A stretch of DNA of 64,000 nt. Origin: an uncultured Pelagibacteraceae bacterium (lineage in GTDB: Bacteria > Pseudomonadota > Alphaproteobacteria > Pelagibacterales > Pelagibacteraceae). The notes under the pieces are model-generated. The model did not search any database. It had not been told where the DNA came from and saw nothing but the letters and a program-made list of their open reading frames with translations. Each line of letters starts with the position of its first letter. The first letter of the stretch is position 1. Where the stretch lies: contig CACOLY010000004.1 in assembly GCA_902628195.1 (NCBI GenBank), positions 183-64,182 on the forward strand. The letters are read 5' to 3'. Below, one piece after another: positions 1-64,000 of the stretch. The translations under genes were made by a program, and so were the position numbers.

Positions 1-1
1 A

Positions 2-196
2 TATATTAAGATTAAAGAATGGGAAGAAAAGTTTGATAGAGAGCAAAAACTTAGAGAACAAGAGGAAATAAGAAGAGAACAAAGATTAATGCAAAAGGAA
101 TTAGAAAAAAGAGCTAAATTTGAAACAATTGAAAATGATAAAGAAAATCCGAGAGGATTAGAAAAATTTGATATAGATAAATCAAAAGAAAATTAA
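2..196 (+). CDS. 3' end of a charged, coiled-coil-like hypothetical protein (truncated by window start)
   Basis: Open frame from base 2 reads YIKIKEWEEKFDREQKLREQEEIRREQRLMQKELEKRAKFETIENDKENPRGLEKFDIDKSKEN, with TAA at 194-196; convergent with the MOSC gene. Confidence 0.65.
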   Translation, partial: YIKIKEWEEKFDREQKLREQEEIRREQRLMQKELEKRAKFETIENDKENPRGLEKFDIDKSKEN

Positions 197-203
197 AATT
201 GTT

Positions 204-644
204 TTAAAATTTTATCTCATCTCCGGTATGTATAATTGAAGATGACAAAATTTGGCATCTTAAACCACCTTTTTTTAAAAACTCTTTAATGATATTATCT
301 TGATTTAACATTTCAGAAAGATGTTTGCATGGTCTACATAAATCAATTCCTTCAACTTTTACATTTCCAATTTGAAATTTTTTACCAACAAGATTATTAA
401 GTTTTATTCCTTTTGTAATTATGTTGCGCCTAAAATCTACGTAAGAAATATTTAATCCGAATTTTGTATTATAATTATCAATATTTTCAGACTCTATTAA
501 AGATAGTTGACAGAATGGATCGTTGTAATCATCAAAATGCCTATCACCAACTATACCTTTATCTGCTAAAACTTCTATTGACTCAACCTCTTCAATTTTT
601 TGATTATTACTTTTTGTAATTCCTAGTTTAAAAACTTTAGACAT
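204..644 (-). CDS. MOSC domain protein (molybdenum cofactor sulfurase C-terminal / YiiM-like)
   Basis: GIVGDRH, QLSLIE, RRNIIT and CRPC motifs; GGLRCQILSSSIIHTGD C-terminus typical of MOSC beta-barrels. Confidence 0.85.
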   Translation of the reverse strand: MSKVFKLGITKSNNQKIEEVESIEVLADKGIVGDRHFDDYNDPFCQLSLIESENIDNYNTKFGLNISYVDFRRNIITKGIKLNNLVGKKFQIGNVKVEGIDLCRPCKHLSEMLNQDNIIKEFLKKGGLRCQILSSSIIHTGDEIKF

Positions 645-684
645 AATTTACTTTTAAAAATAACACTATAATATCTCTTTATAA

Positions 685-912
685 ATGAATAAAGAAAATG
701 CTATTAAACTTTGGAAAATAATTCAAAATGCAGGTGATTATCTACAAGGGCAATTACCTGATCATCCTAATCACCCTAAAGGAAGAAATCCTTATGCACA
801 TATTGCAATATGTGTAAAAAATAAATTTAAAGCAAGCTACAAAGATATACCAGATGAAAAATTTCAAGAAGTGATAAAATTTATTGAATTTTTAAAAAAA
901 AATCCAAGTTAA
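685..912 (+). CDS. Small hypothetical protein, possible stand-alone ORF6C-like domain
   Basis: 75-aa ORF fills the gap; TATAAT at 667-672 upstream; KNKFKASYKDIPDEKFQEVIKFIE resembles the ORF6C pattern. Confidence 0.75.
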   Translation: MNKENAIKLWKIIQNAGDYLQGQLPDHPNHPKGRNPYAHIAICVKNKFKASYKDIPDEKFQEVIKFIEFLKKNPS

Positions 913-915
913 TAT

Positions 916-2031
916 TTATTGTTTTGGAAAATAATCTTTTAAACTACCTTCTCTATAAACATCAGCTGTGCAACAATGAAGTCCTCCACCAAAGGCATAG
1001 GCATCACGCAATTCAACTGGAATTACTTCCATTCCAAGTTTATCAAGTTGTTCTGCTTGATACTTTTCACTTTTTTCAACACAAACTGTTTTTGGATCTA
1101 AAACTAAGACATTCATTGAAAGCCAAACAGATGAATAACAAAGTGGTGGTGGCTCATTATGAGCTGGTTGTGCTGCATCAATTATCTTCCATCCATTATT
1201 TTCAAATAATTTTCTTTGATCTTTTGGCAATCTTCTTTGTGGATTATTAATAATTAAACCCTCTTTAATAGGTGTAAAGGTAGCATCAATATGTATTGGA
1301 TAAGGATCTCCTGGAAAGTTTACAGCGTGTATTCTGTGATCTTTGTAATGTCTTTTTAACCAATCTATTCCTTTTAAATTAGTGGTAAAACCATGTTGAA
1401 TTACTAAATCTTTACCAAATCTTAACACATCAGCAGCATCAAATAATGGTTCTTCCTCTGTAGTCACAAAAAATTTATCCTCAGTCCATTTTAATCTTTT
1501 TTGAATGCCTATTTTGTCTGATAAATAATCCTTTCTATAATCAGCATCAGTCAATCTTGGTTTCGGCGCTGACTCGTGCCTCATGTTTGGGTCATTATTA
1601 TAATATTCCTTTAATAAAGGGCGATAACACAAATATTCAAACCATCGACATCTATAACTCATTGTCGCTTCTAAAATTTCATTTCCTACAGTCAATAAAA
1701 CATCTCTAGGTGGCATACATCCAAACATAGTCTCTGCTTTCCAATCAGGAGTTGATGTTTTTTGATTGAAATCAATTGGTGTAGGTCTATCAACTTTAAT
1801 ACCTCTTTTTAATAATATGTTCGAAAAATCGTCCAAAAGTTGGTTTGCTTTATCTACAGTATCCTTAGTTCTGGGGCCAAACTGTCCTCTCATATCTGAG
1901 TCCTCTGGGACCTTTGCATCAAGAGCAGGTTCTGGTGCAGGTATACAAGTACCATCTGCTCTGCCAACTATTACATGTTTAAGTGGATCCCATTCATTCC
2001 AACTGTTTACAATAATTTTATTTTCACTCAT
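916..2031 (-). CDS. Amidinotransferase, glycine amidinotransferase (AGAT)-like
   Basis: NEWDPLKHVIVGRA N-terminus, CMPPRD, FDAAD, HIDATF and GGGLHCCT: the Asp-His-Cys triad of AGAT/StrB1 amidinotransferases. Confidence 0.9.
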   Translation of the reverse strand: MSENKIIVNSWNEWDPLKHVIVGRADGTCIPAPEPALDAKVPEDSDMRGQFGPRTKDTVDKANQLLDDFSNILLKRGIKVDRPTPIDFNQKTSTPDWKAETMFGCMPPRDVLLTVGNEILEATMSYRCRWFEYLCYRPLLKEYYNNDPNMRHESAPKPRLTDADYRKDYLSDKIGIQKRLKWTEDKFFVTTEEEPLFDAADVLRFGKDLVIQHGFTTNLKGIDWLKRHYKDHRIHAVNFPGDPYPIHIDATFTPIKEGLIINNPQRRLPKDQRKLFENNGWKIIDAAQPAHNEPPPLCYSSVWLSMNVLVLDPKTVCVEKSEKYQAEQLDKLGMEVIPVELRDAYAFGGGLHCCTADVYREGSLKDYFPKQ

Positions 2032-2032
2032 T

Positions 2033-3250
2033 TTACCCTTTAATCACATTGTGTTCTGGTCCGAACGGAAACTTAGTGATGTTTTCAGCTCCATCTCTAC
2101 CTATAACTAAAATATCATGTTCTCTATAGCCACCAGAACCAGGTGTTCCTTCTGGAATTAAAATCATAGGCTCCATAGAAATTACCATATTTTCCTCTAA
2201 AATTGTATCTATGTCCTCTCTCAATTCTAAACCTGCTTCCCTACCATAGAAATGAGAAAGTACACCAAATGAATGTCCATAACCAAAAGTTCTGTATTGT
2301 AAATACCCAAGTTCGGCAAATAATTCATTTAATTCATTACAAATATCTGAACACTTTACTCCTGGTTTAATCAATTCAATTCCTCTTTTATGAACTTTTA
2401 CATTTGCTTCCCAAGCTTTTAAAGATTGATTGTCAACAGAATCTAAAAATAAAGTTCTTTCAAGAGCAGTATAGTAACCTGATATCATCGGAAAGGTATT
2501 TAAAGATAATATATCGCCTTTTATTAGTTTACGGTTCGTTTTTGGATTATGAGCACCATCAGTATTAATTCCAGATTGAAACCATACCCAAGTATCCATA
2601 TATTCTGCGTCCGGATAAGTTTTTGCGATTTCTCTTTCCATTTTGTCTCTGCCACTAATTGCAATTTCTAATTCAGTTGCTCCCTCTTTAATATTTTTTA
2701 CAATTTCATCACCACCAATATCAGCTATTCTTGCACCATTTTTAATAATTTCTATCTCTTCTTTAGATTTTATCATTCTTAATTTCATAAGTTTTTTTGA
2801 AATATCTATAAAAATTGAAAATGTAAAAATAGACCCAATCTTATCTTTCATATCTAATGTTATATGATCATTTTCTATCCCAATATTTTTTGGTGGTGCA
2901 TCGCGTCCAATTATTGAAACTATTGCTTTTAAAAAATTATCTCTTTTCCAATCAGTATAAATTACATTATCACAATAAGATCTTCTCCAGGGTTGACTTG
3001 CATCTATATTTGCAGAAATAGTTGAAATTTTATTATTTGTAATAATGCAACCATAAGGTCTACCGAATGAACAATAAATAAAACCTGTATAATAAGCAAT
3101 GTTATGCATTGAGGTTAAAATAATCATATCTAAATTATTTTTTTCCATTACAGATCTTAATTTACTAATCCTTTGATTATATTCTTCGCTTGAGAAAGGC
3201 AATTTTACTTTATCGCCATTTTTTAATGTAAAAAAATCTGGTCGTTCCAT
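2033..3250 (-). CDS. Creatinase (creatine amidinohydrolase, M24 fold)
   Basis: NGDKV..FS..EY, YCSFGRPY, QPWRR, YTDW.RDN, DGAHNP, GHSFGVLSHFYGREAGLELRED and YREHDIL match recalled Pseudomonas putida creatinase motifs. Confidence 0.92.
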   Translation of the reverse strand: MERPDFFTLKNGDKVKLPFSSEEYNQRISKLRSVMEKNNLDMIILTSMHNIAYYTGFIYCSFGRPYGCIITNNKISTISANIDASQPWRRSYCDNVIYTDWKRDNFLKAIVSIIGRDAPPKNIGIENDHITLDMKDKIGSIFTFSIFIDISKKLMKLRMIKSKEEIEIIKNGARIADIGGDEIVKNIKEGATELEIAISGRDKMEREIAKTYPDAEYMDTWVWFQSGINTDGAHNPKTNRKLIKGDILSLNTFPMISGYYTALERTLFLDSVDNQSLKAWEANVKVHKRGIELIKPGVKCSDICNELNELFAELGYLQYRTFGYGHSFGVLSHFYGREAGLELREDIDTILEENMVISMEPMILIPEGTPGSGGYREHDILVIGRDGAENITKFPFGPEHNVIKG

Positions 3251-3260
3251 AAATAAAATC

Positions 3261-4166
3261 TTAATTAAGAGCGATATATCTTTTGTTCCATCTCATAATT
3301 AAACTGTAATAGATAATAGAAACAAAAAGAAAAAAACCACCAACAATAGTATTGGTTGACGGAACTTCATTTATTCCAAATAAAGGCAACCATACCCAAA
3401 AAATTCCACCAATAACTTCTGTTAAAGATAATAAAGTCAATTCTGCTGCTGGAATTGCTTTTGAGCCTATAGAATATAAAATTAAACCTAGACATACTAA
3501 AGTTCCATGTAAGGAAAACATGGTACTATTGTAACTTGTTGCAAAAAATGGTTGATTTTTTGTTAAAATAACCATTGTAGCAACAACAAAACAAAATAGA
3601 CCGGCAATTGCTACTGTCGTAAACTTTGGCGTTTCTTTTCGCCATCTTAGTGTTACAGAAAATATAGAAAATCCTATTGATGAAGTAATGCCAAAAATAA
3701 AACCAATAACAGAATTTTTTTCTGTATTGCCAAATGCCATTATAATTATACCAATAGTTGCAATAAATATTGAAATCCAAACATTCAGAGAAATTCGTTC
3801 TTTTAAAAATAAAAATGCTAATAAAGCTGTAAAAAATGGCATAGCAGCTAAACACAATAAAGTAATCGCTGCTGAAGTATTTGTTATTGAGTATATGAAA
3901 GAAATCATAGCTATGCCTAAACCACAACCGCCTAATAACCCTGATTTACCAATTTTTCTATAATTCTTATAAAAATTTATTCCTTCTTCAAAATATAAAT
4001 AAAGATTTAAAATTATAAATATTGTTAAGCCTCTTCCAAATATATATTGCCAAGGCACAAATTGAGGTTGATCCATATACCTAACCACTAATGGACCAAA
4101 TGACCAAAGTAGGCCTGCAAACAAAACAACCGGAACAGCAATTTTTTCATTTTTAAGTTCAATCAT
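3261..4166 (-). CDS. DMT/EamA family transporter
   Basis: About 10 hydrophobic segments, internal duplication, LFLKERIS motif. Confidence 0.85.
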   Translation of the reverse strand: MIELKNEKIAVPVVLFAGLLWSFGPLVVRYMDQPQFVPWQYIFGRGLTIFIILNLYLYFEEGINFYKNYRKIGKSGLLGGCGLGIAMISFIYSITNTSAAITLLCLAAMPFFTALLAFLFLKERISLNVWISIFIATIGIIIMAFGNTEKNSVIGFIFGITSSIGFSIFSVTLRWRKETPKFTTVAIAGLFCFVVATMVILTKNQPFFATSYNSTMFSLHGTLVCLGLILYSIGSKAIPAAELTLLSLTEVIGGIFWVWLPLFGINEVPSTNTIVGGFFLFVSIIYYSLIMRWNKRYIALN

Positions 4167-4217
4167 TAACGAATTAATAATTCTTATTTATTTCAACTAC
4201 AACAAAAATGAGATGTC

Positions 4218-5468
4218 TTAGGATAAAATTTTATTTGAATGATTTGGAAAAAAACAGTCAACGGTTTCACCTTTTTTAAATTTTGATTTACCTGAAGGAA
4301 GCATTACCCAAATATTAGATTGAATAAACGATTTAATTCTAAACGATTCTTGACCTTTCAAAATATGAACCTCTAATTTACCATTTTTAGTTGTACTCAA
4401 TTTACTTTTTACAAAACGAGTAAAATGTTTTTTTTTTATAAATTCATTTTTTAATATTGCCTTAAAAGAGATTTCTTCTTTAATGCCAAGTAAACTTCTT
4501 AAATAAGGGTATACAAAGAATCTAAAACATGCTGCTGATGAAATTGGATTTCCCGGTAAACCAAAAATAACTTTAGACTTACCTTTTATTTTTGCAAACA
4601 TAATAGGTTTACCTGGTCTTATTAAGACACTTTTAAAATAATTAGACAATTTAAAGTTCTTAATTATTTTAGGAACAAAATCAAATTTACCAGCTGATAC
4701 AGCTCCTGAAGTTACAATTAAATCAATTTTTGAATTTAACATTTTGTTGATATGAGATTTAAATTTTTGACTTTGATTATCTCTTAAAATACCACCATCC
4801 TTAAAATTAAATAAAAAATTTTGATTTAATGAGTGTATGTAATGACAGTTTGAATTTCTTACCTCCCAATCAGAAATTTTTTCCTTTTTTGTAATTTCAT
4901 TCCCAGTTGAAAAAAACAAAATATTTGGTTTTTTTTTAACTTGAATTTTTTTAATTCCTAAAGTTTTTAATGCTAATATATGATTAGATTGTAAAATTGT
5001 TCCTTTAGATATAAGTAATTCACCTTTTTTATAATCAGAACCCTTAAATCTAACATTATCAAACTTTGAAGTTTTTTTATTTAATAAAATATATTTTGCA
5101 TTTTTTTTATTTGGATAAAAATTTATTTGTTCAATAGGTATTATCGTATCTAAAGATTTAGGTATTAATGCACCAGTCATAATTTCAACTGTTTGAAATT
5201 TTTTAATCTTTTTTTTTAGTGGTTTATTACCTGCGGCAATTGTTCCAACAATCTCAAATTTTTGGAGTTTTTTTTTTAAATTAATTGTATCACTAGATTT
5301 AATTGCATAACCATCAAATGATGAATTGTTTGCAGATGGATAATCTGAACTAGAGTAAATATTCACTGAACTTACTCTGTTTAAGCAATTTGATGAATTA
5401 ATAAATTCATTCCCTATTTTAATTTTACCATCTTTTAATATTTTTATTGCTTGGATATAAGATTTCAT
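4218..5468 (-). CDS. moeA: Molybdopterin molybdotransferase
   Basis: NSSFDGYA, IMTGALIP, FSTGNEI, TSGAVSAGKFDFVP, IRPGKP, GLPGNPISS. Confidence 0.93.
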   Translation of the reverse strand: MKSYIQAIKILKDGKIKIGNEFINSSNCLNRVSSVNIYSSSDYPSANNSSFDGYAIKSSDTINLKKKLQKFEIVGTIAAGNKPLKKKIKKFQTVEIMTGALIPKSLDTIIPIEQINFYPNKKNAKYILLNKKTSKFDNVRFKGSDYKKGELLISKGTILQSNHILALKTLGIKKIQVKKKPNILFFSTGNEITKKEKISDWEVRNSNCHYIHSLNQNFLFNFKDGGILRDNQSQKFKSHINKMLNSKIDLIVTSGAVSAGKFDFVPKIIKNFKLSNYFKSVLIRPGKPIMFAKIKGKSKVIFGLPGNPISSAACFRFFVYPYLRSLLGIKEEISFKAILKNEFIKKKHFTRFVKSKLSTTKNGKLEVHILKGQESFRIKSFIQSNIWVMLPSGKSKFKKGETVDCFFPNHSNKILS

Positions 5469-5501
5469 ACTTATATTATATTATCTTATATTTAAATTTA
5501 A

Positions 5502-5900
5502 ATGGACTTAGAGATATTAAAAATAGCAACTGATACTAATAATTGCAAAAGTATCAAGAACCACACTCATATTTCTAAATTAAAAAATCCACTTTGTGGT
5601 GATGAAATTCAAATAGAGTTAATTATGGAAAAAAATAAAATAATAGATTTTGGCTATCAAGGAAAGTCGTGTATTTATTGTAATGCATCTGCAAATTTAT
5701 TGTCAAAAATTTCAATTAATGAAAAAAAAAACAAATTGAACAAGTTGTGCGATGATGCAAAATCATATTTTGATGAAAATTCAAAAATAACCGAAAAAAA
5801 ATGGTTATTTTTAAATAAATTATTTAAAAAAAAAAATATTTCTAGAAAAGAATGTATTTTATTACCTTTTAAAACACTAAAAAAAATAGTATCGATTTAG
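5502..5900 (+). CDS. NifU/SufU-like Fe-S cluster scaffold family protein
   Basis: KNPLCGDEI, SCIYCNASA and RKECILLPF cysteine pattern of IscU/SufU-like proteins. Confidence 0.8.
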   Translation: MDLEILKIATDTNNCKSIKNHTHISKLKNPLCGDEIQIELIMEKNKIIDFGYQGKSCIYCNASANLLSKISINEKKNKLNKLCDDAKSYFDENSKITEKKWLFLNKLFKKKNISRKECILLPFKTLKKIVSI

Positions 5901-5904
5901 AACT

Positions 5905-6369
5905 ATGGGAAATGTCAAACAATCTATTCTAGCAGGTATATTCTCTATTTTAACAATAGGGATATTAACTTTCTTAACTTACAAAACAGATTTTGGAGTA
6001 TTTTTATTAGCTTCATTTGGTTCATCAATGGTTTTACTTTATGGTTATCCAGAAAGTCCTTTTGCACAGCCAAAAAATGTATTTTTTGGGCACCTGATTA
6101 CTGCAATCGTTGGCTTAATTGTTTTACACTTTGTGCCTTTACCACTTTTTATTATAGTTCCTTTAGCTGTAGGTTTTGGAGTTGGTTTAATGATTTTATT
6201 TAATGTTACTCACCCACCAGCTGGAGGAAACCCCATTATAGTCATAATAGGTAGTGTATCATTTGATTACTTATTAAGCCCAGTAATTACAGGTTCTATA
6301 ATAATAATTATATCTGCAATAATTATTAACCGATTTGTTTTAAAAAAATCTTACCCAAATAAAAAATAA
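5905..6369 (+). CDS. HPP family membrane protein
   Basis: ASFGSS.VL.YG.PESPFAQP.N...GH and THPPAGG signature. Confidence 0.92.
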   Translation: MGNVKQSILAGIFSILTIGILTFLTYKTDFGVFLLASFGSSMVLLYGYPESPFAQPKNVFFGHLITAIVGLIVLHFVPLPLFIIVPLAVGFGVGLMILFNVTHPPAGGNPIIVIIGSVSFDYLLSPVITGSIIIIISAIIINRFVLKKSYPNKK

Positions 6370-6438
6370 TTTATTTGCTAGAGACTTCAAAATAATGTTA
6401 GATGCCTTAAATAAATATTTAAATACACAGGAGAATAA

Positions 6439-7638
6439 ATGAAAATATTATGCGTTTTATATGATGATCCAAAAGGTGGAATGCCAAAATCATATGCACT
6501 TTCTGAATTACCAAAAATAGAAAAATACCCTGATGGAATGACCTTACCTTCACCTAAAGGTAGAGACTATACTCCAGGACAATTATTAGGATGTGTGTCT
6601 GGTGAACTAGGATTGAGAAAATTTCTAGAAAGTAATGGACATGAATTGATTGTGACGAATAGTAAGGATGGAGACGGGTGTGAAGCTGACAAACATATTG
6701 TTGATGCTGATATAGTAATATCTCAACCGTTTTTTCCATATTATCTAACGAAAGAAAGAATTGAAAAAGCTAAAAATCTTAAAATGGCAATAACAGCAGG
6801 TATTGGTTCTGACCATGTTGATTTACAAGCTGCCATGGATAATAAAATTGATGTTGTAGAAGTAACTTATTGTAATTCTAGATCTGTGGCTGAACACATT
6901 GTTATGATGATTGTTTCAATGGTTAGAGATTATCATAATCAACATAGAATTGTTAATGAAGGTGGCTGGAATATTGCCGATGCAGTTCAAAGATCATATG
7001 ATGTTGAAGGTATGCATATTGGAACTGTTGCAGCTGGTAGAATTGGTTTAGATGCACTAAGAAAAATGAAACCATTTGATGTTCATTTGCATTATTTTGA
7101 TAGACATAAGCTGCCCGATTCTGTTGAAAAAGAACTTAATCTTACATTTCATGAGTCTGTTGAGTCGATGGTTAAAGTCTGTGATGTAGTTACTATTAAT
7201 TGCCCTCTTCATCCTGAAACAGAGAACTTATTTGATGATAAAATGATAAGTAAAATGAAAAAAGGAGCTTATATTGTTAATACTGCTAGAGGAAAAATCT
7301 GTAATCGTGAAGCAATTGCGAAAGCATTAAAAAGTGGTCAATTAAGCGGTTATGCTGGAGATGTTTGGTTTCCTCAACCAGCTCCAAATGATCATGTATG
7401 GAGAAGTATGCCAAATCATGGAATGACACCTCATACATCAGGAACATCTTTGACAGCTCAAGCAAGGTATGCTGATGGAGTAAGAGAAATATTAGAGTGT
7501 TTTTTTGAGGGAAAAGAGATAAGAAATCAATATTTAATTGTCAAAGATGGTCAATTAGCTGGTATGGGTGCCCACTCATATAGTAAAGGTTCTGCAACTG
7601 GTGGTTCTGAGGAAGCAGCTAAATACAAGAAAAAATAA
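6439..7638 (+). CDS. fdh: NAD-dependent (metal-independent) formate dehydrogenase
   Basis: MKILCVLYDDP, GELGLRKFLE, TAGIGSDH, AAGRIG, YFDRH (NAD-specifying Asp), WFPQPAP, HTSGTSL; RBS AGGAGA upstream. Confidence 0.96.
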   Translation: MKILCVLYDDPKGGMPKSYALSELPKIEKYPDGMTLPSPKGRDYTPGQLLGCVSGELGLRKFLESNGHELIVTNSKDGDGCEADKHIVDADIVISQPFFPYYLTKERIEKAKNLKMAITAGIGSDHVDLQAAMDNKIDVVEVTYCNSRSVAEHIVMMIVSMVRDYHNQHRIVNEGGWNIADAVQRSYDVEGMHIGTVAAGRIGLDALRKMKPFDVHLHYFDRHKLPDSVEKELNLTFHESVESMVKVCDVVTINCPLHPETENLFDDKMISKMKKGAYIVNTARGKICNREAIAKALKSGQLSGYAGDVWFPQPAPNDHVWRSMPNHGMTPHTSGTSLTAQARYADGVREILECFFEGKEIRNQYLIVKDGQLAGMGAHSYSKGSATGGSEEAAKYKKK

Positions 7639-7651
7639 ATTTCAAATTCAA

Positions 7652-7686
7652 AAAAAAGCGGTTTATAGTATTAAAACCGCTTTTTA
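7652..7686 (+). terminator. Intrinsic (likely bidirectional) terminator after fdh
   Basis: AAAAAAGCGGTTT-ATAGTATT-AAACCGCTTTTTT inverted repeat with A and T tails. Confidence 0.8.
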
Positions 7687-9138
7687 ATGAGTAAAATCAA
7701 TTGGAATTTTAACAATACTTACTTTAATTTATCAAGATCTTTTAAAGAAGATATAGATCCTGTACCTGTAAGAAATCCTGATTTGGTTTTGCTTAATGAC
7801 AAATTGGCATCATCATTAGATTTAGATTTTTCAAAAATTAGTCATAAAGAATTATCTAAAATTTTTTCTGGAAATTTGTTACCGGAGGGAAGTAATTCAA
7901 TAGCTCAAGCATATGCAGGTCATCAATTCGGACATTTTACAATGCTGGGTGATGGTAGAGCAGTTTTAATTGGTGAACATACAAATAAATCTAATATAAA
8001 ATATGATATTCAATTTAAAGGGTCAGGTAAAACTGCTTTCTCGAGAAATGGTGATGGACGAGCAGCATTAGGTCCAATGTTAAGGGAATATTTAATAAGT
8101 GAGGCAATGTTTAATCTAAATATCCCCACGACAAGAAGTTTAGCAGTTGTTAAAACTGGTGAAGATATAGTTAGAGATACACCTTTACAAGGAGCAGTTC
8201 TTACACGAGTGGCGTTGAGTCATATAAGAGTTGGAACTTTTCAATATATTGCAGCAAGGCAAAGAAAAGACGAATTAGAAATACTTATGAACTATGTAAT
8301 AAAAAGACATTATCCAAATATTGAAAATTCTCAAAATAAAGCATTAGATCTTTTAAAAGCAGTCATGGAAAAACAAATTGATTTGGTAATTAATTGGATG
8401 AGAGTTGGTTTTATACATGGTGTAATGAATACTGACAACATGAGTATATCAGGTGAAACAATTGATTATGGTCCCTGTGCTTTTATGGATATTTATGATC
8501 CAAAAACAGTGTTTAGTTCAATTGATCGAATGGGAAGATATGCTTATTGCAACCAACCTTTTATTACAAAATGGAATCTCTCAAGATTTGCGGAGTGCTT
8601 GATATCATTAATTGATAAAGATCAAAAAAAATCAATCAAGTTGGCCACTGAAATAATCGATACTTTTGAAAAAAAATATGAGGAAAAATGGCTTAATATG
8701 ATGCGAAATAAGTTGGGTCTTTATGGTGTTGATGACAAAGATAAATCTTTAATTTTAGATCTGCTTACTTGGATGCATCAAAAAAAAAAGGATTATACAA
8801 ATACTTTTTGTCATTTAATGAATTTAAAAAACCAAAAAGATAAAGACTTTGAAGATAATGATTTTCAAAATTGGAAAAAAAGATGGCAAGATAGATTAAA
8901 AATAAAAAATAATACCTATGAAAAATTTATAAAATTAATGAGAAGAGTGAATCCACTTGTGATACCAAGGAATCATAAAGTTGAAGAAGCTTTAAACGAA
9001 GCTAATCAAGGAAATTTAAAACCAACTATTCAATTTTTAGATATACTAAAAAATCCTTATAATGAAAAAAAAAATATTGATGAATATCAAATGCCCTCAT
9101 TATCAAATAAAAATTATAAAACTTTTTGTGGAACTTAG
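7687..9138 (+). CDS. selO: Protein adenylyltransferase SelO (YdiU)
   Basis: YAGHQFG, LGDGRA, QFKGSGKT, DGRA.L...LREY, GFIHGVMNTDN, IDYGPC and C-terminal TFCGT. Confidence 0.95.
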   Translation: MSKINWNFNNTYFNLSRSFKEDIDPVPVRNPDLVLLNDKLASSLDLDFSKISHKELSKIFSGNLLPEGSNSIAQAYAGHQFGHFTMLGDGRAVLIGEHTNKSNIKYDIQFKGSGKTAFSRNGDGRAALGPMLREYLISEAMFNLNIPTTRSLAVVKTGEDIVRDTPLQGAVLTRVALSHIRVGTFQYIAARQRKDELEILMNYVIKRHYPNIENSQNKALDLLKAVMEKQIDLVINWMRVGFIHGVMNTDNMSISGETIDYGPCAFMDIYDPKTVFSSIDRMGRYAYCNQPFITKWNLSRFAECLISLIDKDQKKSIKLATEIIDTFEKKYEEKWLNMMRNKLGLYGVDDKDKSLILDLLTWMHQKKKDYTNTFCHLMNLKNQKDKDFEDNDFQNWKKRWQDRLKIKNNTYEKFIKLMRRVNPLVIPRNHKVEEALNEANQGNLKPTIQFLDILKNPYNEKKNIDEYQMPSLSNKNYKTFCGT

Positions 9139-9156
9139 CTTGATTTGACAATTCAA

Positions 9157-9855
9157 TTAAAGTGTTTTCCAATTTTTAAAAGGGGTAACTAAATGCTCCA
9201 TATTCTCAGAATTTTTTGCAGCTATAAAAATATCTGCTGATAATGATATCCTATCGTTATTTTTTACATTTGGTTGAGTTTGATGTGATGTTTTTGAGGG
9301 AAAAATCACTATTTCATCCTCTTTAGCCTCAAAAACTATAGCGCCACTATTTGCTATATTTCTTTTCTTGATGATTTCTTTTTTGTTAGAACTTGGTGAT
9401 AAAAATAAACCAGGTAAAAATTCATTATGTTTAGTTTCGTCTACAAAAAGTAAATTTGCATCTCCTTCACTTTTTTTAAGGTAATACGCAAAAGATAAGT
9501 GAGATTGTAAATGTTTATGTAAAGCAATATTTTCTTTTTCCCTTGAAATTGTAGCCCAAGATCTTTGAATAAACATTTCTAATTGATTATGATCAATCTC
9601 AAGAACATTCAAATATTCTATAATAGCTTTTTTTACTTCTAAAAAAAAATCATCAAATATAGGATTATTGTGAATATATTCAAAACCTTGGGTATCTCCT
9701 GTCCATGCACTTGATTGATTCTTATAATCAATATTTTTACTTTTTTTTTCCATAGTAAAAATTTCTTCGATCATTTGCATTTTTTTTTCATTAGTGAGAT
9801 TAATTTTTGATTTAAAAATTGTTAACGGAAAAAAATTTAAAACTTGTCCCATCAA
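9157..9855 (-). CDS. Putative 2OG-Fe(II) oxygenase (TIGR02466-like)
   Basis: FFPL.IF N-terminus, SWAT, HKHLQSHLSFAYY, FPSKTSH, RISLS. Confidence 0.75.
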   Translation of the reverse strand: MMGQVLNFFPLTIFKSKINLTNEKKMQMIEEIFTMEKKSKNIDYKNQSSAWTGDTQGFEYIHNNPIFDDFFLEVKKAIIEYLNVLEIDHNQLEMFIQRSWATISREKENIALHKHLQSHLSFAYYLKKSEGDANLLFVDETKHNEFLPGLFLSPSSNKKEIIKKRNIANSGAIVFEAKEDEIVIFPSKTSHQTQPNVKNNDRISLSADIFIAAKNSENMEHLVTPFKNWKTL

Positions 9856-10955
9856 AGCACGTAAGGTTCAGGTCTAGCTTTTTTACCCAGAACTCTTTCT
9901 ACAGCCATATTTGAAATATCTATGGACTGATAAGCGCCAGTTGTAATTAATTCTGTTAAAGCTCTTCCTATACCTGGCGCCTGCATCAATCCTCGACCAG
10001 TAAAACCTGTGGCTAAATATACATTATCAAATTTTGGATGTTTACCTACTACTGCATTATTGTCTAATCTATTACAATCATAATAACCAGCCCATCCCCC
10101 TGTCAATTTGAGTTCTTCCATTGCAGGTATTCTTTGCGCCAATGCAGGCCAAACAAGTTCTTCAAAATCATCCCATGCAGGTTCGAGGTCATCAGCATCA
10201 AAAACAGATTTTGGTGATCCAGCTAAATATTCTTTTCCTTCCGGTCTCCAATAAACACCAGTAGTCAAATCACCTGTCAAAGGCATTTCGGGAATATGTT
10301 TTGGACACTTTACTCTAAACACAGTATGTTTTTGAGGCTCAACAGGTATATCTTCTAAAAGTTCTTTAGTCCAACATCCCGCAGCTGAAATAATTGTTTT
10401 TGCTTTTATTTCTGAGAGAGATTTAACTTCTCCTTTAACAAATTCAGCGCCAAGTTCTGCAGCTTTACTTTTTAAGGCACTATGAAACATAAAAGGATCA
10501 ATCCAGCCTTCACTTTTGTTATCAGTAAATGTTGCAGTTTCAATTCCATCACAGTTTATATATGGAAAAAATTTTGTTAATTCGGATCCTTTAATATTTT
10601 TTGTTCCAGCTTCACATGCTTTATGATTTTCCAAAGCTTTGTATTGTTCCGCCGCATGTTCTGGACCAAACATCAATAAATATCCATTTGTAACCATACT
10701 TGCTGTTGGTTTAGGATTTTTTTCAGTTTTAAGCAATTCAGGTATTTGAAAAATAAATTCTCTCGCAAATTTTCCAAGTAAAATATTTTCTTTTTGAAAA
10801 AACTGTCTTCTGAAACCACCAAGCGAAAGTGGAAAAGATGCAGATTTATATGTTGGATCTCTTTCTATTACTTTTACTTTTCTGCCCTCTTTAGACAAAA
10901 AATAAGCTGTTGCAGCTCCAATTATACCACCACCAACAATTACAACATCATCCAT
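9852..10955 (-). CDS. FAD-dependent oxidoreductase, DAO/sarcosine oxidase beta family (FOXRED1-like)
   Basis: GGGIIG Rossmann motif, SLGGFRRQF, WAGYYD, ATGFTGRGLMQAPGIG. Confidence 0.88.
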   Translation of the reverse strand: MDDVVIVGGGIIGAATAYFLSKEGRKVKVIERDPTYKSASFPLSLGGFRRQFFQKENILLGKFAREFIFQIPELLKTEKNPKPTASMVTNGYLLMFGPEHAAEQYKALENHKACEAGTKNIKGSELTKFFPYINCDGIETATFTDNKSEGWIDPFMFHSALKSKAAELGAEFVKGEVKSLSEIKAKTIISAAGCWTKELLEDIPVEPQKHTVFRVKCPKHIPEMPLTGDLTTGVYWRPEGKEYLAGSPKSVFDADDLEPAWDDFEELVWPALAQRIPAMEELKLTGGWAGYYDCNRLDNNAVVGKHPKFDNVYLATGFTGRGLMQAPGIGRALTELITTGAYQSIDISNMAVERVLGKKARPEPYVL

Positions 10956-11423
10956 TTAATTTAATATAAATAAGTTAAAATTCAGAAATAGTGCATAGCA
11001 ACACCAAAGTAAATAGGGAATCATTAGATAATAACTTATAAAATTGACACGTTTAAACCTTATAATAAGAATGATTATTAAAGAAATCAGAATCATCAAA
11101 ACTACTAATGCTAAAAATATTTGATGAAAAGCAAAGAAGACAATACTCCAAGTTGTATTAAAAATTATATGAATAAAATAAATATAAACTGTATTCATGT
11201 CTCGATTCTTTGAATGCCAAAAAAACCAAATGGCTAATGTCATCATCAAATACAAAGTAGTCCAGACAGGAGCAAAAACCCAATCAGGTGGATTAAAATT
11301 TGATTTTATAAGCTGTGAATACCAAGGTTCTTTAAAACTAATTGTCGCCATTCCCCCAATAAATGATGCTGAATAAGTAATAATGAAGAATAGAAAAAAC
11401 GATATAAATTTATTTTTTAACAT
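10956..11423 (-). CDS. tspO: TspO/MBR tryptophan-rich sensory protein (likely start MLKNK at 11423; ORF extends to 11441)
   Basis: WY..L.K..FNPP.WVFAPVWT.LY, N..WS.VFF, PYLLW..YA. Confidence 0.92.
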   Translation of the reverse strand: MLKNKFISFFLFFIITYSASFIGGMATISFKEPWYSQLIKSNFNPPDWVFAPVWTTLYLMMTLAIWFFWHSKNRDMNTVYIYFIHIIFNTTWSIVFFAFHQIFLALVVLMILISLIIILIIRFKRVNFISYYLMIPYLLWCCYALFLNFNLFILN

Positions 11424-11447
11424 TATAGTATTATACATCACTATAAA

Positions 11448-12215
11448 ATGAATAAAAAAACTATTTGGATAACAGGTGGAAGCACGGGTATTGGCAAGGC
11501 TTTAGCAGTAAAATTTGCTAGTAAAGGATGGAATGTTGCAATTTCAGCAAGAAGAGAAAATCTACTTAAAGAGATTTCAGATAATAATGAAAATATTCAT
11601 GGATTTCCATTAGATGTAACTGACAAAAAAAGATGTAAAGAAGTTTTTGAACAAATAAGAAATAAATTTCAAAGTGTTGATGTATGTTTTTTTTCTACAG
11701 GAACATGGAATCCAAAAAAAGAAAAAGATATTGATGTTGAACAAATAGAAGATGTATTTAAAGTAAATTTTTTTGGAACATTAAACAGTATCAAGGCTGT
11801 AGAAGAATATTTTAAAAATAAGAAAGAGGGTATCATCACAATTGTTTCATCTATTGCTGGATATAGAGGTTTACCAAATTCAACTGGTTATGGACCCTCA
11901 AAATCAGCATTAAATAATTTAGCAGAAAGTTTATATTTTGATTTTAAAAGATCTAATGTACGAGTTTGCCTTGTATCACCAGGATTTATTAAAACTCCAA
12001 TGACTGATAAAAATGATTTTAAGATGCCTTTTTTAAAAACTACAGACTATGCAGCTGAAAAAATATATGACGGTTTGATAAATAAGAGCGTTTTTGAAAT
12101 TCATTTTCCAAAATCTCTTACTATCATACTTAAAATACTTAGTTTTTTACCAAGTAAAATTTATTTTGCTTTAGTTAGTAAGATGACCAAATATCAAAAA
12201 AAGACTAGTCTTTAA
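11448..12215 (+). CDS. Short-chain dehydrogenase/reductase
   Basis: TGGSTGIG, VSSIAG, YGPSK (YxxxK), SPGFIKTPMT. Confidence 0.92.
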   Translation: MNKKTIWITGGSTGIGKALAVKFASKGWNVAISARRENLLKEISDNNENIHGFPLDVTDKKRCKEVFEQIRNKFQSVDVCFFSTGTWNPKKEKDIDVEQIEDVFKVNFFGTLNSIKAVEEYFKNKKEGIITIVSSIAGYRGLPNSTGYGPSKSALNNLAESLYFDFKRSNVRVCLVSPGFIKTPMTDKNDFKMPFLKTTDYAAEKIYDGLINKSVFEIHFPKSLTIILKILSFLPSKIYFALVSKMTKYQKKTSL

Positions 12216-12753
12216 CAAAGACAACTGTCAATTCAGCAACTTTAAAACCAAATTTAGTCATGGTTGCTTTATTAATTGCAACACGTTCATCTTGTTTGAA
12301 TATCCAATCATCAAATGTAATTTTCATTTCTTTTCCTTTAACTGGAACTAAAAGAACATACTCAAACTTAAATGCTGGTCCATAGGAGTAGCCTTTTGCT
12401 TTTCCAACAACATCACCTGCAGTGCCTTCATAATTATTTTCATCAATTTTATTTATTTGCCATTGTCTGTTTTGAATTTCACCGTCATCCCAATTAAATA
12501 TTTCGTCAAGAATAAGTTGTTTTCCATCCCATTTTCCATTTAAGTCAGCGGAAAACTGTCTTATAACTTTACCAGATCTATTTTGGAGCACACCCCATGC
12601 CTTTACATTTCCTGACAAATATTCCTCAATAATTAATCTAGGTTCTTTATTTTTAAAATCTTCTGGTTTCATAGAGATGTTTTTAGAACAACTTGTAATT
12701 AAGAATAACGAAATTATCAATAAAATTGATTGGATAGATCTTATGTCACGCAT
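12205..12753 (-). CDS. DUF3833 family lipoprotein
   Basis: Lipobox-like LITSC; EEY..G...AWG, L.LDE.F, Y.GTAGDV.G.A, TFDDW motifs. Confidence 0.85.
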   Translation of the reverse strand: MRDIRSIQSILLIISLFLITSCSKNISMKPEDFKNKEPRLIIEEYLSGNVKAWGVLQNRSGKVIRQFSADLNGKWDGKQLILDEIFNWDDGEIQNRQWQINKIDENNYEGTAGDVVGKAKGYSYGPAFKFEYVLLVPVKGKEMKITFDDWIFKQDERVAINKATMTKFGFKVAELTVVFVKD

Positions 12754-12766
12754 TTATTTCCTTTGG

Positions 12767-13945
12767 TTATTTATTTTGAATTGAAAATTGTATTAGATCG
12801 ATATTTTTTGATTTAAAACCAGCTTCACAGTAGCATAAATAAAATTCCCACATTCTTTTAAAAGTTAAATCGAAACCATGATTTTTAATTTTATCCCATT
12901 TTTTATTAAATTCATTTCTCCATAAAGTTAATGTGCTAGAGTAATGATCTGCATAGGAATCATATGATTTTATGCTCAAATCGTTATCTGATACATATTT
13001 ATTTATACTGTTTTTACTTGGAAGGAATCCTCCTGGAAAAATGTATTTTTGAATAAAGTCTTGTTTTTTTTTATATCTATCAAATAAACTATCGTCTATT
13101 GTAATCGCTTGAATAGCAGCAGTACCACTGTGAGCTAAATTTTCTTTAATAGTTTTAAAATAATTTTGTAAATAATTTTGTCCAACTGCTTCTATCATTT
13201 CAATTGAGGCAATGGAGTTATACTTATCTTTTAAATCTCTGTAATCTTTTATTTGAATATTTACTTTTTCATTTAAACCACATTTATAAATTCTTTCTTT
13301 TGCATATTCGTACTGTTTTTTAGAAATAGTGATGCAATCTAACTTTACATCGTATTTTTTTCCTAAATATTCGGCAAACCCTCCCCAACCACATCCGATC
13401 TCCAAAACTTTATCTCCATTCTTAGGTTTGATTAAATTAATTAATTTTTGATATTTATTGTTTTGGGCGTCAGATAAATTTTGATTTTTTTCTTCAAAAA
13501 TTGCGCTTGAGTATGTGAGCGTTTTATCTAACCAAAGTGAAAAAAATTCATTTCCTAAGTCATAATGTTTTGCTATGTTTTCTTTACTTCTATTTTTTGT
13601 ATTTTTTATTAAGACATTTTTAAAAAAATTTATTATTGGTAAATCTAATAATCCTGAAAATTTATAAATTATCTTTATATTTCTGGCAGTGATTTCAATT
13701 AAATTTGATAAATTATTTGTTTCAAATTCATCTCTCATATATGACTCAGCAAAACCAATACTCCCACCTTTAATTAAATTAAACGTAAAGTTAGGTTTCT
13801 TTATTTTTATATAAGCCTTTAAAGAATGTTTAGGATTTCCAAATCTTATAAATTTACCATCTAATTTTTTTATTTCTAAATATCCATTATTAATTTCTTG
13901 TAAAATCTTAAATACTATTTTATCCGAAATACTGTACAAATTCAT
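12767..13945 (-). CDS. cfa: SAM-dependent fatty-acid methyltransferase, cyclopropane fatty acyl synthase family (UfaM-like)
   Basis: NIAKHYDLGNEFF, TYSSA, VLEIGCGWG, SIEMIEAVG, YIFPGG, MWEFYL.YCEAGF. Confidence 0.93.
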   Translation of the reverse strand: MNLYSISDKIVFKILQEINNGYLEIKKLDGKFIRFGNPKHSLKAYIKIKKPNFTFNLIKGGSIGFAESYMRDEFETNNLSNLIEITARNIKIIYKFSGLLDLPIINFFKNVLIKNTKNRSKENIAKHYDLGNEFFSLWLDKTLTYSSAIFEEKNQNLSDAQNNKYQKLINLIKPKNGDKVLEIGCGWGGFAEYLGKKYDVKLDCITISKKQYEYAKERIYKCGLNEKVNIQIKDYRDLKDKYNSIASIEMIEAVGQNYLQNYFKTIKENLAHSGTAAIQAITIDDSLFDRYKKKQDFIQKYIFPGGFLPSKNSINKYVSDNDLSIKSYDSYADHYSSTLTLWRNEFNKKWDKIKNHGFDLTFKRMWEFYLCYCEAGFKSKNIDLIQFSIQNK

Positions 13946-14703
13946 TAATTCTCAAAAGTAATATTATTTTTAATTTTTAATTTTTTCTTTATAAATTTTA
14001 TTCCTTTAGTCCACAATTTAAACGCTTCAAAATGTATCGCTGAAATAATTTTAAATGTCATTAATGGATGTTTTAAATACGATTTCATTAATTCTGCACT
14101 TGTGAGATCTGCTCTTTTACCATCTTGAGAAGCAAATAGTATTTTCTCACTTGATTGATATTGATCAATTATGACTGATATTTTTTCTGAAGGTTTTAAT
14201 ATTCTAAAAAAATAATTACAATTCATTTCAATAAATGGTGAAACATGAAATTTTTTTTCACAATTATGTTGTAAAAGATTATCATTTTCAATTTTAAAAA
14301 TATAAGTATGCTGTTCTCCAAATGTATTTTTAACCTCATATAATATTGAAATTAACTTTTCATTATTATTATAAATATAAAAAACACTTAAAGGATTAAA
14401 TACATAACCTAAAATTCTTGGATAGCATAAAAGTCTAATCTTAATTTCTTCAGCATCTATATTGTTTTCTCTTAAATTTTTTTTTACCCACTCAATAAGA
14501 GATGTTCCATCTCTCTCACCGTGATCTTTATCAAAAAAACTAATAAGGTTAAATCTATTGTAAGAAAAGAAATTAATTTTTTTATCTAAAGTACTTAATT
14601 CTGATAAATCAATTAAAAGTGAAAATACTTTATATCTAAAAAAATGTATCCTTGGTTTGAATCTTTTGTGAACAACTGTACCGTTATAAATTGAACTAAT
14701 CAT
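13945..14703 (-). CDS. DUF1365 family protein (UfaO-like)
   Basis: G.V.H.RF.P..H.F.Y, PRILGYVFNPLS, YEV.NTFGE.H.Y, K.FHVSPF, I...IH.EA..LW.KG. Confidence 0.9.
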   Translation of the reverse strand: MISSIYNGTVVHKRFKPRIHFFRYKVFSLLIDLSELSTLDKKINFFSYNRFNLISFFDKDHGERDGTSLIEWVKKNLRENNIDAEEIKIRLLCYPRILGYVFNPLSVFYIYNNNEKLISILYEVKNTFGEQHTYIFKIENDNLLQHNCEKKFHVSPFIEMNCNYFFRILKPSEKISVIIDQYQSSEKILFASQDGKRADLTSAELMKSYLKHPLMTFKIISAIHFEAFKLWTKGIKFIKKKLKIKNNITFEN

Positions 14704-15934
14704 TAAGGTTTTTTAGCATTTCAATAGATGATTTTATTCCATCTTCATGAAAACCGTAACCAAAATAACTACCACAAAAAAGAATATTTCTTTTATTTTG
14801 TAAATTATTAAGTTTGCTCTGATGATCTAGCGCTAACTGATCAAAGTATGGATGGGTAAATCTTACTTTTTTTAGTATCTTTGATTGATCTATTTCATAA
14901 TAGGGATTTAAAGTAAGAAATATATTATCATCACATTTTAAATTTTGTAATAAATTTAACCAGTATGTGATTGAACTTTTTTCAATCTCATCTTTTTTTA
15001 AAGATGAATTCCATGAACTCCACGTTTTTTTATTTTTAGGCATTGCTTTCTTGTCTGTGTGAATATAAGCAACATTTTCTCTATAACTAAACTTTGATAA
15101 AATTTCTTTTTCCTCATTAGTTGGATTATCAATTAATGACAGTGCTTCATCAGCATGTGTTGCTATAACAACTTTATCATAATTAAAAAACTCGCTTTCT
15201 CCACCATAAAATAAATCTATACCTGAGGATTTACTTTTGATTTTGTTAACAGCATAATTTTTAAAATGTTCTCCACTTATCTTTGAAAGAATATTTTGCA
15301 CATAAGATCTACTTCTGTTTTTAATTGTGTACCATTGAGGTCTATTTTTTAATTTAAATAATCCATGATTTTGAAAAAATTTTAAAAAAAAATTTAATGG
15401 CATTTGATTTGCTTCGTAAGGAGGCATAGACCAAATAGCAGAAACCATAGGAATTAAGTGGTAATTTATAAATTCTTTTGAGAGTTTTTCTTTCTCTAAA
15501 AAATTACCAAGTGTTACATTTTCATTAAACGTATCAAAAGTATCACACTTTTTGTAAAATTGAATTATATCATAAAACATTCTTAAGAATTTAGGATTAA
15601 ATAAATTAGATCTGTTTGCAAATATGCCATTTAATCCTTTGCCACAATACTCAAACATTGTATTTCTTAATGAAACAGAGAAAGACATATCGCTTTTTTC
15701 TAATTCAATTTTATTTTCATTAAAAAATTTAACTAAATTTGGATATGTTCTAAAATTAAAAACAATAAATCCAATATCTACAGCAACTTTTTTAGTACCA
15801 ATGTTTAGATCTATTGTATGTGAATGACCTCCAAAATGATTTCCTTTTTCAAATAAATCAACATGATGATTTTTTGATAAATAATATGCAGCACTTAAAC
15901 CTGAGATTCCTGAGCCAACAACAGCAATTTTCAT
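14696..15934 (-). CDS. FAD/NAD-binding amine-oxidase-family protein (UfaD-like desaturase)
   Basis: KIAVVGSGISGL, GGHSHT, VDIGFIVFN..TYPNL, MSFSVS, W.SWN, CGSYFGYGFHEDG. Confidence 0.9.
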   Translation of the reverse strand: MKIAVVGSGISGLSAAYYLSKNHHVDLFEKGNHFGGHSHTIDLNIGTKKVAVDIGFIVFNFRTYPNLVKFFNENKIELEKSDMSFSVSLRNTMFEYCGKGLNGIFANRSNLFNPKFLRMFYDIIQFYKKCDTFDTFNENVTLGNFLEKEKLSKEFINYHLIPMVSAIWSMPPYEANQMPLNFFLKFFQNHGLFKLKNRPQWYTIKNRSRSYVQNILSKISGEHFKNYAVNKIKSKSSGIDLFYGGESEFFNYDKVVIATHADEALSLIDNPTNEEKEILSKFSYRENVAYIHTDKKAMPKNKKTWSSWNSSLKKDEIEKSSITYWLNLLQNLKCDDNIFLTLNPYYEIDQSKILKKVRFTHPYFDQLALDHQSKLNNLQNKRNILFCGSYFGYGFHEDGIKSSIEMLKNLND

Positions 15935-15940
15935 TAATTG

Positions 15941-18811
15941 CTATGCTGCATCCTCTTTGAATTCATCCATACTTGGACATGTACAAAAAATATTTTTATC
16001 ACCATATACGTTGTCTACTCTTGCAACTGGTGGCCAAAATTTATTAGCTTTTAAAAATTTAGCTGGATAAGCTGCTTCTTGTCTCGTGTATTTGTGTTCC
16101 CAATTATCAGATGCAAGCTCAGAGTCTGTATGAGGAGCATTTTTTATTGGATTATCAACTTTATCAAATTCACCAGATTTAATCTTATCTATCTCTTGTT
16201 TAATCTTTATTAAAGTATCGCAAAATCTATCGAGCTCCGACAAACCTTCACTTTCAGTTGGCTCTATCATCATAGTGCCAGCTACAGGCCATGACATAGT
16301 CGGTGCATGAAATCCAAAATCTATTAATCTTTTTGCGATATCTTCTTCTGTTACTCCTGTTTCTGATTTAATATTTCTAATATCTATAATACATTCGTGT
16401 GCAACATTGCCATTTGAACCTTTGTACAAAATTGGGAAGTGATCTTTTAGTCTATGAGCAATATAATTCGCGTTTAATATTGCAACTTGAGTAGCAAGCT
16501 TTAATCCTGCTGATCCCATCATTTTAATGTACATCCAAGAGATCGAAAGAATACTTGAACTACCCCAAGGAGCTGCTGAAACGGCTCCAATTCCAGTCGT
16601 TGGTCCACAATCTTTTATTACTGGATGATTAGGCAGATAGACTTGTAAATGTTTTTTACAAGCAATAGGTCCCATTCCAGGTCCTCCTCCGCCATGAGGA
16701 ATACAGAATGTTTTATGTAAATTAATATGACAAACGTCTGGACCAAAATTTCCAGGCTTTGCAACTCCAACTAAGGCGTTTAAATTTGCTCCATCCATGT
16801 AGACTTGGCCACCATGTTTATGAACTAACTCACAAATGTCACTTATTTTTTCCTCAAAAACTCCATGAGTAGATGGATAAGTTACCATTAATGCCCCAAG
16901 GTTTTCAGAATGTTGCTCTGCTTTTTTCTTTAAATCATGAAAATCAACATTTCCCTCTTTATCACAATTTATGACAACTACTTTCATTCCAACCATTTGT
17001 GCACTTGCTGGGTTAGTGCCATGTGCTGAACTTGGTATCAAACATATATTACGATTAGCCTCACCTCTATCTAAGTGATACTTTCTGATAACCATTAAAC
17101 CTGCATATTCACCTTGAGCACCTGCATTAGGTTGTAAAGAAACACCTGAAAAACCAGTTATTGATCGCAACCAATTTTTTAGATCAGTAAATAAATCTCT
17201 AAACCCTTCCATTTGTTCAATTGGAACAAACGGATGAGGCTGTGCAAATTCTTTCCAAGAAATTGGTATCATTTCTGCAGCAGCATTTAACTTCATTGTA
17301 CATGAGCCAAGTGCTATCATAGTTCTATTTAATGCTATATCCTTATCCTCTAATCTTTTTAAATACCTTAACATTTCAGTTTCTGAATGATATAAATTGA
17401 AAACTGGGTGTTCCAAATATTTTGAAGTTCTTAATAAATTTTTTGGTAAATTGGGTAAACTTACTGAAGGATCCTCTTTTTTGATTGATTCTGCTGCATT
17501 AAAAATTTTTAATAATTGATTTACTCTATAAACATTTTTTCTCTCATCAAAAGAAACTGCAAGCATTTCGGAATTTACTTTTCTTATATTTACTTTTTGA
17601 TTTAAAGCATTTTTATAAATTTGATCAGTCTTTTCTTTGGTAATAATTGTAACAGTATCAAAAAAATAATTGGAGTAAAGTTCATATCCAGATTGTTTTA
17701 TTTTATCAGCAAAACTTTTTGCTAATTGAGAAACTCTTTCAGAAATATTTTTTATTCCTTCTGGACCATGATAAATAGCATATGCTGCTGAAACAATTGC
17801 TAATAAAGCCTGAGCAGTACAAATATTACTTGTCGCTTTATCTCTTCTGATATGTTGCTCTCTGGTTTGTAAGGATAATCTATAGGCCTTATTTCCATGT
17901 CTATCAACTGATACACCGACAATCCTTCCAGGCATTGATCTTTTGTACTCATCCTTTGTTGCAAAAAAAGCTGCGTGTGGACCTCCATATCCCATTGGAA
18001 TACCAAATCTTTGGGAGCTTCCAACTGCAATGTCGGCACCAAGCTCTCTTGGTGTTTTAAGTTTTGCCAATGCTAACAAATCACAAGCTAATACAGCCTT
18101 ACCATTCTTTTTGTGGATTTTACTAATTGCTTCACTTGGGTCCTTAATATCTCCTAAAGTTCCAGGGTATTGTAAAATCCCACAAACTAAATCTTCCTTT
18201 AACTGGTCTAAAACCTCATTTTCTTTACCAACTAAAACTTTTAACCCCATTGGTTCTGCTCTTGTTTGAATTACATTTATTGTTTGAGGATGACAGTCCT
18301 CAGAAACAAAAACTAAATTACTCTCTTTTTTATTTAATCTGTGACTTAGTCCCATGGCCTCTGCTGCTGCTGTGCCTTCATCTAACAAAGAGGCATTAGC
18401 AATATCCATTCCTGTAAAGTCAACGATCATTTGTTGAAAGTTCAATAACATCTCAAGTCTTCCTTGAGCTACCTCAGGCTGATAAGGTGTATAAGAAGTA
18501 TACCAGCCTGGATTTTCTAATATATTTCTTAAAATTACGTACGGTGTATAAGTTCCATAATAACCCATACCAATAAAATTTGAGTAAACTTTGTTTTTCT
18601 TTGAAATTGATCTTAATTTTCTTAGCGCCTCATATTCAGAATTCGACTCACCGATATTTAGTTCACCTTTAAACAGTATTTTTTCTGGAACAGTGCTGTC
18701 AATTAAGTCATCTAGTGACTGATAATTTAATTCTTTTAACATTTTTAATTGGTCTTCTTTAGAGGGTCCAATGTGTCTTTTTAAAAAATCTTTTTCAGAA
18801 TTAGGTAACAT
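15941..18811 (-). CDS. gcvP: Glycine dehydrogenase (decarboxylating), glycine cleavage P protein
   Basis: F..RHIGP, YTPYQPE.AQGRLE, TSNICTAQALLA, HINLHKTFCIPHGGGGPG, APTMSWPV..TMMIEPTESE. Confidence 0.98.
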   Translation of the reverse strand: MLPNSEKDFLKRHIGPSKEDQLKMLKELNYQSLDDLIDSTVPEKILFKGELNIGESNSEYEALRKLRSISKKNKVYSNFIGMGYYGTYTPYVILRNILENPGWYTSYTPYQPEVAQGRLEMLLNFQQMIVDFTGMDIANASLLDEGTAAAEAMGLSHRLNKKESNLVFVSEDCHPQTINVIQTRAEPMGLKVLVGKENEVLDQLKEDLVCGILQYPGTLGDIKDPSEAISKIHKKNGKAVLACDLLALAKLKTPRELGADIAVGSSQRFGIPMGYGGPHAAFFATKDEYKRSMPGRIVGVSVDRHGNKAYRLSLQTREQHIRRDKATSNICTAQALLAIVSAAYAIYHGPEGIKNISERVSQLAKSFADKIKQSGYELYSNYFFDTVTIITKEKTDQIYKNALNQKVNIRKVNSEMLAVSFDERKNVYRVNQLLKIFNAAESIKKEDPSVSLPNLPKNLLRTSKYLEHPVFNLYHSETEMLRYLKRLEDKDIALNRTMIALGSCTMKLNAAAEMIPISWKEFAQPHPFVPIEQMEGFRDLFTDLKNWLRSITGFSGVSLQPNAGAQGEYAGLMVIRKYHLDRGEANRNICLIPSSAHGTNPASAQMVGMKVVVINCDKEGNVDFHDLKKKAEQHSENLGALMVTYPSTHGVFEEKISDICELVHKHGGQVYMDGANLNALVGVAKPGNFGPDVCHINLHKTFCIPHGGGGPGMGPIACKKHLQVYLPNHPVIKDCGPTTGIGAVSAAPWGSSSILSISWMYIKMMGSAGLKLATQVAILNANYIAHRLKDHFPILYKGSNGNVAHECIIDIRNIKSETGVTEEDIAKRLIDFGFHAPTMSWPVAGTMMIEPTESEGLSELDRFCDTLIKIKQEIDKIKSGEFDKVDNPIKNAPHTDSELASDNWEHKYTRQEAAYPAKFLKANKFWPPVARVDNVYGDKNIFCTCPSMDEFKEDAA

Positions 18812-19191
18812 TATGCTGACGTCTCCTTTGCAAATTTATCGTAATCATCTTTATTCATTAATGTGTCCATTTCAGATGGATCTTTTATTTTAAGTTTAAA
18901 AAACCATGCTGAGTTCTCAGGATCTTGATTAATTTTTGATGGATCATCTACTATGGCTTGATTTGTATCAACTATTTCACCACTAACAGGAGTGTATACA
19001 TCACTAGCTGCTTTCGTCGACTCTACAACTCCAGCTGTTCCATCTTTTTCTACACTAGAGCCTTTTTCAGGCAACTCTGCAAACACTATATCTCCTAACA
19101 TCTCCGTTGCATGCTTTGTTATACCAATGGTTGCAACATCGCCCTCTAATTTTATCCATTCATGTTCTTTTGAGTATTTTACTTCACTCAT
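18811..19191 (-). CDS. gcvH: Glycine cleavage H protein
   Basis: [29 protein letters not shown] (lipoyl-Lys). Confidence 0.97.
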
Positions 19192-20294
19192 TGGTTGACT
19201 CCTTTCACATAACTTTTTTTATAAAATGGTAGACTACAAATACTTGCTGCATGTTTTTTACCTCTTACCTCTAAAAATACTTTAGTATTTTTTTTTGAAA
19301 ATTCATTTTCCACATAACCCATTGCCACAGGTCCATTAACACTTGGCCCAAATGTACCACTAGTGATTTCTCCAATAAGAACATCTGATTGATTGAATAT
19401 TTTTGTTTTTTCTCTTGCTATTATTCTTCCTTCAGGTTTTATTCCAACTCTAATCTTACTTACACCATCAGTTAATTGTTTAATAATTATATCAGAGCCT
19501 ATAAAGTCTCCTTTAGATATTCTTTCTTTTGAGATTGCCCACTTTAAATTTGCTTCTACTGGAGTTTTATCTTTATCAAGGTCATGGCCATATAAACACA
19601 AACCAGCTTCTAACCTTAGAGTGTCTCTTGCTCCTAACCCTACTAACTTAGAACCTTTGTTGATTAATTCTCTGGTTAATCTATCTGCAAAATTATTCGG
19701 GATTGATATTTCAAAACCATCCTCACCTGTATACCCAGATCGAGTAATATATACTTTTTGATTTTCAAATAAGAACCAATTTCCCGACATAAAATTTAGA
19801 TTTTTTACTCCATCAACAATTTCATTTAGTATTTGTGACGATTTTGGTCCCTGAATTGCTATTAAAGATCTATTTACATCCAAAACCATTTTGTGCTTTT
19901 CGTTTAACAATTCCTTTAAAATCTTAAAATCATTGTCTTTACATGCTGCATTAAGAATAATTAAAAAACCCTCATTTATTTTTGTAATTATTAAATCGTC
20001 ATGTATCCCAGCATCTTTATCCATTAAGAAACTGTATTTTGAATGATTTAATTTTAAATTTTTCAAATTTAATGGAAAGATTTTTTCTAAATCTTTAATT
20101 AAATCTTCGCCACCATAAATAAATAATTGACCCATATGTGAAACATCAAAAATACCAGAGTGATTTCTTGTGAATTTATGCTCTTCTACAATGCCTTCGG
20201 AATATTGAATTGGCATTTGATATCCTGCAAATTCAACAAACTTTGCATTACTATCTTTGTGTAATTGGTACAGCGATGTTTTTTTTGTTTCCAT
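19188..20294 (-). CDS. gcvT: Glycine cleavage aminomethyltransferase T
   Basis: [47 protein letters not shown]. Confidence 0.97.
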
Positions 20295-20307
20295 ATTAAC
20301 TCTTAGT

Positions 20308-20458
20308 ACCCATCTGTATATTTGCCTGAGAGTTTTGCTCCTTCGGCGAGAATTTAATCTCTTTCCAGAGTTAATATGCTACGGTCCTTTTTGCCTGAGA
20401 GATTCCTGGGTGGTTGCTCCTTCGGCGCTACTATCTTCTGTAGTCTCTCCCGTAAAGC
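20308..20458 (-). ncRNA. Tandem glycine riboswitch (two aptamers) in the gcvT leader
   Basis: Minus strand: aptamer 1 GGGAGAGAC...GCGCCGAAGGAGCAA...TCTCTCAGGCAAAAAGGACCG (about 20379-20456); aptamer 2 CTCTGGAAAGAG...CGCCGAAGGAGCAAAACTCTCAGGCAAATATACAGATGGG (about 20308-20371). Both carry the GGAGA/GGAAA, CCGAAGG and CTCAGG signatures. Confidence 0.96.
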
Positions 20459-20484
20459 TATAATCCTACAAGTAGATTAATATG

Positions 20485-21363
20485 TCAATGGGAAATAGTT
20501 TTTTCACTTTTTTTCATAAGTGTATAAAACTGTATTAAAACAGCTAAAAGTATTGTTGCTCCTCCAATTAAACTAAAAATTGAAGGTCTTTCACTAACAA
20601 ATAAAAATGCCCACAAAGGTCCCAAAACAGATTCGGATAGCATTATTATACCAACCATTGCAGACGGCGTAGTTCTTGCACCAATGGTAATAAAAATAAA
20701 TCCAAATCCAATTTGAAAAAAACCAGCTAAGAAACCTAAAAAAATATCATGATAAGAAATCATAATTTTATTTGAAAGAAAGTATCCAATAATACAACAG
20801 CATATACCCGCTACAAATTGCGCGGGAACCATATCAATTGAAGGATATTTTCTTACAATAATAATTAGCACTGCAAATGTAATAGGCATAGAAAAAGCTG
20901 CCAAATTTCCAGTTAACTCTCCAGGAGTTAAGGAATTTCCAACCATGATTAAAACACCAACCATTGCTAAAATTATCGAAAATAATGTTGTAGGGGAAAT
21001 TTTTTCTTTTAAAAAAAAATATCCAAAAACTGCTAAAAATAAAATTTGTAGTGAAATTATGAAATTAGTATTTGCTACAGTAGTACTATACATGGCTACT
21101 ACATAACCACAAAAACCTAAAGACAAAATTACTCCTGCAATAAATCCCGGAAGTCCAGATAAGTAAAATGCATTAAATAATTTTTTTTTGTAAGTAATTA
21201 TTAAAAAAACCAAAACTGTAATGGAGAAAAAAAATGATCGCCAAAATAGTATCTGCCATAAAGTTGCGCCTTCAAAAGATTTAACAATCAGTCCACCAAA
21301 ACTTAAACTTACTGCTCCCAAAAAGACTAAGAAAGGACCAGGTAAATTTTTGATTAAATTCAT
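20485..21363 (-). CDS. DMT/EamA family transporter
   Basis: Ten TM-like segments, FFLKEKIS, SESVLGPLWAFL. Confidence 0.85.
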   Translation of the reverse strand: MNLIKNLPGPFLVFLGAVSLSFGGLIVKSFEGATLWQILFWRSFFFSITVLVFLIITYKKKLFNAFYLSGLPGFIAGVILSLGFCGYVVAMYSTTVANTNFIISLQILFLAVFGYFFLKEKISPTTLFSIILAMVGVLIMVGNSLTPGELTGNLAAFSMPITFAVLIIIVRKYPSIDMVPAQFVAGICCCIIGYFLSNKIMISYHDIFLGFLAGFFQIGFGFIFITIGARTTPSAMVGIIMLSESVLGPLWAFLFVSERPSIFSLIGGATILLAVLIQFYTLMKKSEKTISH

Positions 21364-22307
21364 TAAATTCTAGAAATTAAATTTTGAGTTTCCAATTCAT
21401 ACAATTTAAATAATGTCTCTGCATCAGATAATTCGACTTCTTTGAATTTTATTTTTGATCCTGGCGTAAGTTGTACTAATTTGTCATAATCTGCACTTAT
21501 AACAACTCCTAATTTAGGGTATCCACCAATAGTTCCATGATCAGATAACATTATAATTGGATTACCATCAGCTGGTACTTGTATTACACCTTTTATTAAT
21601 CCCTCAGATTTAATGTTTGTATTAACTATATTTTCAATTTTAGGTCCCTCTAATCTCATTCCCATACGATCTGATAACTTCGATACAGTAAATTCTTTTT
21701 CAAGAAAAATTTTTTTACCTTTTTCTGAAAAGTAGTCAAAATTTGTACCCTTAATAATCCTAATATTTTCAATTTTAGTATTTATATAATCTAATTTATA
21801 ATTATTTAGATTTTCATTTATTTTTGAAATATTTATTTTTTGATTTTCTTCTAATTTTTTTCCATTATTAGCACCTATGTTTGCTTTGGTATTAGTTGAA
21901 CAACTTGCCCATTGATATTTTAAATCTATTTGACCACCAATACCTAAATATCCATAAACAGATTTATTCGTTGAAATAATGTCTAACTCATCACCATTTT
22001 GGATATTAAATGTTTGATAACATTTGCCATCAATAATTATCTCACTTCTTTTTATTTTAAAGTTTACATCGCCAGTTATTGCAATACTTATTTTGTTTCC
22101 GTAGTATTTTAATAAAGGGCCTTGATAAGCAAATTCTATAGCTGGGTGATCTAATTTATTTCCAGTTAATTTATTTACTAACAAGTAATTTCTATTATCC
22201 ATAGCTCCACTAAATGGTATACCTATATGGTAAAGGTTGTTTCTACCTTGATCTTGAAAAGTTGTATTAATCCCTGCTCTCTTAATTTCAAAATAATTTT
22301 TAGTCAT
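21363..22307 (-). CDS. pxpC: 5-oxoprolinase subunit C (biotin-dependent carboxyltransferase / AHS2 family)
   Basis: TTFQD.GR, GIP.SGAMD, SDRMGMRL, GVIQVP.DG.PIIML.D..TIGGYPK. Confidence 0.88.
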   Translation of the reverse strand: MTKNYFEIKRAGINTTFQDQGRNNLYHIGIPFSGAMDNRNYLLVNKLTGNKLDHPAIEFAYQGPLLKYYGNKISIAITGDVNFKIKRSEIIIDGKCYQTFNIQNGDELDIISTNKSVYGYLGIGGQIDLKYQWASCSTNTKANIGANNGKKLEENQKINISKINENLNNYKLDYINTKIENIRIIKGTNFDYFSEKGKKIFLEKEFTVSKLSDRMGMRLEGPKIENIVNTNIKSEGLIKGVIQVPADGNPIIMLSDHGTIGGYPKLGVVISADYDKLVQLTPGSKIKFKEVELSDAETLFKLYELETQNLISRI

Positions 22308-22974
22308 TGTAATTGTTGTATTGATCTTTTGTAATTTCTTTAAAAGAAATTATGTCTCCTGGATTAATCAAGTTTGGATCTTTTTCTTTTGAGTTATTAA
22401 AAATATTCTTTGGTGTGTTGCCTATAATGTTCCATCCTCCAGGACTTTCATATGTATAGATATTTGCAAATTGTTCAGTTAAACCAATAGATCCTTTTGG
22501 TACTTTAACTCTGGGTGTTTCAAGACGTTCAGCTCTCATATTATAATCTAAATCTCCAAGAAATGGCATCCCTGCTATAAAGCCGGTCATATAACAAAAA
22601 AATTCTTTATTAAAAAAATTTTTATAAATATCTTCGCGACTTAAATTCAAAATCTGCTCTAATCTCTTAATATCTAGCGAAAAATTTTCATGAGTACAAA
22701 CTGGGATTTCAATCTTTTTATTTTTCAAATCACTAGAGTTTGTAATTGTTAAGTTTTCAATTATATTTTTTAGATTTTTAAAGTTTGTTTTTTTTAAATC
22801 GAATGAGACTATAAGCTTATTATATGACGGAGTGAGGTTATTTATACCCTCTATATTTTTATTTTGAATACTTTTAAAATATTTTATTACTTGTATATTT
22901 GTTTCTTTGTTAACGTCCTTTCCAAAATCACAATATAAAGCTGCGTCACCAAGATTTAATATATTTTTTATCAT
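22300..22974 (-). CDS. pxpB: 5-oxoprolinase subunit B (AHS1 family)
   Basis: GDAAL, P.YN.L, GF.AG.PFLG, R..TPR..VPKGS.G, SPGGW.IIG.T. Confidence 0.9.
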   Translation of the reverse strand: MIKNILNLGDAALYCDFGKDVNKETNIQVIKYFKSIQNKNIEGINNLTPSYNKLIVSFDLKKTNFKNLKNIIENLTITNSSDLKNKKIEIPVCTHENFSLDIKRLEQILNLSREDIYKNFFNKEFFCYMTGFIAGMPFLGDLDYNMRAERLETPRVKVPKGSIGLTEQFANIYTYESPGGWNIIGNTPKNIFNNSKEKDPNLINPGDIISFKEITKDQYNNYND

Positions 22975-23001
22975 GTCATGTTATACTTAGAAATTATGAC
23001 T

Positions 23002-23775
23002 ATGGAAATTAATATAAATTGTGATTTAGGTGAAAAATCAAAACATCACTCAAATAAATATGATCCAGATTTATTAGAAATTGTGAACTCTGCAAATGTT
23101 GCCTGTGGTTATCATGCTGGAGATGAGGAAACTATGAATCAGGTTATAAAAATTTCCAAAAAAAATGGAGTAAGTATTGGGGCTCATCCGTCCTTCAATG
23201 ATCCAGAAAATTTTGGGAGAGAAAGAATAAATTTAAATTCGTCTGAAATTGCTGAACTAATCATGGATCAATATGAAATCCTACAAAAGATTGCAGTAAA
23301 TCACGGAGAAAATGTTTCACACATTAAACCACATGGAGCTTTAAATAATATGGCATGTGAAGATATAGAATTAGCTACAACTCTAGCGAAAACAATAAAA
23401 GGTATAAGTAAAGATTTGATATATCTAGTTCCAACTGGATCAAAAATGGAAAAAGCGGCTAAAAAGTTAGATATGAAAATCGCATGTGAAATATTTGCAG
23501 ATCGAAATTATGAGGATGATGGAAATCTAGTATCAAGAAAAAAATCACATGCTTTGATTACTGACCCAGAACAGGCTCAAAAACACGTATTGAAAATGGT
23601 TAAATCTCAGTCGCTTAATTGTCACAGTGGAAAACAAATACCTTGTGAAATAGATTCTGTATGCATACATGGAGACAATCTCAGCTCGCTAGAAACTGCT
23701 AAATGTATTAGAAGAAACCTAGTTGAAAATGGATTAAAATTGGTAACATTAAACAAAATGAAAAAATTTATATGA
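23002..23775 (+). CDS. pxpA: 5-oxoprolinase subunit A (LamB/YcsF); start at 22996 or 23002 rather than 22978
   Basis: INCDLGE, SANVACG.HAGD, IGAHPS, HIKPHGAL.N, E.FADR.Y, CIHGD. Confidence 0.93.
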   Translation: MEININCDLGEKSKHHSNKYDPDLLEIVNSANVACGYHAGDEETMNQVIKISKKNGVSIGAHPSFNDPENFGRERINLNSSEIAELIMDQYEILQKIAVNHGENVSHIKPHGALNNMACEDIELATTLAKTIKGISKDLIYLVPTGSKMEKAAKKLDMKIACEIFADRNYEDDGNLVSRKKSHALITDPEQAQKHVLKMVKSQSLNCHSGKQIPCEIDSVCIHGDNLSSLETAKCIRRNLVENGLKLVTLNKMKKFI

Positions 23776-24269
23776 TTAGAAAAATTATAATTACCCTCTC
23801 GATTTTTTTTATGATTTCAACAAATTTGTTAGCTGCTGGATCTTCAGGTAACGATAGTAACGGAGGTAAAAAAACCTCAAAATATGATCAAGCGGTTAAA
23901 TTAATCAAATCAGCAAAAAAATTAGAAAAAAAAGGTAAAACTGAAAAAGCAGAGAAAAAATATTTAAAAGCTCAAAAACTATTAATTGCCTCAAATAAAT
24001 CAAAGCCTAACAAACCTAACACATTAAATTATTTAGGTTTTACAACTAGAAAAATTGGTGATTTTGAAAATGGAGAAAAGTATTATCTTCAGGGTTTAGC
24101 AATTGATCCAAACCATATTGGCATTAACGAATATCTTGGTGAATTGTATGTTGCAACTAATAGACATAATCTTGCAGTTGAAAGACTAGAAGTTTTAAAA
24201 GGTTGTAATTGTGAGGAGTATGATCAGCTAAAAGCAATTATAGCTGGGGAAAAAGTTTCTAAATACTAA
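23772..24269 (+). CDS. Exported tetratricopeptide repeat protein
   Basis: Signal-peptide-like N-terminus; LNYLGF..RK.G and YLQGL.IDP.H.G.NEYLGELY TPR pattern. Confidence 0.8.
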   Translation: MIRKIIITLSIFFMISTNLLAAGSSGNDSNGGKKTSKYDQAVKLIKSAKKLEKKGKTEKAEKKYLKAQKLLIASNKSKPNKPNTLNYLGFTTRKIGDFENGEKYYLQGLAIDPNHIGINEYLGELYVATNRHNLAVERLEVLKGCNCEEYDQLKAIIAGEKVSKY

Positions 24270-25576
24270 TTTAGATTTTTAACCATTTGTTCAGGCATCC
24301 ATAGTGCAATTTCTGGGAAAATTACAACAAGTATTACTGCTAAAACCATTAACATAAATAAAGGAAAAGCACTTTTTGCTATATATCCCATATCTTTATT
24401 TGCCATACCTTGAAGAACAAATAAATTAAATCCTACTGGAGGTGTAATCTGTGCCATCTCAACTACAATAACCAAAAAAATTCCAAACCAAATCATGTCA
24501 AATCCGGCTTGCCTTATCATAGGCTCAATTATTGCCATCGTTAGTACCACGGCCGATATTCCGTCAAGAAACATTCCTAAAATAATATAAAAAATCATTA
24601 ATACAAAAATTAAAACATAAGGTGATAGATCCATATTTTGAATCCAGATTGCTAAATTTCTAGGTAAGCCAGTAAAACCCATAGCTAATGATAAAAATGT
24701 TGAGCCAGCTAATATGAATGCAATCATGCAAGATGTTTTTGTTGCACCTAATAAAGAAGATTTAAAAGTTTCTAAAGTTAAACTTTTTTGAAAATATGAC
24801 AAAATCAAAGCTCCTACTACACCCAAAGAAGCTGCTTCTGTAGCAGTTGCTATTCCAGTATATATTGATCCTATAACACCCAAAATCAATAGTATTACTG
24901 GCAAAAGTTGTTTGGACCTTTTTACTTTTTCAAAAAATGAGTATTCCTCTAAAATTTTTGGCATGTCTTTTTTATTGATTAATGACCAAATAATTACATA
25001 TGACATAAATATTAAAGCAATCATTATTCCCGGAATAATTCCTGCAATAAATAATTTTGCAATAGACTCCTGTACTGCAACTCCATAGATTATTAAGATA
25101 ATTGACGGTGGAATTAGTAAACCTAAAGTGCCGGAACCTGCCAAACTACCTAATAAAATTTTTTCTGGATAATTTCTCTTTCTTAATTCTGGAATAGACA
25201 TTTTACCCACTGTTGCGACTGTTGCTGCAGAAGATCCTGAAATAGCCGCGAACAATGCACAACCTACAACATTTACATGAATTAACCCACCAGGTAGTTT
25301 TTGCATCCAAGGAGATAAACCTTTAAACAAATTTTCAGATAGTTTTGTTCTAAACAATATTTCTCCCATCCATACAAATAATGGTAATGCCGTTAAGGTC
25401 CATGATGAAGATGTGCCCCAAATTGTAGTTGCCATTGCATCGCCAACTGGCCTAGACGTAAATAACATCATTCCAATTGCAGATACACCAATCATACTTA
25501 CTGCAACCCAAATACCTGAGCCTAAAAAGAAAAGTAAAACACTTATAAAAAATATAGTTAAAAGTATCTCAGCCAT
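24266..25576 (-). CDS. dctM: TRAP transporter large permease
   Basis: ALPLFV.MG.IL, AAISGSS.AT, G.LG.LIPPSI, GIATATEAA, ITPPVG.NLF. Confidence 0.95.
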   Translation of the reverse strand: MAEILLTIFFISVLLFFLGSGIWVAVSMIGVSAIGMMLFTSRPVGDAMATTIWGTSSSWTLTALPLFVWMGEILFRTKLSENLFKGLSPWMQKLPGGLIHVNVVGCALFAAISGSSAATVATVGKMSIPELRKRNYPEKILLGSLAGSGTLGLLIPPSIILIIYGVAVQESIAKLFIAGIIPGIMIALIFMSYVIIWSLINKKDMPKILEEYSFFEKVKRSKQLLPVILLILGVIGSIYTGIATATEAASLGVVGALILSYFQKSLTLETFKSSLLGATKTSCMIAFILAGSTFLSLAMGFTGLPRNLAIWIQNMDLSPYVLIFVLMIFYIILGMFLDGISAVVLTMAIIEPMIRQAGFDMIWFGIFLVIVVEMAQITPPVGFNLFVLQGMANKDMGYIAKSAFPLFMLMVLAVILVVIFPEIALWMPEQMVKNLN

Positions 25577-26059
25577 TTAATTTTCTCTTATCTTTAAAAT
25601 TAATTGATGAAAAACACTTATAAAAAATATTGTTGATCCAATAGCTACACTAGTTTGCGGTATCCAAATTAAAATTTCATCAGCACCTTCGCTTCTCTCT
25701 TGAAATTTATATGAAATTATTAACATTTTGATAAAATAGAAAGCCAAATATCCAGAAAAAAAACTAGCTATAATTAAACACCATGTCTCTACTATTTTCT
25801 TTTTAAAACCAGATAACTTTTCCAAAAAAAGAGTAATTCTTATGTGCCCACCTTCAACGAATGTATACGCTAAAGCAAAAAAAGATGCTGAAGCCATACA
25901 GTATCCTGAGTATTCTGCTAAACCTCTTATATAAAAACCAAATATTCTTGATGAAATTCCGATTAAGATAAAAACTGCTACAAAAATTAAAAATGTTGCA
26001 GCGATATAACCAGAGAGTCTATAAATTTTATTTAAATTTTTATCTAAAAACTGAAACAT
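25577..26059 (-). CDS. dctQ: TRAP transporter small permease
   Basis: Four TM segments, GGHIRITL motif, located between dctP and dctM. Confidence 0.9.
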   Translation of the reverse strand: MFQFLDKNLNKIYRLSGYIAATFLIFVAVFILIGISSRIFGFYIRGLAEYSGYCMASASFFALAYTFVEGGHIRITLFLEKLSGFKKKIVETWCLIIASFFSGYLAFYFIKMLIISYKFQERSEGADEILIWIPQTSVAIGSTIFFISVFHQLILKIREN

Positions 26060-26065
26060 AATGAT

Positions 26066-26095
26066 TTAAGGCCACTCTAATTAAAGTGGCCTTAA
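26066..26095 (-). terminator. Stem-loop between dctP and dctQ (partial terminator or mRNA-stabilising hairpin)
   Basis: TTAAGGCCACT-CTAATTAA-AGTGGCCTTAA, a perfect 11-bp inverted repeat. Confidence 0.7.
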
Positions 26096-26106
26096 CAGTG
26101 ATTTAA

Positions 26107-27078
26107 TTATTTGTAAGCTGATAAAACAGAAGCACCTCTTGATCCTGCTTTTTGAGACCATTCCTTGGCCATAGTCTCTCCAACTTTTTCAAAATGAGAT
26201 TGTAAAGATGCATTAACTTTTCCAACTACCATTCCAGCGTCAGCTAAAGCTTTCTTATCTCCAACATTTCCTTGTTTTGATAATTGCCAACCTTTTCTTT
26301 CAGCTAAAGCTGCTTGATTCATTACTAGATCTTGAGTTGCTTTATCTAATTTATTCCAAGCATCTTTATTTACAATAATCATATTTTTTGGAAACCATGC
26401 TGCTATGTCATAAAAATATTTAACCCCATTTTCCCAAATCTTAGAATTTTTTCCAGTAGTTGGGGATGTGATCATGCTTTCAACAGCTCCTGTAGAAAAT
26501 GCCTGACTTATTTCAGCAGCTTCTATTTTTGTTGGTGCCATTCCAGTTAATTCAGCAATTCTAATTGTTGCAGAATTGTAAGCTCTAAACTTTAAACCTT
26601 TAAGATCATCGACAGAATTAATTTCCTTTTTACTGTACAATCCTTGTGCTGGCCATGGTACAGCGTATAAAAAAACTAAACCTTTCTCATCTAATCCTTT
26701 TACTATCTCAGCTTTTGAAGCTTTGTATAATTTCATAGCATCAGCATAAGATGTTGCAAGGAATGGTTGAGAGTCCACTTCTAGTAACGGATCTTCCTTA
26801 CCTAAAGCCGACATAAATCTTTCACCAATCTGAGCTTGTCCAGTTCTTACGGCTCTAAAAATTTCCCCGCCTTTAAACAATGAACCTCCAGGATGAGTAA
26901 CAATCGTTAACTTTCCTCCACTTTTTTCAGTTACATTTTTTGCAAATTCTGCTGCATTCGCAGAATGAAAATTACCTGCTCCATAAGCAAGAGCCATATC
27001 CCATTTTTCTGCATTTGCTACGCTAATTGACAAAATTATTGAAACTAAAATAGTAAATAAATATTTTATAAACTTCAT
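26107..27078 (-). CDS. dctP: TRAP substrate-binding protein, DctP6/DctP7 (pyroglutamate-binding) type
   Basis: Signal peptide; KWDM...Y....FH, AVRTGQ, PWPAQGLY, LKGLKFRAY, AFSTG.VES.ITS, AWFPKN; RBS GGAGGA. Confidence 0.9.
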   Translation of the reverse strand: MKFIKYLFTILVSIILSISVANAEKWDMALAYGAGNFHSANAAEFAKNVTEKSGGKLTIVTHPGGSLFKGGEIFRAVRTGQAQIGERFMSALGKEDPLLEVDSQPFLATSYADAMKLYKASKAEIVKGLDEKGLVFLYAVPWPAQGLYSKKEINSVDDLKGLKFRAYNSATIRIAELTGMAPTKIEAAEISQAFSTGAVESMITSPTTGKNSKIWENGVKYFYDIAAWFPKNMIIVNKDAWNKLDKATQDLVMNQAALAERKGWQLSKQGNVGDKKALADAGMVVGKVNASLQSHFEKVGETMAKEWSQKAGSRGASVLSAYK

Positions 27079-27192
27079 TTATCCTCCATTTTTTTTAAAA
27101 CCATTTCATTATGTATTAAAATAATTATCAATAAAAAAATAATACTACTTTTAATTGAATTATTATAAAAAATTAAATAGTATGTCGCTACT

Positions 27193-27804
27193 TTGTTACA
27201 AGAATTAATCATATTAGCGCAAATTATATTCATCACAATTATCTTAACAGCAGATAATGCGATTATCATTGGTGTCATTTCAGCTAATTTCATTCCGAAA
27301 AATAAAAGGCAAATAATTTTATGGGGTGTCTCTGGTGCTCTAGTTTTTAAAATTATATTTGCAATTTTTGCTACTTATTTATTTGAATTTTACTTTATAA
27401 AAATATTGGGTGGTCTACTTTTAATTTGGATAGTAAATGATTTGAGAAAAGATCTTTTTGAAATTAAAAAAATTAAATCTCCCACAAAAAAATCAAAAGA
27501 ACCATCTTTCATAGAAAGTGTTTTTAAAGTTTTATTTGCTGACATAATGATTAGTTTTGATAATGTAATTGGAGTAGTGGCGGCATCAAAAGGAAATTTT
27601 GGCTTTATGATCTTTGGACTTGTTCTTTCTGTCGTTCTTACAGGAGCTCTAGCAACATATCTTGCAAACTATATACAAAAACATTTATGGATTGTTTACA
27701 TTGGTTTAGTTTTTATTTTACTTGTTGCAATTCAGCTTGTAATTGGTGGTCTAGTAGATTTAGAAATTCTATCAATCAACGAGCAATTTAAAAAATATTT
27801 CTAA
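27193..27804 (+). CDS. TerC/YjbE family integral membrane protein
   Basis: L..DNAIIIG, ADI..S.DNV.GV..A. Confidence 0.88.
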   Translation: MLQELIILAQIIFITIILTADNAIIIGVISANFIPKNKRQIILWGVSGALVFKIIFAIFATYLFEFYFIKILGGLLLIWIVNDLRKDLFEIKKIKSPTKKSKEPSFIESVFKVLFADIMISFDNVIGVVAASKGNFGFMIFGLVLSVVLTGALATYLANYIQKHLWIVYIGLVFILLVAIQLVIGGLVDLEILSINEQFKKYF

Positions 27805-28574
27805 TAAGAATGTTTTTTTGTTGGATATTTTTTTGATTTAACTTCAAAAGCAAATTTTTTTAGTCCTGAGTTGATATATTTCTTTACATTTAAAAATTTT
27901 TTTACAAATTTTATATTTGTCTGATTTAAACCAATTAAATCATCTGTCACAAGAACTTGACCATCGCAATGAACAGAAGATCCAATTCCAATCGTGGGAA
28001 TCTTTAAATCTTTTGTAATTTGTTTTGCTATTGGTGCTTTAACGCACTCTAGAACAATTGCAAAAACTCCAGTCTTTTGAAGTAACAAAGCATCACTCAT
28101 AAGTTGTTTTATTTCTTGGGTAGTTTTTCCTTTAGATTTAAATTTTCCTTTCACAGATTGGGGAAGCAAACCTAGATGACCTAGCACTGGGATCTTATTC
28201 TTAATCAAAAATTCAACTTGTTTAATAATTTTTTTTCCTCCTTCTAGCTTAACAGCATCACATTTTGTTTCTTTTAATATTTTTTTCGCATTTTTTAATG
28301 CTGTATTTTTTGTAGTATAAGTTTTAAATGGCATATCAACTACCATAAGACTTTTTTTTACTCCCAATCTCACACTCTTAGAATGATTTATCATTTCAGT
28401 TAAAGTAACTTTTCTAGTAGATGAATAATTATATAGGACTGAACCTAATGAGTCTCCAACTAGAGTAATATCAACATATTTATCAATTTCCTCAGAAATA
28501 TTTTTTGAGTAAGCTGTTAAACAAACAATTTTAGATTTATTTTTTTTTTTAAGAATTTTTCTTATTTTACTCAT
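27801..28574 (-). CDS. panB: 3-methyl-2-oxobutanoate hydroxymethyltransferase
   Basis: LTAYS, LVGDSLG, DMPF, AVKLEGG, GHLGL.PQ, TIGIG, DGQVLV. Confidence 0.96.
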
Positions 28575-30133
28575 TCTAATTCAATAGTACTTGGTGGTTT
28601 AGATGTAACATCATAAACTACTCTATTTATTCCTCTAATACTATTTACAATTTTATTTGAAATCATTTGAATAAATGGTTTTTTAAATTCATAAAAATCT
28701 GCAGTCATACCATCTTCTGATGTAATAGCTCGCAATAAACATAAATATTCATAGGTTCGATTGTCTCCCATTACTCCAACAGTTTTTACAGGAAGTAACG
28801 CTGCATAAGCTTGCCAAATTTTATTGTAAAGACCATGATCTTTTAATGCTTTAATAAAATAATAATCAGCCTCTTTTAGAATTTTAATCTTTTCATGTGT
28901 GATTAATCCTGGCATTCTAATAGCTAAACCTGGACCCGGAAATGGATGTCTATTTATTATTTCTTTATTTAAATTAAGCTCTAAACCCAATTTTCTTACT
29001 TCATCTTTAAATAAAAAATTTAGAGGCTCAATCAACTTTAGCTTCATTTTTTTTGGTAGACCTCCAACATTGTGATGTGATTTAATTTTAGAAGTTTCAC
29101 TACCCGTAACTGACTTACTTTCAATTAAATCTGGATAAAGAGTTCCTTGTGCTAAAAATTTTACATTTTTAATCTTTTTTGCATAACGCTCAAATATATT
29201 TATAAAAAGTCTACCTATAATTTTTCTTTTTTTTTCTGGGTCTGAAATTTTTTTTAATTTTCTAATAAATTCTTTTTCAGCATTGACATAGATTAAATTT
29301 ATTTTTAATTTCTTTTTAAAAGTTGCTAAAACTTGTTTTTCCTCATTTTTTCTTAAAAGACCTGTATTCACAAAAATACAATACAATTTTTTACCAATTG
29401 CTTTGTTTAATAATTGCGCAACTACACTACTATCTACACCTCCTGATAAAGCACAAATTACCTTATTTGCACCAACTTGATTTTTAACTTCTCTAATTAA
29501 TTTTATTTTTTGATTTTTTACTGACCAATTTTTTTTAATCTTACAAATTAAAAAAATAAAATTACTTATGATGATCTTTCCTTTTTCTGTATGAGTTACT
29601 TCAGGATGAAATTGTACTCCATAAAATTTTTTATATTTATTTTCAACTATTGCATATTTTGAATTTTGGCTCGATGCTACAACTCTAAAATTTTTTGGTA
29701 ATTTTGAAACTTGGTCAGCATGACTCATCCATACTTTTGCAAACTTTTTATTTTTAAAAAATTTTTTAATTAAAAGACTGTCATTTTTTTTATAAATATT
29801 TGCTAATCCAAACTCTCGATGCTTAGATTTTTTTACTCTTCCCCCATTTATTTTTGAAAGAATCTGATGTCCAAAACAAATACCAAGAACAGGAATTTCA
29901 TTTTGAATTATTTTTTTATCAAATGAATATTTATTTATTTCATAAACATTGAGTGGACCACCCGACAAAATTATACCTTTTATAGATTTGTTGATATCTT
30001 TTTTTTTTATTTTTTTGTGACTAATTATTTCCGAAAAAACTCCAAGCTCTCTTATTCTTCTTGCTATTAATTGTGTAAATTGTGATCCAAAATCTATTAT
30101 TAGGATTTTGTTTAAACTTAAATCAAGACTCAT
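28571..30133 (-). CDS. guaA: GMP synthase (glutamine-hydrolysing)
   Basis: [51 protein letters not shown]. Confidence 0.98.
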
Positions 30134-30578
30134 TTTTTGGTTCTATATTCGCAAGTGTCTCTAATATCTCTTTATTTTCATTGCATAATTTTTTGCAAAC
30201 CTCTGTAAATGTTTTTGATAAATCTTTTACTTTAGAATAATTAGATCTTTTTAAACCTATTTTCATTAACATCAATATTGCTTCTTCGTTTTTTGGCTCA
30301 ATTAATAGTGTTGCATCTAAATTCTTTTCTTCTTTGTCTTGATCTTCTTGAAAATTATAAATTTTTGCTAAATATAAATATGAGTTTGAATCTTTTGGAT
30401 TAAAAACAATACTTCTTTCAAACATAAATTTTGCATCATCAAGTTTTTTATCTTTAAAAAGCTCTAAACCTTTTTTAAAAAAATCTTCATTACTAATTGC
30501 TTTTGAGGAAATGCCCATTACAAGAAAAAAAGTGAATAAAATTTTATAAATTTTTTTCATAATACTAACTTTCATCAT
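30123..30578 (-). CDS. Exported TPR protein
   Basis: Signal peptide; [10 protein letters not shown]...[12 protein letters not shown] pattern. Confidence 0.75.
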
Positions 30579-31635
30579 TCACAACATCTACATTATGAAC
30601 CATACTTTCGTAAAATCCTGCTTTAGTAATTTTTACAAATTGTGGTTTTTTTCTTAAATGTTTAATTTGTTTGGATCCTAGATAACCCATCGAAGATCGC
30701 AAACCACCAATAAGTTTTAAAATTACATTGTTAACTTTGCCCTTATATTTTGCAAGACCTTCAACGCCTTCAGGAACATATTTAGATGAATCTTTTTGTT
30801 TTGGTTGAAAATACCGATCTGCTGAACCCTTGTTCATTGCTCCTACTGATCCCATGCCCCTAAAACTTTTGAATAATTTTCCATTTTTCTTGATTAATTT
30901 GCCAGGAGCCTCATCAGTTCCTGCAAATAATGAACCTATCATAACAGCATCTGCACCTGCTGCAAAAGCCTTAGCTAAATCACCTGAATACTTAATACCT
31001 CCATCAGATATTATTTTAACATTTCTATTTTTAACTCCATTTTTTACATTTAAGACAGCTGTTAATTGAGGAACACCAATTCCTGCAACTAATCTTGTGG
31101 TGCATATTGAACCCGGTCCTATCCCAACCTTAATTATATCAACACCCAATTTAGATAAAAATCTTCCTGCTTCAGCAGTAGCAATATTTCCTGCACAAAG
31201 GGCAGTTTTTTTATTTTTTCTATTTTTTATAAACTTAATAATTTCAGAAACTTTTTTCGTATGTCCATGAGCAGTATCTACAACAATCATATTAATATTT
31301 TCTTTTAAGATTGCTTCTGCTCGTTTAAATTCTTTTGGCCCAGCTCCTACTGCTGCTCCTACTAATACTTTTTGTTTTTTAACTTTTCTAATTTCTTGTA
31401 TTTGCTTATCAATATTTAAATTTCGGTGAATTACTCCTATTCCTCCCGCTTTACCAATTTTAATAGCCATTTTGCTCTCCGTAACAGTGTCCATAGCTGA
31501 AGATAATATTGGTATTTTTAGTTTTAGATGTTTTGTAAGTATTATGCTTGTATCAACATCAGACGGTAAAATTTCTGAAAACTTTGGTACTAATGTAACA
31601 TCATCAAAGGTAAGTGCTTCACTTTTAGAAATCAT
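30565..31635 (-). CDS. guaB: IMP dehydrogenase lacking the CBS (Bateman) subdomain
   Basis: [33 protein letters not shown] (catalytic Cys), FRGMGS, VPEGVEG; only 356 aa. Confidence 0.97.
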
Positions 31636-31672
31636 AATCTTTTATATATGATTCCTTTTAAATTTAAAGAGT

Positions 31673-32284
31673 CTATCTAATTTTTTTACAAATAATAAAA
31701 TTTTCCTTAGATTCTTTTCGGCTCGATTGAGGTTTAAAAACCCTAACTTCTTTAAAAATCTTTTTTGCAAGTGCGACAATTTCATTAAAAGTTTCCCCCA
31801 TAAAAATTTTTGATATAAAAAATCCATTATTTGAAATAACTTCCTTTGAAAAAACTATTGCTTCTTTACATAATTCTCCTGTTTGAATAGAATCTATATT
31901 TTTTATACCAGTAGTGTTTACAGCCATATCTGACATAACTACATCAATTTCTTTACTTGTGTAAGATCTAATTTTTTTTTGGATATTCGGATCAGTAAAA
32001 TCACCTTTTATTTGAATAGTGTCTTTTATCTCTTCCATTTCTTTTAGATCTATTGAAATTATTTTTCCATTTTTAATAATTTTTGAGGCATATTGAGACC
32101 AACTTCCTGGAGCTGCTCCAATATCCAAAACAATCATACCTCCCTTAAAAATCTTAAATTTTTCGTTGATCTCGATTAATTTATAAGCTGATCTGGCTCT
32201 ATAGCCATCTACCTTTGATTTTCGAACATAAATATCTTTACGCTGCTTGTTGACCCAATTTTTTGAAATTTTATTCTTTTTCAA
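31673..32284 (-). CDS. rlmE: 23S rRNA Um2552 methyltransferase (RrmJ/FtsJ)
   Basis: YR.RSAYKL.EI, LDIGAAPGSWSQ, SDMA, KP.SSRKES.E. Confidence 0.95.
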   Translation of the reverse strand: MKKNKISKNWVNKQRKDIYVRKSKVDGYRARSAYKLIEINEKFKIFKGGMIVLDIGAAPGSWSQYASKIIKNGKIISIDLKEMEEIKDTIQIKGDFTDPNIQKKIRSYTSKEIDVVMSDMAVNTTGIKNIDSIQTGELCKEAIVFSKEVISNNGFFISKIFMGETFNEIVALAKKIFKEVRVFKPQSSRKESKENFIICKKIR

Positions 32285-33199
32285 TTAATTTTTATATCTT
32301 AAACTTTTTAAAATCTTTTTTCCGCTTAAAGACTCAATTTCAATTTCAATATTTTTGTCGACTCTCATATCTATACCGTTTTTCCAAATTCCAGCAGCAA
32401 GATGCATAATCCCAATTTTGTGATTTGGTAGATATGGCTCTACAAATGTATTTTTAGTTTCATCAAATTTTGGAAGTAAATTGCTTGTAATCCAGTTAAA
32501 ATTTAGAGGTAAAAATTCTGTTTCTAAATTATCAATATAAACTGCCATATTAATGGCCAATCCTTCAGATCCAAAAATATTTCCCGCTTTTAAAGTTTGT
32601 TCTAAATTTTTTTGCCAAATTTTCCAACCAACTGAATTTTTTTCAAAAGAAAACACTCCAATATTTATGTGTGGTGCAAAAGCTAATTTACGGGCTTTTT
32701 CATAAGGGATTTTAGACTTAATAGCATGTTTAAAATTTTGAGATTTAATTACAGCTAATTTACCAAATAACCAATTAACTTTTGATGTAATTTTATATCC
32801 TGGACCAATAGTTTGAGTAATACCTAGCTTGCCATTGTCACAAGCCTTAAAATAAAGTTCGATGCATTCCCAATCATTTACCCAAGCATCACAATCTATC
32901 CATAGATATTTCTCATAATTGGGAAAATATTTTGGCAAAAAAGCTCTAGAAACCTGACTCTTCAACCACTCTTTATCTTTTACTTTATATCCAGGAACTT
33001 CAATATCCCACTCAGCGACTTTTATTTCATCTATCTTTTTAAAAATTTTTTTTTTTTGGTCTTCTGTTAATCCAGCATCTAAAATACAAATTGCTATATT
33101 CTCACTTTGCTTAAATCTTTTAATTGAGTCAATTAATTCTTCTAATAAAGAAAAATAATTAGCATCAGCTAAAGAAACAATTACATTTTTTTTCATCAA
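32285..33199 (-). CDS. Glycosyltransferase, GT8-like
   Basis: DANY, LDAGL, YLWIDCDAWV (DxD), N.GVF, SEG.A.N, I.HLA. Confidence 0.7.
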   Translation of the reverse strand: MMKKNVIVSLADANYFSLLEELIDSIKRFKQSENIAICILDAGLTEDQKKKIFKKIDEIKVAEWDIEVPGYKVKDKEWLKSQVSRAFLPKYFPNYEKYLWIDCDAWVNDWECIELYFKACDNGKLGITQTIGPGYKITSKVNWLFGKLAVIKSQNFKHAIKSKIPYEKARKLAFAPHINIGVFSFEKNSVGWKIWQKNLEQTLKAGNIFGSEGLAINMAVYIDNLETEFLPLNFNWITSNLLPKFDETKNTFVEPYLPNHKIGIMHLAAGIWKNGIDMRVDKNIEIEIESLSGKKILKSLRYKN

Positions 33200-33999
33200 A
33201 GTATATCTTCAAGATCATCTTCGTCTTGAAATTTGTCATTTTCATGATGTTTTTTTAATTTTTGATAATGAAAAAAACTTATTGGTAACAATAATAAATA
33301 AATAATTGTACTTATTGCAATAACATTGAAAGTGTAAATTAGTAAAAGACCAAAAAATAATACAATGCTAAATAATAGGAATATTGTTGTTCTTCTTGGA
33401 ATTACTATCTTTTTAAAAGAATAACTCGGAAATTTGCTTATTAATAAAAACGACGTCAAAATAAAAAAAATTGGAACTATTACATCATAATTTAATTCTA
33501 TTATATTAAATCCACTTAAGCTGACAATTAACGGCGTTAAAACTAAAATAGCACCTGCTGGAGATGGAACACCCTCAAAGAAGTTATCTCTCCATGATGG
33601 ATCTTGGTTAGAATTAACATTAAATCTGGCTAATCTTAATGCAACACAAATTACATATATTAAACATAATAACCAACCAAATCTTCCTAAAGTATTTAAT
33701 TTCCAAAAATATAAAATAAATGCTGGAGCAACACCAAAACTTATCATGTCAGTAAGTGAGTCTAATTCTTTTCCAACTTTAGAAGTTCCTTTAATTAATC
33801 TGGCAATTCTTCCATCTAATCCATCAATTAATGCCGCAAAAATTATAGCTATAATTGCAAATTCAAATTTTTCATCTAAAGCAAATCTAATTGAGGTAAG
33901 ACCTATACAAACTCCAATTAAAGTAAGCATATTTGGCAAAATAACTCTTGCACTTTTTTTATCTGTAATAATCTTAAAATTTTTTTTTTGTGGTTCCAT
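33196..33999 (-). CDS. pssA: CDP-diacylglycerol-serine O-phosphatidyltransferase
   Basis: LPN..T, DGLDGRIAR, G.ELDSL.D..SFGVAP, RLARFN, F.G.PSP. Confidence 0.95.
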   Translation of the reverse strand: MEPQKKNFKIITDKKSARVILPNMLTLIGVCIGLTSIRFALDEKFEFAIIAIIFAALIDGLDGRIARLIKGTSKVGKELDSLTDMISFGVAPAFILYFWKLNTLGRFGWLLCLIYVICVALRLARFNVNSNQDPSWRDNFFEGVPSPAGAILVLTPLIVSLSGFNIIELNYDVIVPIFFILTSFLLISKFPSYSFKKIVIPRRTTIFLLFSIVLFFGLLLIYTFNVIAISTIIYLLLLPISFFHYQKLKKHHENDKFQDEDDLEDIL

Positions 34000-34646
34000 T
34001 ATTTTTTAGCTAATAAAGTTTCACCTGCGATAGCTGTTTGTCCAACTTTTACAAGAGGTTGATAATTTTCATAATATACATCTGCTCTACTTCCGAATCT
34101 TATCATTCCGATACGATCACCTTGTTTTAAATCTTGATCTTTGTTAGTTTCACAAACAATTCTACGTGCGACTAGGCCAGCGATTTGTACTACTATTATA
34201 TCATTATTGTGTATATCTTTAATTTTGTAATAATTTCTCTCATTATCTTCACTGGCTTTATCCAAAGAAGCATTCAAAAATTTTCCGGGTTTGTATAAAA
34301 TTTCGTCGATTTTTCCACTACATGGAATTCTGTTTACATGGCAATCAAAGACATTCATAAAAATACTTATCTTCCTAAAACTTTTATTTTCTAAACCCAA
34401 TTCTTTAGGTCCACTTACTTCCTCAACTTTTATAATTTCTCCATCAGCTGGGCTAACAAGATAATTATCATCATTAATGATTATTCTATCTGGATCTCTA
34501 AAAAAATAATAAACCCATATTGTTAAAACTAAACCAACTAATCCTAAAAAGTTACTAAAGATATAAAAAATTATAGTTATAATCCCGGCAATAACTAAAA
34601 ATTTATAGCCTTCTGCGTGTATCTTTGGAAATATCTTACTAAACAT
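33999..34646 (-). CDS. psd: Phosphatidylserine decarboxylase
   Basis: FFRDP.R, SPADG, IFMNVFDCHVNR.P, QIAGLVARRI, GMIRFGSR (self-cleavage site). Confidence 0.96.
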   Translation of the reverse strand: MFSKIFPKIHAEGYKFLVIAGIITIIFYIFSNFLGLVGLVLTIWVYYFFRDPDRIIINDDNYLVSPADGEIIKVEEVSGPKELGLENKSFRKISIFMNVFDCHVNRIPCSGKIDEILYKPGKFLNASLDKASEDNERNYYKIKDIHNNDIIVVQIAGLVARRIVCETNKDQDLKQGDRIGMIRFGSRADVYYENYQPLVKVGQTAIAGETLLAKK

Positions 34647-34720
34647 ATTCTTCTATTTGATAATTTGTCATTAATATGTATATAAAATCGCGAAATTCAA
34701 TTAATAAGATAAATAATAAA

Positions 34721-35935
34721 GTGAGTAAAATTAACGTAAAAAACCCTGTTGTGGAGCTTGACGGCGATGAAATGACCAGGATCATTTGGGAATTTATTAA
34801 AAATAAATTAATACTTCCATATCTTGATTTAGGCATTGAATATTATGACCTTGGAATGAAAAGTAGAGATAATTCAGACGATCAAATCACAATTGATGCT
34901 GCTAATGCGATAAAAAAAATTGGTGTTGGAATTAAATGTGCAACTATTACCCCTGATGAAGATCGTGTAAAAGAATTTAGTTTAAAAAAAATGTGGAGGT
35001 CACCCAACGGAACTATTAGAAATATTATAGGTGGCACTGTATTTAGAGAGCCAATAATTTGTTCTAATATTCCAAAACTTGTTCCATCATGGTCAGATCC
35101 TGTTGTAATTGGAAGACACGCATTTGGGGATCAATATAGGGCAACTGACTTTAAAGTACCTGGAAAAGGTAAGATGGAAATTAAATGGACTTCTGAGGAT
35201 GGAAAAGAAGAAATCAAACATGAGGTATTTAATTTTACAGGTCCAGGAGTTGCACTCTCGATGTATAATTTAGATAAATCAATTGAAGATTTTGCAAGAT
35301 CTTGTTTTAGTTATGGTCTAATTAAAAAGTGGCCCGTATATCTATCTACAAAAAATACAATTCTAAAAAAATATGATGGAAGATTTAAAGATATTTTTGA
35401 AGAAGTTTTTAATAATGAATTTAAGAAAAAATTTGAGGATGCTAAAATTAATTATGAACATAGATTAATTGATGACATGGTAGCTTGTGCAATGAAATGG
35501 AGTGGAAAATATATATGGGCTTGTAAAAATTATGATGGAGATGTTCAATCCGATACAATGGCTCAAGGTTATGGCTCCTTAGGATTAATGACTAGTACAT
35601 TGTTGACACCTGATGGAAAAATAATGGAAGCTGAAGCGGCTCATGGAACTGTTACTAGACATTATAGAATGCACCAACAAGGTAAAGAAACTTCCACAAA
35701 TCCAATTGCCTCGATTTTTGCATGGACAAGAGGATTAGCACATAGAGGAAAACTTGATGGTAATGACGAACTTATAAAATTTGCAAATACAATTGAAAAA
35801 GTTTGTATTGAAAGTGTTGAAAATGGCTCAATGACAAAAGATCTTGCAATATTGGTTGGACCTTCAAGTAAATATTTAACGACTAATCAATTTCTGGATG
35901 TGATTGATAATAATCTTAAACAGAAGCTAAATTAA
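34721..35935 (+). CDS. icd: NADP-dependent isocitrate dehydrogenase (probable GTG start at 34721)
   Basis: [64 protein letters not shown]. Confidence 0.97.
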
Positions 35936-38593
35936 AGCCTTTAGTCTTTCAAAAGCTTCATCAATTTTATTTTTATCCTGTCCCCCTGCTTGGGCAAAAT
36001 CTTTTCGACCACCACCACCTTTACCACCAATAATTTCCGAACCTAATTTTGCAAATTTTACAGCATCATATTTATCAATTAGCTTTTCAGTAACACCAAC
36101 TCCTAAACCAACTTTATCTTCACTACTTGCAAAGACAATTACAATTCCGTCGCCAAGTTCTTTTTTTCCACTATCAACTAATTTTCTCAAATCTTTAGGG
36201 GGTAAATCTTGAACTTTTTGAAATCGAACTTTTATATCTTTTATTTTTTGATCATTAATAATATTTTTTGTTTTATCTTGAAGTACTGAATTAACATTTA
36301 ATTGTTCGAGTTGTTTTGAAAGATTTTTTATAATTTCTTTTAAATCTTTATTATCAACTTTCGGTTTACCTCCAAGTTTGATTATTTGTGATGACAAATC
36401 TTTGATGGTCTCCTCATCTTTTTGTACAGATAAATTTGATAGCTTTTCTTTATTCTTAATAAAATCCTCAAGCTGTTTATCTCTTAAAGCTTCAACTCTT
36501 CTTACTCCTGCAGCAATAGATGATTGACTAACAGTTTTAAATTTCCCAATATCTCCAGTATTTTTTACGTGTGTGCCACCACATAATTCTGTTGAAAAAT
36601 AAGCATCTTTTTCCTTACCCATTGAAACAACACGAACTTCTTCACCATATTTTTCACCAAAAAAAGCTAACGCTCCCTTTTCTATTGCAGCTTTAGGTGT
36701 CATAATTCTTGTGGTCACCTCAGAACCATTTTTAACGTATTCATTTACTAATTTATCTATTGTCTCTAATTCCTGATCGGTAATCGGTTTCATGTGACTA
36801 AAGTCAAACCTTAGACGATCCGGTGCAACTAATGATCCTTTTTGCATCACATGCTTACCTAAAGTTCTTCTTAAAGATTCATGAAGTAAGTGAGTTGCAG
36901 AATGATAAGCTTTTAAATTATTTCTTCTCTCAACATCAATTTTCATTTCAACTACATCATTAATCTTAATTTCACCAGTTTTTACCGATCCATAATGAAC
37001 AAATAAATCTCCAAGTTTTTTTTGTGTATCCTCAACTTCAAAAACTGAATTTCCTGACACTATTGCGCCTTTGTCACCAAGTTGTCCTCCTGACTCACCA
37101 TAAAAAGGAGTTTGATTAGTTATAATCATTCCTTCTTCTCCTGTAGCTAATGATTTTGACACCTGATTGTTTTTAATTAAATTTAACACTACTCCCTCAG
37201 ATTGATTAGACTCGTAACCCAAAAATTCTGTTGGACCAGTTTTATCTTTAATTGAAAACCAAATCGCTTCCTCTGAGCTGTCCCCAGATCCTTTCCAATT
37301 TTTTTTTGCAAGTTCTTTACTTTTTTTCATCAACTCATCAAATTTTTTGTGATCAACTTTTAATGATTTATTTTTTAAAATGTCTTCAGTGAGATCTAAT
37401 GGAAAACCATAGGTGTCATACAATTTAAACGCTACTTCACCTGATAAAACTTTATCAATTTTTGAAATTTCATCATTCAGAATTTTAATTCCTCGATCAA
37501 GTAATACTAAAAATTTTTCCTCTTCCATTTTTAATGTTTCTGTTATCAAAGACTCGGATCGCTCTAACTCTGGATAATTTCCAGACATTTCATTTTTTAA
37601 AGATTCAAAAATTTTATAAAAAATAGGTTCTTTTGATCCTAGTAAATGAGAATGCCTCATACCTCTTCTCATAATTCTTCTTAAGACATATCCACGACCT
37701 TCATTGGATGGTAGAACACCTTCGGCTAAAAGAAATGAACTTGCTCTTAAGTGGTCAGCAATTACCCTAAAACTCGATATATTATTATCGGCTTGTTTAA
37801 CTTTAGTTACATCTGATATCGTGCTTATTAATTTCTTAAAATGATCAGTTTGATAATTATCGTGTGTGCCCTGTAAAAGAGCAGCTATTCGTTCCAATCC
37901 CATTCCGGTATCTACAGATGGTTTAGGTAAATCTACTCTTTTATCTTTTGAAACTTGTTCGTATTGCAAAAATACCAAGTTCCAAATTTCAATAAAACGA
38001 TCTCCATCTTGATCCTTTGTTCCTGGTAAACCACCTTTTAAATGATCACCATGATCATAAAATATTTCTGAGCAAGGTCCACAAGGACCTGTTTCACCCA
38101 TTGACCAAAAATTATCTGATGTCGAAATTCTGATAATTTTATCATCACTAAAACCCGCTATTTTCTTCCAAAAATTGAAAGCTTCATCATCTTCATGAAA
38201 AACTGTTACATAAAGTCTATTTTTATCTAAACCAAAATCTTTAGTGATTAAATTCCATGCAAGTTCAATTCCTCTTTCTTTAAAATAGTCTCCGAAAGAA
38301 AAATTTCCTAACATTTCAAAAAAAGTATGATGTCTTGGAGTATAACCAACATTTTCTAAATCATTATGCTTACCCCCTGCTCTGACACATTTTTGAGAAG
38401 TGGTTGCTCTTTGATAATCTCTTTTTTCTAATCCGGTAAATACGTTCTTGAATTGAACCATTCCAGAGTTTGCAAACATTAATGTAGGATCATTATTTGG
38501 AACTAAATTACTAGATTCAACAATCTTATGATCATTCTTCTCAAAGTATTTTAAGAACGTACTTCTTATCTCATTTAATGATTTATCCGCCAT
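35927..38593 (-). CDS. alaS: Alanine-tRNA ligase
   Basis: [62 protein letters not shown]. Confidence 0.98.
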
Positions 38594-38643
38594 ACTTTAA
38601 AATACAGCTTTTTTATTCTATGTCTAGTTAGGGATAAAGTGGG

Positions 38644-38669
38644 AAAGGCGCTTATATCAAGCGCCTTTT
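38644..38669 (-). terminator. Hairpin terminator downstream of recA
   Basis: AAAGGCGCTT-ATATC-AAGCGCCTTTT inverted repeat, 25 bp past the recA stop. Confidence 0.75.
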
Positions 38670-38693
38670 ATAATTTAAAGATGACCTTTAATT

Positions 38694-39842
38694 TTAGTTC
38701 TTTTTAGAGGGAGTAGCTTCTTTTGCAGCCTCTTCTTTTTCAGCTACTTTCTTCTCTTTTTCAATTTTTTCAGGACTTAATGGATTTCCTTCAATTTTCT
38801 TTGAAATTACACCTGCTTTTTCTCTAATCGCCATTTCTATTTCTGCAGCAACTTTAGGATTTTGAGCAAGGTAAGTCTTTGCATTTTCTCTTCCTTGTCC
38901 AATTTTCTCACCTTTATAAGCATACCATGCTCCTGATTTTTCAATAATGTCAGCTTTAGCACCTAAGTCAACTAACTCACCCATTTTGCTAATACCTCTG
39001 CCATACATTAAGTCGAACTCAACAACTTTAAATGGTGGTGCAACTTTATTTTTAACCACTTTCACTCTTGTAGTGTTACCAATAATTTCATCTTTATCCT
39101 TAATGGCACCAATTCTTCTGATATCCATTCTAACTGATGAATAAAACTTAAGTGCATTTCCTCCTGATGTTGTCTCAGGACTTCCAAACATAACTCCAAT
39201 TTTCATTCTGATTTGGTTAATGAAAATCATCATTGTATTTGTATTTGAAATTGAACTTGTTAATTTTCTTAAAGCCTGACTCATTAATCTTGATTGAAGA
39301 CCAACATGATGATCTCCCATCTCTCCTTCGATTTCAGCTTTAGGAGTTAAAGCTGCAACAGAGTCAATTACGATCACTGAAATAGAGCCCGATTTTACTA
39401 ACGTATCTGCTATTTCTAATGCTTGCTCACCAGCATCTGGTTGAGAAATTAAAAGCTCTTCAGTATTCACTCCTAATTTTTTCGCATAGACTGGATCTAA
39501 AGCATGCTCAGCATCAACAAATGCACAAATTCCACCTGCTTTTTGAGCTTCGGCAACTACTTGTAACGCTAATGTAGTTTTTCCAGAAGACTCTGGTCCG
39601 TAAACTTCTATAATTCTTCCTTTAGGCAATCCACCAATTCCTAAAGCTAAATCCAAACTTAAAGATCCAGTAGATACTGACTCAATATCCATTGCTCTTT
39701 TTTGGCCAAGCTTCATTACTGAACCTTTTCCAAAATTGTCTGTGATTTGGCTAATTGCTGCTTCTAAAGCCTTATTTTTCTCTTTATTTTCCAATTCTTG
39801 ATCTTTCGTAGATTTAACTACTTTTAAGTTATTTTTAGTCAT
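38694..39842 (-). CDS. recA: Recombinase A
   Basis: [54 protein letters not shown]. Confidence 0.99.
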
Positions 39843-39891
39843 TTTTTGCCTCTTTTTTTGCTTTTTTTAACACTCGAATCATGAATTAAAT

Positions 39892-39906
39892 GTACACATT
39901 TTGTTC
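39892..39906 (-). promoter_or_regulatory. Alphaproteobacterial LexA (SOS) box GAAC-N7-GTAC inside the recA promoter
   Basis: Minus strand GAAC-AAAATGT-GTAC lies between a -35-like TTGCCA (39911-39916) and a -10-like TACATT (39889-39894). Confidence 0.82.
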
Positions 39907-39949
39907 TCTTTGGCAAGATTAATTTAATTAAAGTCTAAAAAGCTTAATA

Positions 39950-41245
39950 TTACTTAATTTTTAGATAGTCACTATTCAATAAGCCCACAGATTTTAGAAG
40001 ATTAAATTGAGAGAGAATGTAATTTTTCTCAGAGTCAACCAGTGAAATTTGGGCATTCAACAGTAAAGAATTAGATTGGATAACTTCCAAAGTTGTCCTA
40101 TCTGAACCACTATTGTACTCAGCAACTATTCCTTCGTTAGCTATTTCAGCAGCATTAACTTGTGCTTTAACTGAATTTAATAAACTCTTATTAGATTGAT
40201 ATAAAGTCCAAGAACTTGCTACATCTGTTTGATTTTTTTTAATTGCATTTTCTAAAAGCAAACTCTTTTGTAATTCAGCACTTTTATTCTTTTTTAAATT
40301 TGCATAATTTTTACCACCTGAAAAAAAAGGCCAAGTAACAGTTGCTTTTAAAGTATCTTTATTTCTTTCATCATAAGTAGAACTTAAATCATTAGTTTGC
40401 GTTCTATCAAAAGATAAAGTGGCTGAAGGAGCCATGTCTGACTTTGCACTATTTGTGTCTTTTTTTGATTGTTCATATTCCAATTTTGCAATTATAAGTT
40501 CTGGATTTCTTTTTTTGGAAATTTGAATTGCCTCTGAAAGTTGTTTTGGTAAATCAACAATTGAAATTGATGATTTATCTAAATTTTCAATATTTGGTAA
40601 ATTTCCAATTACATTTTCATAATTTAACTTAGTGGTTAGTAGATTATTTTCTGCCTCTATTAATTTCGCTTGTGCTTCAGCAAAAGAGGACTCTGACTGA
40701 GCAACATCTGAAAGGCCTATTTGACCTCTTTCAAGTCGAATTTTGTCTGTTTCAACTTGTCTATCTAATAATTCAACATTAGATCTATTAATCGACAATT
40801 TTTCATTGGCTGAAATTAAACCTGTATATGCATCAATAGATTTTAGTAAAATTTCTTGCTCTTTTTTAAGAAGTTTCGCCTCTGCTAAATCAATTCCAAT
40901 TTTACTCTTTGCTAATTCTGAACCTCTTCCTAAATCAATTAATGTCTGAGTTATTTTAATTGATTTTGTCTCTGGACTTACATCTTCAATAGAAGCATCC
41001 GATCCATTTTGATTTGTAAGTTTATCAGTGTCTTCATCACTTTTAGTGCCTTCAATTGTAATAGTTGGAAGATAAGAGCTTTTTGATACATTGTGTTCTT
41101 GTTTTGAAATATTTAAAGTTTCCCTCTCTGCATTAAGTTCTGGGTTTGTTTCGTAAGCTCTTTTCAGTGCTGATGTGAAAGTTTCAGCTAATACAACATT
41201 ATTTAATAAAGCGAATACAAATAATATTTTAAAAAATATTCTCAT
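39950..41245 (-). CDS. tolC: TolC family outer membrane efflux protein
   Basis: Signal peptide; AL..AY..NP.L, duplicated OEP helices, G.RT.LEV. Confidence 0.9.
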   Translation of the reverse strand: MRIFFKILFVFALLNNVVLAETFTSALKRAYETNPELNAERETLNISKQEHNVSKSSYLPTITIEGTKSDEDTDKLTNQNGSDASIEDVSPETKSIKITQTLIDLGRGSELAKSKIGIDLAEAKLLKKEQEILLKSIDAYTGLISANEKLSINRSNVELLDRQVETDKIRLERGQIGLSDVAQSESSFAEAQAKLIEAENNLLTTKLNYENVIGNLPNIENLDKSSISIVDLPKQLSEAIQISKKRNPELIIAKLEYEQSKKDTNSAKSDMAPSATLSFDRTQTNDLSSTYDERNKDTLKATVTWPFFSGGKNYANLKKNKSAELQKSLLLENAIKKNQTDVASSWTLYQSNKSLLNSVKAQVNAAEIANEGIVAEYNSGSDRTTLEVIQSNSLLLNAQISLVDSEKNYILSQFNLLKSVGLLNSDYLKIK

Positions 41246-42165
41246 TTTTTTTTATATACAGCAGATTTAATTTGATGGTTACTATTTAAATTGAATATAA
41301 CTGATGCATATTTAGGCATAGATCTAAACATGTTTTGAGTTATTCTCTGATAAGTTTGCATGAAATTTAATACATCTCCCTTACTCATAATTTTTGATTT
41401 CACCTTACTTGTGACCCAAAGTTTTCTTTCTTGTTTTAATCTCCATTTTTGTAACAAACTAAAATTTTTTGCTTTTAAATAAACCAAACAATTTAATTGC
41501 GAATATAAGTTTTTGTACTTTGATTTCAATTGATGATTAACATATTTTCTCCAAATCTGTTTTTGATCTTGTGCCTTTTCCAATGAATTAATTGTTTTCT
41601 TTAAAGTATTATTTTTTTCTGATTTTGCACCAACACACCATCCTTCAAAAATAATAACATCTGGTCTCCTTTTTAAATTATACCATCTTTTTTTATCAAA
41701 TCTGTCATCGATAGCTTTATTGAAAGTCGGTAAACTTAATCTTTTAAATTTCTTACTTTTTGACTTTTTAAAGAAATTTAACATCATATTAATATCATGA
41801 GTTCCGGGAACTCCTCTTGTTAAAAGTATAGGATGAACTTTTTTTGATAAATTTATTCGCTCTTTTCTTGTTTTATAGAAGTCATCTATTGAAATTCTAA
41901 AAACATTTAATTTAAAGTATTTTGTTAATATAATTCTGATTAAAGAACTGATTGTAGTTTTACCAGTTCCTTGCCCTCCTGCTAATCCTACAAAATATGG
42001 TTTTTTTTTATCAGCTTTTTTACCGATCCAAAAACATAAAGGAATTAAGAAAGATTTAATCATTCTTTCTTTATTTTTAAATTTATCTGCTTTTGTCTCT
42101 TGAGATTTGATAAACTTTAAACAGTCTTTTTTTACCTTACTGAAGCATAAACTGAATTTTTGCAT
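41242..42165 (-). CDS. P-loop kinase of the D-glycerate 3-kinase (GLYK/Tda10) / PRK-uridine kinase superfamily
   Basis: GLAGGQGTGKTT, SIDDFY, RGVPGTHD, IIFEGWCVG, W.W...QE. Confidence 0.75.
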   Translation of the reverse strand: MQKFSLCFSKVKKDCLKFIKSQETKADKFKNKERMIKSFLIPLCFWIGKKADKKKPYFVGLAGGQGTGKTTISSLIRIILTKYFKLNVFRISIDDFYKTRKERINLSKKVHPILLTRGVPGTHDINMMLNFFKKSKSKKFKRLSLPTFNKAIDDRFDKKRWYNLKRRPDVIIFEGWCVGAKSEKNNTLKKTINSLEKAQDQKQIWRKYVNHQLKSKYKNLYSQLNCLVYLKAKNFSLLQKWRLKQERKLWVTSKVKSKIMSKGDVLNFMQTYQRITQNMFRSMPKYASVIFNLNSNHQIKSAVYKKK

Positions 42166-42170
42166 AAAAA

Positions 42171-42533
42171 TTATTTTTTATCTAATGGATGATTTTGACC
42201 ATCATTTACTGGAACTTCTTTCATATCAAAAGTATTTATTTCATCAATACAGCCAACATTGAATCCAGTCATTGCTGGATTTATTCTTGGGTTGTGATGA
42301 GTATAAATTCCACATTCAGAGCAAAAATAATGTTTGGCAACTTTTGAATGAAATTGATAAAGTTTTAATTTGTCTTCTCCTTTGGTAATTTTAAAATCTT
42401 CATTTTTTACCATAGACATGATTGCTCCTTTTCTTTTACATATAGAACAATTACATTTAATTACTTTAGCCAAATCTCCATCTAAATTAATTTCTGCTTC
42501 AACTGCTCCACAATGACAAATTAGTTTTTTCAT
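42171..42533 (-). CDS. GFA/CENP-V family Zn-binding protein
   Basis: CHCGAV, CNCSIC, HYFC..CG. Confidence 0.9.
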   Translation of the reverse strand: MKKLICHCGAVEAEINLDGDLAKVIKCNCSICKRKGAIMSMVKNEDFKITKGEDKLKLYQFHSKVAKHYFCSECGIYTHHNPRINPAMTGFNVGCIDEINTFDMKEVPVNDGQNHPLDKK

Positions 42534-42566
42534 ATTGATATTAAATCAAACTATCCTTGGTTGAAG

Positions 42567-42575
42567 TTATCCACA
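42567..42575 (+). promoter_or_regulatory. Perfect DnaA-box consensus (TTATCCACA) in the GFA/umuD intergenic region
   Basis: Exact 9-mer present; function not demonstrated. Confidence 0.4.
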
Positions 42576-42650
42576 AGCATACAAAATGTAGTTTTGATGT
42601 TCACGTTTTGATTCACTTTTGATTCAATTACGGACTCAAAATACAACCTC

Positions 42651-42697
42651 TTGCGTGCATTGTATAAATGCGCTATAAATTAGAACAAAACAAGAAC
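42651..42697 (+). promoter_or_regulatory. umuDC promoter with LexA box GAAC-N7-GAAC
   Basis: TTGCGT (42651-56), a 17-nt spacer, TATAAA (42674-79), then GAAC-AAAACAA-GAAC (42683-97) abutting the ATG at 42698. Confidence 0.85.
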
Positions 42698-43093
42698 ATG
42701 AAACTAACTGTCCCTTATTATCTACATAAAGCTGGTGCTGGTTTTCCATCACCTGCTACTGATTATATCGAAGAAGACATTGATCTGAACATGCATTTAA
42801 TCAAAAATGTTCCGGCCACTTTCATTATTAGAGTTCAAGGAAAATCAATGGTCGATGTTGGAATTAATGATGGAGATTTATTAGTTGTCGATAAAAGTTT
42901 AAAGCCAAAAAACTTTTCAACAGTTATTGCAAATGTTCATGATGAACTTGTAGTTAAAACTTTAGTTCAAGAAAGAGATAAAAAATTTCTAACATCTGGA
43001 TCTAAAGATTTTTCAAATAGAATTTTAATTAACGAGGAAGAAGATGTTTTTATTTGGGGGGTTGTGACTTATGTCATCCATTCAACATACTAA
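42698..43093 (+). CDS. umuD: UmuD-like S24 peptidase (Pol V accessory); probable start at 42698
   Basis: AGFPSPA cleavage-site motif, V.G.SM (Ser), VVK.L (Lys), IWGVVT.VI. Confidence 0.92.
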   Translation: MKLTVPYYLHKAGAGFPSPATDYIEEDIDLNMHLIKNVPATFIIRVQGKSMVDVGINDGDLLVVDKSLKPKNFSTVIANVHDELVVKTLVQERDKKFLTSGSKDFSNRILINEEEDVFIWGVVTYVIHSTY

Positions 43094-44348
43094 AAAATTA
43101 GCTTTAGTTGATTGTAATTCTTTTTATGTTTCTTGTGAAAGATTATTTAATCCAAGAATAAGAAGAAAACCTGTTGTAGTTTTATCTAATAATGATGGCT
43201 GTATTATTTCAAGATCTAATGAAGCAAAAGCTTTAGGAATTAAAATGGGTGAACCCTATTTTAAAGCAAAAGATGTCATTGTTAAAAATAAAGTTGAAGT
43301 TTTTTCATCAAATTATTCTTTATATGGAGATTTATCTAGAAGAGTAATGAGAACTCTTAAAAGATTTAATACAGAAATAGAAGTTTACTCAATTGATGAG
43401 GCATTTATAGATTTATCTAATTTTCCAGACTCTGAAGTTGAAAAAGTTGGAAGAGAAATTAGAGAAACAGTTCTACAATGGACTGGAATCCCGACTAGTA
43501 TCGGCATTGCTAAAACTAAAACTTTAAGCAAAGTAGCAAATCATATTGCAAAGAAAAAACAATCAGGTGTTGTTAGCTTAGTTGGCATAGAAAATTTAGA
43601 TCCAATTTTAGAAAAAGTTGAAATCAATGATATATGGGGTGTTGGTAGGCAACTTACAAAATTTTATCAAAAAAATGGAATTTATAATGCAAAGCAACTT
43701 AAGAATAAATCTAATACTTGGATTAAAAAATGTTCTAATGTTTTAAGTTCTAGAACTGCAATGGAACTTAGAGGCATTCCTTGTATCAATTTAGAAACCA
43801 CACAAACAAAAAGAAAAAGTTGTGTCGTGTCAAGATCGTTTGGTAAAAGAATTGAAAAGTTTCAAGAACTAAAAGAAGCAGTTGCAAACTATTGTTTAAA
43901 TGCATCTGAAAAAATTAGATCCGAGTCTTTAGTTGCGAAAGCAATTACGGTATTTGTTAGAACTAGTCCTTTTCAAAGAGATTATGGTTATTATTCAAAT
44001 GCAAAAACAATCGACTTTCCAATTGCAACAAACAATAGTATTGAAACAGTTAAAACTGCAGTTTCAATTCTAGAAAGTATTTTCAAAAATGGTTATCGTT
44101 ATCAAAAAGCAGGTGTGATGCTCACAGGATTACGTAATGATGATGTAAGAAAAAATTTATTTTCATCTGAAAAAGATGAAAAAATAAAAAGTTTAATGCG
44201 ATCAATTGATAATACTAATTATAGATATGGCAGATCAACTTTAAGTCTTGCAAGTGCTGGGGTTCATAAAAGATGGAATATGCGAAGACAATATTCTTCT
44301 AAAATAGATACTGCTGATTTCTATTCATTACCAAGAATAAAAATTTAA
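43071..44348 (+). CDS. umuC: Y-family translesion polymerase UmuC
   Basis: LVDCNSFYVSCE, VVLSNNDGC.I, SSNY.LYGDLS, YSIDEAF, SRSFG, W.MRR...S. Confidence 0.95.
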   Translation: MSSIQHTKKLALVDCNSFYVSCERLFNPRIRRKPVVVLSNNDGCIISRSNEAKALGIKMGEPYFKAKDVIVKNKVEVFSSNYSLYGDLSRRVMRTLKRFNTEIEVYSIDEAFIDLSNFPDSEVEKVGREIRETVLQWTGIPTSIGIAKTKTLSKVANHIAKKKQSGVVSLVGIENLDPILEKVEINDIWGVGRQLTKFYQKNGIYNAKQLKNKSNTWIKKCSNVLSSRTAMELRGIPCINLETTQTKRKSCVVSRSFGKRIEKFQELKEAVANYCLNASEKIRSESLVAKAITVFVRTSPFQRDYGYYSNAKTIDFPIATNNSIETVKTAVSILESIFKNGYRYQKAGVMLTGLRNDDVRKNLFSSEKDEKIKSLMRSIDNTNYRYGRSTLSLASAGVHKRWNMRRQYSSKIDTADFYSLPRIKI

Positions 44349-44391
44349 GGTTTATAATTGTTAATTAGTATAATTTTTTAAAGACCCTACA

Positions 44392-45132
44392 TTACTTCTT
44401 ATTTTTTAAAATTATATTAGTGTATGTAAAAGTAGTGGTTCCAGTATCTCCTATACGATACATACCTATTTTGATATAAGGTTTATTTGGACCATACGGG
44501 CCATCTGTTCTTTTTTTAATTATTGGAACATTCAAGTTTTGAATTATTAACTCTCCCTCTAAAAAGTACTTGGCAGAAATAATTTTTTCTTTTTTATTAT
44601 ATTCAATCTCAGCTCGGAATTTTTTATTATCTCCTGGTTTTAAGTATGCGTCATAGCTGACTTGTTTACATTTTGGTTTAAAACATTCAGTAGCATGCTG
44701 ATTTCTGACAGCCCAATCTCTACTAACTTGAACCATTGAAGGCGGTTTTCCAGAAGATCTACCATCATGTATTTGAAAAAAATGAGACCGATACTGTGGT
44801 GCTCCATCAGGCTGTATATTAGCTTCAAATATTGTGAAACCTGGGCTAAGTTTATGAGTAATTTCTTGTCTACCGGAATATTTATATCCTCCTGTTGGTT
44901 TTTTGTCTGATTTACATTTACCAATTTCACCTTTGTCTAACTTGAACACTGCGCTTTCAACTTTAAATGAATTTTTATTATAACTTTTTTTTGGTTTTCC
45001 ATTAATCACTAAGGCTTCTTTGTCTGTTAGGCCACAAGAAATCTTCCACTTATTTTGAATTTTCCATTCATCAGCAATAGAAAAATTATTAAATAAAAAA
45101 AATAAAATTGTAGTTACAAATAATTTTTTCAT
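44392..45132 (-). CDS. Secreted protein, polysaccharide-lyase / heparin-lyase-like beta-jelly-roll (tentative)
   Basis: Signal peptide MKKLFVTTILFFLFNNFSIA; motifs GRQEI, FFQIHDG and PYIKIGMYR. Confidence 0.55.
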   Translation of the reverse strand: MKKLFVTTILFFLFNNFSIADEWKIQNKWKISCGLTDKEALVINGKPKKSYNKNSFKVESAVFKLDKGEIGKCKSDKKPTGGYKYSGRQEITHKLSPGFTIFEANIQPDGAPQYRSHFFQIHDGRSSGKPPSMVQVSRDWAVRNQHATECFKPKCKQVSYDAYLKPGDNKKFRAEIEYNKKEKIISAKYFLEGELIIQNLNVPIIKKRTDGPYGPNKPYIKIGMYRIGDTGTTTFTYTNIILKNKK

Positions 45133-45141
45133 TGTATTAAA

Positions 45142-46014
45142 TTATTTAATTTCTTCTATACTATCTATATTGGATAATGCCTTATCAAATTCATCCATAT
45201 TTTCTCTTAAAGCTAAACTTGAAATTGAATAAATCATTATCAATAAAAATACTAAAGGTATGGCTGTAATAACGCTTGCATTACTTTTTATAATCAAAAT
45301 ATAAACAATTATAAATAAAGCTGAACGGACCAAAACTGTTTTTCTAAAAACACTTATAATTGAAAGAGAATGTTTTAGAAGGTTAAAAAAACTCATCTTT
45401 GAAGGTCCAAAATATCTAGGACCTCTACTAGACGGTATTGGTAATAAATCTTCCTCTAGTTTTGTCAAAGAGCCAGAAAAACTATTCCATGTAGCTTTTT
45501 CGTTAATCATTTTTTCAACAATAGTTTTTGGCAAGCAAGTATAATTTCCAAATCTAATCGATTTACCTGTAAAAGTTAAAGTAATTAATTTATGCATTTG
45601 ATAACAAATTTTAAAAATCAGACCCTCTGATCTTTTTACTCTTTGTCCTATAATAGCTCTACCATTAGACTCATCTATTTTATTTAAAAATTCTTTTATT
45701 TCTTCTGGTCTATCTTCTCCATCTCCATCCATAGGAATAATGTAATCAAATTCTTCTTTTTGATAAATATATTTTAATCCAGTGGCAATACATCTTGCGT
45801 GACCTTGATTTATTTTCATATTGATAATTTTTAAAGATTGAAAATTTTCGTAATCTTTTTTATTATTTGGACGATCATGATTTGATGCGTCATTAACTAT
45901 GATTATAGAAATTTGAAATTTTGGATCAATCGATAAACCATTGATTTCGTCAATTAATTTAAAGGTTGATTGCCAATCATTATATACTGGAATTAAAATT
46001 TTGATTTTCATCAA
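45142..46014 (-). CDS. GT2 glycosyltransferase (polyprenyl-phosphate sugar synthase-like)
   Basis: LIPVYND, VND.S, N.GH...IA.G, MDGDGED.P, C-terminal TM segments. Confidence 0.85.
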   Translation of the reverse strand: MMKIKILIPVYNDWQSTFKLIDEINGLSIDPKFQISIIIVNDASNHDRPNNKKDYENFQSLKIINMKINQGHARCIATGLKYIYQKEEFDYIIPMDGDGEDRPEEIKEFLNKIDESNGRAIIGQRVKRSEGLIFKICYQMHKLITLTFTGKSIRFGNYTCLPKTIVEKMINEKATWNSFSGSLTKLEEDLLPIPSSRGPRYFGPSKMSFFNLLKHSLSIISVFRKTVLVRSALFIIVYILIIKSNASVITAIPLVFLLIMIYSISSLALRENMDEFDKALSNIDSIEEIK

Positions 46015-47021
46015 TTAATTTTTTTCAACCATTCATTCTTTGTTTTTTCGTCCAAAAAAGATGATTTAAAGGAATTCTTAATCAATATTTTTACGTGGTT
46101 TAATTCTAAATTTAGAGCATTTGCAGTATCAATTAAATTTTTATTTAAGTAACCACCAAAATATGCAGGATCATCTGAATTCACCATTGCTCTTAAGCCT
46201 TTATCTAACATTTGTTTTAAATTGTGATTTTCTAATTTGTCAAAAACACATAACTTAACATTAGATAATGGACATACGGTTAATGGAATTTTATCTTTTT
46301 TTAATCTATTTACCAACTTTTCATCTCTAAGACATTGTACACCATGATCAATCCTTTTTACTTTTAATAAATTTATACTATCCCAAATATATTCTGGTGG
46401 ACCTTCTTCACCAGCATGTGCAACTGTTAGAAAACCCTCTTCCATAGCTTTTTCAAATAATGACTTAAATTTTGTTGGAGGATTTCCTTTTTCAGATGAG
46501 TCCAAACCTACACCGATAATCTTATCTTTATATTTACATGCTTCTTTTAATACTTCAAAACAAGAATCTTCGTCTAAATGTCTTAAAAAACACATTATAA
46601 TTTTAGAAGAAATATTAAATTCTTTTTCAGCTTTTTTTAAAGCTTTATCAATACCATTAATTATTTTATCAAATCTAACTCCTCTTACTAAATGCGACTG
46701 AGGATCAAAAAAAATTTCAGTATGGACAATATTATCTTCCTTGCATCTTAAAATATATTCCCAAGTTAGATCAAAAAAATCTTCTTCATTAATTAAAACG
46801 TTAGAACCTTCATAATAAATTTTTAAAAATGAATCTAAATTAGTAAAATTATAAGCAGATTTTATCTCCTCAACTGATTTAAATGGAATCTCAACTTTGT
46901 TACGTTTAGATAACTTAAACATTAATTCGGGCTCTAAACTTCCTTCAATATGAAGGTGCAATTCAGCTTTAGGTGTTTTATTAATATAATTAATAATTTG
47001 TTCAGACATTTTAATTTCCAA
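46011..47021 (-). CDS. add: Adenosine/adenine deaminase family protein
   Basis: PKAELHLHIEGSLEP, VAHAGEE, RIDHG, CPLSN, NSDDPAYFG. Confidence 0.92.
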   Translation of the reverse strand: MEIKMSEQIINYINKTPKAELHLHIEGSLEPELMFKLSKRNKVEIPFKSVEEIKSAYNFTNLDSFLKIYYEGSNVLINEEDFFDLTWEYILRCKEDNIVHTEIFFDPQSHLVRGVRFDKIINGIDKALKKAEKEFNISSKIIMCFLRHLDEDSCFEVLKEACKYKDKIIGVGLDSSEKGNPPTKFKSLFEKAMEEGFLTVAHAGEEGPPEYIWDSINLLKVKRIDHGVQCLRDEKLVNRLKKDKIPLTVCPLSNVKLCVFDKLENHNLKQMLDKGLRAMVNSDDPAYFGGYLNKNLIDTANALNLELNHVKILIKNSFKSSFLDEKTKNEWLKKIN

Positions 47022-48396
47022 TCATACAAAAACCTTGTTTTTTAATCTTACCATATATTCCAGGACATACTTGTTTTAAAACATCCGCGTTTCCAGTATA
47101 AACAACTCCCCCATCTTTATCTAACTTGTCGGCTTTGCCTTTAATTGAACTAAACCATATGGGTCTTGATGAAATATGATAAGATAAATTGCCTGCATGC
47201 CACTCATCACCAACTACATATTTTATTTCATTAGAAAAATTTTTGTCCCATCTTCTCTCAACTAGTTCTGCTATTTCTCTTCCAGGATAATCTGTTCTTT
47301 TATTTTTTTCTGAAATAGAAACGTAAGAATAGATAGACGGAGATAATATAAATAGAAATAAAAAAGCACAAAGAAATGATCTTATCTTTTTTAAGTTTAT
47401 TTGGGATTGAAATATGTAAATAAATAATACACCAAAGAATAAATAAAATGGTGTCATCCACATTGTTCTTATTCTAGATCCCATTAAAATAGACGTAGCC
47501 AAAATTAAAAATATTGGAAATAAATTAACAAATAATAAAAAGATTAATTTTTTATCTTTTAAATTTAATTTTAAATTAAATTTATTTATAATTAGTAATC
47601 CTAATACCAAAAATGGTATTAATGTTCCAATTTGTTTAACTAAAAATATTCCAGGATATTTAATATGATTAAATAGGCTTGAACTGTCTAAACTTGTTCT
47701 TTTTAAACCATAACTCAAAGTAACGAAATCATTATTAAATAACCAAATTAAATGTGGTACCAATAAAACTAAAAATACCTCTATTATTATAAGATATTTA
47801 AAATCAAATTTTTTTAATTTTTTTACAAAGATTATATAAATGAATAATGCAACAATTGATAATAACAAATACAAAAATAAATATTTTGATAGAAAACCAA
47901 TTGCACCAAATAAACCAATTAAAAAACAATGAAAAAATTTTATATTTTTAGCATTATAAATTTTCCAAGAATAATAAACAGTTAATGACCAGAAAGGTAA
48001 TTGACAAACATTTACATTAAACTCTGGAGTAGTAAAATTAAAAAAATAAATAGACTCTATCAACAAAACAGATAATAAACCCAGTTTAATATTTTTAAAA
48101 ATTTCGGTTGAGAGCTTGAAGACATAATAAAAAGCAATCACAACAAAAATTTGACTTAATAAATAAAAAGCCCAATCTTGCGCTCCAAATATTTGAAAAA
48201 ACATTTCTGGAAAAAAAGCACTTCCTGGTGGATGTTTGTTAAAACCCCAGTCTAAATTACTTCCCCAAGCCAAAGCTTCTATTACATCCAAAGGTAAGTT
48301 TTTATTAGTAATAGTTGGAACAGCCGTCCATATAATTAAGTGGGCAAGTATAAATATAAAAAAAATATTTGTAATATTTCTTTTTAAAACATTCAT
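47011..48396 (-). CDS. GT-C fold membrane glycosyltransferase (GT39/ArnT-like)
   Basis: D..EAL.WG..L.WG..KHPP, multiple TM segments, LSKY, PHL.W. Confidence 0.8.
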   Translation of the reverse strand: MNVLKRNITNIFFIFILAHLIIWTAVPTITNKNLPLDVIEALAWGSNLDWGFNKHPPGSAFFPEMFFQIFGAQDWAFYLLSQIFVVIAFYYVFKLSTEIFKNIKLGLLSVLLIESIYFFNFTTPEFNVNVCQLPFWSLTVYYSWKIYNAKNIKFFHCFLIGLFGAIGFLSKYLFLYLLLSIVALFIYIIFVKKLKKFDFKYLIIIEVFLVLLVPHLIWLFNNDFVTLSYGLKRTSLDSSSLFNHIKYPGIFLVKQIGTLIPFLVLGLLIINKFNLKLNLKDKKLIFLLFVNLFPIFLILATSILMGSRIRTMWMTPFYLFFGVLFIYIFQSQINLKKIRSFLCAFLFLFILSPSIYSYVSISEKNKRTDYPGREIAELVERRWDKNFSNEIKYVVGDEWHAGNLSYHISSRPIWFSSIKGKADKLDKDGGVVYTGNADVLKQVCPGIYGKIKKQGFCMIGN

Positions 48397-48425
48397 TACC
48401 GATTATTTACAATAATTAAGCTGCC

Positions 48426-48460
48426 TTGACACTATTAATTTGCTGAATATACTGCCTCGG
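48426..48460 (+). promoter_or_regulatory. sigma70-type dksA promoter with GC-rich discriminator
   Basis: TTGACA (48426-31), a 16-nt spacer, TATACT (48448-53), then GCCTCGG. Confidence 0.7.
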
Positions 48461-48473
48461 TTTAAATTAAGAT

Positions 48474-49010
48474 ATGCCTAAAACTAGCAAAGTAAAAAAA
48501 AAAGTATCAAAAGTAAAATCAGTAAGTAAAGCTAAACCTAAAAGGTTACCTAAACCTAAAAGTTTATCTAAAACTCAAGACGTAAATAAAGGTCCAATTA
48601 AAATTTCAAAAAACTATATTCCAAAAGAAACTGAAAAATATATGTGTGAAAAACATAAAGTTTTTTTTAGAATGAAATTACAAGAATGGAAAAAAGAATT
48701 AATCAAATCGAATAATGAAGCTCTTTACAATGGAAGTATGGATGACAACAGTATTTCAGCTGATATTGTGGATCAAGCAAGCTCTTATACTGACAAAAAT
48801 GTTGAAATGAAAGCTATTAACAGACAAATTAAACTTATTTCTGAAATTGATAAAGCTTTGGCCAGAATTAGAGAAGATACATATGGATTTTGTTTAGATA
48901 CTGCAGAGCCAATTGGGCTAAAGAGATTAATGGCTAGGCCAGTAGCAAAATATACTATAGCAGCTCAAGAAAAACACGAAAAAGATGAAAAGGTGCATGC
49001 TGATGACTAA
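48474..49010 (+). CDS. dksA: RNA polymerase-binding transcription factor DksA (zinc-free type)
   Basis: YM.E....FFR.KL..W, coiled-coil tip DIVDQAS, R..KLI..I..AL.RI, YGFC..T.EPIG..RL.ARP.A. Confidence 0.93.
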   Translation: MPKTSKVKKKVSKVKSVSKAKPKRLPKPKSLSKTQDVNKGPIKISKNYIPKETEKYMCEKHKVFFRMKLQEWKKELIKSNNEALYNGSMDDNSISADIVDQASSYTDKNVEMKAINRQIKLISEIDKALARIREDTYGFCLDTAEPIGLKRLMARPVAKYTIAAQEKHEKDEKVHADD

Positions 49011-49131
49011 AAAAAAAAGAAAAAATAAACCAGTCCATAATCCAATTACATACAACTTTACAAAAAAATATATTTATTTTTATTACGCTTTTTTTTGGAT
49101 TCTTTTGTTAATATTCGTATTTACTAGATGA
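49003..49131 (+). CDS. Small basic membrane protein, 42 aa (not in the ORF track)
   Basis: MTKKKRKNKPVHNPITYNFTKKYIYFYYAFFWILLLIFVFTR*; its ATG overlaps the dksA 3' end and its stop overlaps the next ATG (ATGA). Confidence 0.5.
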   Translation: MTKKKRKNKPVHNPITYNFTKKYIYFYYAFFWILLLIFVFTR

Positions 49132-49232
49132 ACAAGAAATTTATTTTAATAATTCTTGCAATTGTAGCTATTGAAATTTCCGGTCATGGCATTTTTGCTT
49201 CTTTATTTAGATTACTTAGCTCAATGAATTAA
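49128..49232 (+). CDS. Small membrane or secreted peptide, 34 aa (not in the ORF track)
   Basis: MNKKFILIILAIVAIEISGHGIFASLFRLLSSMN*; ATGA overlap with the previous ORF; the stop abuts the convergent GST stop at 49233. Confidence 0.55.
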   Translation: MNKKFILIILAIVAIEISGHGIFASLFRLLSSMN

Positions 49233-49859
49233 TTAAGGTGAAGGCGGATATTCATCTTTATTCATAAAAGAAAAACCTTTTTTTACTGCATCTCTTTTAG
49301 ATATTTCAACATACCATCTGGTTAAATTTTTAAATTTTTTTAAACCGATGTCATGCCATTCATGTCGAGCAATCCATGGAAAAGTTCCTATATCGGCTAT
49401 TGTATATTTATCACCAGATAAAAATCTTGATTTTGATAATCTTTCATCTAATTCTGTATAAATTCTTTCTGATATCTTAAAATATCTTTCTTCTGCAAAT
49501 TTACTTTTACCTGGGTTGTAATGATGAAATTGATGATGTTGACCAAGCATTGGTCCTATGTAACCCATCTGAACCATTAACCACTGATTTATTTGTAATC
49601 TATTTTCTTTGTCATAAAATTTTCCACTTTTTTCAGCCAAATAAATTAAAATTGCACCAGACTCAAAAACTGTCTTATCAGAATTGTGATCAATGATTAC
49701 TGGTATTTTGCTTAATGGACTTATTTTTTTAAATTCAGGTTTAAATTGATCACCTTTGTCTAGATCAACCTTGATCACATTAAATTTGTGTCCAATTTCT
49801 TCAAGCATAATACTAATTTTTTTCCCATTAGGAGTATTAGCTGAAAAAAGCTCAATCAC
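49233..49859 (-). CDS. Glutathione S-transferase family protein (YfcG/YghU-like)
   Basis: TPNG.KISI.LEE, SP..KIP.I.D, FESGAIL.YLA, YTIADI..FPW. Confidence 0.92.
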   Translation of the reverse strand: MIELFSANTPNGKKISIMLEEIGHKFNVIKVDLDKGDQFKPEFKKISPLSKIPVIIDHNSDKTVFESGAILIYLAEKSGKFYDKENRLQINQWLMVQMGYIGPMLGQHHQFHHYNPGKSKFAEERYFKISERIYTELDERLSKSRFLSGDKYTIADIGTFPWIARHEWHDIGLKKFKNLTRWYVEISKRDAVKKGFSFMNKDEYPPSP

Positions 49860-50871
49860 TTTTTACACCGAGACGATCTTTGATAGTTTTAGATGAAGTT
49901 GTGAATTCAAATCTGTATTTTTCATTAGGTCTTGCCAGTTTAAAACATGCTCTCGCTGCTAAAGCACCCTCATGAAAACCAGACAAAATTAGTTTTAATT
50001 TACCAGGGTAATTACATATATCACCTACAGCGTAAATACCTTTTTGATTAGTCTCAAACTTTTCTGTATCAACTTCAACAGTTTTTTTGTCAATATTAAG
50101 ACCCCAATTAGCTATAGGTCCCAGTTGCATAATTAAACCAAAAAAACCTAAAGCATAATCTGTTTTCAGTGTTTTTACCTTTTTATCATCACCTGTAATA
50201 TCTATGCTTTCTAAATTTTTTTCTCCTTTTATTGCAGTCATCTGATACTTAGTAAAAATATTTATTTTTCCTTCTTTTGCTAACTGTTTTGCTTTATTTA
50301 CTGTAGCTTGTGCTCCTCTAAAATCATCTCTTCTATGAATAAGATTTACTTTCGAATTTTTTGACAATTCAACAGCCCAATCTAATGCACTATCACCACC
50401 ACCAAAGATAGAAACAGTTTTACCTTCAAAAATTTTTTTGTCTTTTATTGAATAAAATACTGATTGATTTTCAAATTTTTCACAATCCTTTACAGGAAAT
50501 TTTCTAGGCTCAAAAGAGCCCACACCACCTGCTATAATTACATTAGGAGTTAAAAATGTTGTACCATTATTTGTCTTAACAACCCAATTATCTCCATCTT
50601 TTTTTACCTCATCTACTCTCTCGTTTAAATGAAACTTTATATTAAAAGGTTTAATTTGATTTAATAAGTTATTAGTTAACTCTCCACCAGTGCACTCAGG
50701 AACTGCAGGAATATCATAAATTGGTTTATCTGGGTAAAGTTCTGCACATTGTCCACCAACTTTATCTAGATTATCAACTATCTCACAATCTAGTCCAATT
50801 AATTTTAGTTGATGAGCAGTAAATAATCCTGTTGGACCTGCTCCAATAATTAATGCATCAGTTTTTTTCAT
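49852..50871 (-). CDS. Ferredoxin-NADP+ reductase, thioredoxin-reductase-like (YumC type)
   Basis: GAGPTGL, GGQC.ELYP.KPIYDIP, GGGDSA.DWA, HRR..FR, GD...YPGKLKLIL.GF.E. Confidence 0.92.
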   Translation of the reverse strand: MKKTDALIIGAGPTGLFTAHQLKLIGLDCEIVDNLDKVGGQCAELYPDKPIYDIPAVPECTGGELTNNLLNQIKPFNIKFHLNERVDEVKKDGDNWVVKTNNGTTFLTPNVIIAGGVGSFEPRKFPVKDCEKFENQSVFYSIKDKKIFEGKTVSIFGGGDSALDWAVELSKNSKVNLIHRRDDFRGAQATVNKAKQLAKEGKINIFTKYQMTAIKGEKNLESIDITGDDKKVKTLKTDYALGFFGLIMQLGPIANWGLNIDKKTVEVDTEKFETNQKGIYAVGDICNYPGKLKLILSGFHEGALAARACFKLARPNEKYRFEFTTSSKTIKDRLGVKSD

Positions 50872-50873
50872 AT

Positions 50874-51194
50874 TTATCCTTGTTTGGATGGAATATTTAC
50901 AATAAGACCATCAAGCTCATCTGAGACTATTATTTGACAACTTAGTCTACTATTTTTTTTTGGTTCGAATGCCATATCTAACATATCTTCTTCTCCATCC
51001 TCTTTAGTTGGAAGCTTATCAAACCATTCGTTATTTACATATACGTGACATGTCGCACAAGCCATACCCCCGCCACAATCTGCATCGATACCTGGAATAT
51101 CATTTTGTACAGCACCTTCCATGACAGTTAGTCCGTTCTGAACATCAATAGTATGATTTTGGTTATCGTGGGTAATGTAAGTTATTTTTGCCAT
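50874..51194 (-). CDS. 2Fe-2S ferredoxin, adrenodoxin/putidaredoxin type (probable start MAKIT at 51194)
   Basis: [30 protein letters not shown]. Confidence 0.95.
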
Positions 51195-51213
51195 TGATGT
51201 TATATAGTTATGC

Positions 51214-51252
51214 AAAAAAATAGGGCAAGTATGTGAAAACATACTCGCCCTA
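51214..51252 (-). terminator. Intrinsic terminator of the proteorhodopsin gene
   Basis: Minus strand TAGGGCGAGTATGT-TTTC-ACATACTTGCCCTA followed by a T run. Confidence 0.85.
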
Positions 51253-51274
51253 AAATTATTTAATTACTTAGTAA

Positions 51275-52048
51275 TTATCTGCTTCTAGCACCAGCTGAAC
51301 TTACTGCAGCAGCCCAGATTACTAGACCGAATGCAATTTTATTTATAAAGTCAGCTAAGTTGTAAACAACGTTTAGTGAATTAGCATCTACACCACCTGT
51401 TAGGTAACCAAATACATAACCTAATGGGTAAATTGCCCAACCTACAGTTACAATCATTCTCATTGCACCGAACGCAGTTACTAGAGCTTTGTTACCGCTC
51501 TTAGCAGCAGCTTTTCCAGCTTCACCTGAGAATATTTCATAAAGAATGTATACCCAACCTGCCATACCGATTACGAAACCAAGTGTAGCGTTGATGTATC
51601 CAGCTTCTCCTAAATATCCACCGATTAACATTACTAATGAACCAATTAACAATCTCCAGAAAATTCCAGAGTTTGCTTTTCTTACAGCTACTAGAATTAA
51701 ATAAAACTCTATCATCTGTAGTGGCACAGTAATTAACCAGTCAATATATCTGTATACAGTTGGTGAATCACCAGTCATCACCCATACTTCTCTCATGTAC
51801 ATGTAATGGATGAATGCAATACCAGTTACAAGACCTGCAACAGTTACTGACGTTTTCCAGCCAGGAGCAACAGTGTTTCTTTCCATAAAAAAGAAAGCTG
51901 TAGCAGCCAACATACCCATTGAAATTACCCAAAAAGATATTCCAACGAAGTCATCTTGAGCTAACATAGTAGCAGATGCTGCGTTTGCTACACCTGTAAT
52001 TCCCAATAGGGCTACAGCTGCTAAAGCAAACAGTTTAAGTTTTTTCAT
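51275..52048 (-). CDS. Proteorhodopsin, blue-absorbing type (Q105), DTE proton-pump motif
   Basis: Signal peptide, AFIHY (His75), RYIDWLITVPLQMIEFY (D97/T101/Q105/E108), NLADFINK (Schiff-base Lys); RBS GAGGGAG. Confidence 0.98.
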   Translation of the reverse strand: MKKLKLFALAAVALLGITGVANAASATMLAQDDFVGISFWVISMGMLAATAFFFMERNTVAPGWKTSVTVAGLVTGIAFIHYMYMREVWVMTGDSPTVYRYIDWLITVPLQMIEFYLILVAVRKANSGIFWRLLIGSLVMLIGGYLGEAGYINATLGFVIGMAGWVYILYEIFSGEAGKAAAKSGNKALVTAFGAMRMIVTVGWAIYPLGYVFGYLTGGVDANSLNVVYNLADFINKIAFGLVIWAAAVSSAGARSR

Positions 52049-52265
52049 AAAAAACTCCCTCTTTAGTTAGTTTTTACTTATTTAGTTTATATAAACTAAG
52101 CTTAGGCTTCCCTAAGCCAAAGTTGAGCGTTAAATACCAAATATAAAGAGATTATTGAAGACTTAAATGTCATTAATTTACATTGATTTTACTGACTTTT
52201 TAAAATTAAATACAATTTATAATTTAAAAATCTAATAAAAAGGCACTATCGAATCAAAAAACCTT

Positions 52266-54167
52266 ATGTCCTCAAATTTCACTAAAATTTACCAAGAATC
52301 CATTAATAACCCTGAAAAGTTTTGGAAAGATGCTTCAGAAGATATCTTCTGGTTTAAAAAGCCCACAAAAATTTTAAATAAATCCAATCCACCTTTCTAC
52401 AAATGGTATGAGAATGGGGTAACTAATACATGTTACAACGCACTAGACTTGCATATTGATCAAGGTAAAGGAGATAAAACTGCTCTTATTTACGATAGTC
52501 CTATAACAGGAAACAAAAGTGAGTTTACATACAAAGAGTTAAGATCGAAAGTATCAAAATTTGCAGGTGCACTAAAAGACCAAGGTGTGAATAAAGGTGA
52601 TAGAGTTATAATTTACATGCCAATGATCCCAGAAGCTGTTGTTACTATGCTAGCATGTGCAAGAATTGGAGCAATACATTCGGTTGTGTTTGGTGGATTT
52701 GCCTCTAATGAACTTGCAAGTAGGATCGATGACAGTAAAGCAAAAATTTTAGTTACTGCTTCATGTGGTTTTGAGCCTGGGAGAACTGTTGAATACAAAC
52801 CACTTGTAGATGAAGCAATAAAACAAGCTCAACACAAGATTAGTAAGATGATCTTGTTCCAAAGAAAAGGTCATGAAGTTAAATTAAATGCCCCAATGGA
52901 AATAAGTTGGGATGAGGCTCATGCAAATGCTAAAGATACTGATTGTGTTGAAATGAATTCAAATGAATTCGCTTACATACTTTATACATCAGGCACTACT
53001 GGTACACCAAAAGGTATAGTAAGAGATATTGGAGGTCACATAGTTGCCTTAAAATGGACTATGAAAAATATCTATAACATTAATGAGGATGATATATGGT
53101 GGTCAGCGAGTGATATTGGTTGGATAGTTGGTCATTCTTATATTGTTTATGCACCATTGTTTAAAGGGTGCACAACAGTTTTATTTGAAGGTAAGCCAGT
53201 TGGAACACCAGATGCTGGTGCTTTTTGGAAAATTATTTCTGACTATAAAGTAAAATCTTTATTCACAGCTCCAACTGCCTTTAGAGCAATTAAAAAAGAA
53301 GATCCTGAAGGAAAATTCTTTTCAAAGTATGATTTAAGTAAGTTTGAAAGTCTTTTTCTTGCAGGTGAAAGAGCTGATCCAGATACAATTAAATGGGCAG
53401 AAAATTTATTGAAAGTTCCAGTTATTGATCACTGGTGGCAGACTGAAACTAGCTGGGCAATAAGCTCAAATTGTACCGGTATTGAAATGATGAAAACAAA
53501 ATATGGTTCAGCTTGTAAAGCAGTTCCTGGATATGATGTAAAAATTATAAAATCTGATCAAACTTTAGCCAAACCAAATGAAATGGGAGATATAGTCGTA
53601 AAACTTCCTTTGCCACCTGGAACTTTCCCAACTCTTTGGAATGCAGATCAAAGATATAAAGAAAATTATATGTCAAATTATGAGGGTTATTATCAAACAT
53701 ATGATGCAGGTCATATTGATGAAGACGGATATATCTGGATTATGTCTAGAACAGATGACATAATCAATGTGGCTGGTCATAGATTGTCTACTGGGGCTAT
53801 TGAAGAAGTTTTATCTGAACATCAATCAGTTGCTGAATGTGCAGTTCTTGGCATTGCTGATAAATTAAAAGGTCAATTACCTATTGGGTTAATTGTTTTA
53901 AAAGCTGGTGTAGATAAAAATAATGAAAGTATTTCAAAAGAATGTATTCAAATGGTGCGTGATAAAATAGGTCCAGTTGCAGCATTTAAAGTAGCAATAG
54001 TTATTAAAAGACTTCCAAAAACAAGATCAGGTAAAATTTTAAGAGGAACTATAAGAAAGATTGCTGACAATGTTGAATACAAAATGCCTCCAACAATTGA
54101 TGATCCAGCTATATTAGATGAAATAAAAGAGGATTTAATCAAAAATAAAATTCTAAAAAGTGCTTAA
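52266..54167 (+). CDS. prpE: Propionyl-CoA/acetyl-CoA synthetase (PrpE-like)
   Basis: CYNALD.H, YILYTSGTTG.PKG, SDIGW.VGHSY, DHWWQTE, R.DD.INVAGHRL, LPKTRSGKI.R. Confidence 0.88.
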   Translation: MSSNFTKIYQESINNPEKFWKDASEDIFWFKKPTKILNKSNPPFYKWYENGVTNTCYNALDLHIDQGKGDKTALIYDSPITGNKSEFTYKELRSKVSKFAGALKDQGVNKGDRVIIYMPMIPEAVVTMLACARIGAIHSVVFGGFASNELASRIDDSKAKILVTASCGFEPGRTVEYKPLVDEAIKQAQHKISKMILFQRKGHEVKLNAPMEISWDEAHANAKDTDCVEMNSNEFAYILYTSGTTGTPKGIVRDIGGHIVALKWTMKNIYNINEDDIWWSASDIGWIVGHSYIVYAPLFKGCTTVLFEGKPVGTPDAGAFWKIISDYKVKSLFTAPTAFRAIKKEDPEGKFFSKYDLSKFESLFLAGERADPDTIKWAENLLKVPVIDHWWQTETSWAISSNCTGIEMMKTKYGSACKAVPGYDVKIIKSDQTLAKPNEMGDIVVKLPLPPGTFPTLWNADQRYKENYMSNYEGYYQTYDAGHIDEDGYIWIMSRTDDIINVAGHRLSTGAIEEVLSEHQSVAECAVLGIADKLKGQLPIGLIVLKAGVDKNNESISKECIQMVRDKIGPVAAFKVAIVIKRLPKTRSGKILRGTIRKIADNVEYKMPPTIDDPAILDEIKEDLIKNKILKSA

Positions 54168-54492
54168 AACTTACTTATTTTTAATAGGAGCAATATTTTG
54201 TGAAGTTGCAGGCACAATGTTATTGCCAGTGTCTCAAAATTTTACAAAGTTCATTCCTACTTTTGCACTTGCTATCTTTTATTTAACCGCATTTTATCTT
54301 TTAACTTTTGTAGTGAATAAATTACCTATAGCAATTGTTTACGCAACATGGAGTGGTCTTGGAATATTCACGATCGCAATATTAGGTTACATATTTTTTA
54401 AACAAACATTAGCTTGGCAAGCAATAGCAGGATTATTTTTGATAGTCGTAGGTGTTATTTTAGTTAATACTTTTGCTGGAAAGATTAATTAA
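54160..54492 (+). CDS. SMR family small multidrug/cation transporter
   Basis: AI..EV.GT (membrane Glu), YA.WSG.G, four TM segments. Confidence 0.9.
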   Translation: MLKTYLFLIGAIFCEVAGTMLLPVSQNFTKFIPTFALAIFYLTAFYLLTFVVNKLPIAIVYATWSGLGIFTIAILGYIFFKQTLAWQAIAGLFLIVVGVILVNTFAGKIN

Positions 54493-55792
54493 ATTTTAAT
54501 GGAGTGCCCTCAGGATCTCCTAAAATTTTACCATCTTTCATTTTTATTTTACCTGCAATTATTGTTGCAACTGGCGTTCCTTTGAACTCAGTTCCATTAA
54601 AAGGTGACCATCCACATTTACTTTCAATATTTTCATTTTTAATAAGAATTTTTTTATTCATATCCACAATTGTAAAATCAGCATCATAACCTTCTTTAAT
54701 GAATCCTTTATTCTGAATTCCAAAAATTTTAATTGGGTTTTCACACACTAGATTTATTAGTTGAGTAAGTGATAATTTCCCATCATTAATATGATTTAAC
54801 ATTACTGGCATAAGAGTTTGAACACCTGGCATGCCAGATGGAGAGTTCGGATATTCTTTATCTTTATTCACTTTTAAATGAGGAGCATGATCTGATCCAA
54901 TAGTGTCATTCAAATTATTTTTTACAGCATACCACAATCTATCATAATGAGATTTGTCTCTAATAGGAGGATTCATTTGTGCGTATGTTCCAAGTTTATC
55001 ATAACAATCTGGTGCATAGATTGTTAAATGTTGAGGAGTAATTTCAAAAGTAATATTTCCTTTGTGTTGAGATAAAAAATCTATCTCTTGCTTTGTTGTG
55101 ATATGAAGCACATGAGCTTTCTTATTGTACTTTTCAGCCAGTCTAACAATTCTTCTTGTAGATGACATTGCACACTCTTCACTTCTCCAAATAGGATGGG
55201 AGTGTACATCTCCATTTTTAATTAATTTTTTATTCTTATTTAAAACTTCCTCGTCTTCTGAATGAACTGCAACAACTTTTGAACAATTTTTAAATACCTT
55301 ATCTATATCTTTTTCATCTGCTACCAGAAGATTACCAGTTGAAGAACCAGCAAATAATTTTATTCCACAACAACCCTCTAAATCTTTTAATTCAGCTAGT
55401 TGATTTACGTTATTCGCTGTTGCACCAAAATAAAAAGCGTAATTGCAATACATTCTATTTTTTGCAAGATCTAATTTTCTTTGAAATTCTTTAATGTTTG
55501 AAGTGGGTGGATTAGTATTAGGCATTTCAAATACTGCTGTTATACCTCCCGCTACCGCAGCTCTACTTCCAGAATGTAGATCTTCTGTATCGGTCGAGCC
55601 TGGTTCTCTAAAATGAGTTTGAGTATCTATACACCCTGGAAGCACAGTTTGATTTTTTGCATCATAAACTTCTTTTGAATCTTCTGATACCTCACCAATT
55701 TTTAATATTTTACCATCTTTAATAGCAATATCTTTAGCCTCTAACTTACCATCAATATAACATTGGCCATTTTTGATTTTTAGATCTAACAT
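54485..55792 (-). CDS. pyrC: Dihydroorotase (amidohydrolase superfamily)
   Basis: PG.ID.QTHFREPG, EMPNT.P, VAVHSED, LHITT, E.TPQHL, MNPP.R, GSDHAPH. Confidence 0.85.
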   Translation of the reverse strand: MLDLKIKNGQCYIDGKLEAKDIAIKDGKILKIGEVSEDSKEVYDAKNQTVLPGCIDTQTHFREPGSTDTEDLHSGSRAAVAGGITAVFEMPNTNPPTSNIKEFQRKLDLAKNRMYCNYAFYFGATANNVNQLAELKDLEGCCGIKLFAGSSTGNLLVADEKDIDKVFKNCSKVVAVHSEDEEVLNKNKKLIKNGDVHSHPIWRSEECAMSSTRRIVRLAEKYNKKAHVLHITTKQEIDFLSQHKGNITFEITPQHLTIYAPDCYDKLGTYAQMNPPIRDKSHYDRLWYAVKNNLNDTIGSDHAPHLKVNKDKEYPNSPSGMPGVQTLMPVMLNHINDGKLSLTQLINLVCENPIKIFGIQNKGFIKEGYDADFTIVDMNKKILIKNENIESKCGWSPFNGTEFKGTPVATIIAGKIKMKDGKILGDPEGTPLKFN

Positions 55793-55835
55793 TTTTGAAA
55801 AAAGTTATTATATTAAAATCTGGTATCAATCAAAT

Positions 55836-56723
55836 ATGAATAACAGTGTTTATATATTAGATGATAGAGCTATACTTTATATTAATGGCTCCGACTCAAA
55901 AGATTTTCTCCAAAATCTAATTAGTAACGATATCAATAAGATTACTGATAGTTCTAGTTGTTTTGCATCGTTATTGACACCTCAAGGAAAATTTCTTTAT
56001 GAATTTATAATATTAAAACATAAGCAGGGATATTTTATTGATTGTGAAAAATCTCAAGCAGAAAACCTATTTAAACAACTAAATAGCTATAAAATAAGAT
56101 CAAAAGTTGAAATATTAAATTTAAGTAATGAGTTTGTTGTTGCAAGCTTTAGCTACAAAAAATTTTTATCCATTGAAGGATCTAAAGATTTATTAGGCTA
56201 TACTTTCAAATATCGAGAAGATCCAATTATTCTAGATCCACGAAACAAAAACTTAGGAGCAAGACTAATTATCAATTTGGAAAAACTTTATCTATCATTA
56301 AAAAAATTGAATCTTAAAAACGATGAAATAAAAAATTATCACAAAAAATGTCATGATCTTGGAGTAGTTCCAAAAAACTTTAATCTATTGCAAAATAAAA
56401 TATTTGGAATTGAATGCAATTATGAAGAACTAAATGCAATAGATTTTAAAAAAGGTTGTTATGTAGGTCAAGAAAATACAGCCAGGATTAAACTTAAGAA
56501 TAAGTTGTCAAAAAGATTATTACCAATAAAATTAATTAAAGGTAAGATAAAAGAGGATGAAAAAATTTATAGTAATAATGTTGAGATTGGAAAAATTCTT
56601 ATTGATGGAGAATATCCCTTTGCCTTAATTAAATATTTGGATAAAAGTTTTAGTCGAGACAAAATTTACCAAATTAATAATTCAAGTTTTAAAATTATTG
56701 TACCATCCTGGTTAACAATCTAA
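55836..56723 (+). CDS. ygfZ: Folate-binding protein YgfZ (probable start at 55836)
   Basis: G.D...FLQ.LI.ND, LLTPQGK, IDF.KGCYVGQE.TAR. Confidence 0.93.
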   Translation: MNNSVYILDDRAILYINGSDSKDFLQNLISNDINKITDSSSCFASLLTPQGKFLYEFIILKHKQGYFIDCEKSQAENLFKQLNSYKIRSKVEILNLSNEFVVASFSYKKFLSIEGSKDLLGYTFKYREDPIILDPRNKNLGARLIINLEKLYLSLKKLNLKNDEIKNYHKKCHDLGVVPKNFNLLQNKIFGIECNYEELNAIDFKKGCYVGQENTARIKLKNKLSKRLLPIKLIKGKIKEDEKIYSNNVEIGKILIDGEYPFALIKYLDKSFSRDKIYQINNSSFKIIVPSWLTI

Positions 56724-57091
56724 ATTAAAAACTTAGATAGATCAGGCTTAAAATAATTAGGTCCTTTCATAACTTTTCCAAATTCATTATAAATTGGCTT
56801 ACCATTTTCATCTAACTTACTCATATTTGAATTCTGTACCTCATCAAAACATTTATCTAAATTTATTCCAAATGCATGTCCGGCTCCATAAGTTACATAC
56901 AAAATATCAGTAAGTGCATCGGCAACTTCTAATAAATCTTTATTTTTCATAGCCTCTGTAAGCTCATCAAGCTCTTCTCTAATTAAATCCAACCTCAGCT
57001 TATTGATTTTTTCCGAACTAAATGATGCTTTTGTTTTTACCTCTTGGCCAAAAGTTTTCATGAAAGTTCCTACTTTATTGAAATTTGTCAT
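56720..57091 (-). CDS. MazG-like / PRA-PH nucleotide pyrophosphohydrolase
   Basis: LIREELDEL, EVADAL.DILYVTYG, EV..SNMSKL, GKV.KG..Y..PDL. Confidence 0.9.
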   Translation of the reverse strand: MTNFNKVGTFMKTFGQEVKTKASFSSEKINKLRLDLIREELDELTEAMKNKDLLEVADALTDILYVTYGAGHAFGINLDKCFDEVQNSNMSKLDENGKPIYNEFGKVMKGPNYFKPDLSKFLI

Positions 57092-57156
57092 TTTGCTCCT
57101 GTAAGTTTAAATAAAACTAATATATACTTATAGTATATAGTTTAAAAACAATATTC

Positions 57157-58545
57157 ATGAAATTTAGAAAAGAATTCGACAGTATTGGAAAAATCAGTGT
57201 ACCAGATAGTAAATATTGGGGTGCTTCCACACAAAGATCAAAAAAATATTTTGATATTGGTGAATTTTTAGTAAGACCGATATTGATAAAGTCTATTGCT
57301 ATAATAAAAAAAGCAGCTGCAATAATTCACGGAAAAGAAAAACAAATTTCACCAAATATTTCAAAAGCAATTATAAAAGCATCTAATGAAGTAATATCAG
57401 GAAAATTAAATGAACATTTTCCCCTGAAAGTATGGCAAACAGGATCGGGTACTCAAACTAATATGAATGTAAATGAAGTAATAGCAAATAGAGCAATTGA
57501 AATTTTAGGAGGAAAAAAAGGTTCAAAAAAACCTGTACATCCTAATGACCATGTAAACAAATCACAGTCCACTAACGATGTATTTCCAACAGCAATGCAT
57601 ATTGCAATAGCTATTGAAACTAAAAATAAGCTTTTACCGTCTCTAGAGTTATTAAATAAAGAATTAAAAAAAAAAGTTACAAAATTTAAAAATATAGTCA
57701 AGGTAGGAAGAACTCATTTACAAGACGCAACACCTTTATCTTTAGGTCAGGAATTTTCGGGGTATCAATCTCAATTAGAGGATTGTATTTCAAGGATAAA
57801 AAATGGCCTTAAAGAAATTCATTCATTGGCACAAGGAGGCACTGCTGTAGGAACTGGTATTAATAGTAAAAAAGGTTTTGATAGAAAAATTATTAACGAA
57901 ATAAAAAAAATAACTAATATTCCATTTAAACCAACAAAAAACAAATTTGCAGCTTTAGCTGCTCATGATGAAGTTGTAAATTTTTCAGGTACATTGAATA
58001 CTACCGCTGTAAGTTTAATGAAAATTGCTAACGATATAAGATTTCTAGGTTCAGGACCAAGAGCAGGGTATGGTGAATTAATTCTACCTGCCAATGAACC
58101 TGGCTCATCAATTATGCCTGGTAAAGTAAATCCAACCCAATCTGAGGCAGTAACAATGGTATGTGTAAAAGTTATAGGAAATCATAATGGTATAACCATG
58201 GCTGGGTCTCATGGACACTTCGAATTAAATGTATTTAAACCTTTAATTGCTCATAATATTCTACAATCTATTGATCTTCTTGCAGATAGCTCAAGAAATT
58301 TTGCGATGTACTGTATTAAAGGTTTAAAGGCAGATAAAGATAAAATAAAATATTACCTAGATAATTCCTTAATGCTTGTAACAGCGTTGGCACCAAAAAT
58401 TGGTTATGATAATGCGGCTAAGATTGCAAAAAAAGCCCTTAAAAATAAAACAACTTTAAAACAAGAAGCCATAAAAACTGGGCTTATTAATGAAAAAGAT
58501 TATGATAAAATTATAAATCCAAAAAAAATGATTTATCCATCGTAA
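57157..58545 (+). CDS. fumC: Fumarate hydratase class II
   Basis: WGA.TQRS, WQTGSGTQ.NMN.NEV, GRTHLQDATP, GSSIMPGKVNPTQ.E. Confidence 0.98.
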   Translation: MKFRKEFDSIGKISVPDSKYWGASTQRSKKYFDIGEFLVRPILIKSIAIIKKAAAIIHGKEKQISPNISKAIIKASNEVISGKLNEHFPLKVWQTGSGTQTNMNVNEVIANRAIEILGGKKGSKKPVHPNDHVNKSQSTNDVFPTAMHIAIAIETKNKLLPSLELLNKELKKKVTKFKNIVKVGRTHLQDATPLSLGQEFSGYQSQLEDCISRIKNGLKEIHSLAQGGTAVGTGINSKKGFDRKIINEIKKITNIPFKPTKNKFAALAAHDEVVNFSGTLNTTAVSLMKIANDIRFLGSGPRAGYGELILPANEPGSSIMPGKVNPTQSEAVTMVCVKVIGNHNGITMAGSHGHFELNVFKPLIAHNILQSIDLLADSSRNFAMYCIKGLKADKDKIKYYLDNSLMLVTALAPKIGYDNAAKIAKKALKNKTTLKQEAIKTGLINEKDYDKIINPKKMIYPS

Positions 58546-60023
58546 CTTTCAAATAAATCATTTACAAAATTTCTAAATCTAACTTTGTTAAAATTTTTTT
58601 TTGGATAAGCGTTGTAGTCATTTACAAAATCATTCAATTCTAAATTCTCTTTATTATCAATAATAATATTATCAAAATTCAATTTTGAATTACTAATGTT
58701 ATAATTTAAATCAAATTCAATTTTTTTAATTGCTTTTCGGTTTTTTCTTGGAACCTGAAAGAAACTAAAAAAATCCATAGCATCTTTTAAGTTTATAATG
58801 ATTTTAGATACAAGATAAATTTCACTTTTATCGTAAATCAAATAACTTTCATCCAACTCTATTTTTAAATCATCTTTCCACATTACACTAGAATTAGAGG
58901 GACTTATATTTCCCTCTGATAAGGAAAGATTTAAATCCAATTGATTAAATTCATTTACATCGTTTATATTCTCAATTTTAAAATTAGTATTAATATTTAA
59001 ATTTTTATTATTCAAAATTTCAGATTTAAACAAATCTATAATAATTGAATCACTTTTTAATAAATTCTTTAGCATCATATTTTCATAATTAAAATTTGCT
59101 GAAAAATAAAATGGTTTAAAATCTAAGTATCCATTATAATTTTTTTTTTTATCTAGTGAATTAAAAATCATAGAATTATTTGTAATTTCATAATTTAGTT
59201 TTGTATCCTTATTAATTAATAATATACTAAGTAATCCTTTTTTAACTTTTTCTTTATAATCAAATTCATTTTCAATATTAAGTCTTATTTTTTTTGAGTT
59301 AAATGTTGATGTAAATTTTTTTTCAACTGGTTTATTTCTTATTTTAAATTTAAATGGAATATTAAAAATTTCATTTTTAAAAAATAGAATATTTTGTAAA
59401 TTTTTTTCGTCATAAAAAAGATTGATGAAATCCACTTTATTGATAAATAAGATCTCATCATTCTCATTATTAAAAAAAATATTACTTTTTAATATTGATA
59501 AACTATGATTGTTTGGTTCAATAAACAAAAGCTTTTTAAAAAAATCTAAATCATCTAAGTTAATATTAAAATCTGCTTTAACAAATTGTACATCTTTAAT
59601 TAAAAGATAGTTCATTTCAAATAACCTATTAAAAGAAATGAAAATTTTAAAATTTTTTACTTTTGCAATATTTTTATTTTTTTCAACAACAGATAAATTT
59701 TTAGAATAGAAATTAGGTTTTGGAAAAAAACTATACTTAATATCTTCATTAAAATTTATTTCCACACCATATCTTTCTAGCATTTGATTCTTAATTTTGG
59801 CCTTAAGGATATTTTTATCATAAAGAGTTGGCATTAAAAAATAAGCCAAAGTTAAAATCAATAATGCACCTAAACCATAGAAAAGTCTGCTATTAGCATC
59901 AAATTTTGTTTTTTTTAAATTTGTTTTAAATGATTTAATTTTATTGAAATAGTTTTCTATTGAATTATTTATTAATAGAATTTGTTTTCTGAGCTTTTTT
60001 GCTAATATTTTACTTTTCTGCAT
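58533..60023 (-). CDS. Hypothetical membrane-anchored protein, AsmA-like
   Basis: One N-terminal TM segment followed by a long beta-rich, low-complexity region; FFPKP motif near the N-terminus. Confidence 0.55.
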   Translation of the reverse strand: MQKSKILAKKLRKQILLINNSIENYFNKIKSFKTNLKKTKFDANSRLFYGLGALLILTLAYFLMPTLYDKNILKAKIKNQMLERYGVEINFNEDIKYSFFPKPNFYSKNLSVVEKNKNIAKVKNFKIFISFNRLFEMNYLLIKDVQFVKADFNINLDDLDFFKKLLFIEPNNHSLSILKSNIFFNNENDEILFINKVDFINLFYDEKNLQNILFFKNEIFNIPFKFKIRNKPVEKKFTSTFNSKKIRLNIENEFDYKEKVKKGLLSILLINKDTKLNYEITNNSMIFNSLDKKKNYNGYLDFKPFYFSANFNYENMMLKNLLKSDSIIIDLFKSEILNNKNLNINTNFKIENINDVNEFNQLDLNLSLSEGNISPSNSSVMWKDDLKIELDESYLIYDKSEIYLVSKIIINLKDAMDFFSFFQVPRKNRKAIKKIEFDLNYNISNSKLNFDNIIIDNKENLELNDFVNDYNAYPKKNFNKVRFRNFVNDLFESYDG

Positions 60024-60057
60024 AAAGTTTTGGAGTATTTATATTAAAATAAGTTAA

Positions 60058-62091
60058 ATGTTAAACTCTGATTTTTTAAAAAACCTGAATAAAAACCAAA
60101 AAGAAGCAGTGATGCACCTTGATGGTCCATTATTGATCGTGGCTGGGGCTGGTTCGGGGAAAACTAAAGTTTTAACTACAAGGATAGCAAATATTATTAA
60201 CAGTAAAAAAGCTTTTCCAAACCAAATATTAGCAGTGACGTTTACAAATAAAGCGGCAAAAGAAATGCAAACAAGAGTAAGTAAAATTCTAGGCTCTACT
60301 GCAGTTGGTTTATCATGGTTAGGTACCTTTCACTCAATCTGTGCTAAACTTTTACGGAAACATGCATCAGCTGTAAATCTAAATTCAAATTTTACAATTA
60401 TAGATACAGACGATCAAATAAGATTAATAAAAAATATTTGTAAAGCAGAAAATATTGATGTCAAACAATTAGCGCCTAGATATATTCTTGCAATTATCGA
60501 TCGTTGGAAAAATAAAGGTTTTTATCCAAGTGAGGTAATAATTAATAAAAAAGATATTTATGAAAAAACCATATTACCAATTTTCAAAATTTATCAACAA
60601 AAACTAATAGATTTAAATTCTTGTGATTTTGGTGATTTAATTTTGCACACTGTTAAGATTTTAGAAAAAAATTTAGATATAAGAGAAATTTATTCGAAAA
60701 ATTTTAGATATATTCTAGTTGATGAATATCAAGATACAAATTTTATACAAAATAAATGGTTAAAATTGTTAACTGAAAAAAATAAAAATATTTGCTGTGT
60801 TGGTGATGATGATCAATCAATTTATAGTTGGAGAGGTGCAGAGATCAAAAACTTTTTAGAATTTGATCAAATTTACAATAATACAAAAGTAGTCAGATTA
60901 GAGCAAAATTATAGATCAACTCAAAATATTTTAACAGTTGCATCAAATTTAATTTCCAATAATCAAAATAGAGTTGGTAAAACTTTAAAGTCAACTCAAG
61001 AAGATGGAGAATTAATTCAATTAAACTGTTTTAAGAATGGAAAAGATGAAGCTATTGGAGTTTCTGATAAAATTGAAAAGATAAAAAAAAAATATTCTCT
61101 TAATAATATATCAATTCTTGTTAGAGCTATTTATCAAACTAGAGAATTTGAAGAAAGGTTTTTAAAAATAGGTATGCCTTATAGAATTTTAGGTGGTATT
61201 AAATTTTATGAAAGAGCTGAAATCAAAGATTGTGTGGCCTATCTACGATTAGTTCATCAAAACAAAGATGACTTGGCTTTTGAAAGGATAATTAATAATC
61301 CAAAACGATCAATTGGAGAGAGTACTATTAAATCTATTCATGAATATTCTAAAAAAAATTCTATGTGCCTAGAAATTTCATCAAAAAAAATGATTGAAAA
61401 TAATTTAATTAAACCAAAAGCTAAAGTTGGTTTAACAATTTTTTTAGATCTTTTAAAAAAGTGGAGAGAAAATTTAAATAAAAATAATTTTAATCATGTC
61501 AAATTACTTCAAATAATTCTTGATGAGTCTGGCTATTCTGCAATGTTAAAAAATAAAAAAGATTTAGAAAATGAAAATAGACTTGAAAACATAAAGGAAT
61601 TACTTAGTGCAATGAAAGAATTTGATAATTTAGAAAGTTTTTTAGAACATGTTGCTTTGGCTACTTCTGTTGATCAAGACTGGGATGGACAAAAAGTTAA
61701 TATGATGACTATGCATGCTGCCAAAGGTTTGGAGTTTGATGTTGTATTTTTACCTGGTTGGGAAGAGGGTTTATTCCCTCATCAAAAATCTATTGAGGAA
61801 AAAGGTCAAAATGGCCTAGAAGAAGAGAGAAGACTTGCTTATGTTGGTATCACCAGAGCAAAAAAGAAAGCTATAATTTCATTCTCTATGAACAGATTCT
61901 ATCAAGGTGATTGGATTGATAGTATGGCCTCTAGATTTATTGATGAGCTTCCTGAGGATTATTTGGAAAAAAATTCTTTTTTTGATGAGACAAATGATAT
62001 GGAGGAAGATTTTGATTTTAATCAAGATTTCGAGGAAAATGATAATATTAGAAGTCCTGGATGGATAAGGTATCAAAAGCGAATTAAATGA
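60058..62091 (+). CDS. uvrD: UvrD/PcrA superfamily 1 DNA helicase
   Basis: LN..QK.AV, AGAGSGKT, TFTNKAA.EM, VDEYQDTN, VGDDDQSIYSWRGA, MTMHAAKGLEF, EERRL.YV.ITRA. Confidence 0.96.
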   Translation: MLNSDFLKNLNKNQKEAVMHLDGPLLIVAGAGSGKTKVLTTRIANIINSKKAFPNQILAVTFTNKAAKEMQTRVSKILGSTAVGLSWLGTFHSICAKLLRKHASAVNLNSNFTIIDTDDQIRLIKNICKAENIDVKQLAPRYILAIIDRWKNKGFYPSEVIINKKDIYEKTILPIFKIYQQKLIDLNSCDFGDLILHTVKILEKNLDIREIYSKNFRYILVDEYQDTNFIQNKWLKLLTEKNKNICCVGDDDQSIYSWRGAEIKNFLEFDQIYNNTKVVRLEQNYRSTQNILTVASNLISNNQNRVGKTLKSTQEDGELIQLNCFKNGKDEAIGVSDKIEKIKKKYSLNNISILVRAIYQTREFEERFLKIGMPYRILGGIKFYERAEIKDCVAYLRLVHQNKDDLAFERIINNPKRSIGESTIKSIHEYSKKNSMCLEISSKKMIENNLIKPKAKVGLTIFLDLLKKWRENLNKNNFNHVKLLQIILDESGYSAMLKNKKDLENENRLENIKELLSAMKEFDNLESFLEHVALATSVDQDWDGQKVNMMTMHAAKGLEFDVVFLPGWEEGLFPHQKSIEEKGQNGLEEERRLAYVGITRAKKKAIISFSMNRFYQGDWIDSMASRFIDELPEDYLEKNSFFDETNDMEEDFDFNQDFEENDNIRSPGWIRYQKRIK

Positions 62092-63785
62092 TTGAAAAAA
62101 AGATTGAAGAATTAAGAAAAAAATTTAATTTTTTTGGAATTGACGGCTACATTATTCCAAAAAATGACGAATTTTTTGGTGAATATGCTTTAAATGATAG
62201 ATTAAAAAAAATATCTAACTTCAGTGGATCAGCTGGATGTGCAATAGTTTCAAAAAGTAAAAATTATCTATTTGTTGATGGCAGATATACAATTCAAGCA
62301 GAAATTGAGTCAGGAAAATATTTTAAAATAATAAATTATGAAAAAATTATAAATTGTAAAATTTTTAAAAATCTCAAACTTGGAATCGATCCTAAAGTTT
62401 TCACATCATTAAAAATCAAAAAATGTTTTAATAAAAATAACAAAATTAAAAATATTAAAAAAAATTTAGTAGATCTAATTTTTAAAAAAAATATACCAAA
62501 ACTAAAATCTTTTTATTCACTTAGTAAAGATGTTACAGGGCAAAGTCACTTAATTAAGATTAAAAAGGTAACTAATTACATGAAAAGGAATAAATCAAAA
62601 TATCTTTTTATTAGTGCGCCAGAGAATGTCGCTTGGTTACTAAATATTAGAGGATACGACAATCCTACTAGTCCAATTCCAAATTGTCGCTTATTACTAG
62701 ATGATAAAAGAAAAATTTTTTTAATTGCTGAAGAAAAAAAAGTAAAAAAATTGATTAAAGAAAAAAAAATTTTTAAACAACAAATTATTGAACCTAAAAA
62801 TTTTGAATATTTAATAAAAATAATAAAAAAAGGTAAAATAATTATAGATAAAAATAGTTGTTCAATTTATCATGAAAACTTAATAAAAAGAAAACTAGAT
62901 ATTAAAAGTAATGAAGACCCAATTTATTTTTTAAAATCCTTGAAAACTCCAAATGAAATTAATTCAATGATTGATGCACATATTTCAGATGGAGTTGCAT
63001 TAACTAAATTTCTTTACTGGATAAAAAATGTGAATAAAAAAAAAATTTCAGAATTTGATGCCCAGAATAAATTAGAGTTTTTTAGAAAAAAAAATAAAAA
63101 ATATTTATACCCAAGTTTTAATACTATTGCAGGATCTGGAAAAAATGGAGCTATTGTCCATTATAGAGCTAGTAAAAAATCAGCAAAAAGAATAAATAAA
63201 AAAGACATTTTTTTATGTGACTCTGGTGGCCAATATAAATATGGAACAACTGATGTTACAAGGACGATATGTTTTTCTAAACCAAAACAAAATATCAAGA
63301 ATGTTTTCACAAAAGTTCTAAAAGGACATATAGCGGTAATTACTGCTGATCTAAAAAAAAATTTTAATGGAAAATTGATTGATGTACTTGCAAGAAAAAG
63401 TTTAATAAAAAGTGGTCTAAATTATAAACATGGAACTGGACATGGGGTTGGATTCTTTCTTAACGTCCATGAAGGTCCTCATGCAATATCAAAATTTAAT
63501 ACTATAAAAATACGAGAGGGAATGATTGTGAGCAACGAGCCAGGCTATTATAAAAAAGGAGAATTTGGTATTAGAATTGAAAATCTTATATATGTTAAAA
63601 AAAATAATAATAAATTATTTTTTGAAAATTTAACGTTAGCACCGATTGAGAAAGAGTTAATTAATTATAAAATGATAAATGATAAAGAAAAAAATTATTT
63701 ATTTAGATATCATTTAACAGTTTACTCTAAATTATCTAAATTTCTTAACAAAAAAGAAAAGAAATGGTTAGCTAGTTTTATTTAA
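62088..63785 (+). CDS. Xaa-Pro aminopeptidase (M24B)
   Basis: F.GSAG, LFVDGRY, SFNTI.G.G.NGAI.HY, DSGGQY..GTTDVTRT, HGTGHGVG.FL.VHE, SNEPGYY, GIRIEN. Confidence 0.92.
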   Translation: MIEKKIEELRKKFNFFGIDGYIIPKNDEFFGEYALNDRLKKISNFSGSAGCAIVSKSKNYLFVDGRYTIQAEIESGKYFKIINYEKIINCKIFKNLKLGIDPKVFTSLKIKKCFNKNNKIKNIKKNLVDLIFKKNIPKLKSFYSLSKDVTGQSHLIKIKKVTNYMKRNKSKYLFISAPENVAWLLNIRGYDNPTSPIPNCRLLLDDKRKIFLIAEEKKVKKLIKEKKIFKQQIIEPKNFEYLIKIIKKGKIIIDKNSCSIYHENLIKRKLDIKSNEDPIYFLKSLKTPNEINSMIDAHISDGVALTKFLYWIKNVNKKKISEFDAQNKLEFFRKKNKKYLYPSFNTIAGSGKNGAIVHYRASKKSAKRINKKDIFLCDSGGQYKYGTTDVTRTICFSKPKQNIKNVFTKVLKGHIAVITADLKKNFNGKLIDVLARKSLIKSGLNYKHGTGHGVGFFLNVHEGPHAISKFNTIKIREGMIVSNEPGYYKKGEFGIRIENLIYVKKNNNKLFFENLTLAPIEKELINYKMINDKEKNYLFRYHLTVYSKLSKFLNKKEKKWLASFI

Positions 63786-64000
63786 CATTTTAAGCCAATC
63801 AGATTGGTTTAAAATTTTAATATTTAGTTCTTTAGCACTATCAACCTTTCTTTTGGTTGGTTTATCTCCAATAATTAAGTAATCAAGTTTTTTTGATATA
63901 TTGCTAATAATATTTCCTGAATTCTGCTCAATTAAAGATTTGGCCTCTGCTCTACTCATATTTTCCAATTTTCCAGTGAGCATGAAATTTTTATTTTTCA
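63768..64000 (-). CDS. ligA: C-terminal BRCT domain of NAD-dependent DNA ligase (partial; frame open to window end)
   Basis: KNFMLTGKLENMSRAEAKSLIEQNSG...SKKLDYLIIGDKP...K...A.EL.I.I: a LigA BRCT pattern. Confidence 0.85.
   Translation of the reverse strand, partial: KNKNFMLTGKLENMSRAEAKSLIEQNSGNIISNISKKLDYLIIGDKPTKRKVDSAKELNIKILNQSDWLKMLNKTS

Follow-up and report, generated by a model that had tools for sequence, protein, structure and literature searches.

Creatinase belongs to the classical creatininase-creatinase-sarcosine oxidase pathway, and the creatinases characterized to date are creatine-specific. In the Pseudomonas putida enzyme (PDB code 1CHM), His232 is the catalytic residue, with Phe62, Arg64, Glu262, Arg335, and Glu358 binding the substrate. 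Carriers of the EamA/DMT group (e.g. YddG, RhtA, and EamA) are often exporters; transporters dependent on a solute-binding protein are importers. SAR11 bacteria, the most abundant marine heterotrophs, live under nitrogen scarcity and require glycine, or precursors of it, from outside. For the amidinotransferases, the reference enzymes are vertebrate AGAT (GATM, EC 2.1.4.1) and cyanobacterial CyrA/AoaA. In human AGAT, Asp170, Asp305, Arg322, and Ser355 bind the guanidinium and carboxylate groups. The catalytic triad of the enzyme is Cys407-His303-Asp254 (PMC3684758). Amidinotransferases are reversible, with guanidinoacetate acting as a donor for both human AGAT and CyrA, and substrate specificity is governed by the 300-flap, which reads DPNPM in the human enzyme and DIFPS in CyrA (PMC4887976). 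AGAT-family enzymes are often promiscuous (PMC4887976, PMC3684758).

Organization of the locus

The window analysed, a 64,000-nucleotide stretch of a SAR11 (Pelagibacter) genome, contains a block of three ORFs encoding an EamA/DMT-family permease, a creatinase, and an AGAT-type amidinotransferase (Table 1). The original prediction held these genes to be co-oriented with gaps of 10 and 1 bp, and both the ORF list and the junction sequences bear this out: 10 nt separate EamA from creatinase (TAA-gattttattt-ATG) and 1 nt separates creatinase from the amidinotransferase (TAA-a-ATG), with a Shine-Dalgarno-like AAGGG located within the 3' end of the creatinase gene. A promoter/terminator scan revealed no terminator-like site on the minus strand within the block, and promoter-like sites were rarer than in shuffled sequences, which makes the scan uninformative. 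No riboswitch or other RNA control element was found at the block in an Rfam scan at gathering thresholds, where the only two matches were a glycine riboswitch at 20372-20462, upstream of gcvT, and the SAR11_0636 sRNA.

Table 1. Features of the three-gene block and its immediate flanks, with positions numbered along the window
Feature	Position	Strand	Basis
EamA/DMT-family permease, 301 aa	3261..4166	-	Pfam EamA and hydropathy
Creatinase (EC 3.5.3.3 type, creatine amidinohydrolase), 405 aa	2033..3250	-	1CHM homology and Pfam
AGAT-type amidinotransferase, 371 aa	916..2031	-	Human AGAT homology
moeA, molybdopterin molybdotransferase	4218..5468	-	Pfam MoeA_N/MoCF_biosynth/MoeA_C and NCBIfam
Conserved 75-aa ORF	685..912	+	Same-position copies in relatives, 74-87% identical

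As moeA precedes EamA by 51 nt in the same orientation, the transcription unit may begin farther upstream, and moeA is possibly co-transcribed with the block yet outside its function. The 3' boundary of the block is marked by the 75-aa ORF, which is convergent with the AGAT gene, their stop codons being 3 nt apart, and which has no match in Pfam or NCBIfam. The absence of secondary-metabolite genes nearby, also part of the original prediction, agrees with the window, where no ORF reaches PKS or NRPS size and the longest is 956 aa; a secondary-metabolite role was ruled out in view of this lack of large synthase ORFs.

The three proteins and their characterized relatives

The creatinase matches the P. 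putida enzyme over its full length (E = 7e-162 to 1CHM, residues 4-404, 58% identity), followed by 7YTO (4e-158) and 1KP0 (9e-148), with the next family, the prolidases, reaching just 4e-25. It is comprised of Creatinase_N and Peptidase_M24 domains (Pfam), the latter being the M24 pita-bread domain. Residues F62, R64, H232, E262, C298, R335, and E358 are all kept in the alignment to the P. putida enzyme, and the motif NTDGAHNP is present. The expected genuine creatinase with an intact active site is thus upheld by the overall identity and by the conservation of the catalytic and substrate-binding residues, and the enzyme is predicted with high confidence to split creatine into sarcosine and urea. 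Sarcosine oxidase is shared with the classical pathway, here encoded elsewhere in the genome, but creatininase is not linked to the locus and no urease was found to act on the urea. The SAR11 gene also differs from that of P. putida in being wedged between a permease and an amidinotransferase, and in being optional within its genus.

The amidinotransferase aligns with human AGAT (1JDW/1JDX) at E = 2e-86 and 44% identity, with residues 8-368 matching 66-422 of 1JDW; other enzymes of the family follow at 1e-65 (SxtG), 3e-59 (HsvA), and 4e-51 (StrB1). The motifs FDAAD, IHIDATF, and GGGLHC are present as predicted. C353, H247, and D198 are equivalent to the human triad Cys407, His303, and Asp254, and D110, D249, R266, and S301 to human Asp170, Asp305, Arg322, and Ser355, with every one of these residues kept, so that membership of the AGAT family and an intact active site are confirmed. 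The shared chemistry, reversible transamidination, is predicted for the SAR11 enzyme as well. At the 300-flap, the enzyme carries DPYPI, with N300 replaced by Tyr and M302 by Ile relative to the human flap. As this matches neither of the two characterized Arg:Gly enzymes, human AGAT and CyrA, specificity for glycine/guanidinoacetate is not assured. The flap is hypervariable across the amidinotransferase family. DPYPI is shared without change by 117 of 120 close homologues and, among the representatives of 262 sequence clusters, is confined to the SAR11-type clade. Unlike the genes for vertebrate AGAT and CyrA, that of SAR11 has neither a GAMT partner nor a toxin cluster but forms a putative operon with permease and creatinase genes, and the direction proposed for its product is toward arginine and glycine. 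At NCBI, close homologues are named 'serine/threonine protein kinase', so that surveys relying on annotation miss the family.

The permease matches PF00892 (E = 2e-17), with its second repeat below the Pfam reporting threshold, and hydropathy gives about 10 hydrophobic spans with peaks that fit a 5+5 arrangement. It therefore has the Pfam repeat, the ∼10 TM spans, and the ∼300-aa length of characterized EamA/DMT transporters, but no close relative among them, its top NCBIfam match reaching 57 bits where the cut-off is 230.

Conservation and context in SAR11

AGAT is near-core in the genus: of 136 genomes, 130 have it and 75 have creatinase, although the genomes are related and the counts not independent. 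About 40% of the genus genomes have AGAT without creatinase, where EamA is followed directly by AGAT, and EamA-creatinase without AGAT is found in some others. Among the Pelagibacteraceae sampled, 79 genomes (again related, not independent) have creatinase and AGAT as same-strand neighbours with 4-20 nt between them, creatinase being first in 77 and AGAT in 2. The predicted conservation of this adjacency consequently holds in part: it recurs with either gene first and against two operon backgrounds, but the conserved unit is EamA-AGAT, a near-universal pair in the genus, between whose members creatinase may or may not be inserted. When adjacency to creatinase is followed on a DNA tree of AGAT, at least 10 changes of state appear, and still a creatinase of this type always adjoins AGAT. 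In two relatives the creatinase gene has decayed, with internal stops.

Every genus-level relative examined has an EamA orthologue, 57-95% identical, as the gene immediately preceding AGAT and/or creatinase; identity is 95% between creatinase-only and creatinase-plus-AGAT operons and 88% between the present genome and an AGAT-only operon. Genes of moeA or moaA/moaE type abut EamA with gaps of 2-51 nt. Specifically, 41 of the nearest 80 relatives have moeA upstream of EamA; in others it is absent and EamA is divergent from a NifU-like gene. About 26-29 of the nearest 80 species representatives have a threonine-aldolase-type gene (PF01212) immediately behind AGAT.

Other SAR11 genera have an operon whose leading position is taken by AGAT, by creatinase, or by both. 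The genes that follow encode an EutA-like protein (205 bits), a DoeA-like M24 hydrolase (461 bits), an ABC ATPase, and a solute-binding protein, where both scores fall under the NCBIfam equivalog cut-offs. These operons share the EutA-like and DoeA-like genes and the ABC importer with the ectoine utilization system (eutA/eutD (doeA)), as well as the theme of importing an amidine or guanidine solute and then opening it. The architecture is not that of the window locus, however, and the EutA-like and DoeA-like copies of the present genome are on contig C17. Because the front position is swapped or jointly filled in these uptake operons, creatinase and AGAT behave as interchangeable or additive front ends.

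A paralogue of AGAT, 74-75% identical, is found beside TauD-type and 2OG oxygenases and a second EamA and, in another genome, beside BHMT, a DMGDH-like gene, a SAM methyltransferase, and a Rieske oxygenase. Outside SAR11, the same amidinotransferase clade is represented by a stand-alone gene with neither transporter nor creatinase, which suggests that the basic role of the clade needs no partner. A search for phage carriage of AGAT gave no pelagiphage copy, the only match being a homologue in a giant-virus MAG.

Proposed salvage role and competing readings

A human GAMT probe, validated against 3ORH, detected no GAMT in the source genome, which is 93% complete (tblastn, E ≤ 10), and GAMT was found in only 1 of 201 sampled Pelagibacteraceae, in a genome that is 8% contaminated. 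Urease alpha was likewise not found in the source genome and is present in just 10 of 137 genomes of the genus. Among the ORFs of at least 900 aa in the genome, none had the size and N terminus fitting a urea carboxylase, which is a weak test. A sarcosine sink and a supply of ornithine do exist in the genome, in the form of soxB (711 bits), a DMGDH/SARDH-type gene, and ornithine carbamoyltransferase. With GAMT and urease not found, and with contexts of an uptake type, salvage is favoured over creatine synthesis; the latter, the alternative named in the original prediction, was rejected as the main reading since GAMT was not found.

We tentatively propose, at a little under an even chance, that the block functions as an operon by which creatine-type guanidino acids are taken up and salvaged, with the amidinotransferase working in the arginine-forming direction. 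Creatine and guanidinoacetate would enter through the EamA permease, whose context suggests an uptake carrier for such acids; given the many exporters in its family, the import direction is one that we infer. Creatinase would release sarcosine and urea from creatine, with the sarcosine converted to glycine and a C1 unit by the sarcosine oxidase or dehydrogenase of the genome; with no urease found, the urea would probably be lost. The AGAT-type enzyme, whose direction and substrates are predicted from its sequence, would convert guanidinoacetate and L-ornithine into glycine and L-arginine; glycine would thereby be freed, both amidino nitrogens stored in arginine, and the carbamoyl phosphate and aspartate that arginine synthesis costs spared. 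Under classical specificities the two enzymes have no common intermediate, and they are therefore parallel, separable modules with one transporter in common, not consecutive steps of a two-step pathway. No report of guanidinoacetate in seawater was found in the literature searched.

No description of the three-gene SAR11 block was found in the searchable literature, nor anything relevant on an amidinotransferase and a creatinase together, and a SAR11 nitrogen-limitation proteome paper mentions neither enzyme. If true, the salvage role would represent an unrecognized route from the guanidino compounds of animals and phytoplankton to glycine, C1, and arginine pools, resting on a near-core pair of permease and AGAT-type enzyme, often joined by creatinase and a threonine-aldolase-type gene, and the first catabolic, nitrogen-conserving use of an amidinotransferase. 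Cultured strains carry the block, with HIMB1483, HTCC8051, HIMB123, HIMB4, and HTCC9565 having it in the form MoeA-EamA-creatinase-AGAT, and some relatives within the genus have EamA-AGAT without creatinase, making the prediction directly testable by growth and isotope work.

In two different transporter operons, one and the same position is occupied by AGAT, by creatinase, or by both, which also fits an unlikely alternative, that the amidinotransferase is a creatine:ornithine enzyme (creatine + ornithine <-> sarcosine + arginine) and a non-hydrolytic, nitrogen-conserving alternative to creatinase for one imported substrate; such a reaction would be a new one. The close similarity of EamA across operon types suggests one cargo, which creatinase specificity would make creatine, and the DPYPI flap is unique to the clade among the 262 clusters. 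To our knowledge, however, no amidinotransferase takes an N,N-disubstituted guanidine or a secondary amine. Nothing on sarcosine as an amidino acceptor was found in the literature searched, the Tyr of the flap is similar to the Phe found in CyrA, an enzyme strictly specific for Arg/Gly, and a single permease could easily carry both creatine and guanidinoacetate. In a tracer study of Pacific seawater, 13C3,15N1-creatine was formed from glycine betaine via sarcosine and an unidentified sarcosine-to-creatine enzyme was invoked (PMC9321204). A reversible creatine:ornithine enzyme would yield this label, but so might creatinase reversal or a labelled methyl group via SAM. That the DPYPI enzyme turns creatine into arginine and sarcosine without urea and, in reverse, is the invoked enzyme, making creatine without GAMT, appears rather unlikely.

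The promiscuity of the AGAT family and a flap that is hypervariable in the family but clade-specific here would also suit a general amidino-group scavenger feeding arginine, with substrates such as taurocyamine/taurine, 3-guanidinopropionate, 4-guanidinobutyrate, homoarginine/lysine, or hydroxyguanidine, and with creatinase an unrelated neighbour using the same permease. Both settings of the paralogue point this way, and one preprint counts SAR11 GATM as the taurine-to-taurocyamine step; we regard this reading as improbable, as the residues binding the carboxylate and guanidinium of arginine/ornithine are all kept and the recurring partners are specifically creatinase and glycine-yielding enzymes. 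A biosynthetic enzyme (arginine + glycine -> ornithine + guanidinoacetate, or arginine + sarcosine -> creatine) would run in the physiological direction of animals and CyrA, its product serving as a solute or leaving through EamA, in keeping with the exporters frequent in that family, and creatinase providing turnover. It is very unlikely given the lack of detectable GAMT in the source genome and in 200 of the 201 Pelagibacteraceae, the consumption of glycine in a glycine-requiring organism, the sister architectures with solute-binding-protein-dependent importers and hydrolases, and the clustering of glycine-producing enzymes with AGAT. Finally, the block may reflect the packing of unrelated genes in a streamlined genome, as with moeA upstream. 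The moeA and moaA/moaE neighbours have no obvious functional link, creatinase and AGAT each occur alone, and AGAT is solitary outside SAR11. Such an absence of coupling is nevertheless highly improbable, since creatinase and AGAT are repeatedly neighbours, in either order, against two unrelated operon backgrounds and with two unrelated transporter classes, the paralogue lies beside a second EamA, and creatinase adjoins AGAT throughout the repeated switches on the AGAT tree.

Organization of the Locus and Identity of Its Enzymes

The EamA/DMT permease, creatinase, and AGAT-type amidinotransferase (AGAT) genes follow moeA on the same strand, tightly packed with successive intergenic gaps of 51, 10, and 1 nt. 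Creatinase and amidinotransferase meet at TAA-a-ATG, and an AAGGG stretch lies shortly 5′ of this junction. ORF coordinates and junction sequences agree with the 10- and 1-bp gaps between co-oriented genes in the original prediction, whose further claim that no secondary-metabolite cluster lies nearby is borne out by an ORF listing of the whole window, which holds no synthase-sized ORF. The stop codons of the amidinotransferase and the 75-aa ORF are separated by 3 nt; the position of this ORF is kept in many relatives (74–87% identity), and it also comes after a threonine-aldolase-type gene in those relatives having that gene. The block sits ~1 kb from the contig end in an assembly of 43 contigs (1.02 Mb, 93% complete). 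The window, part of a SAR11 genome, has a G+C content of ~28%, and an Rfam-type RNA scan placed the SAR11_0636 sRNA at 42559–42648.

Genes in and around the amidinotransferase block (window positions)
Feature	Position	Strand	Remark
moeA	4218–5468	−	
EamA/DMT permease	3261–4166	−	
Creatinase	2033–3250	−	
AGAT-type amidinotransferase	916–2031	−	
Conserved 75-aa ORF, no family match	685–912	+	convergent with amidinotransferase
MOSC-domain gene	204–644	−	beyond 75-aa ORF

The creatinase matched three solved creatinases at E values of 7e-162 to 9e-148, with prolidases as the next family at only 4e-25, and it shares 58% identity with the P. putida enzyme. Alignment to the latter revealed that His232 is kept, as are the substrate-binding residues Phe62, Arg64, Glu262, Arg335, and Glu358. 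The amidinotransferase is 44% identical to human AGAT (E 2e-86), which scores ahead of SxtG, HsvA, and StrB1, and retains the triad Cys407, His303, and Asp254 (human AGAT numbering) together with Asp170, Asp305, Arg322, and Ser355. The 300-flap, linked to lid closure and substrate specificity (PMC4887976, PMC3684758), reads DPYPI in the SAR11 enzyme, where human AGAT has DPNPM and CyrA has DIFPS. Of 120 close homologues, 117 carry DPYPI unchanged. A comparison of representatives from 262 sequence clusters gave a separate flap for almost every cluster, with DPYPI restricted to the SAR11-type clade. Given the retained catalytic residues and a flap peculiar to the clade, membership of the AGAT fold and catalytic family is secure, whereas Arg:Gly specificity is not. 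Five close homologues (P0008, P0014, P0032, P0076, and P0115; 77–84% identical) are named "serine/threonine protein kinase" by NCBI, probably through systematic mis-annotation, so that surveys by keyword miss the family.

Gene Order in Pelagibacteraceae and Beyond

Across a sample of 400 Pelagibacteraceae genomes, the amidinotransferase was present in 130 of the 136 genomes of the window's genus and creatinase in only 75 of the 136. Parsed coordinates place the two genes on the same strand, 4–20 nt apart, in 79 genomes, ordered creatinase>AGAT (n = 77) or AGAT>creatinase (n = 2); the non-adjacent cases are contig ends or a second creatinase clade (55–69% identical) without AGAT. Conservation of gene order, left for checking in the original prediction, thus holds for the adjacency itself but not for creatinase across the genus. 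Where genus members lack creatinase, AGAT comes directly after EamA, so that EamA-AGAT is the conserved core and creatinase an optional insert. The order MoeA>EamA>creatinase>AGAT is found in cultured strains HIMB1483 (identical in layout to the window), HTCC8051, HIMB123, HIMB4, HIMB1748, and HTCC9565. At least 10 state changes of creatinase adjacency were obtained on a quick maximum likelihood tree of 131 AGAT DNA sequences, which, owing to its low resolution and the relatedness of the genomes, indicates only roughly that creatinase was gained or lost repeatedly. Two relatives have creatinase copies with internal stop codons: at G307:C13:40784–41998 and G349:C1:245533–246745 (genome:contig:positions), the gene has an internal TAA or is split in two beside an intact AGAT, apparently a sign of creatinase decay in some lineages.

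In the set of the 80 nearest named species representatives, creatinase is present in 51 and absent from 27, and about 26–29 have a PF01212 threonine-aldolase-type gene right behind AGAT, a gene not found in the window's genome. For one such gene in a relative (L083:4619–5668), the best NCBIfam model is GntG, the guanitoxin PLP aldolase (77 bits, under cut-off); the low-specificity L-threonine aldolase model NF007825 gives 54 bits (cut-off 312).

Two other genera (g4 and g11) have AGAT first in an operon with EutA-like, DoeA/EutD-like M24 hydrolase, ABC ATPase, solute-binding protein, and permease genes. Creatinase is placed directly behind AGAT in this operon in two genomes, and AGAT's place is taken by the second creatinase clade in several genomes of three further genera; some genomes of genus g9 have EamA>creatinase without AGAT. 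AGAT and creatinase are interchanged as modules, with the transporter linkage conserved. EamA orthologues are not grouped according to operon content: identity is 95% when creatinase-only operons are compared with creatinase+AGAT operons, and 88% between the window and an AGAT-only operon. The AGAT clade is rare outside SAR11 (9 of ~397 sampled non-SAR11 alphaproteobacterial genomes), with no creatinase or EamA within 1.5 kb of AGAT in those nine; its gene is also solitary in Aliiroseovarius, a Rhizobiales MAG, and a 6.3-Mb contig.

Metabolic Setting and Proposed Direction of the Reaction

Guanidinoacetate N-methyltransferase (GAMT) and urease, whose presence the original prediction had wished to see checked, were both looked for: the window's genome (93% complete) yielded neither GAMT, with a probe validated against 3ORH, nor urease alpha, and AGAT has no methyltransferase partner there. 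Of 137 genomes in the genus, 10 have urease. A GAMT-like sequence turned up in just one of 201 family genomes; its contig may be foreign, because that genome is 8% contaminated. This sole gene (G013:C45:21340–22002) is 49% identical to human GAMT, and its host genome has the AGAT>creatinase order. The window's genome contains soxB, a DMGDH/SARDH-type gene, ornithine carbamoyltransferase, and a single arginase-family gene scoring at agmatinase level, and the window itself an NAD-dependent formate dehydrogenase and glycine-cleavage genes with a glycine riboswitch. In window 20372–22974 (−), the riboswitch (64 bits) lies ahead of gcvT-gcvH-gcvP and has a second EamA-family gene (20485–21363) and 5-oxoprolinase-type carboxyltransferase subunits directly upstream on the same strand.

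SAR11 is known to need glycine, as reported by Tripp (2009) and Carini (2013). This requirement, the importer-type contexts, the glycine-yielding neighbours, and the absence of GAMT favour a salvage direction, in which the amidinotransferase would convert guanidinoacetate and ornithine to glycine and arginine; creatinase would act in parallel, turning creatine into sarcosine, with the urea so released probably being lost. We hold this reading tentatively, at a little under an even chance. Were creatine itself the amidino donor, the interchangeability of AGAT and creatinase beside an unchanged permease would fit; to our knowledge, however, no amidinotransferase uses this donor, and for want of such precedent the proposal is considered unlikely. 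It would nevertheless account for the sarcosine-derived creatine isotopologue detected in tracer work in the Pacific (PMC9321204). The other explanations considered are that the amidinotransferase acts on different guanidino substrates, that its role is biosynthetic, or that the genes lie together by chance. Earlier work (PMC3686209) counts SAR11 creatinase among the core genes of subgroup Ia and notes an enrichment of creatine-to-glycine genes in the Red Sea; literature searches found no description of the EamA-creatinase-AGAT operon and no report of a catabolic amidinotransferase.

AGAT Paralogues and Related Loci

An AGAT paralogue (AGAT2; 74–75% identical, also with a DPYPI flap) lies in other clusters (loci L049:1479–9559, L047:3060–10574, and L048). 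One is arranged BHMT > DMGDH-like > AGAT2 > 209-aa SAM methyltransferase > Rieske oxygenase > SET-domain protein > M24 hydrolase, and others AGAT2 > second EamA > 2OG oxygenase, beside TauD-type, GMC, and HD genes. MOSC-domain genes adjoin both AGAT in the window and the paralogue in another genome (L047:6203–6976). Enzymes of the MOSC/mARC type are reductases of N-hydroxylated amidines and guanidines; the neighbourhood may be coincidental, as the locus is surrounded by Moco genes. In the window's genome, contig C17 ends with EutA-like (46% identical) and DoeA-like (71% identical) genes (G000:C17:13340–14520) and breaks off within the latter; in other SAR11 genera such genes come after AGAT or creatinase. 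A full-length AGAT-type amidinotransferase, 44% identical, is encoded on the giant-virus metagenome-assembled contig IMGVR_UViG_GVMAG-M-3300023174-128_000001 (L076:4001–5101).

Follow-up and report, generated by a model that had tools for sequence, protein, structure and literature searches.

A probable methylated furan fatty acid gene cluster behind the glycine cleavage genes of Pelagibacter (SAR11)

Introduction

Studies in Rhodobacter sphaeroides and Rhodopseudomonas palustris established that the DUF1365 protein UfaO acts in the O2-dependent formation of the furan ring of methylated furan fatty acids (PMC7380195). In R. sphaeroides, UfaO corresponds to RSP1090, a protein of 250 residues, and UfaD to the flavoprotein RSP1091 (Lemke 2020, PMC7380195); the same operon also encodes proteins of 186 and 245 residues, sizes that fit a DUF3833 protein and an SDR, and RSP1088 was found to be dispensable for furan fatty acid synthesis in that organism (PMC7380195). 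In R. palustris the methylase UfaM is encoded within the cluster, by RPA2569, and the genes RPA2569-2571 suffice for the production of 9M5-FuFA (PMC7380195).

The present analysis concerns a stretch of 64,000 nucleotides from an uncultured member of the Pelagibacteraceae (here termed the window), for which an initial annotation had proposed a furan fatty acid cluster. That annotation had identified the R. sphaeroides UfaO and UfaD as a DUF1365 protein and a flavoprotein, and had placed a DUF3833 protein and an SDR close to their genes; the published genes and protein sizes given above agree with both statements. SAR11 bacteria are the most abundant heterotrophs of the sunlit ocean and possess a light-driven proton pump, and for that reason a near-core, singlet-oxygen-scavenging lipid pathway in these organisms would bear both on the survival of minimal cells under photo-oxidative stress and on the origin of marine furan fatty acids. 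No paper linking SAR11 to furan fatty acids was found in the literature searched, and to that extent the earlier remark that none had been reported still stands. We consider, at a probability of roughly 0.7, that four minus-strand genes of the window encode the SAR11 counterpart of the pathway by which other bacteria make methylated furan fatty acids, and that this pathway acts on phospholipid-bound acyl chains.

A conserved gene block

Open reading frames and Pfam domains agree on a four-gene block (flavoprotein, DUF1365, CMAS and DUF3833) and on an SDR gene and tspO that adjoin it, as had been annotated (Table 1). Successive genes of the block are joined by an 8-nt overlap, a 1-nt overlap and a 13-nt gap, and the ends of the SDR and DUF3833 genes overlap by 11 nt. 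Read directly from the sequence, the true start of tspO is probably the ATG at 11438 or that at 11423.

Table 1. Features of the cluster and its surroundings, in window coordinates.
Feature	Position	Strand	Evidence and remarks
tspO (tryptophan-rich sensory protein / porphyrin-binding), neighbour	10956..11441	-	PF03073, 130 bits
SDR, convergent	11448..12215	+	255 aa; adh_short, 154 bits
DUF3833 lipoprotein, accessory	12205..12753	-	182 aa; PF12915, 203 bits
Putative ufaM-type CMAS-family SAM methyltransferase	12767..13945	-	392 aa; PF02353, 283 bits
Putative ufaO-type DUF1365 protein	13945..14703	-	252 aa; PF07103, 265 bits
Putative ufaD-type FAD flavoprotein (fatty acyl desaturase homologue)	14696..15934	-	412 aa; NAD_binding_8 / Amino_oxidase (Pfam); N-terminus MKIAVVGSGISG
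gcvT-gcvH-gcvP	15941..20294	-	Directly upstream of the block, same strand; TIGR00461 gcvP 1447 bits, gcvH 164 bits
Glycine riboswitch aptamer, at the head of the gene series from gcvT to DUF3833	20372..20462	-	Rfam RF00504, 64 bits (gathering score 32)
Promoter-like site TTGACA-17-GATTAT, immediately upstream of the riboswitch	20460..20488	-	Best consensus match in the region (10/12); a consensus match alone

The order of the genes is the same in all 20 other Pelagibacter genomes examined, and a core order of FLAV-DUF1365-CMAS(-MFS)-DUF3833/SDR was found in most of 40 alphaproteobacterial families. Such an arrangement is very far from fortuitous, and both its enzymes and its gene order are already known from other Alphaproteobacteria. 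The DUF1365 gene, of which this genome carries one copy, is near-core in the Pelagibacteraceae (245 of 273 genomes) and, like the cluster, is found in roughly half of alphaproteobacterial families. The SDR gene adjoins the cluster in 20/20 Pelagibacter genomes and in most alphaproteobacterial clusters; tspO is likewise adjacent in 20/20 Pelagibacter genomes, but of the 40 other families a single one has it close to the cluster.

The DUF1365 protein matches 27 of 27 positions conserved across 42 homologues, and no relative in the PDB was found for it by sequence. The DUF3833 protein matches 15 of 15 conserved positions and carries a signal peptide ending in ...LITS|C (lipobox ITS|C); together with the SDR, it is a conserved accessory of the cluster. 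The cluster proteins display 63-94% amino-acid identity over 21 Pelagibacter genomes; the reading frames are intact, the order of the genes is fixed and the residues conserved in the families are kept. Because of this conservation, the reading of these genes as a decaying remnant without a current lipid function appears extremely improbable, although the regulator known from R. sphaeroides was not found in this streamlined genome and the SAR11 strain HTCC7211 contains no more than traces of the known product (PMC6528590).

Assignment of the three enzymes

Orthology to RSP2144, RSP1090/1091 and RPA2569-2571 was judged through syntenic, family-level proxies, namely three other Rhodobacteraceae that were matched by a 25-mer primer from the supplement of Lemke 2020 and were not matched by a second primer. 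A search of the fetched open reading frames for the peptide termini encoded by the published primers (RPA2569-71, RSP1090/91 and RPA0924) returned a single, uninformative match. Measured against the proxies, the window proteins and those of the Rhodobacteraceae clusters pair as unique reciprocal best hits, and the earlier identification of the window proteins as Ufa orthologues was borne out at that level; the flavoprotein, for example, matches its Rhodobacteraceae counterpart at 36% identity (E 1e-88).

The methyltransferase required closer analysis. In a tree of 81 CMAS proteins, the window enzyme falls within a clade (clade A, SH-aLRT 98) that comprises all 33 main in-cluster CMAS proteins, 3 photolyase-linked ones, and 8 from genomes whose cluster lacks a CMAS. 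Its identity to photolyase-linked Rhodobacteraceae enzymes is 38-41%, compared with 28-33% for clade B and E. coli Cfa, and in three Rhodobacteraceae genomes its best match lies directly downstream of a photolyase gene, the arrangement of RSP2143-RSP2144 (phrA-ufaM). Across 151 alphaproteobacterial families, DUF1365 and a CMAS of clade-A level occur together in 76, DUF1365 alone in 1, the CMAS alone in 5 and neither in 69, such that 76 of the 77 DUF1365-bearing families also possess the methylase. A homologue search with the window enzyme returned only SAR11 relatives (87-99% identity) bearing generic names.

Taken together, synteny, reciprocal best hits, the CMAS tree and co-occurrence identify the flavoprotein, DUF1365 and CMAS genes as predicted ufaD-, ufaO- and ufaM-type genes, respectively.

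The closest known structures are CFA synthases (5z9o, 7qos and 6bqc in the PDB), and the active site was compared with that of Cfa at the five bicarbonate ligands C139, E239, H266, I268 and Y317 (E. coli numbering), the roles of which are described by Courtois and Ploux 2005, as cited in PMC3132707. The window enzyme displays S/E/Q/I/Y in place of C/E/H/I/Y at these positions, having lost two of the five ligands (C139S and H266Q), and it scores below the curated NCBIfam equivalog cut-offs for the family (for NF008686, 262 bits with a cut-off of 400; for NF053839, 256 bits with a cut-off of 600). The same two substitutions are found in cotton cyclopropane synthases, which bear an N-terminal FAD-oxidase domain and make cyclopropane rings (PMC3132707), and for that reason the Q266/S139 signature of clade A is no proof of methyl-olefin chemistry. 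The cotton enzymes suggest an alternative in which the in-cluster CMAS is itself a cyclopropane synthase, with the flavoprotein and DUF1365 protein modifying cyclopropane or other acyl chains to a further product, and the richness of HTCC7211 in the cyclopropane acid 17:0 cyclo accords with it (PMC6528590). However, the tested bacterial members of the same gene arrangement give methyl-olefin and furan products (PMC7380195), and a canonical five-ligand Cfa in the same genome, described below, accounts for the cyclopropane acids; we regard this alternative as very unlikely.

A second synthase and the fatty acid profile of SAR11 strain HTCC7211

Only two strong CMAS genes were found in the genome, the remaining PF02353 matches scoring 42 and 20 bits. 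The second, located on another contig (C1), retains the full set of five Cfa bicarbonate ligands and matches the Brucella CFA synthase model at 503 bits; canonical Cfa proteins of its type occur in 78 of 82 Pelagibacter genomes. A single SAR11 fatty acid profile was found, that of strain HTCC7211, and it contains 11.9% 17:0 cyclo9-10 (PMC6528590). Given this second, Brucella-type synthase and the 17:0 cyclo of HTCC7211, the earlier proposal that the organism makes furan or methyl-branched fatty acids rather than cyclopropane ones fails. The same profile includes 0.8% '18:1 cis11 11methyl' (11-methyl-18:1), a UfaM-type product (PMC6528590), and the occurrence of this acid beside 17:0 cyclo fits the presence of two distinct CMAS enzymes.

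If the four genes act as the furan fatty acid pathway, the UfaM-type methylase of clade A would use SAM to convert a cis-monounsaturated chain to a methyl-branched trans-unsaturated one, the UfaD-type flavoprotein would introduce a second, conjugated double bond, and the UfaO-type DUF1365 protein would insert an O2-derived oxygen atom and close the furan ring. The substrates may be 18:1 d11 and perhaps also 16:1 d9, the dominant acid, and cyclopropane acids would arise from the separate Brucella-type Cfa encoded elsewhere in the genome.

The HTCC7211 profile also raises the possibility that the pathway effectively stops early in SAR11, with the methylase and perhaps the desaturase giving small amounts of methyl-branched or diene chains (for membrane tuning, or as oxidation-sensitive signals) and no build-up of furan acids. 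In addition to 11-methyl-18:1, the profile lists '19:1 cis12' at 0.7%; a furan acid is absent from the list, and 18:1 cis11, the usual furan acid precursor, was not detected (PMC6528590). Further features in keeping with an early stop are found in the genes themselves: the flavoprotein matches 62 of 70 positions conserved across 43 alphaproteobacterial homologues and differs at the other 8 by changes fixed in the genus, including a WxTVxGGS motif that reads NRS (GG to NR) in 21/21 Pelagibacter genomes, and in 3 of 20 Pelagibacter genomes putA and an Lrp gene set the methylase apart from ufaD-ufaO. However, the DUF1365 protein retains every one of its conserved residues and is kept in about 90% of Pelagibacteraceae even though their genomes are extremely streamlined, and the HTCC7211 culture was grown at a light level of just 2 umol photons m-2 s-1, with approximately 14% of its fatty acids not itemised (PMC6528590). 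An early stop is accordingly judged unlikely, and the complete furan pathway is preferred.

Genomic context and regulation

The block is not free-standing. The ATG of the flavoprotein gene lies 6 nt past the gcvP stop codon, and the gap between gcvP and the cluster measures 6-14 nt in 21/21 Pelagibacter genomes. A scan for terminators found none downstream of gcvP as far as the cluster extends, promoter-like sites were fewer than in shuffled sequences, and synonymous-site conservation over the final 60 codons of gcvP gave no sign of an embedded promoter (z at most 1.5).

The initial annotation had also mentioned photo-oxidative stress control of the R. sphaeroides genes. In this genome (93% complete), such control was not supported: a sigmaE-ChrR pair was not found, the only two Sigma70_r2 matches being of RpoD and RpoH size, and the ChrR cupin (Cupin_7) gave no match. 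In other Pelagibacterales, Cupin_7 occurs mostly as stand-alone proteins of 115-150 residues, with double-cupin proteins of 223-232 residues in two genomes.

Control of the pathway would accordingly differ from that in the model organisms, the genes abutting gcvTHP behind a glycine riboswitch, and co-transcription with gcvTHP may be expected from this layout. A more extended proposal is that a single transcript runs from the riboswitch through gcvT-gcvH-gcvP-ufaD-ufaO-ufaM-DUF3833, such that the supply of glycine and one-carbon units (SAM), rather than the sensing of singlet oxygen, sets the methylation and oxidation of membrane lipids; its main product might be a C17 furan acid of the 7M5 type, because 16:1 cis9 dominates SAR11 membranes. 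We regard this proposal as unlikely. If it were true, SAR11 would be a large and unrecognised marine source of short-chain furan acids.

Comparison with known systems

Beyond the bacterial furan systems, two groups of enzymes bear comparison with the SAR11 proteins. The Cfa of E. coli and that of the Brucella type (NF053839) share with the window enzyme the CMAS fold and a SAM chemistry that, in the window enzyme too, would act on cis double bonds of phospholipid-bound chains, but differ from it at the two substituted ligands and in the sub-cut-off scores of the window enzyme; the Cfa-like protein of this genome is the CMAS on contig C1. The cyclopropane synthases (CPS) of Sterculia and cotton (PMC3132707) resemble the SAR11 pair in tying a UfaD-like FAD domain to a CMAS domain with S139/Q266, yet they are single fused polypeptides, with no DUF1365 partner in the fusion, and their product is a cyclopropane ring.

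The operon RSP1091-RSP1087 of R. sphaeroides (also named Cereibacter sphaeroides) resembles the window in joining UfaD and UfaO to DUF3833-sized and SDR-sized proteins; by position and size, the DUF3833 protein of the window is the counterpart of RSP1088 and its SDR that of RSP1087. Judging from its size, its position and a hydrophobic N-terminus encoded by a primer, RSP1089 is more likely a counterpart of the MFS gene than a CFA-like gene; an MFS gene is seen in Rhodobacteraceae clusters but is absent from that of SAR11. The R. sphaeroides ufaM is unlinked and lies behind a photolyase gene, whereas the SAR11 methylase lies inside the cluster. The R. sphaeroides genes belong to the sigmaE-ChrR regulon, and the operon adjoins rpoE-chrR and is induced by singlet oxygen; in the SAR11 genome, in contrast, neither an ECF sigma factor nor ChrR was found, and the cluster follows gcvP.

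R. palustris possesses FufM (RPA0924), a second methylase required solely to make dimethyl furan acids, and a PF02353 search found no comparable third CMAS in the SAR11 genome. In gene order, the SAR11 cluster matches RPA2571-RPA2570-RPA2569(-RPA2568) of R. palustris CGA009, in which ufaD and ufaO are likewise followed by an in-cluster CMAS (ufaM) and then by one more gene. What is lineage-specific in SAR11 is the combination of a missing sigmaE-ChrR switch and a fixed place behind riboswitch-controlled glycine cleavage genes.

The gene block and its conservation

The gene block described in the initial annotation (flavoprotein, DUF1365, CMAS and DUF3833 genes, with a convergent SDR gene and tspO) was recovered at its assigned positions with matching domains. 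It lies in an AT-rich window (~29% GC) of a 1.02 Mb genome that is 93% complete, and Candidatus Pelagibacter database entries match the window proteins at 87-99% identity. Consecutive genes along the minus-strand cluster are separated by an 8-nt overlap, a 1-nt overlap and a 13-nt gap, and the DUF3833 protein carries a lipoprotein signal peptide that ends ...LITS/C. The start codons of tspO and the SDR gene are 6-24 nt apart (window 11421-11448), depending on which tspO start is used, so that each promoter must fall within the other gene; an in-frame ATG at 11438 or 11423 is a likelier tspO start than the GTG at 11441.

Features of the cluster and its surroundings (window positions)
Feature	Length	Position	Strand	Remark
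DAO-family FAD oxidoreductase (367 aa) and 2OG-Fe(II) oxygenase-like TIGR02466 protein		9157-10955	minus	downstream of tspO, same strand
tspO		10956-11441	minus	divergent from SDR gene
SDR	255 aa	11448-12215	plus	convergent with DUF3833 gene, 11-nt overlap
DUF3833 protein	182 aa	12205-12753	minus	
CMAS-family methyltransferase	392 aa	12767-13945	minus	
DUF1365 protein	252 aa	13945-14703	minus	
NAD_binding_8 / Amino_oxidase flavoprotein	412 aa	14696-15934	minus	
Glycine riboswitch		20372-20462		64 bits; upstream of gcvT

The cluster is a real, conserved and intact set of the ufaD-ufaO-ufaM type. When positions at least 93% conserved among homologues were examined, all 27 were kept in the DUF1365 protein, all 15 in the DUF3833 protein, and 62 of 70 in the flavoprotein. 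The flavoprotein motif WxTVxGGS (residues 203-208), which is at least 93% conserved across 43 UfaD homologues from Alphaproteobacteria, reads NRS in 21/21 Pelagibacter genomes, a lineage-fixed change, and NGS in another Pelagibacteraceae genus. Among Pelagibacterales genomes with a completeness of 80% or more, 252 of 301 had DUF1365; within the Pelagibacteraceae the count was 245 of 273.

Relationships of the methylase

In a sample of 151 genomes, one for each alphaproteobacterial family, DUF1365 was present in 77, and in 40 of these the usual neighbourhood was (photolyase) FLAV-DUF1365-CMAS-(MFS)-DUF3833 together with an SDR gene, which is often convergent. Some clusters also contain an ORF of ~175 aa, lacking a Pfam match, between the DUF1365 and MFS genes (loci L005:4435-4962, L041 and L057), which is missing from the SAR11 cluster. 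A tree of 81 CMAS proteins displayed two well-supported clades, with E. coli Cfa outside both. Clade A (SH-aLRT 98) united all 33 main in-cluster CMAS, three photolyase-linked proteins and the window protein, and also took in eight CMAS from genomes with a CMAS-less cluster; clade B (SH-aLRT 98) consisted exclusively of genes sited elsewhere, among them the SAR11 paralogue on contig C1. Scores of the window CMAS against the 151 genomes were bimodal, with 214 bits or more in one group and 186 bits or less in the other, and DUF1365 and a clade-A-level CMAS occurred together in 76 genomes, DUF1365 alone in one, the CMAS alone in five, and neither in 69, which is the pattern expected for an obligate enzymatic partner of UfaO. 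In two alphaproteobacterial genomes an extra, very divergent CMAS, on a long branch of its own in the tree, lies beside the ufaD-ufaO-ufaM cluster (L043:4866-6098 and L023:2263-3357, both minus strand), and is a possible second methylase of the FufM kind.

The Brucella CFA synthase model matched the contig C1 paralogue (L009:7620-8807, minus strand, in the window's own genome) at 503 bits, versus 256 bits for the window CMAS. The five bicarbonate ligands of E. coli Cfa (C139, E239, H266, I268 and Y317) were all kept in 29/29 clade B sequences and are complete in the Brucella-type C1 protein, whereas in clade A position 266 was Q in 44/44 and position 139 was occupied by S, A or G. These residues form a clean lineage marker; they are not proof of product, because the same S/Q pair is found in the cyclopropane synthases of cotton, enzymes with a fused UfaD-like FAD domain (PMC3132707). 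Of 82 near-complete Pelagibacter genomes, 78 carried a clade B CMAS. The C1 gene adjoins those of 396-aa and 97-aa proteins lacking a Pfam or NCBIfam match (L009:6400-7590 and 6077-6370).

Fatty acids of SAR11

The one SAR11 fatty acid profile found, that of strain HTCC7211 grown at 2 umol photons m-2 s-1, comprises mainly 45.8% 16:1 cis9, 17.7% 16:0 and 11.9% 17:0 cyclo9-10, with 0.8% '18:1 cis11 11methyl' and 0.7% '19:1 cis12' as minor components, and lists neither 18:1 cis11 nor a furan acid (PMC6528590). Cyclopropane acids are therefore made by SAR11, contrary to the proposal that furan or methyl-branched fatty acids are made in their place, and the 11-methyl acid is a trace UfaM-type product. 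Judged from gene content, a furan pathway in SAR11 remains a reasonable reading, overstated in the initial annotation as to cyclopropane acids and stress control. The literature searched held no paper connecting SAR11 or Pelagibacter to furan fatty acids or DUF1365, in agreement with the novelty claimed, and database names of the window methylase are limited to cyclopropane synthase or class I methyltransferase.

Transcriptional context

The order gcvT-gcvH-gcvP-FLAV-DUF1365-CMAS-DUF3833, SDR, TspO, DAO is fixed in Pelagibacter genomes (n=21); the position of the DAO gene after tspO was kept in 20/20. The gcvP stop codon precedes the flavoprotein ATG by 6 nt in the window and by 6-14 nt in 21/21 Pelagibacter genomes, and a promoter-like site accompanies the riboswitch upstream of gcvT. 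This short gap and upstream riboswitch, a sequence scan that found no terminator-like site between gcvP and the cluster end, and the lack of excess synonymous conservation (as a sign of an embedded promoter) in the last 60 codons of gcvP make co-transcription with gcvTHP plausible. The block is no indivisible operon, since in 3/20 Pelagibacter genomes (L108:8994-12620, L109 and L113) an insertion of putA plus an Lrp/AsnC gene separates ufaO from the methylase gene; the inserted putA is bifunctional (1011 aa, Pro_dh and Aldedh), with the regulator divergent.

Comparison with the Rhodobacter sphaeroides system

The R. sphaeroides genes for UfaD and UfaO are RSP1091 and RSP1090, the latter encoding a DUF1365 protein of 250 aa; RSP1089, RSP1088 (186 aa) and RSP1087 (245 aa) are not needed for furan fatty acid synthesis, and UfaM is RSP2144, unlinked to the other two genes (Lemke et al. 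2020, PMC7380195). RSP2143-RSP2144, a photolyase homologue and a CFA-synthase homologue, belong with RSP1091-1087 and the adjacent rpoE-chrR to the core sigmaE regulon (Nam et al. 2013, PMC3546557). Both papers bear out, in essentials, the account of this system in the initial annotation. The corresponding stress control was not recovered in this SAR11 genome: no ChrR-type cupin was found in the 93%-complete genome, and its sigma-70-family matches are two only, of the sizes of RpoD and RpoH. Most Cupin_7 matches elsewhere in the Pelagibacterales are small proteins of the stand-alone type, and in Pelagibacter most are single 115-150-aa cupins; two Pelagibacteraceae of other genera encode two-Cupin_7 (ChrR-type) proteins of 223-232 aa (G080:C1:95048-95671 and G087:C13:261745-262365).

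Orthology was assessed using three Rhodobacteraceae (a MAG, Mesobacterium pallidum and Roseovarius conchicola), picked by their match to a primer 25-mer from the PMC7380195 supplement and compared in place of the characterised Ufa proteins. The window flavoprotein and their cluster flavoproteins were unique reciprocal best hits in both directions, and DUF1365 occurred as one copy in nearly all genomes searched. Their clusters, of the form FLAV-DUF1365-(175 aa)-MFS-DUF3833-SDR or shorter, contained no CMAS; each genome instead carries one immediately downstream of a photolyase gene, the same arrangement as RSP2143-2144. The window CMAS matched this photolyase-linked CMAS best (38-41% identity, ~310 bits), and the remaining CMAS genes best matched the contig C1 paralogue (44-46% identity). 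The SAR11 cluster is of the already known ufaD-ufaO-ufaM type.

Follow-up and report, generated by a model that had tools for sequence, protein, structure and literature searches.

Lyases of family PL7 are single-domain proteins of 210-260 aa that carry the signature R(S/T/N)E(L/V)R ... Q(I/V)H ... YFKAG(V/I)YNQ. Crystallographic and neutron work on this family has assigned the role of catalytic base/acid to the Tyr of the K-x-x-x-Y motif, with His setting the position of the +1 sugar and the carboxylate bound by Arg and Gln (PMC11920209). Heparin lyase I (PL13; B. thetaiotaomicron 3IKW/3IMN, B. eggerthii 9GRW) is also built on a beta-jelly-roll core, but is a larger enzyme of ~370 aa with a thumb domain, an omega-loop and a Ca2+ site (PMC13714783). 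It is the enzyme on which the Pfam family PF14099 (Polysacc_lyase) is centred. Within Pelagibacter itself, homologues of a third family, PL5, were published in 2025 (Sci Rep, PMC11890756). In that study further alginate-related genes were not found, transcripts dropped as phosphate rose, and the SAR11 lyases could not be tied to degradation pathways (PMC11890756).

Here we describe a gene for a putatively exported, lyase-like protein of 246 aa, ~226 aa when mature (for brevity the lyase gene and the lyase protein), in a stretch of 64,000 nucleotides from an uncultured Pelagibacteraceae bacterium (GCA_902628195.1, CACOLY010000004.1:183-64182; hereafter the window). The lyase protein is of the same single-domain size class as PL7, its best structural matches are PL7 enzymes (AlgAT5 5ZQI, ALY-1 1UAI, A1-II' 2CWS, AlyC3 7C8G, TpPL7A 7NDE), and its three motifs align by HMM, in the same order, with the three catalytic motifs of that family, the Tyr/His/Gln/Arg logic being common to both (PMC11920209). 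The PL7 signature is nonetheless incomplete: R-Q-E-I-T stands at the first motif, Q-I-H is kept, and the third reads Y-I-K-I-G-M-Y-R-I without N-Q, so that the PL7 tail Y-N-Q is replaced by Y-R-I-G. The lyase protein has no match to PF08787 (Alginate_lyase2, the PL7 model) at E <= 1, and its identity to solved lyases, PL7 included, is 8-14%. With heparin lyase I it has in common the jelly-roll core, the Q-x-H strand, a RefSeq name and a nearly identical C-terminal catalytic strand (Y-F-K-F-G-I-Y-R-V-G in heparin lyase I, Y-I-K-I-G-M-Y-R-I-G here). However, it lacks the thumb domain, the omega-loop and the Ca2+ site, it has an extra Cys-bearing N-terminal segment, and the HMM similarity spans only ~50 residues (heparin lyase I ~311-361); heparin, moreover, is implausible as an open-ocean substrate. 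The 'Ca. Pelagibacter' PL5 homologues come from the same group of organisms and, like the lyase gene, are exported and accessory, and some sit in the very same chromosomal slot (loci L015 and L020), but their fold is an alpha/alpha toroid (PF05426) unrelated to a jelly roll. PF14099-type genes such as the one described here are absent from the treatment in the PL5 paper, though they are commoner in the genus (PMC11890756), and our literature search found no paper on SAR11 genes of this type.

Family, fold and predicted active site of the lyase protein

The signal peptide, the motifs GRQEI, FFQIHDG and PYIKIGMYR and the four Cys that the first-pass annotation had read from the DNA are all present in the 246-aa open reading frame (Table 1) and conserved across 121 clusters of homologues, and the positions of the three motifs match the raw sequence. 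The N-terminus, with MKK followed by a hydrophobic run and SIA/DEW, is a classical Sec/SPase I signal; AlphaFold2 models it as an N-terminal helix (H2-15), and a column of A-x-A-like small residues is conserved ahead of the mature start (D/E)EWK in alignment A1, the low-diversity close family of the lyase protein. The translation holds exactly four Cys (C33, C73, C150 and C155). The mature protein, of ~26 kDa, lysine-rich and with a pI of 9.7, is probably periplasmic or released, and is probably stabilised by two disulfides, for one of which C33-C73 is the probable pairing.

Table 1. The lyase gene, its encoded features and its neighbours; positions are counted from the first letter of the window
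Feature	Position	Strand	Basis or remark
Lyase CDS, 246 aa, PF14099-like, putatively exported	44392..45132	-	Stop codon included; ORF calling, translation, Pfam, model, Foldseek
Sec signal peptide, residues 1-20	45073..45132	-	Predicted cleavage SIA/DEW, lipobox absent; sequence reading, A1 column
Cys33 codon	45034..45036	-	Kept in distant relatives too
Cys73 codon	44914..44916	-	A1 alignment, conservation count
Motif 1, GRQEI, residues 87-91 (R88, E90), strand E86-94	44860..44874	-	Counterpart of PL7 R-x-E; AlyC3 R-N-E
Motif 2, FFQIHDG, residues 118-124 (Q120, H122), strand E115-122	44761..44781	-	Counterpart of PL7 Q-(I/V)-H
Cys150 and Cys155 codons, C-x4-C loop	44668..44685	-	SAR11-clade-specific; alignments
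Motif 3, PYIKIGMYR, residues 218-226 (Y219, K221, G223, Y225, R226), strand E219-227	44455..44481	-	
96-aa GTG ORF, out of frame inside the lyase gene	44640..44930	-	Without support, most likely spurious
umuD-umuC, convergent with the lyase gene	42668..44348	+	Other border of the variable slot
Core GT2, polyprenyl-phosphate sugar synthase-like, C-terminal TM helices	45142..46014	-	One border of the variable slot
Adenosine deaminase, between GT2 and PMT_2	46011..47021	-	PF00962, E 2e-93
Core PMT_2 (GT-C, ArnT-like), partner of GT2	47011..48396	-	

Among 5.8 billion clusters searched, 192 homologues were found, drawn mainly from ENA, JGI and Tara metagenome assemblies, with hundreds of members in some clusters and a precomputed PF14099 match in most. 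The best 120 of the 192 are 54-98% identical to the lyase protein and nearly all ~247 aa long, and one 80%-identical protein, WP_075502225.1, bears the RefSeq name 'heparin lyase I family protein' (Candidatus Pelagibacter communis/ubique). When conservation was counted over 121 cluster representatives (54-100% identity), R88, Q89, E90, Q120, I121, H122, D123, Y219, K221, G223 and R226 were invariant (121/121), Y225 was kept in 120 of the 121, and each of the four Cys in 120-121. Since the three motifs are invariant or nearly so across this set, they are not a product of chance. Position 92, the site of the second Arg in PL7 R-x-E-x-R, holds Thr instead of Arg in 116/121 clusters. An exhaustive profile search over 1.84 billion representatives at 50% identity produced only 110 matches which, fragments aside, come down to one close full-length cluster and ~30 distant full-length relatives of 200-270 aa. 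Down to ~20% identity these relatives keep D76, R88, E90, Q120, G223, Y225 and R226 without exception, and at least 90% of them keep C33, H122 and K221 (alignment A4, which holds the lyase family and its distant metagenomic relatives only, canonical paralogues excluded).

The PF14099 (Polysacc_lyase) match of the lyase protein scores 29.2 bits (E 1.1e-6) against a Pfam gathering cut-off of 29.9, covers residues 115-235 only, and gives 28.6 bits in a six-frame search; orthologues in L011 and L012 reach 37.3-37.5 bits, above the cut-off. An NCBIfam search with the lyase protein gave nothing meaningful, and a PDB sequence search with the single sequence or the A1 profile returned noise only (VPS26, NUP133). 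Lyases appear in such PDB profile searches because of the diversity added in A4 and in the broader profile A2. The A2 profile matches PL7 AlyC3 (7c8g; E 8.3e-6) with R-x-E, F-Q-I-H and K-x-G-x-Y aligned on R-N-E, F-L-Q-V-H and Y-F-K-A-G-V-Y, and it also matches heparin lyase I and several further PL7 enzymes, while the A4 profile matches heparin lyase I (9grw; E 8.5e-5) through the strand Y-F-K-F-G-I-Y-R-V-G. In these profile alignments motif 3 is the counterpart of both PL7 YFKAGxY and heparin lyase I YFKFGIYRVG. Aligned by hhalign with the canonical SAR11 PF14099 paralogues (alignment A3), A4 gives a probability of 97.7% (E 2e-12; 174 columns aligned) and keeps all three motifs in register, a result that supersedes the alignment of A1 with the same paralogues (63% probability, C-terminal 57 columns only). 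The alignments with AlyC3, 9grw and A3 bear out the earlier statement that the motifs follow the order seen in PL7 and heparin lyase I.

The AlphaFold2 model, built on A1 (pLDDT 87, pTM 0.83), is all-beta, and DSSP places each of the three motifs on one beta-strand. Its top Foldseek matches in the PDB are PL7 alginate/glucuronan lyases (5zqi, E 8.8e-9; 1uai, 7w13, 2cws, 7nde; TM 0.5-0.57), and PL7 structures hold ranks 1, 2, 4, 6, 10, 11 and 12, followed by heparinase I (3imn, 3ikw), ulvan lyase NLR48, GH131, GH16 and lectins. It should be noted that a TM of ~0.5 denotes similarity at the level of the fold only, and that matches to lectins, GH16 and GH131 count against the lyase reading. A GH16-type hydrolase was considered and rejected, the motif E-x-D-x-x-E being absent from the sequence. 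The fold foreseen in the first-pass annotation, that of a jelly-roll lyase, is thus upheld by model and Foldseek, while the convergence of the three motifs on one cleft is argued by homology only. The alignments make R88, Q120, H122 and Y225 the equivalents of the PL7 Arg, Gln, His and Tyr, and by that homology the four would share one cleft, with Y225 as the predicted catalytic Tyr. In the sequence read together with DSSP, R88/E90, Q120/H122 and Y219/K221/G223/Y225 are spaced i/i+2 and separated by hydrophobic residues, which fits one cleft-facing sheet surface.

Taken as a polysaccharide-lyase-like protein, as it had been from the start, the lyase protein finds support in its PF14099 score, in the RefSeq name of its relative, in the jelly-roll model and in the alignment of its motifs to the catalytic motifs of solved lyases. 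Profiles and model alike support a place as a beta-jelly-roll member of the PL7/heparin-lyase-I/PL20 (PF14099) superfamily. The similarity is one of fold plus a lyase-type active-site signature, without close membership in a characterised CAZy family; in other words, the lyase gene represents a divergent clade of a known lyase superfamily, already auto-named by RefSeq. We posit that the product is a Sec-exported, single-domain beta-jelly-roll polysaccharide lyase that, on homology with PL7 and heparin lyase I, would act by beta-elimination on a uronic-acid residue and cut its 4-O-glycosidic bond. The C5 carboxylate would be bound and neutralised by R88 and Q120 with help from K221; H122 would either place the +1 sugar or act as base, and Y225 would be the catalytic base/acid. 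It is also conceivable, although we regard it as quite improbable, that the scaffold now belongs to a derived carbohydrate-binding protein, or that it supports another chemistry such as that of a polymer-level uronate C5-epimerase, an enzyme that has the proton-abstraction step in common with lyases. The sole point in favour of a non-catalytic or epimerase-like role is the remoteness of the similarity: solved lyases resemble the protein at fold level only, ConA-like lectins and glycan-binding domains are among the Foldseek matches, the PF14099 score lies under the cut-off, and nothing in characterised lyases corresponds to the N-terminal ~60 residues with their conserved Cys pair. Yet enzyme-derived binding proteins usually lose their catalytic residues, whereas here the Arg/Gln/His/Lys/Tyr set is invariant or nearly so in the 121 clusters and largely kept at 20-30% identity, and the lyase protein shows neither lectin-typical repeats nor a multidomain architecture.

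The slot behind GT2 and other genomic contexts

The lyase gene starts 9 nt behind the co-directional GT2 gene, and its stop codon lies 43 nt from that of umuC. The stretch 44200-48700 yielded no terminator-like site, and a scan for promoters did not rise above background. The GC content of the lyase gene (0.30-0.32) is like that of its flanks in a host genome of about 1 Mb with 29% GC (93% complete), and horizontal transfer as judged by composition was rejected on that similarity. GC content and genome size, taken with the RefSeq names of the homologues, mark the host as a Pelagibacter (SAR11). GT2 is a core gene, present in 39 of 41 genomes of relatives. In each of the 13 relatives inspected it directly adjoins PMT_2, without the adenosine deaminase gene that separates the two in the window and whose ends overlap both; this deaminase gene is therefore a lineage-specific single-gene insertion into a conserved pair.

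What lies on the other side of GT2 is far from constant. It may be a PL5-like lyase gene (E 1e-33; L015, L020), a 275-aa PF14099 paralogue (E 1e-19; L016, L021), DUF1800 with a Tat-signal DUF1501, alone (L028, L029) or followed by unknown secreted proteins and lyases (L011, L031, L030), ppc (L017-L019, L022) or a guaC-like gene (L024). All of these genes follow GT2 within a few nucleotides, and tight spacing is hence uninformative on function. Of the four genomes that have ppc behind GT2, two (G208, G176) contain a PL5-like gene ~3 kb downstream of GT2, past ppc. Overall, the 12 kb that follow GT2 include a lyase-like gene in 15 of 39 genomes, far above chance placement, though related genomes are non-independent. 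The layout of the window, with an exported lyase-like gene between GT2/PMT_2 and umuC, is that of this SAR11 lyase slot.

The DUF1800-DUF1501 pair, which has a Tat signal and belongs to the sulfatase/alkaline-phosphatase superfamily, is found directly behind the core GT2 in many Pelagibacter species (L011:4105-6686; L028:2818-5405; L029:2401-4985; L030:13023-15625; L031:2374-4958). The secreted proteins that sometimes follow it, ahead of lyases, have 335-482 aa and no Pfam matches. The pair may be part of one acidic/sulfated-glycan island.

Genes of the A1 family were seen in six kinds of context. Those in the same slot are accompanied by a 414-aa PF14099 paralogue (L048, an 85%-identical relative) or by DUF1800, DUF1501, an unknown protein and a paralogue (L011). 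In L042 the A1-type gene lies between a 2-hydroxyacid dehydrogenase gene and umuC; in Ca. P. communis (L039) it is flanked by umuD and GFA, and a further paralogue lies 2 kb away. Two lineages (L010, L045) have it between hisH and hisA. In L009 its neighbours are a paralogue and MFS/EamA transporter genes, and in L012 it shares an island with a PL5-like gene, an FG-GAP protein gene and two additional PF14099 genes. Two glycan-synthesis clusters also contain it, one with GT1/GT4, epimerase, DegT and Glyphos_transf (L008) and one with MBOAT, GT2 and radical SAM (L047). L048/L049, L009, L011 and L012 each have a second PF14099 gene immediately beside the A1-type one; in L039 the distance is at most 2 kb. 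The most frequent neighbour is umuD-umuC, a marker of the flexible-island border, and the commonest partners are umuDC and other lyases, not glycosyltransferases. The L012 island (L012:2753-7801, genome G190), where PF14099 proteins of 400 and 425 aa, a PF05426 protein of 413 aa and a 505-aa FG-GAP protein are encoded beside the A1-type gene, is the densest lyase cluster seen.

These contexts bear directly on the role that the lyase gene was first given, that of remodelling the cell's envelope, which had been argued from its GT2/GT-C neighbours. The neighbouring pair is presumably akin to polyprenyl-phosphate-sugar systems, of which ArnC/ArnT and the rhizobial RgtE/RgtD galacturonosyl system are examples. 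In Pseudomonas, AlgL is a periplasmic PL5 alginate lyase encoded in the alginate biosynthesis operon and acts on the cell's own polymer, and as an exported lyase encoded with glycan-synthesis genes it provides a conceptual analogue. A periplasmic lyase could, in the manner of AlgL and perhaps in connection with GT2/GT-C, trim, size or clear the cell's own uronic-acid-bearing envelope or capsular glycan, and we hold this to be unlikely. The co-directional arrangement at 9 nt with no terminator-like site found in 44200-48700, the recurrence behind GT2 of lyase-like genes of two unrelated folds (the 15 of 39 genomes above), and the presence of the family in the surface-glycan biosynthesis clusters L008 and L047 all favour it, as do the uronate catabolism genes undetected in the host genome (see below) and the PL5 paper, which likewise ties no SAR11 lyase to a degradation pathway (PMC11890756). 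Against this, GT2 and PMT_2 are core, whereas the lyase gene occurs in 5/146 species and its family in at least five other contexts. The equally tight spacing of ppc, DUF1800 or a guaC-like gene behind GT2 indicates plain SAR11 gene packing, and the hisH-hisA loci of two lineages and the umuD-GFA locus of Ca. P. communis place the A1 family far from any glycosyltransferase. Beta-elimination, moreover, requires a 4-O-substituted uronate, and the single terminal sugars delivered by an ArnT-like system would be no substrates for it. AlgL itself has the PL5 fold and is a fixed member of its operon; the lyase gene instead moves between unrelated loci. The case for envelope remodelling from the neighbouring genes is therefore not supported, and GT2/PMT_2 are bystanders of the lyase gene whose adjacency looks coincidental.

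Lyase genes across the genus and their likely target

With a family profile, an A1-family gene was detected in 5 of 146 other species genomes of the genus, and one weak match was found elsewhere in the order. Of 151 high-quality genomes of the genus, by contrast, 68 carry PF14099 genes of any kind, with as many as five copies, and 36 carry PF05426 (PL5-like) genes; on the assumption that the same sample underlies both counts, as the listings suggest, ~90 of the 151 (~60%) have at least one gene of either kind. PF05426 was not found in the host genome. The lyase gene is hence a rare cassette in a lineage rich in lyase genes, and the pan-genomic result, partly published for PL5, is that lyase genes are common and positionally organised in SAR11. 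The first-pass framing of a lineage not known to degrade polymers is weak, both because Pelagibacter PL5 homologues have been published (PMC11890756) and because genes of PF14099 or PF05426 occur in ~60% of the species sampled. A phage origin of the lyase gene was also considered and rejected: there was no tblastn match in 50,697 phage records, IMG/VR held only two remote matches to the lyase protein (22-24% identity), and a viral fold library gave generic ConA-like matches.

The host genome contains a second PF14099 gene (G000:C11:4217-4855; L033:1411-2403, minus strand) directly behind hisF, between it and HIT and GNAT genes. Its product of 330 aa (E 6e-13) has a weak PF08787/PL7 match and G-Q-C-H in place of F-Q-I-H. 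Together with the A1-type lyase genes between hisH and hisA in L010 and L045, this position makes the his operon a second hot spot for lyase cassettes.

We propose that the lyase gene is an accessory cassette of one gene, drawn from a large stock of interchangeable exported lyases in SAR11 that consists of PF14099 jelly rolls and PL5-like toroids, and that such cassettes would gather in a few insertion hot spots, chiefly the core GT2-umuDC stretch. The target would be an external acidic, possibly sulfated, poly- or oligosaccharide of marine dissolved or gel organic matter. An external acidic glycan is the most likely target because the lyase gene so often adjoins other lyase paralogues; the clustering with lyases of two folds is repeated, a sulfatase-superfamily protein (the Tat-signal DUF1501 of the L011 pair) and transporters occur alongside, and there is no fixed biosynthetic partner. 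KDPG aldolase, KduI and GH88 are not detectable in the host genome (93% complete); with no canonical route to consume unsaturated uronates visible there, a simple feeding role is disfavoured. Nor do TonB/Sus-type uptake genes adjoin the lyase gene. Putting these observations together, we would give an even chance to the full reading of the lyase protein as an active exported uronate beta-eliminase, encoded by an accessory cassette untied to the neighbouring glycosyltransferases and with an external acidic glycan as its likely target.

A broader hypothesis, which we offer as doubtful, is that SAR11 maintains a pan-genomic set of swappable exported uronate lyases, of two folds, in ~60% of species and with one hot spot, that these truly cut acidic polysaccharides, and that the A1 clade is a new PL family with a disulfide-bearing N-terminal module. 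If so, the target could be marine gel or exopolymer, cut to free bound nutrients, to escape entrapment or for a non-canonical form of oligomer feeding, or else a uronate-bearing envelope glycan that is varied under phage pressure. SAR11 is the most abundant marine heterotroph, dominates the surface ocean and is modelled as a consumer of low-molecular-weight compounds, and the marine dissolved and gel carbon contained in acidic polysaccharides is a large pool with slow turnover. Were the lyases active, the most abundant cells in the sea would touch part of the turnover of acidic polysaccharides; alternatively, SAR11 surface glycans would include actively remodelled uronate polymers, with a bearing on phage-host dynamics. 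Taken alone the lyase gene is an auto-annotated divergent member of a known enzyme superfamily, and the pan-genomic pattern is of more interest, but the gene is small, single-domain and easily expressed, which makes the question directly testable.

Two further genes were seen in the course of this analysis. A 528-aa Heparinase II/III-like protein (PF07940, E 2e-44) is encoded in the host genome between rpe and purH (G000:C19:5695-7281, locus L035), with a sulfotransferase gene nearby (L035:9281-10132). Its family was also matched in the Caulobacter control genome, and it is probably a conserved alphaproteobacterial gene; this match and the rpe-purH location give it the look of an unrelated housekeeping-region gene, and it was set aside as a partner of the lyase. 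Finally, an 824-aa open reading frame overlapped by proline/glycine-rich alternative frames (collagen-like low-complexity repeats) lies inside a variable island of genome G169 (L030:8603-11077), beside a sulfatase-like gene and a TRAP transporter.
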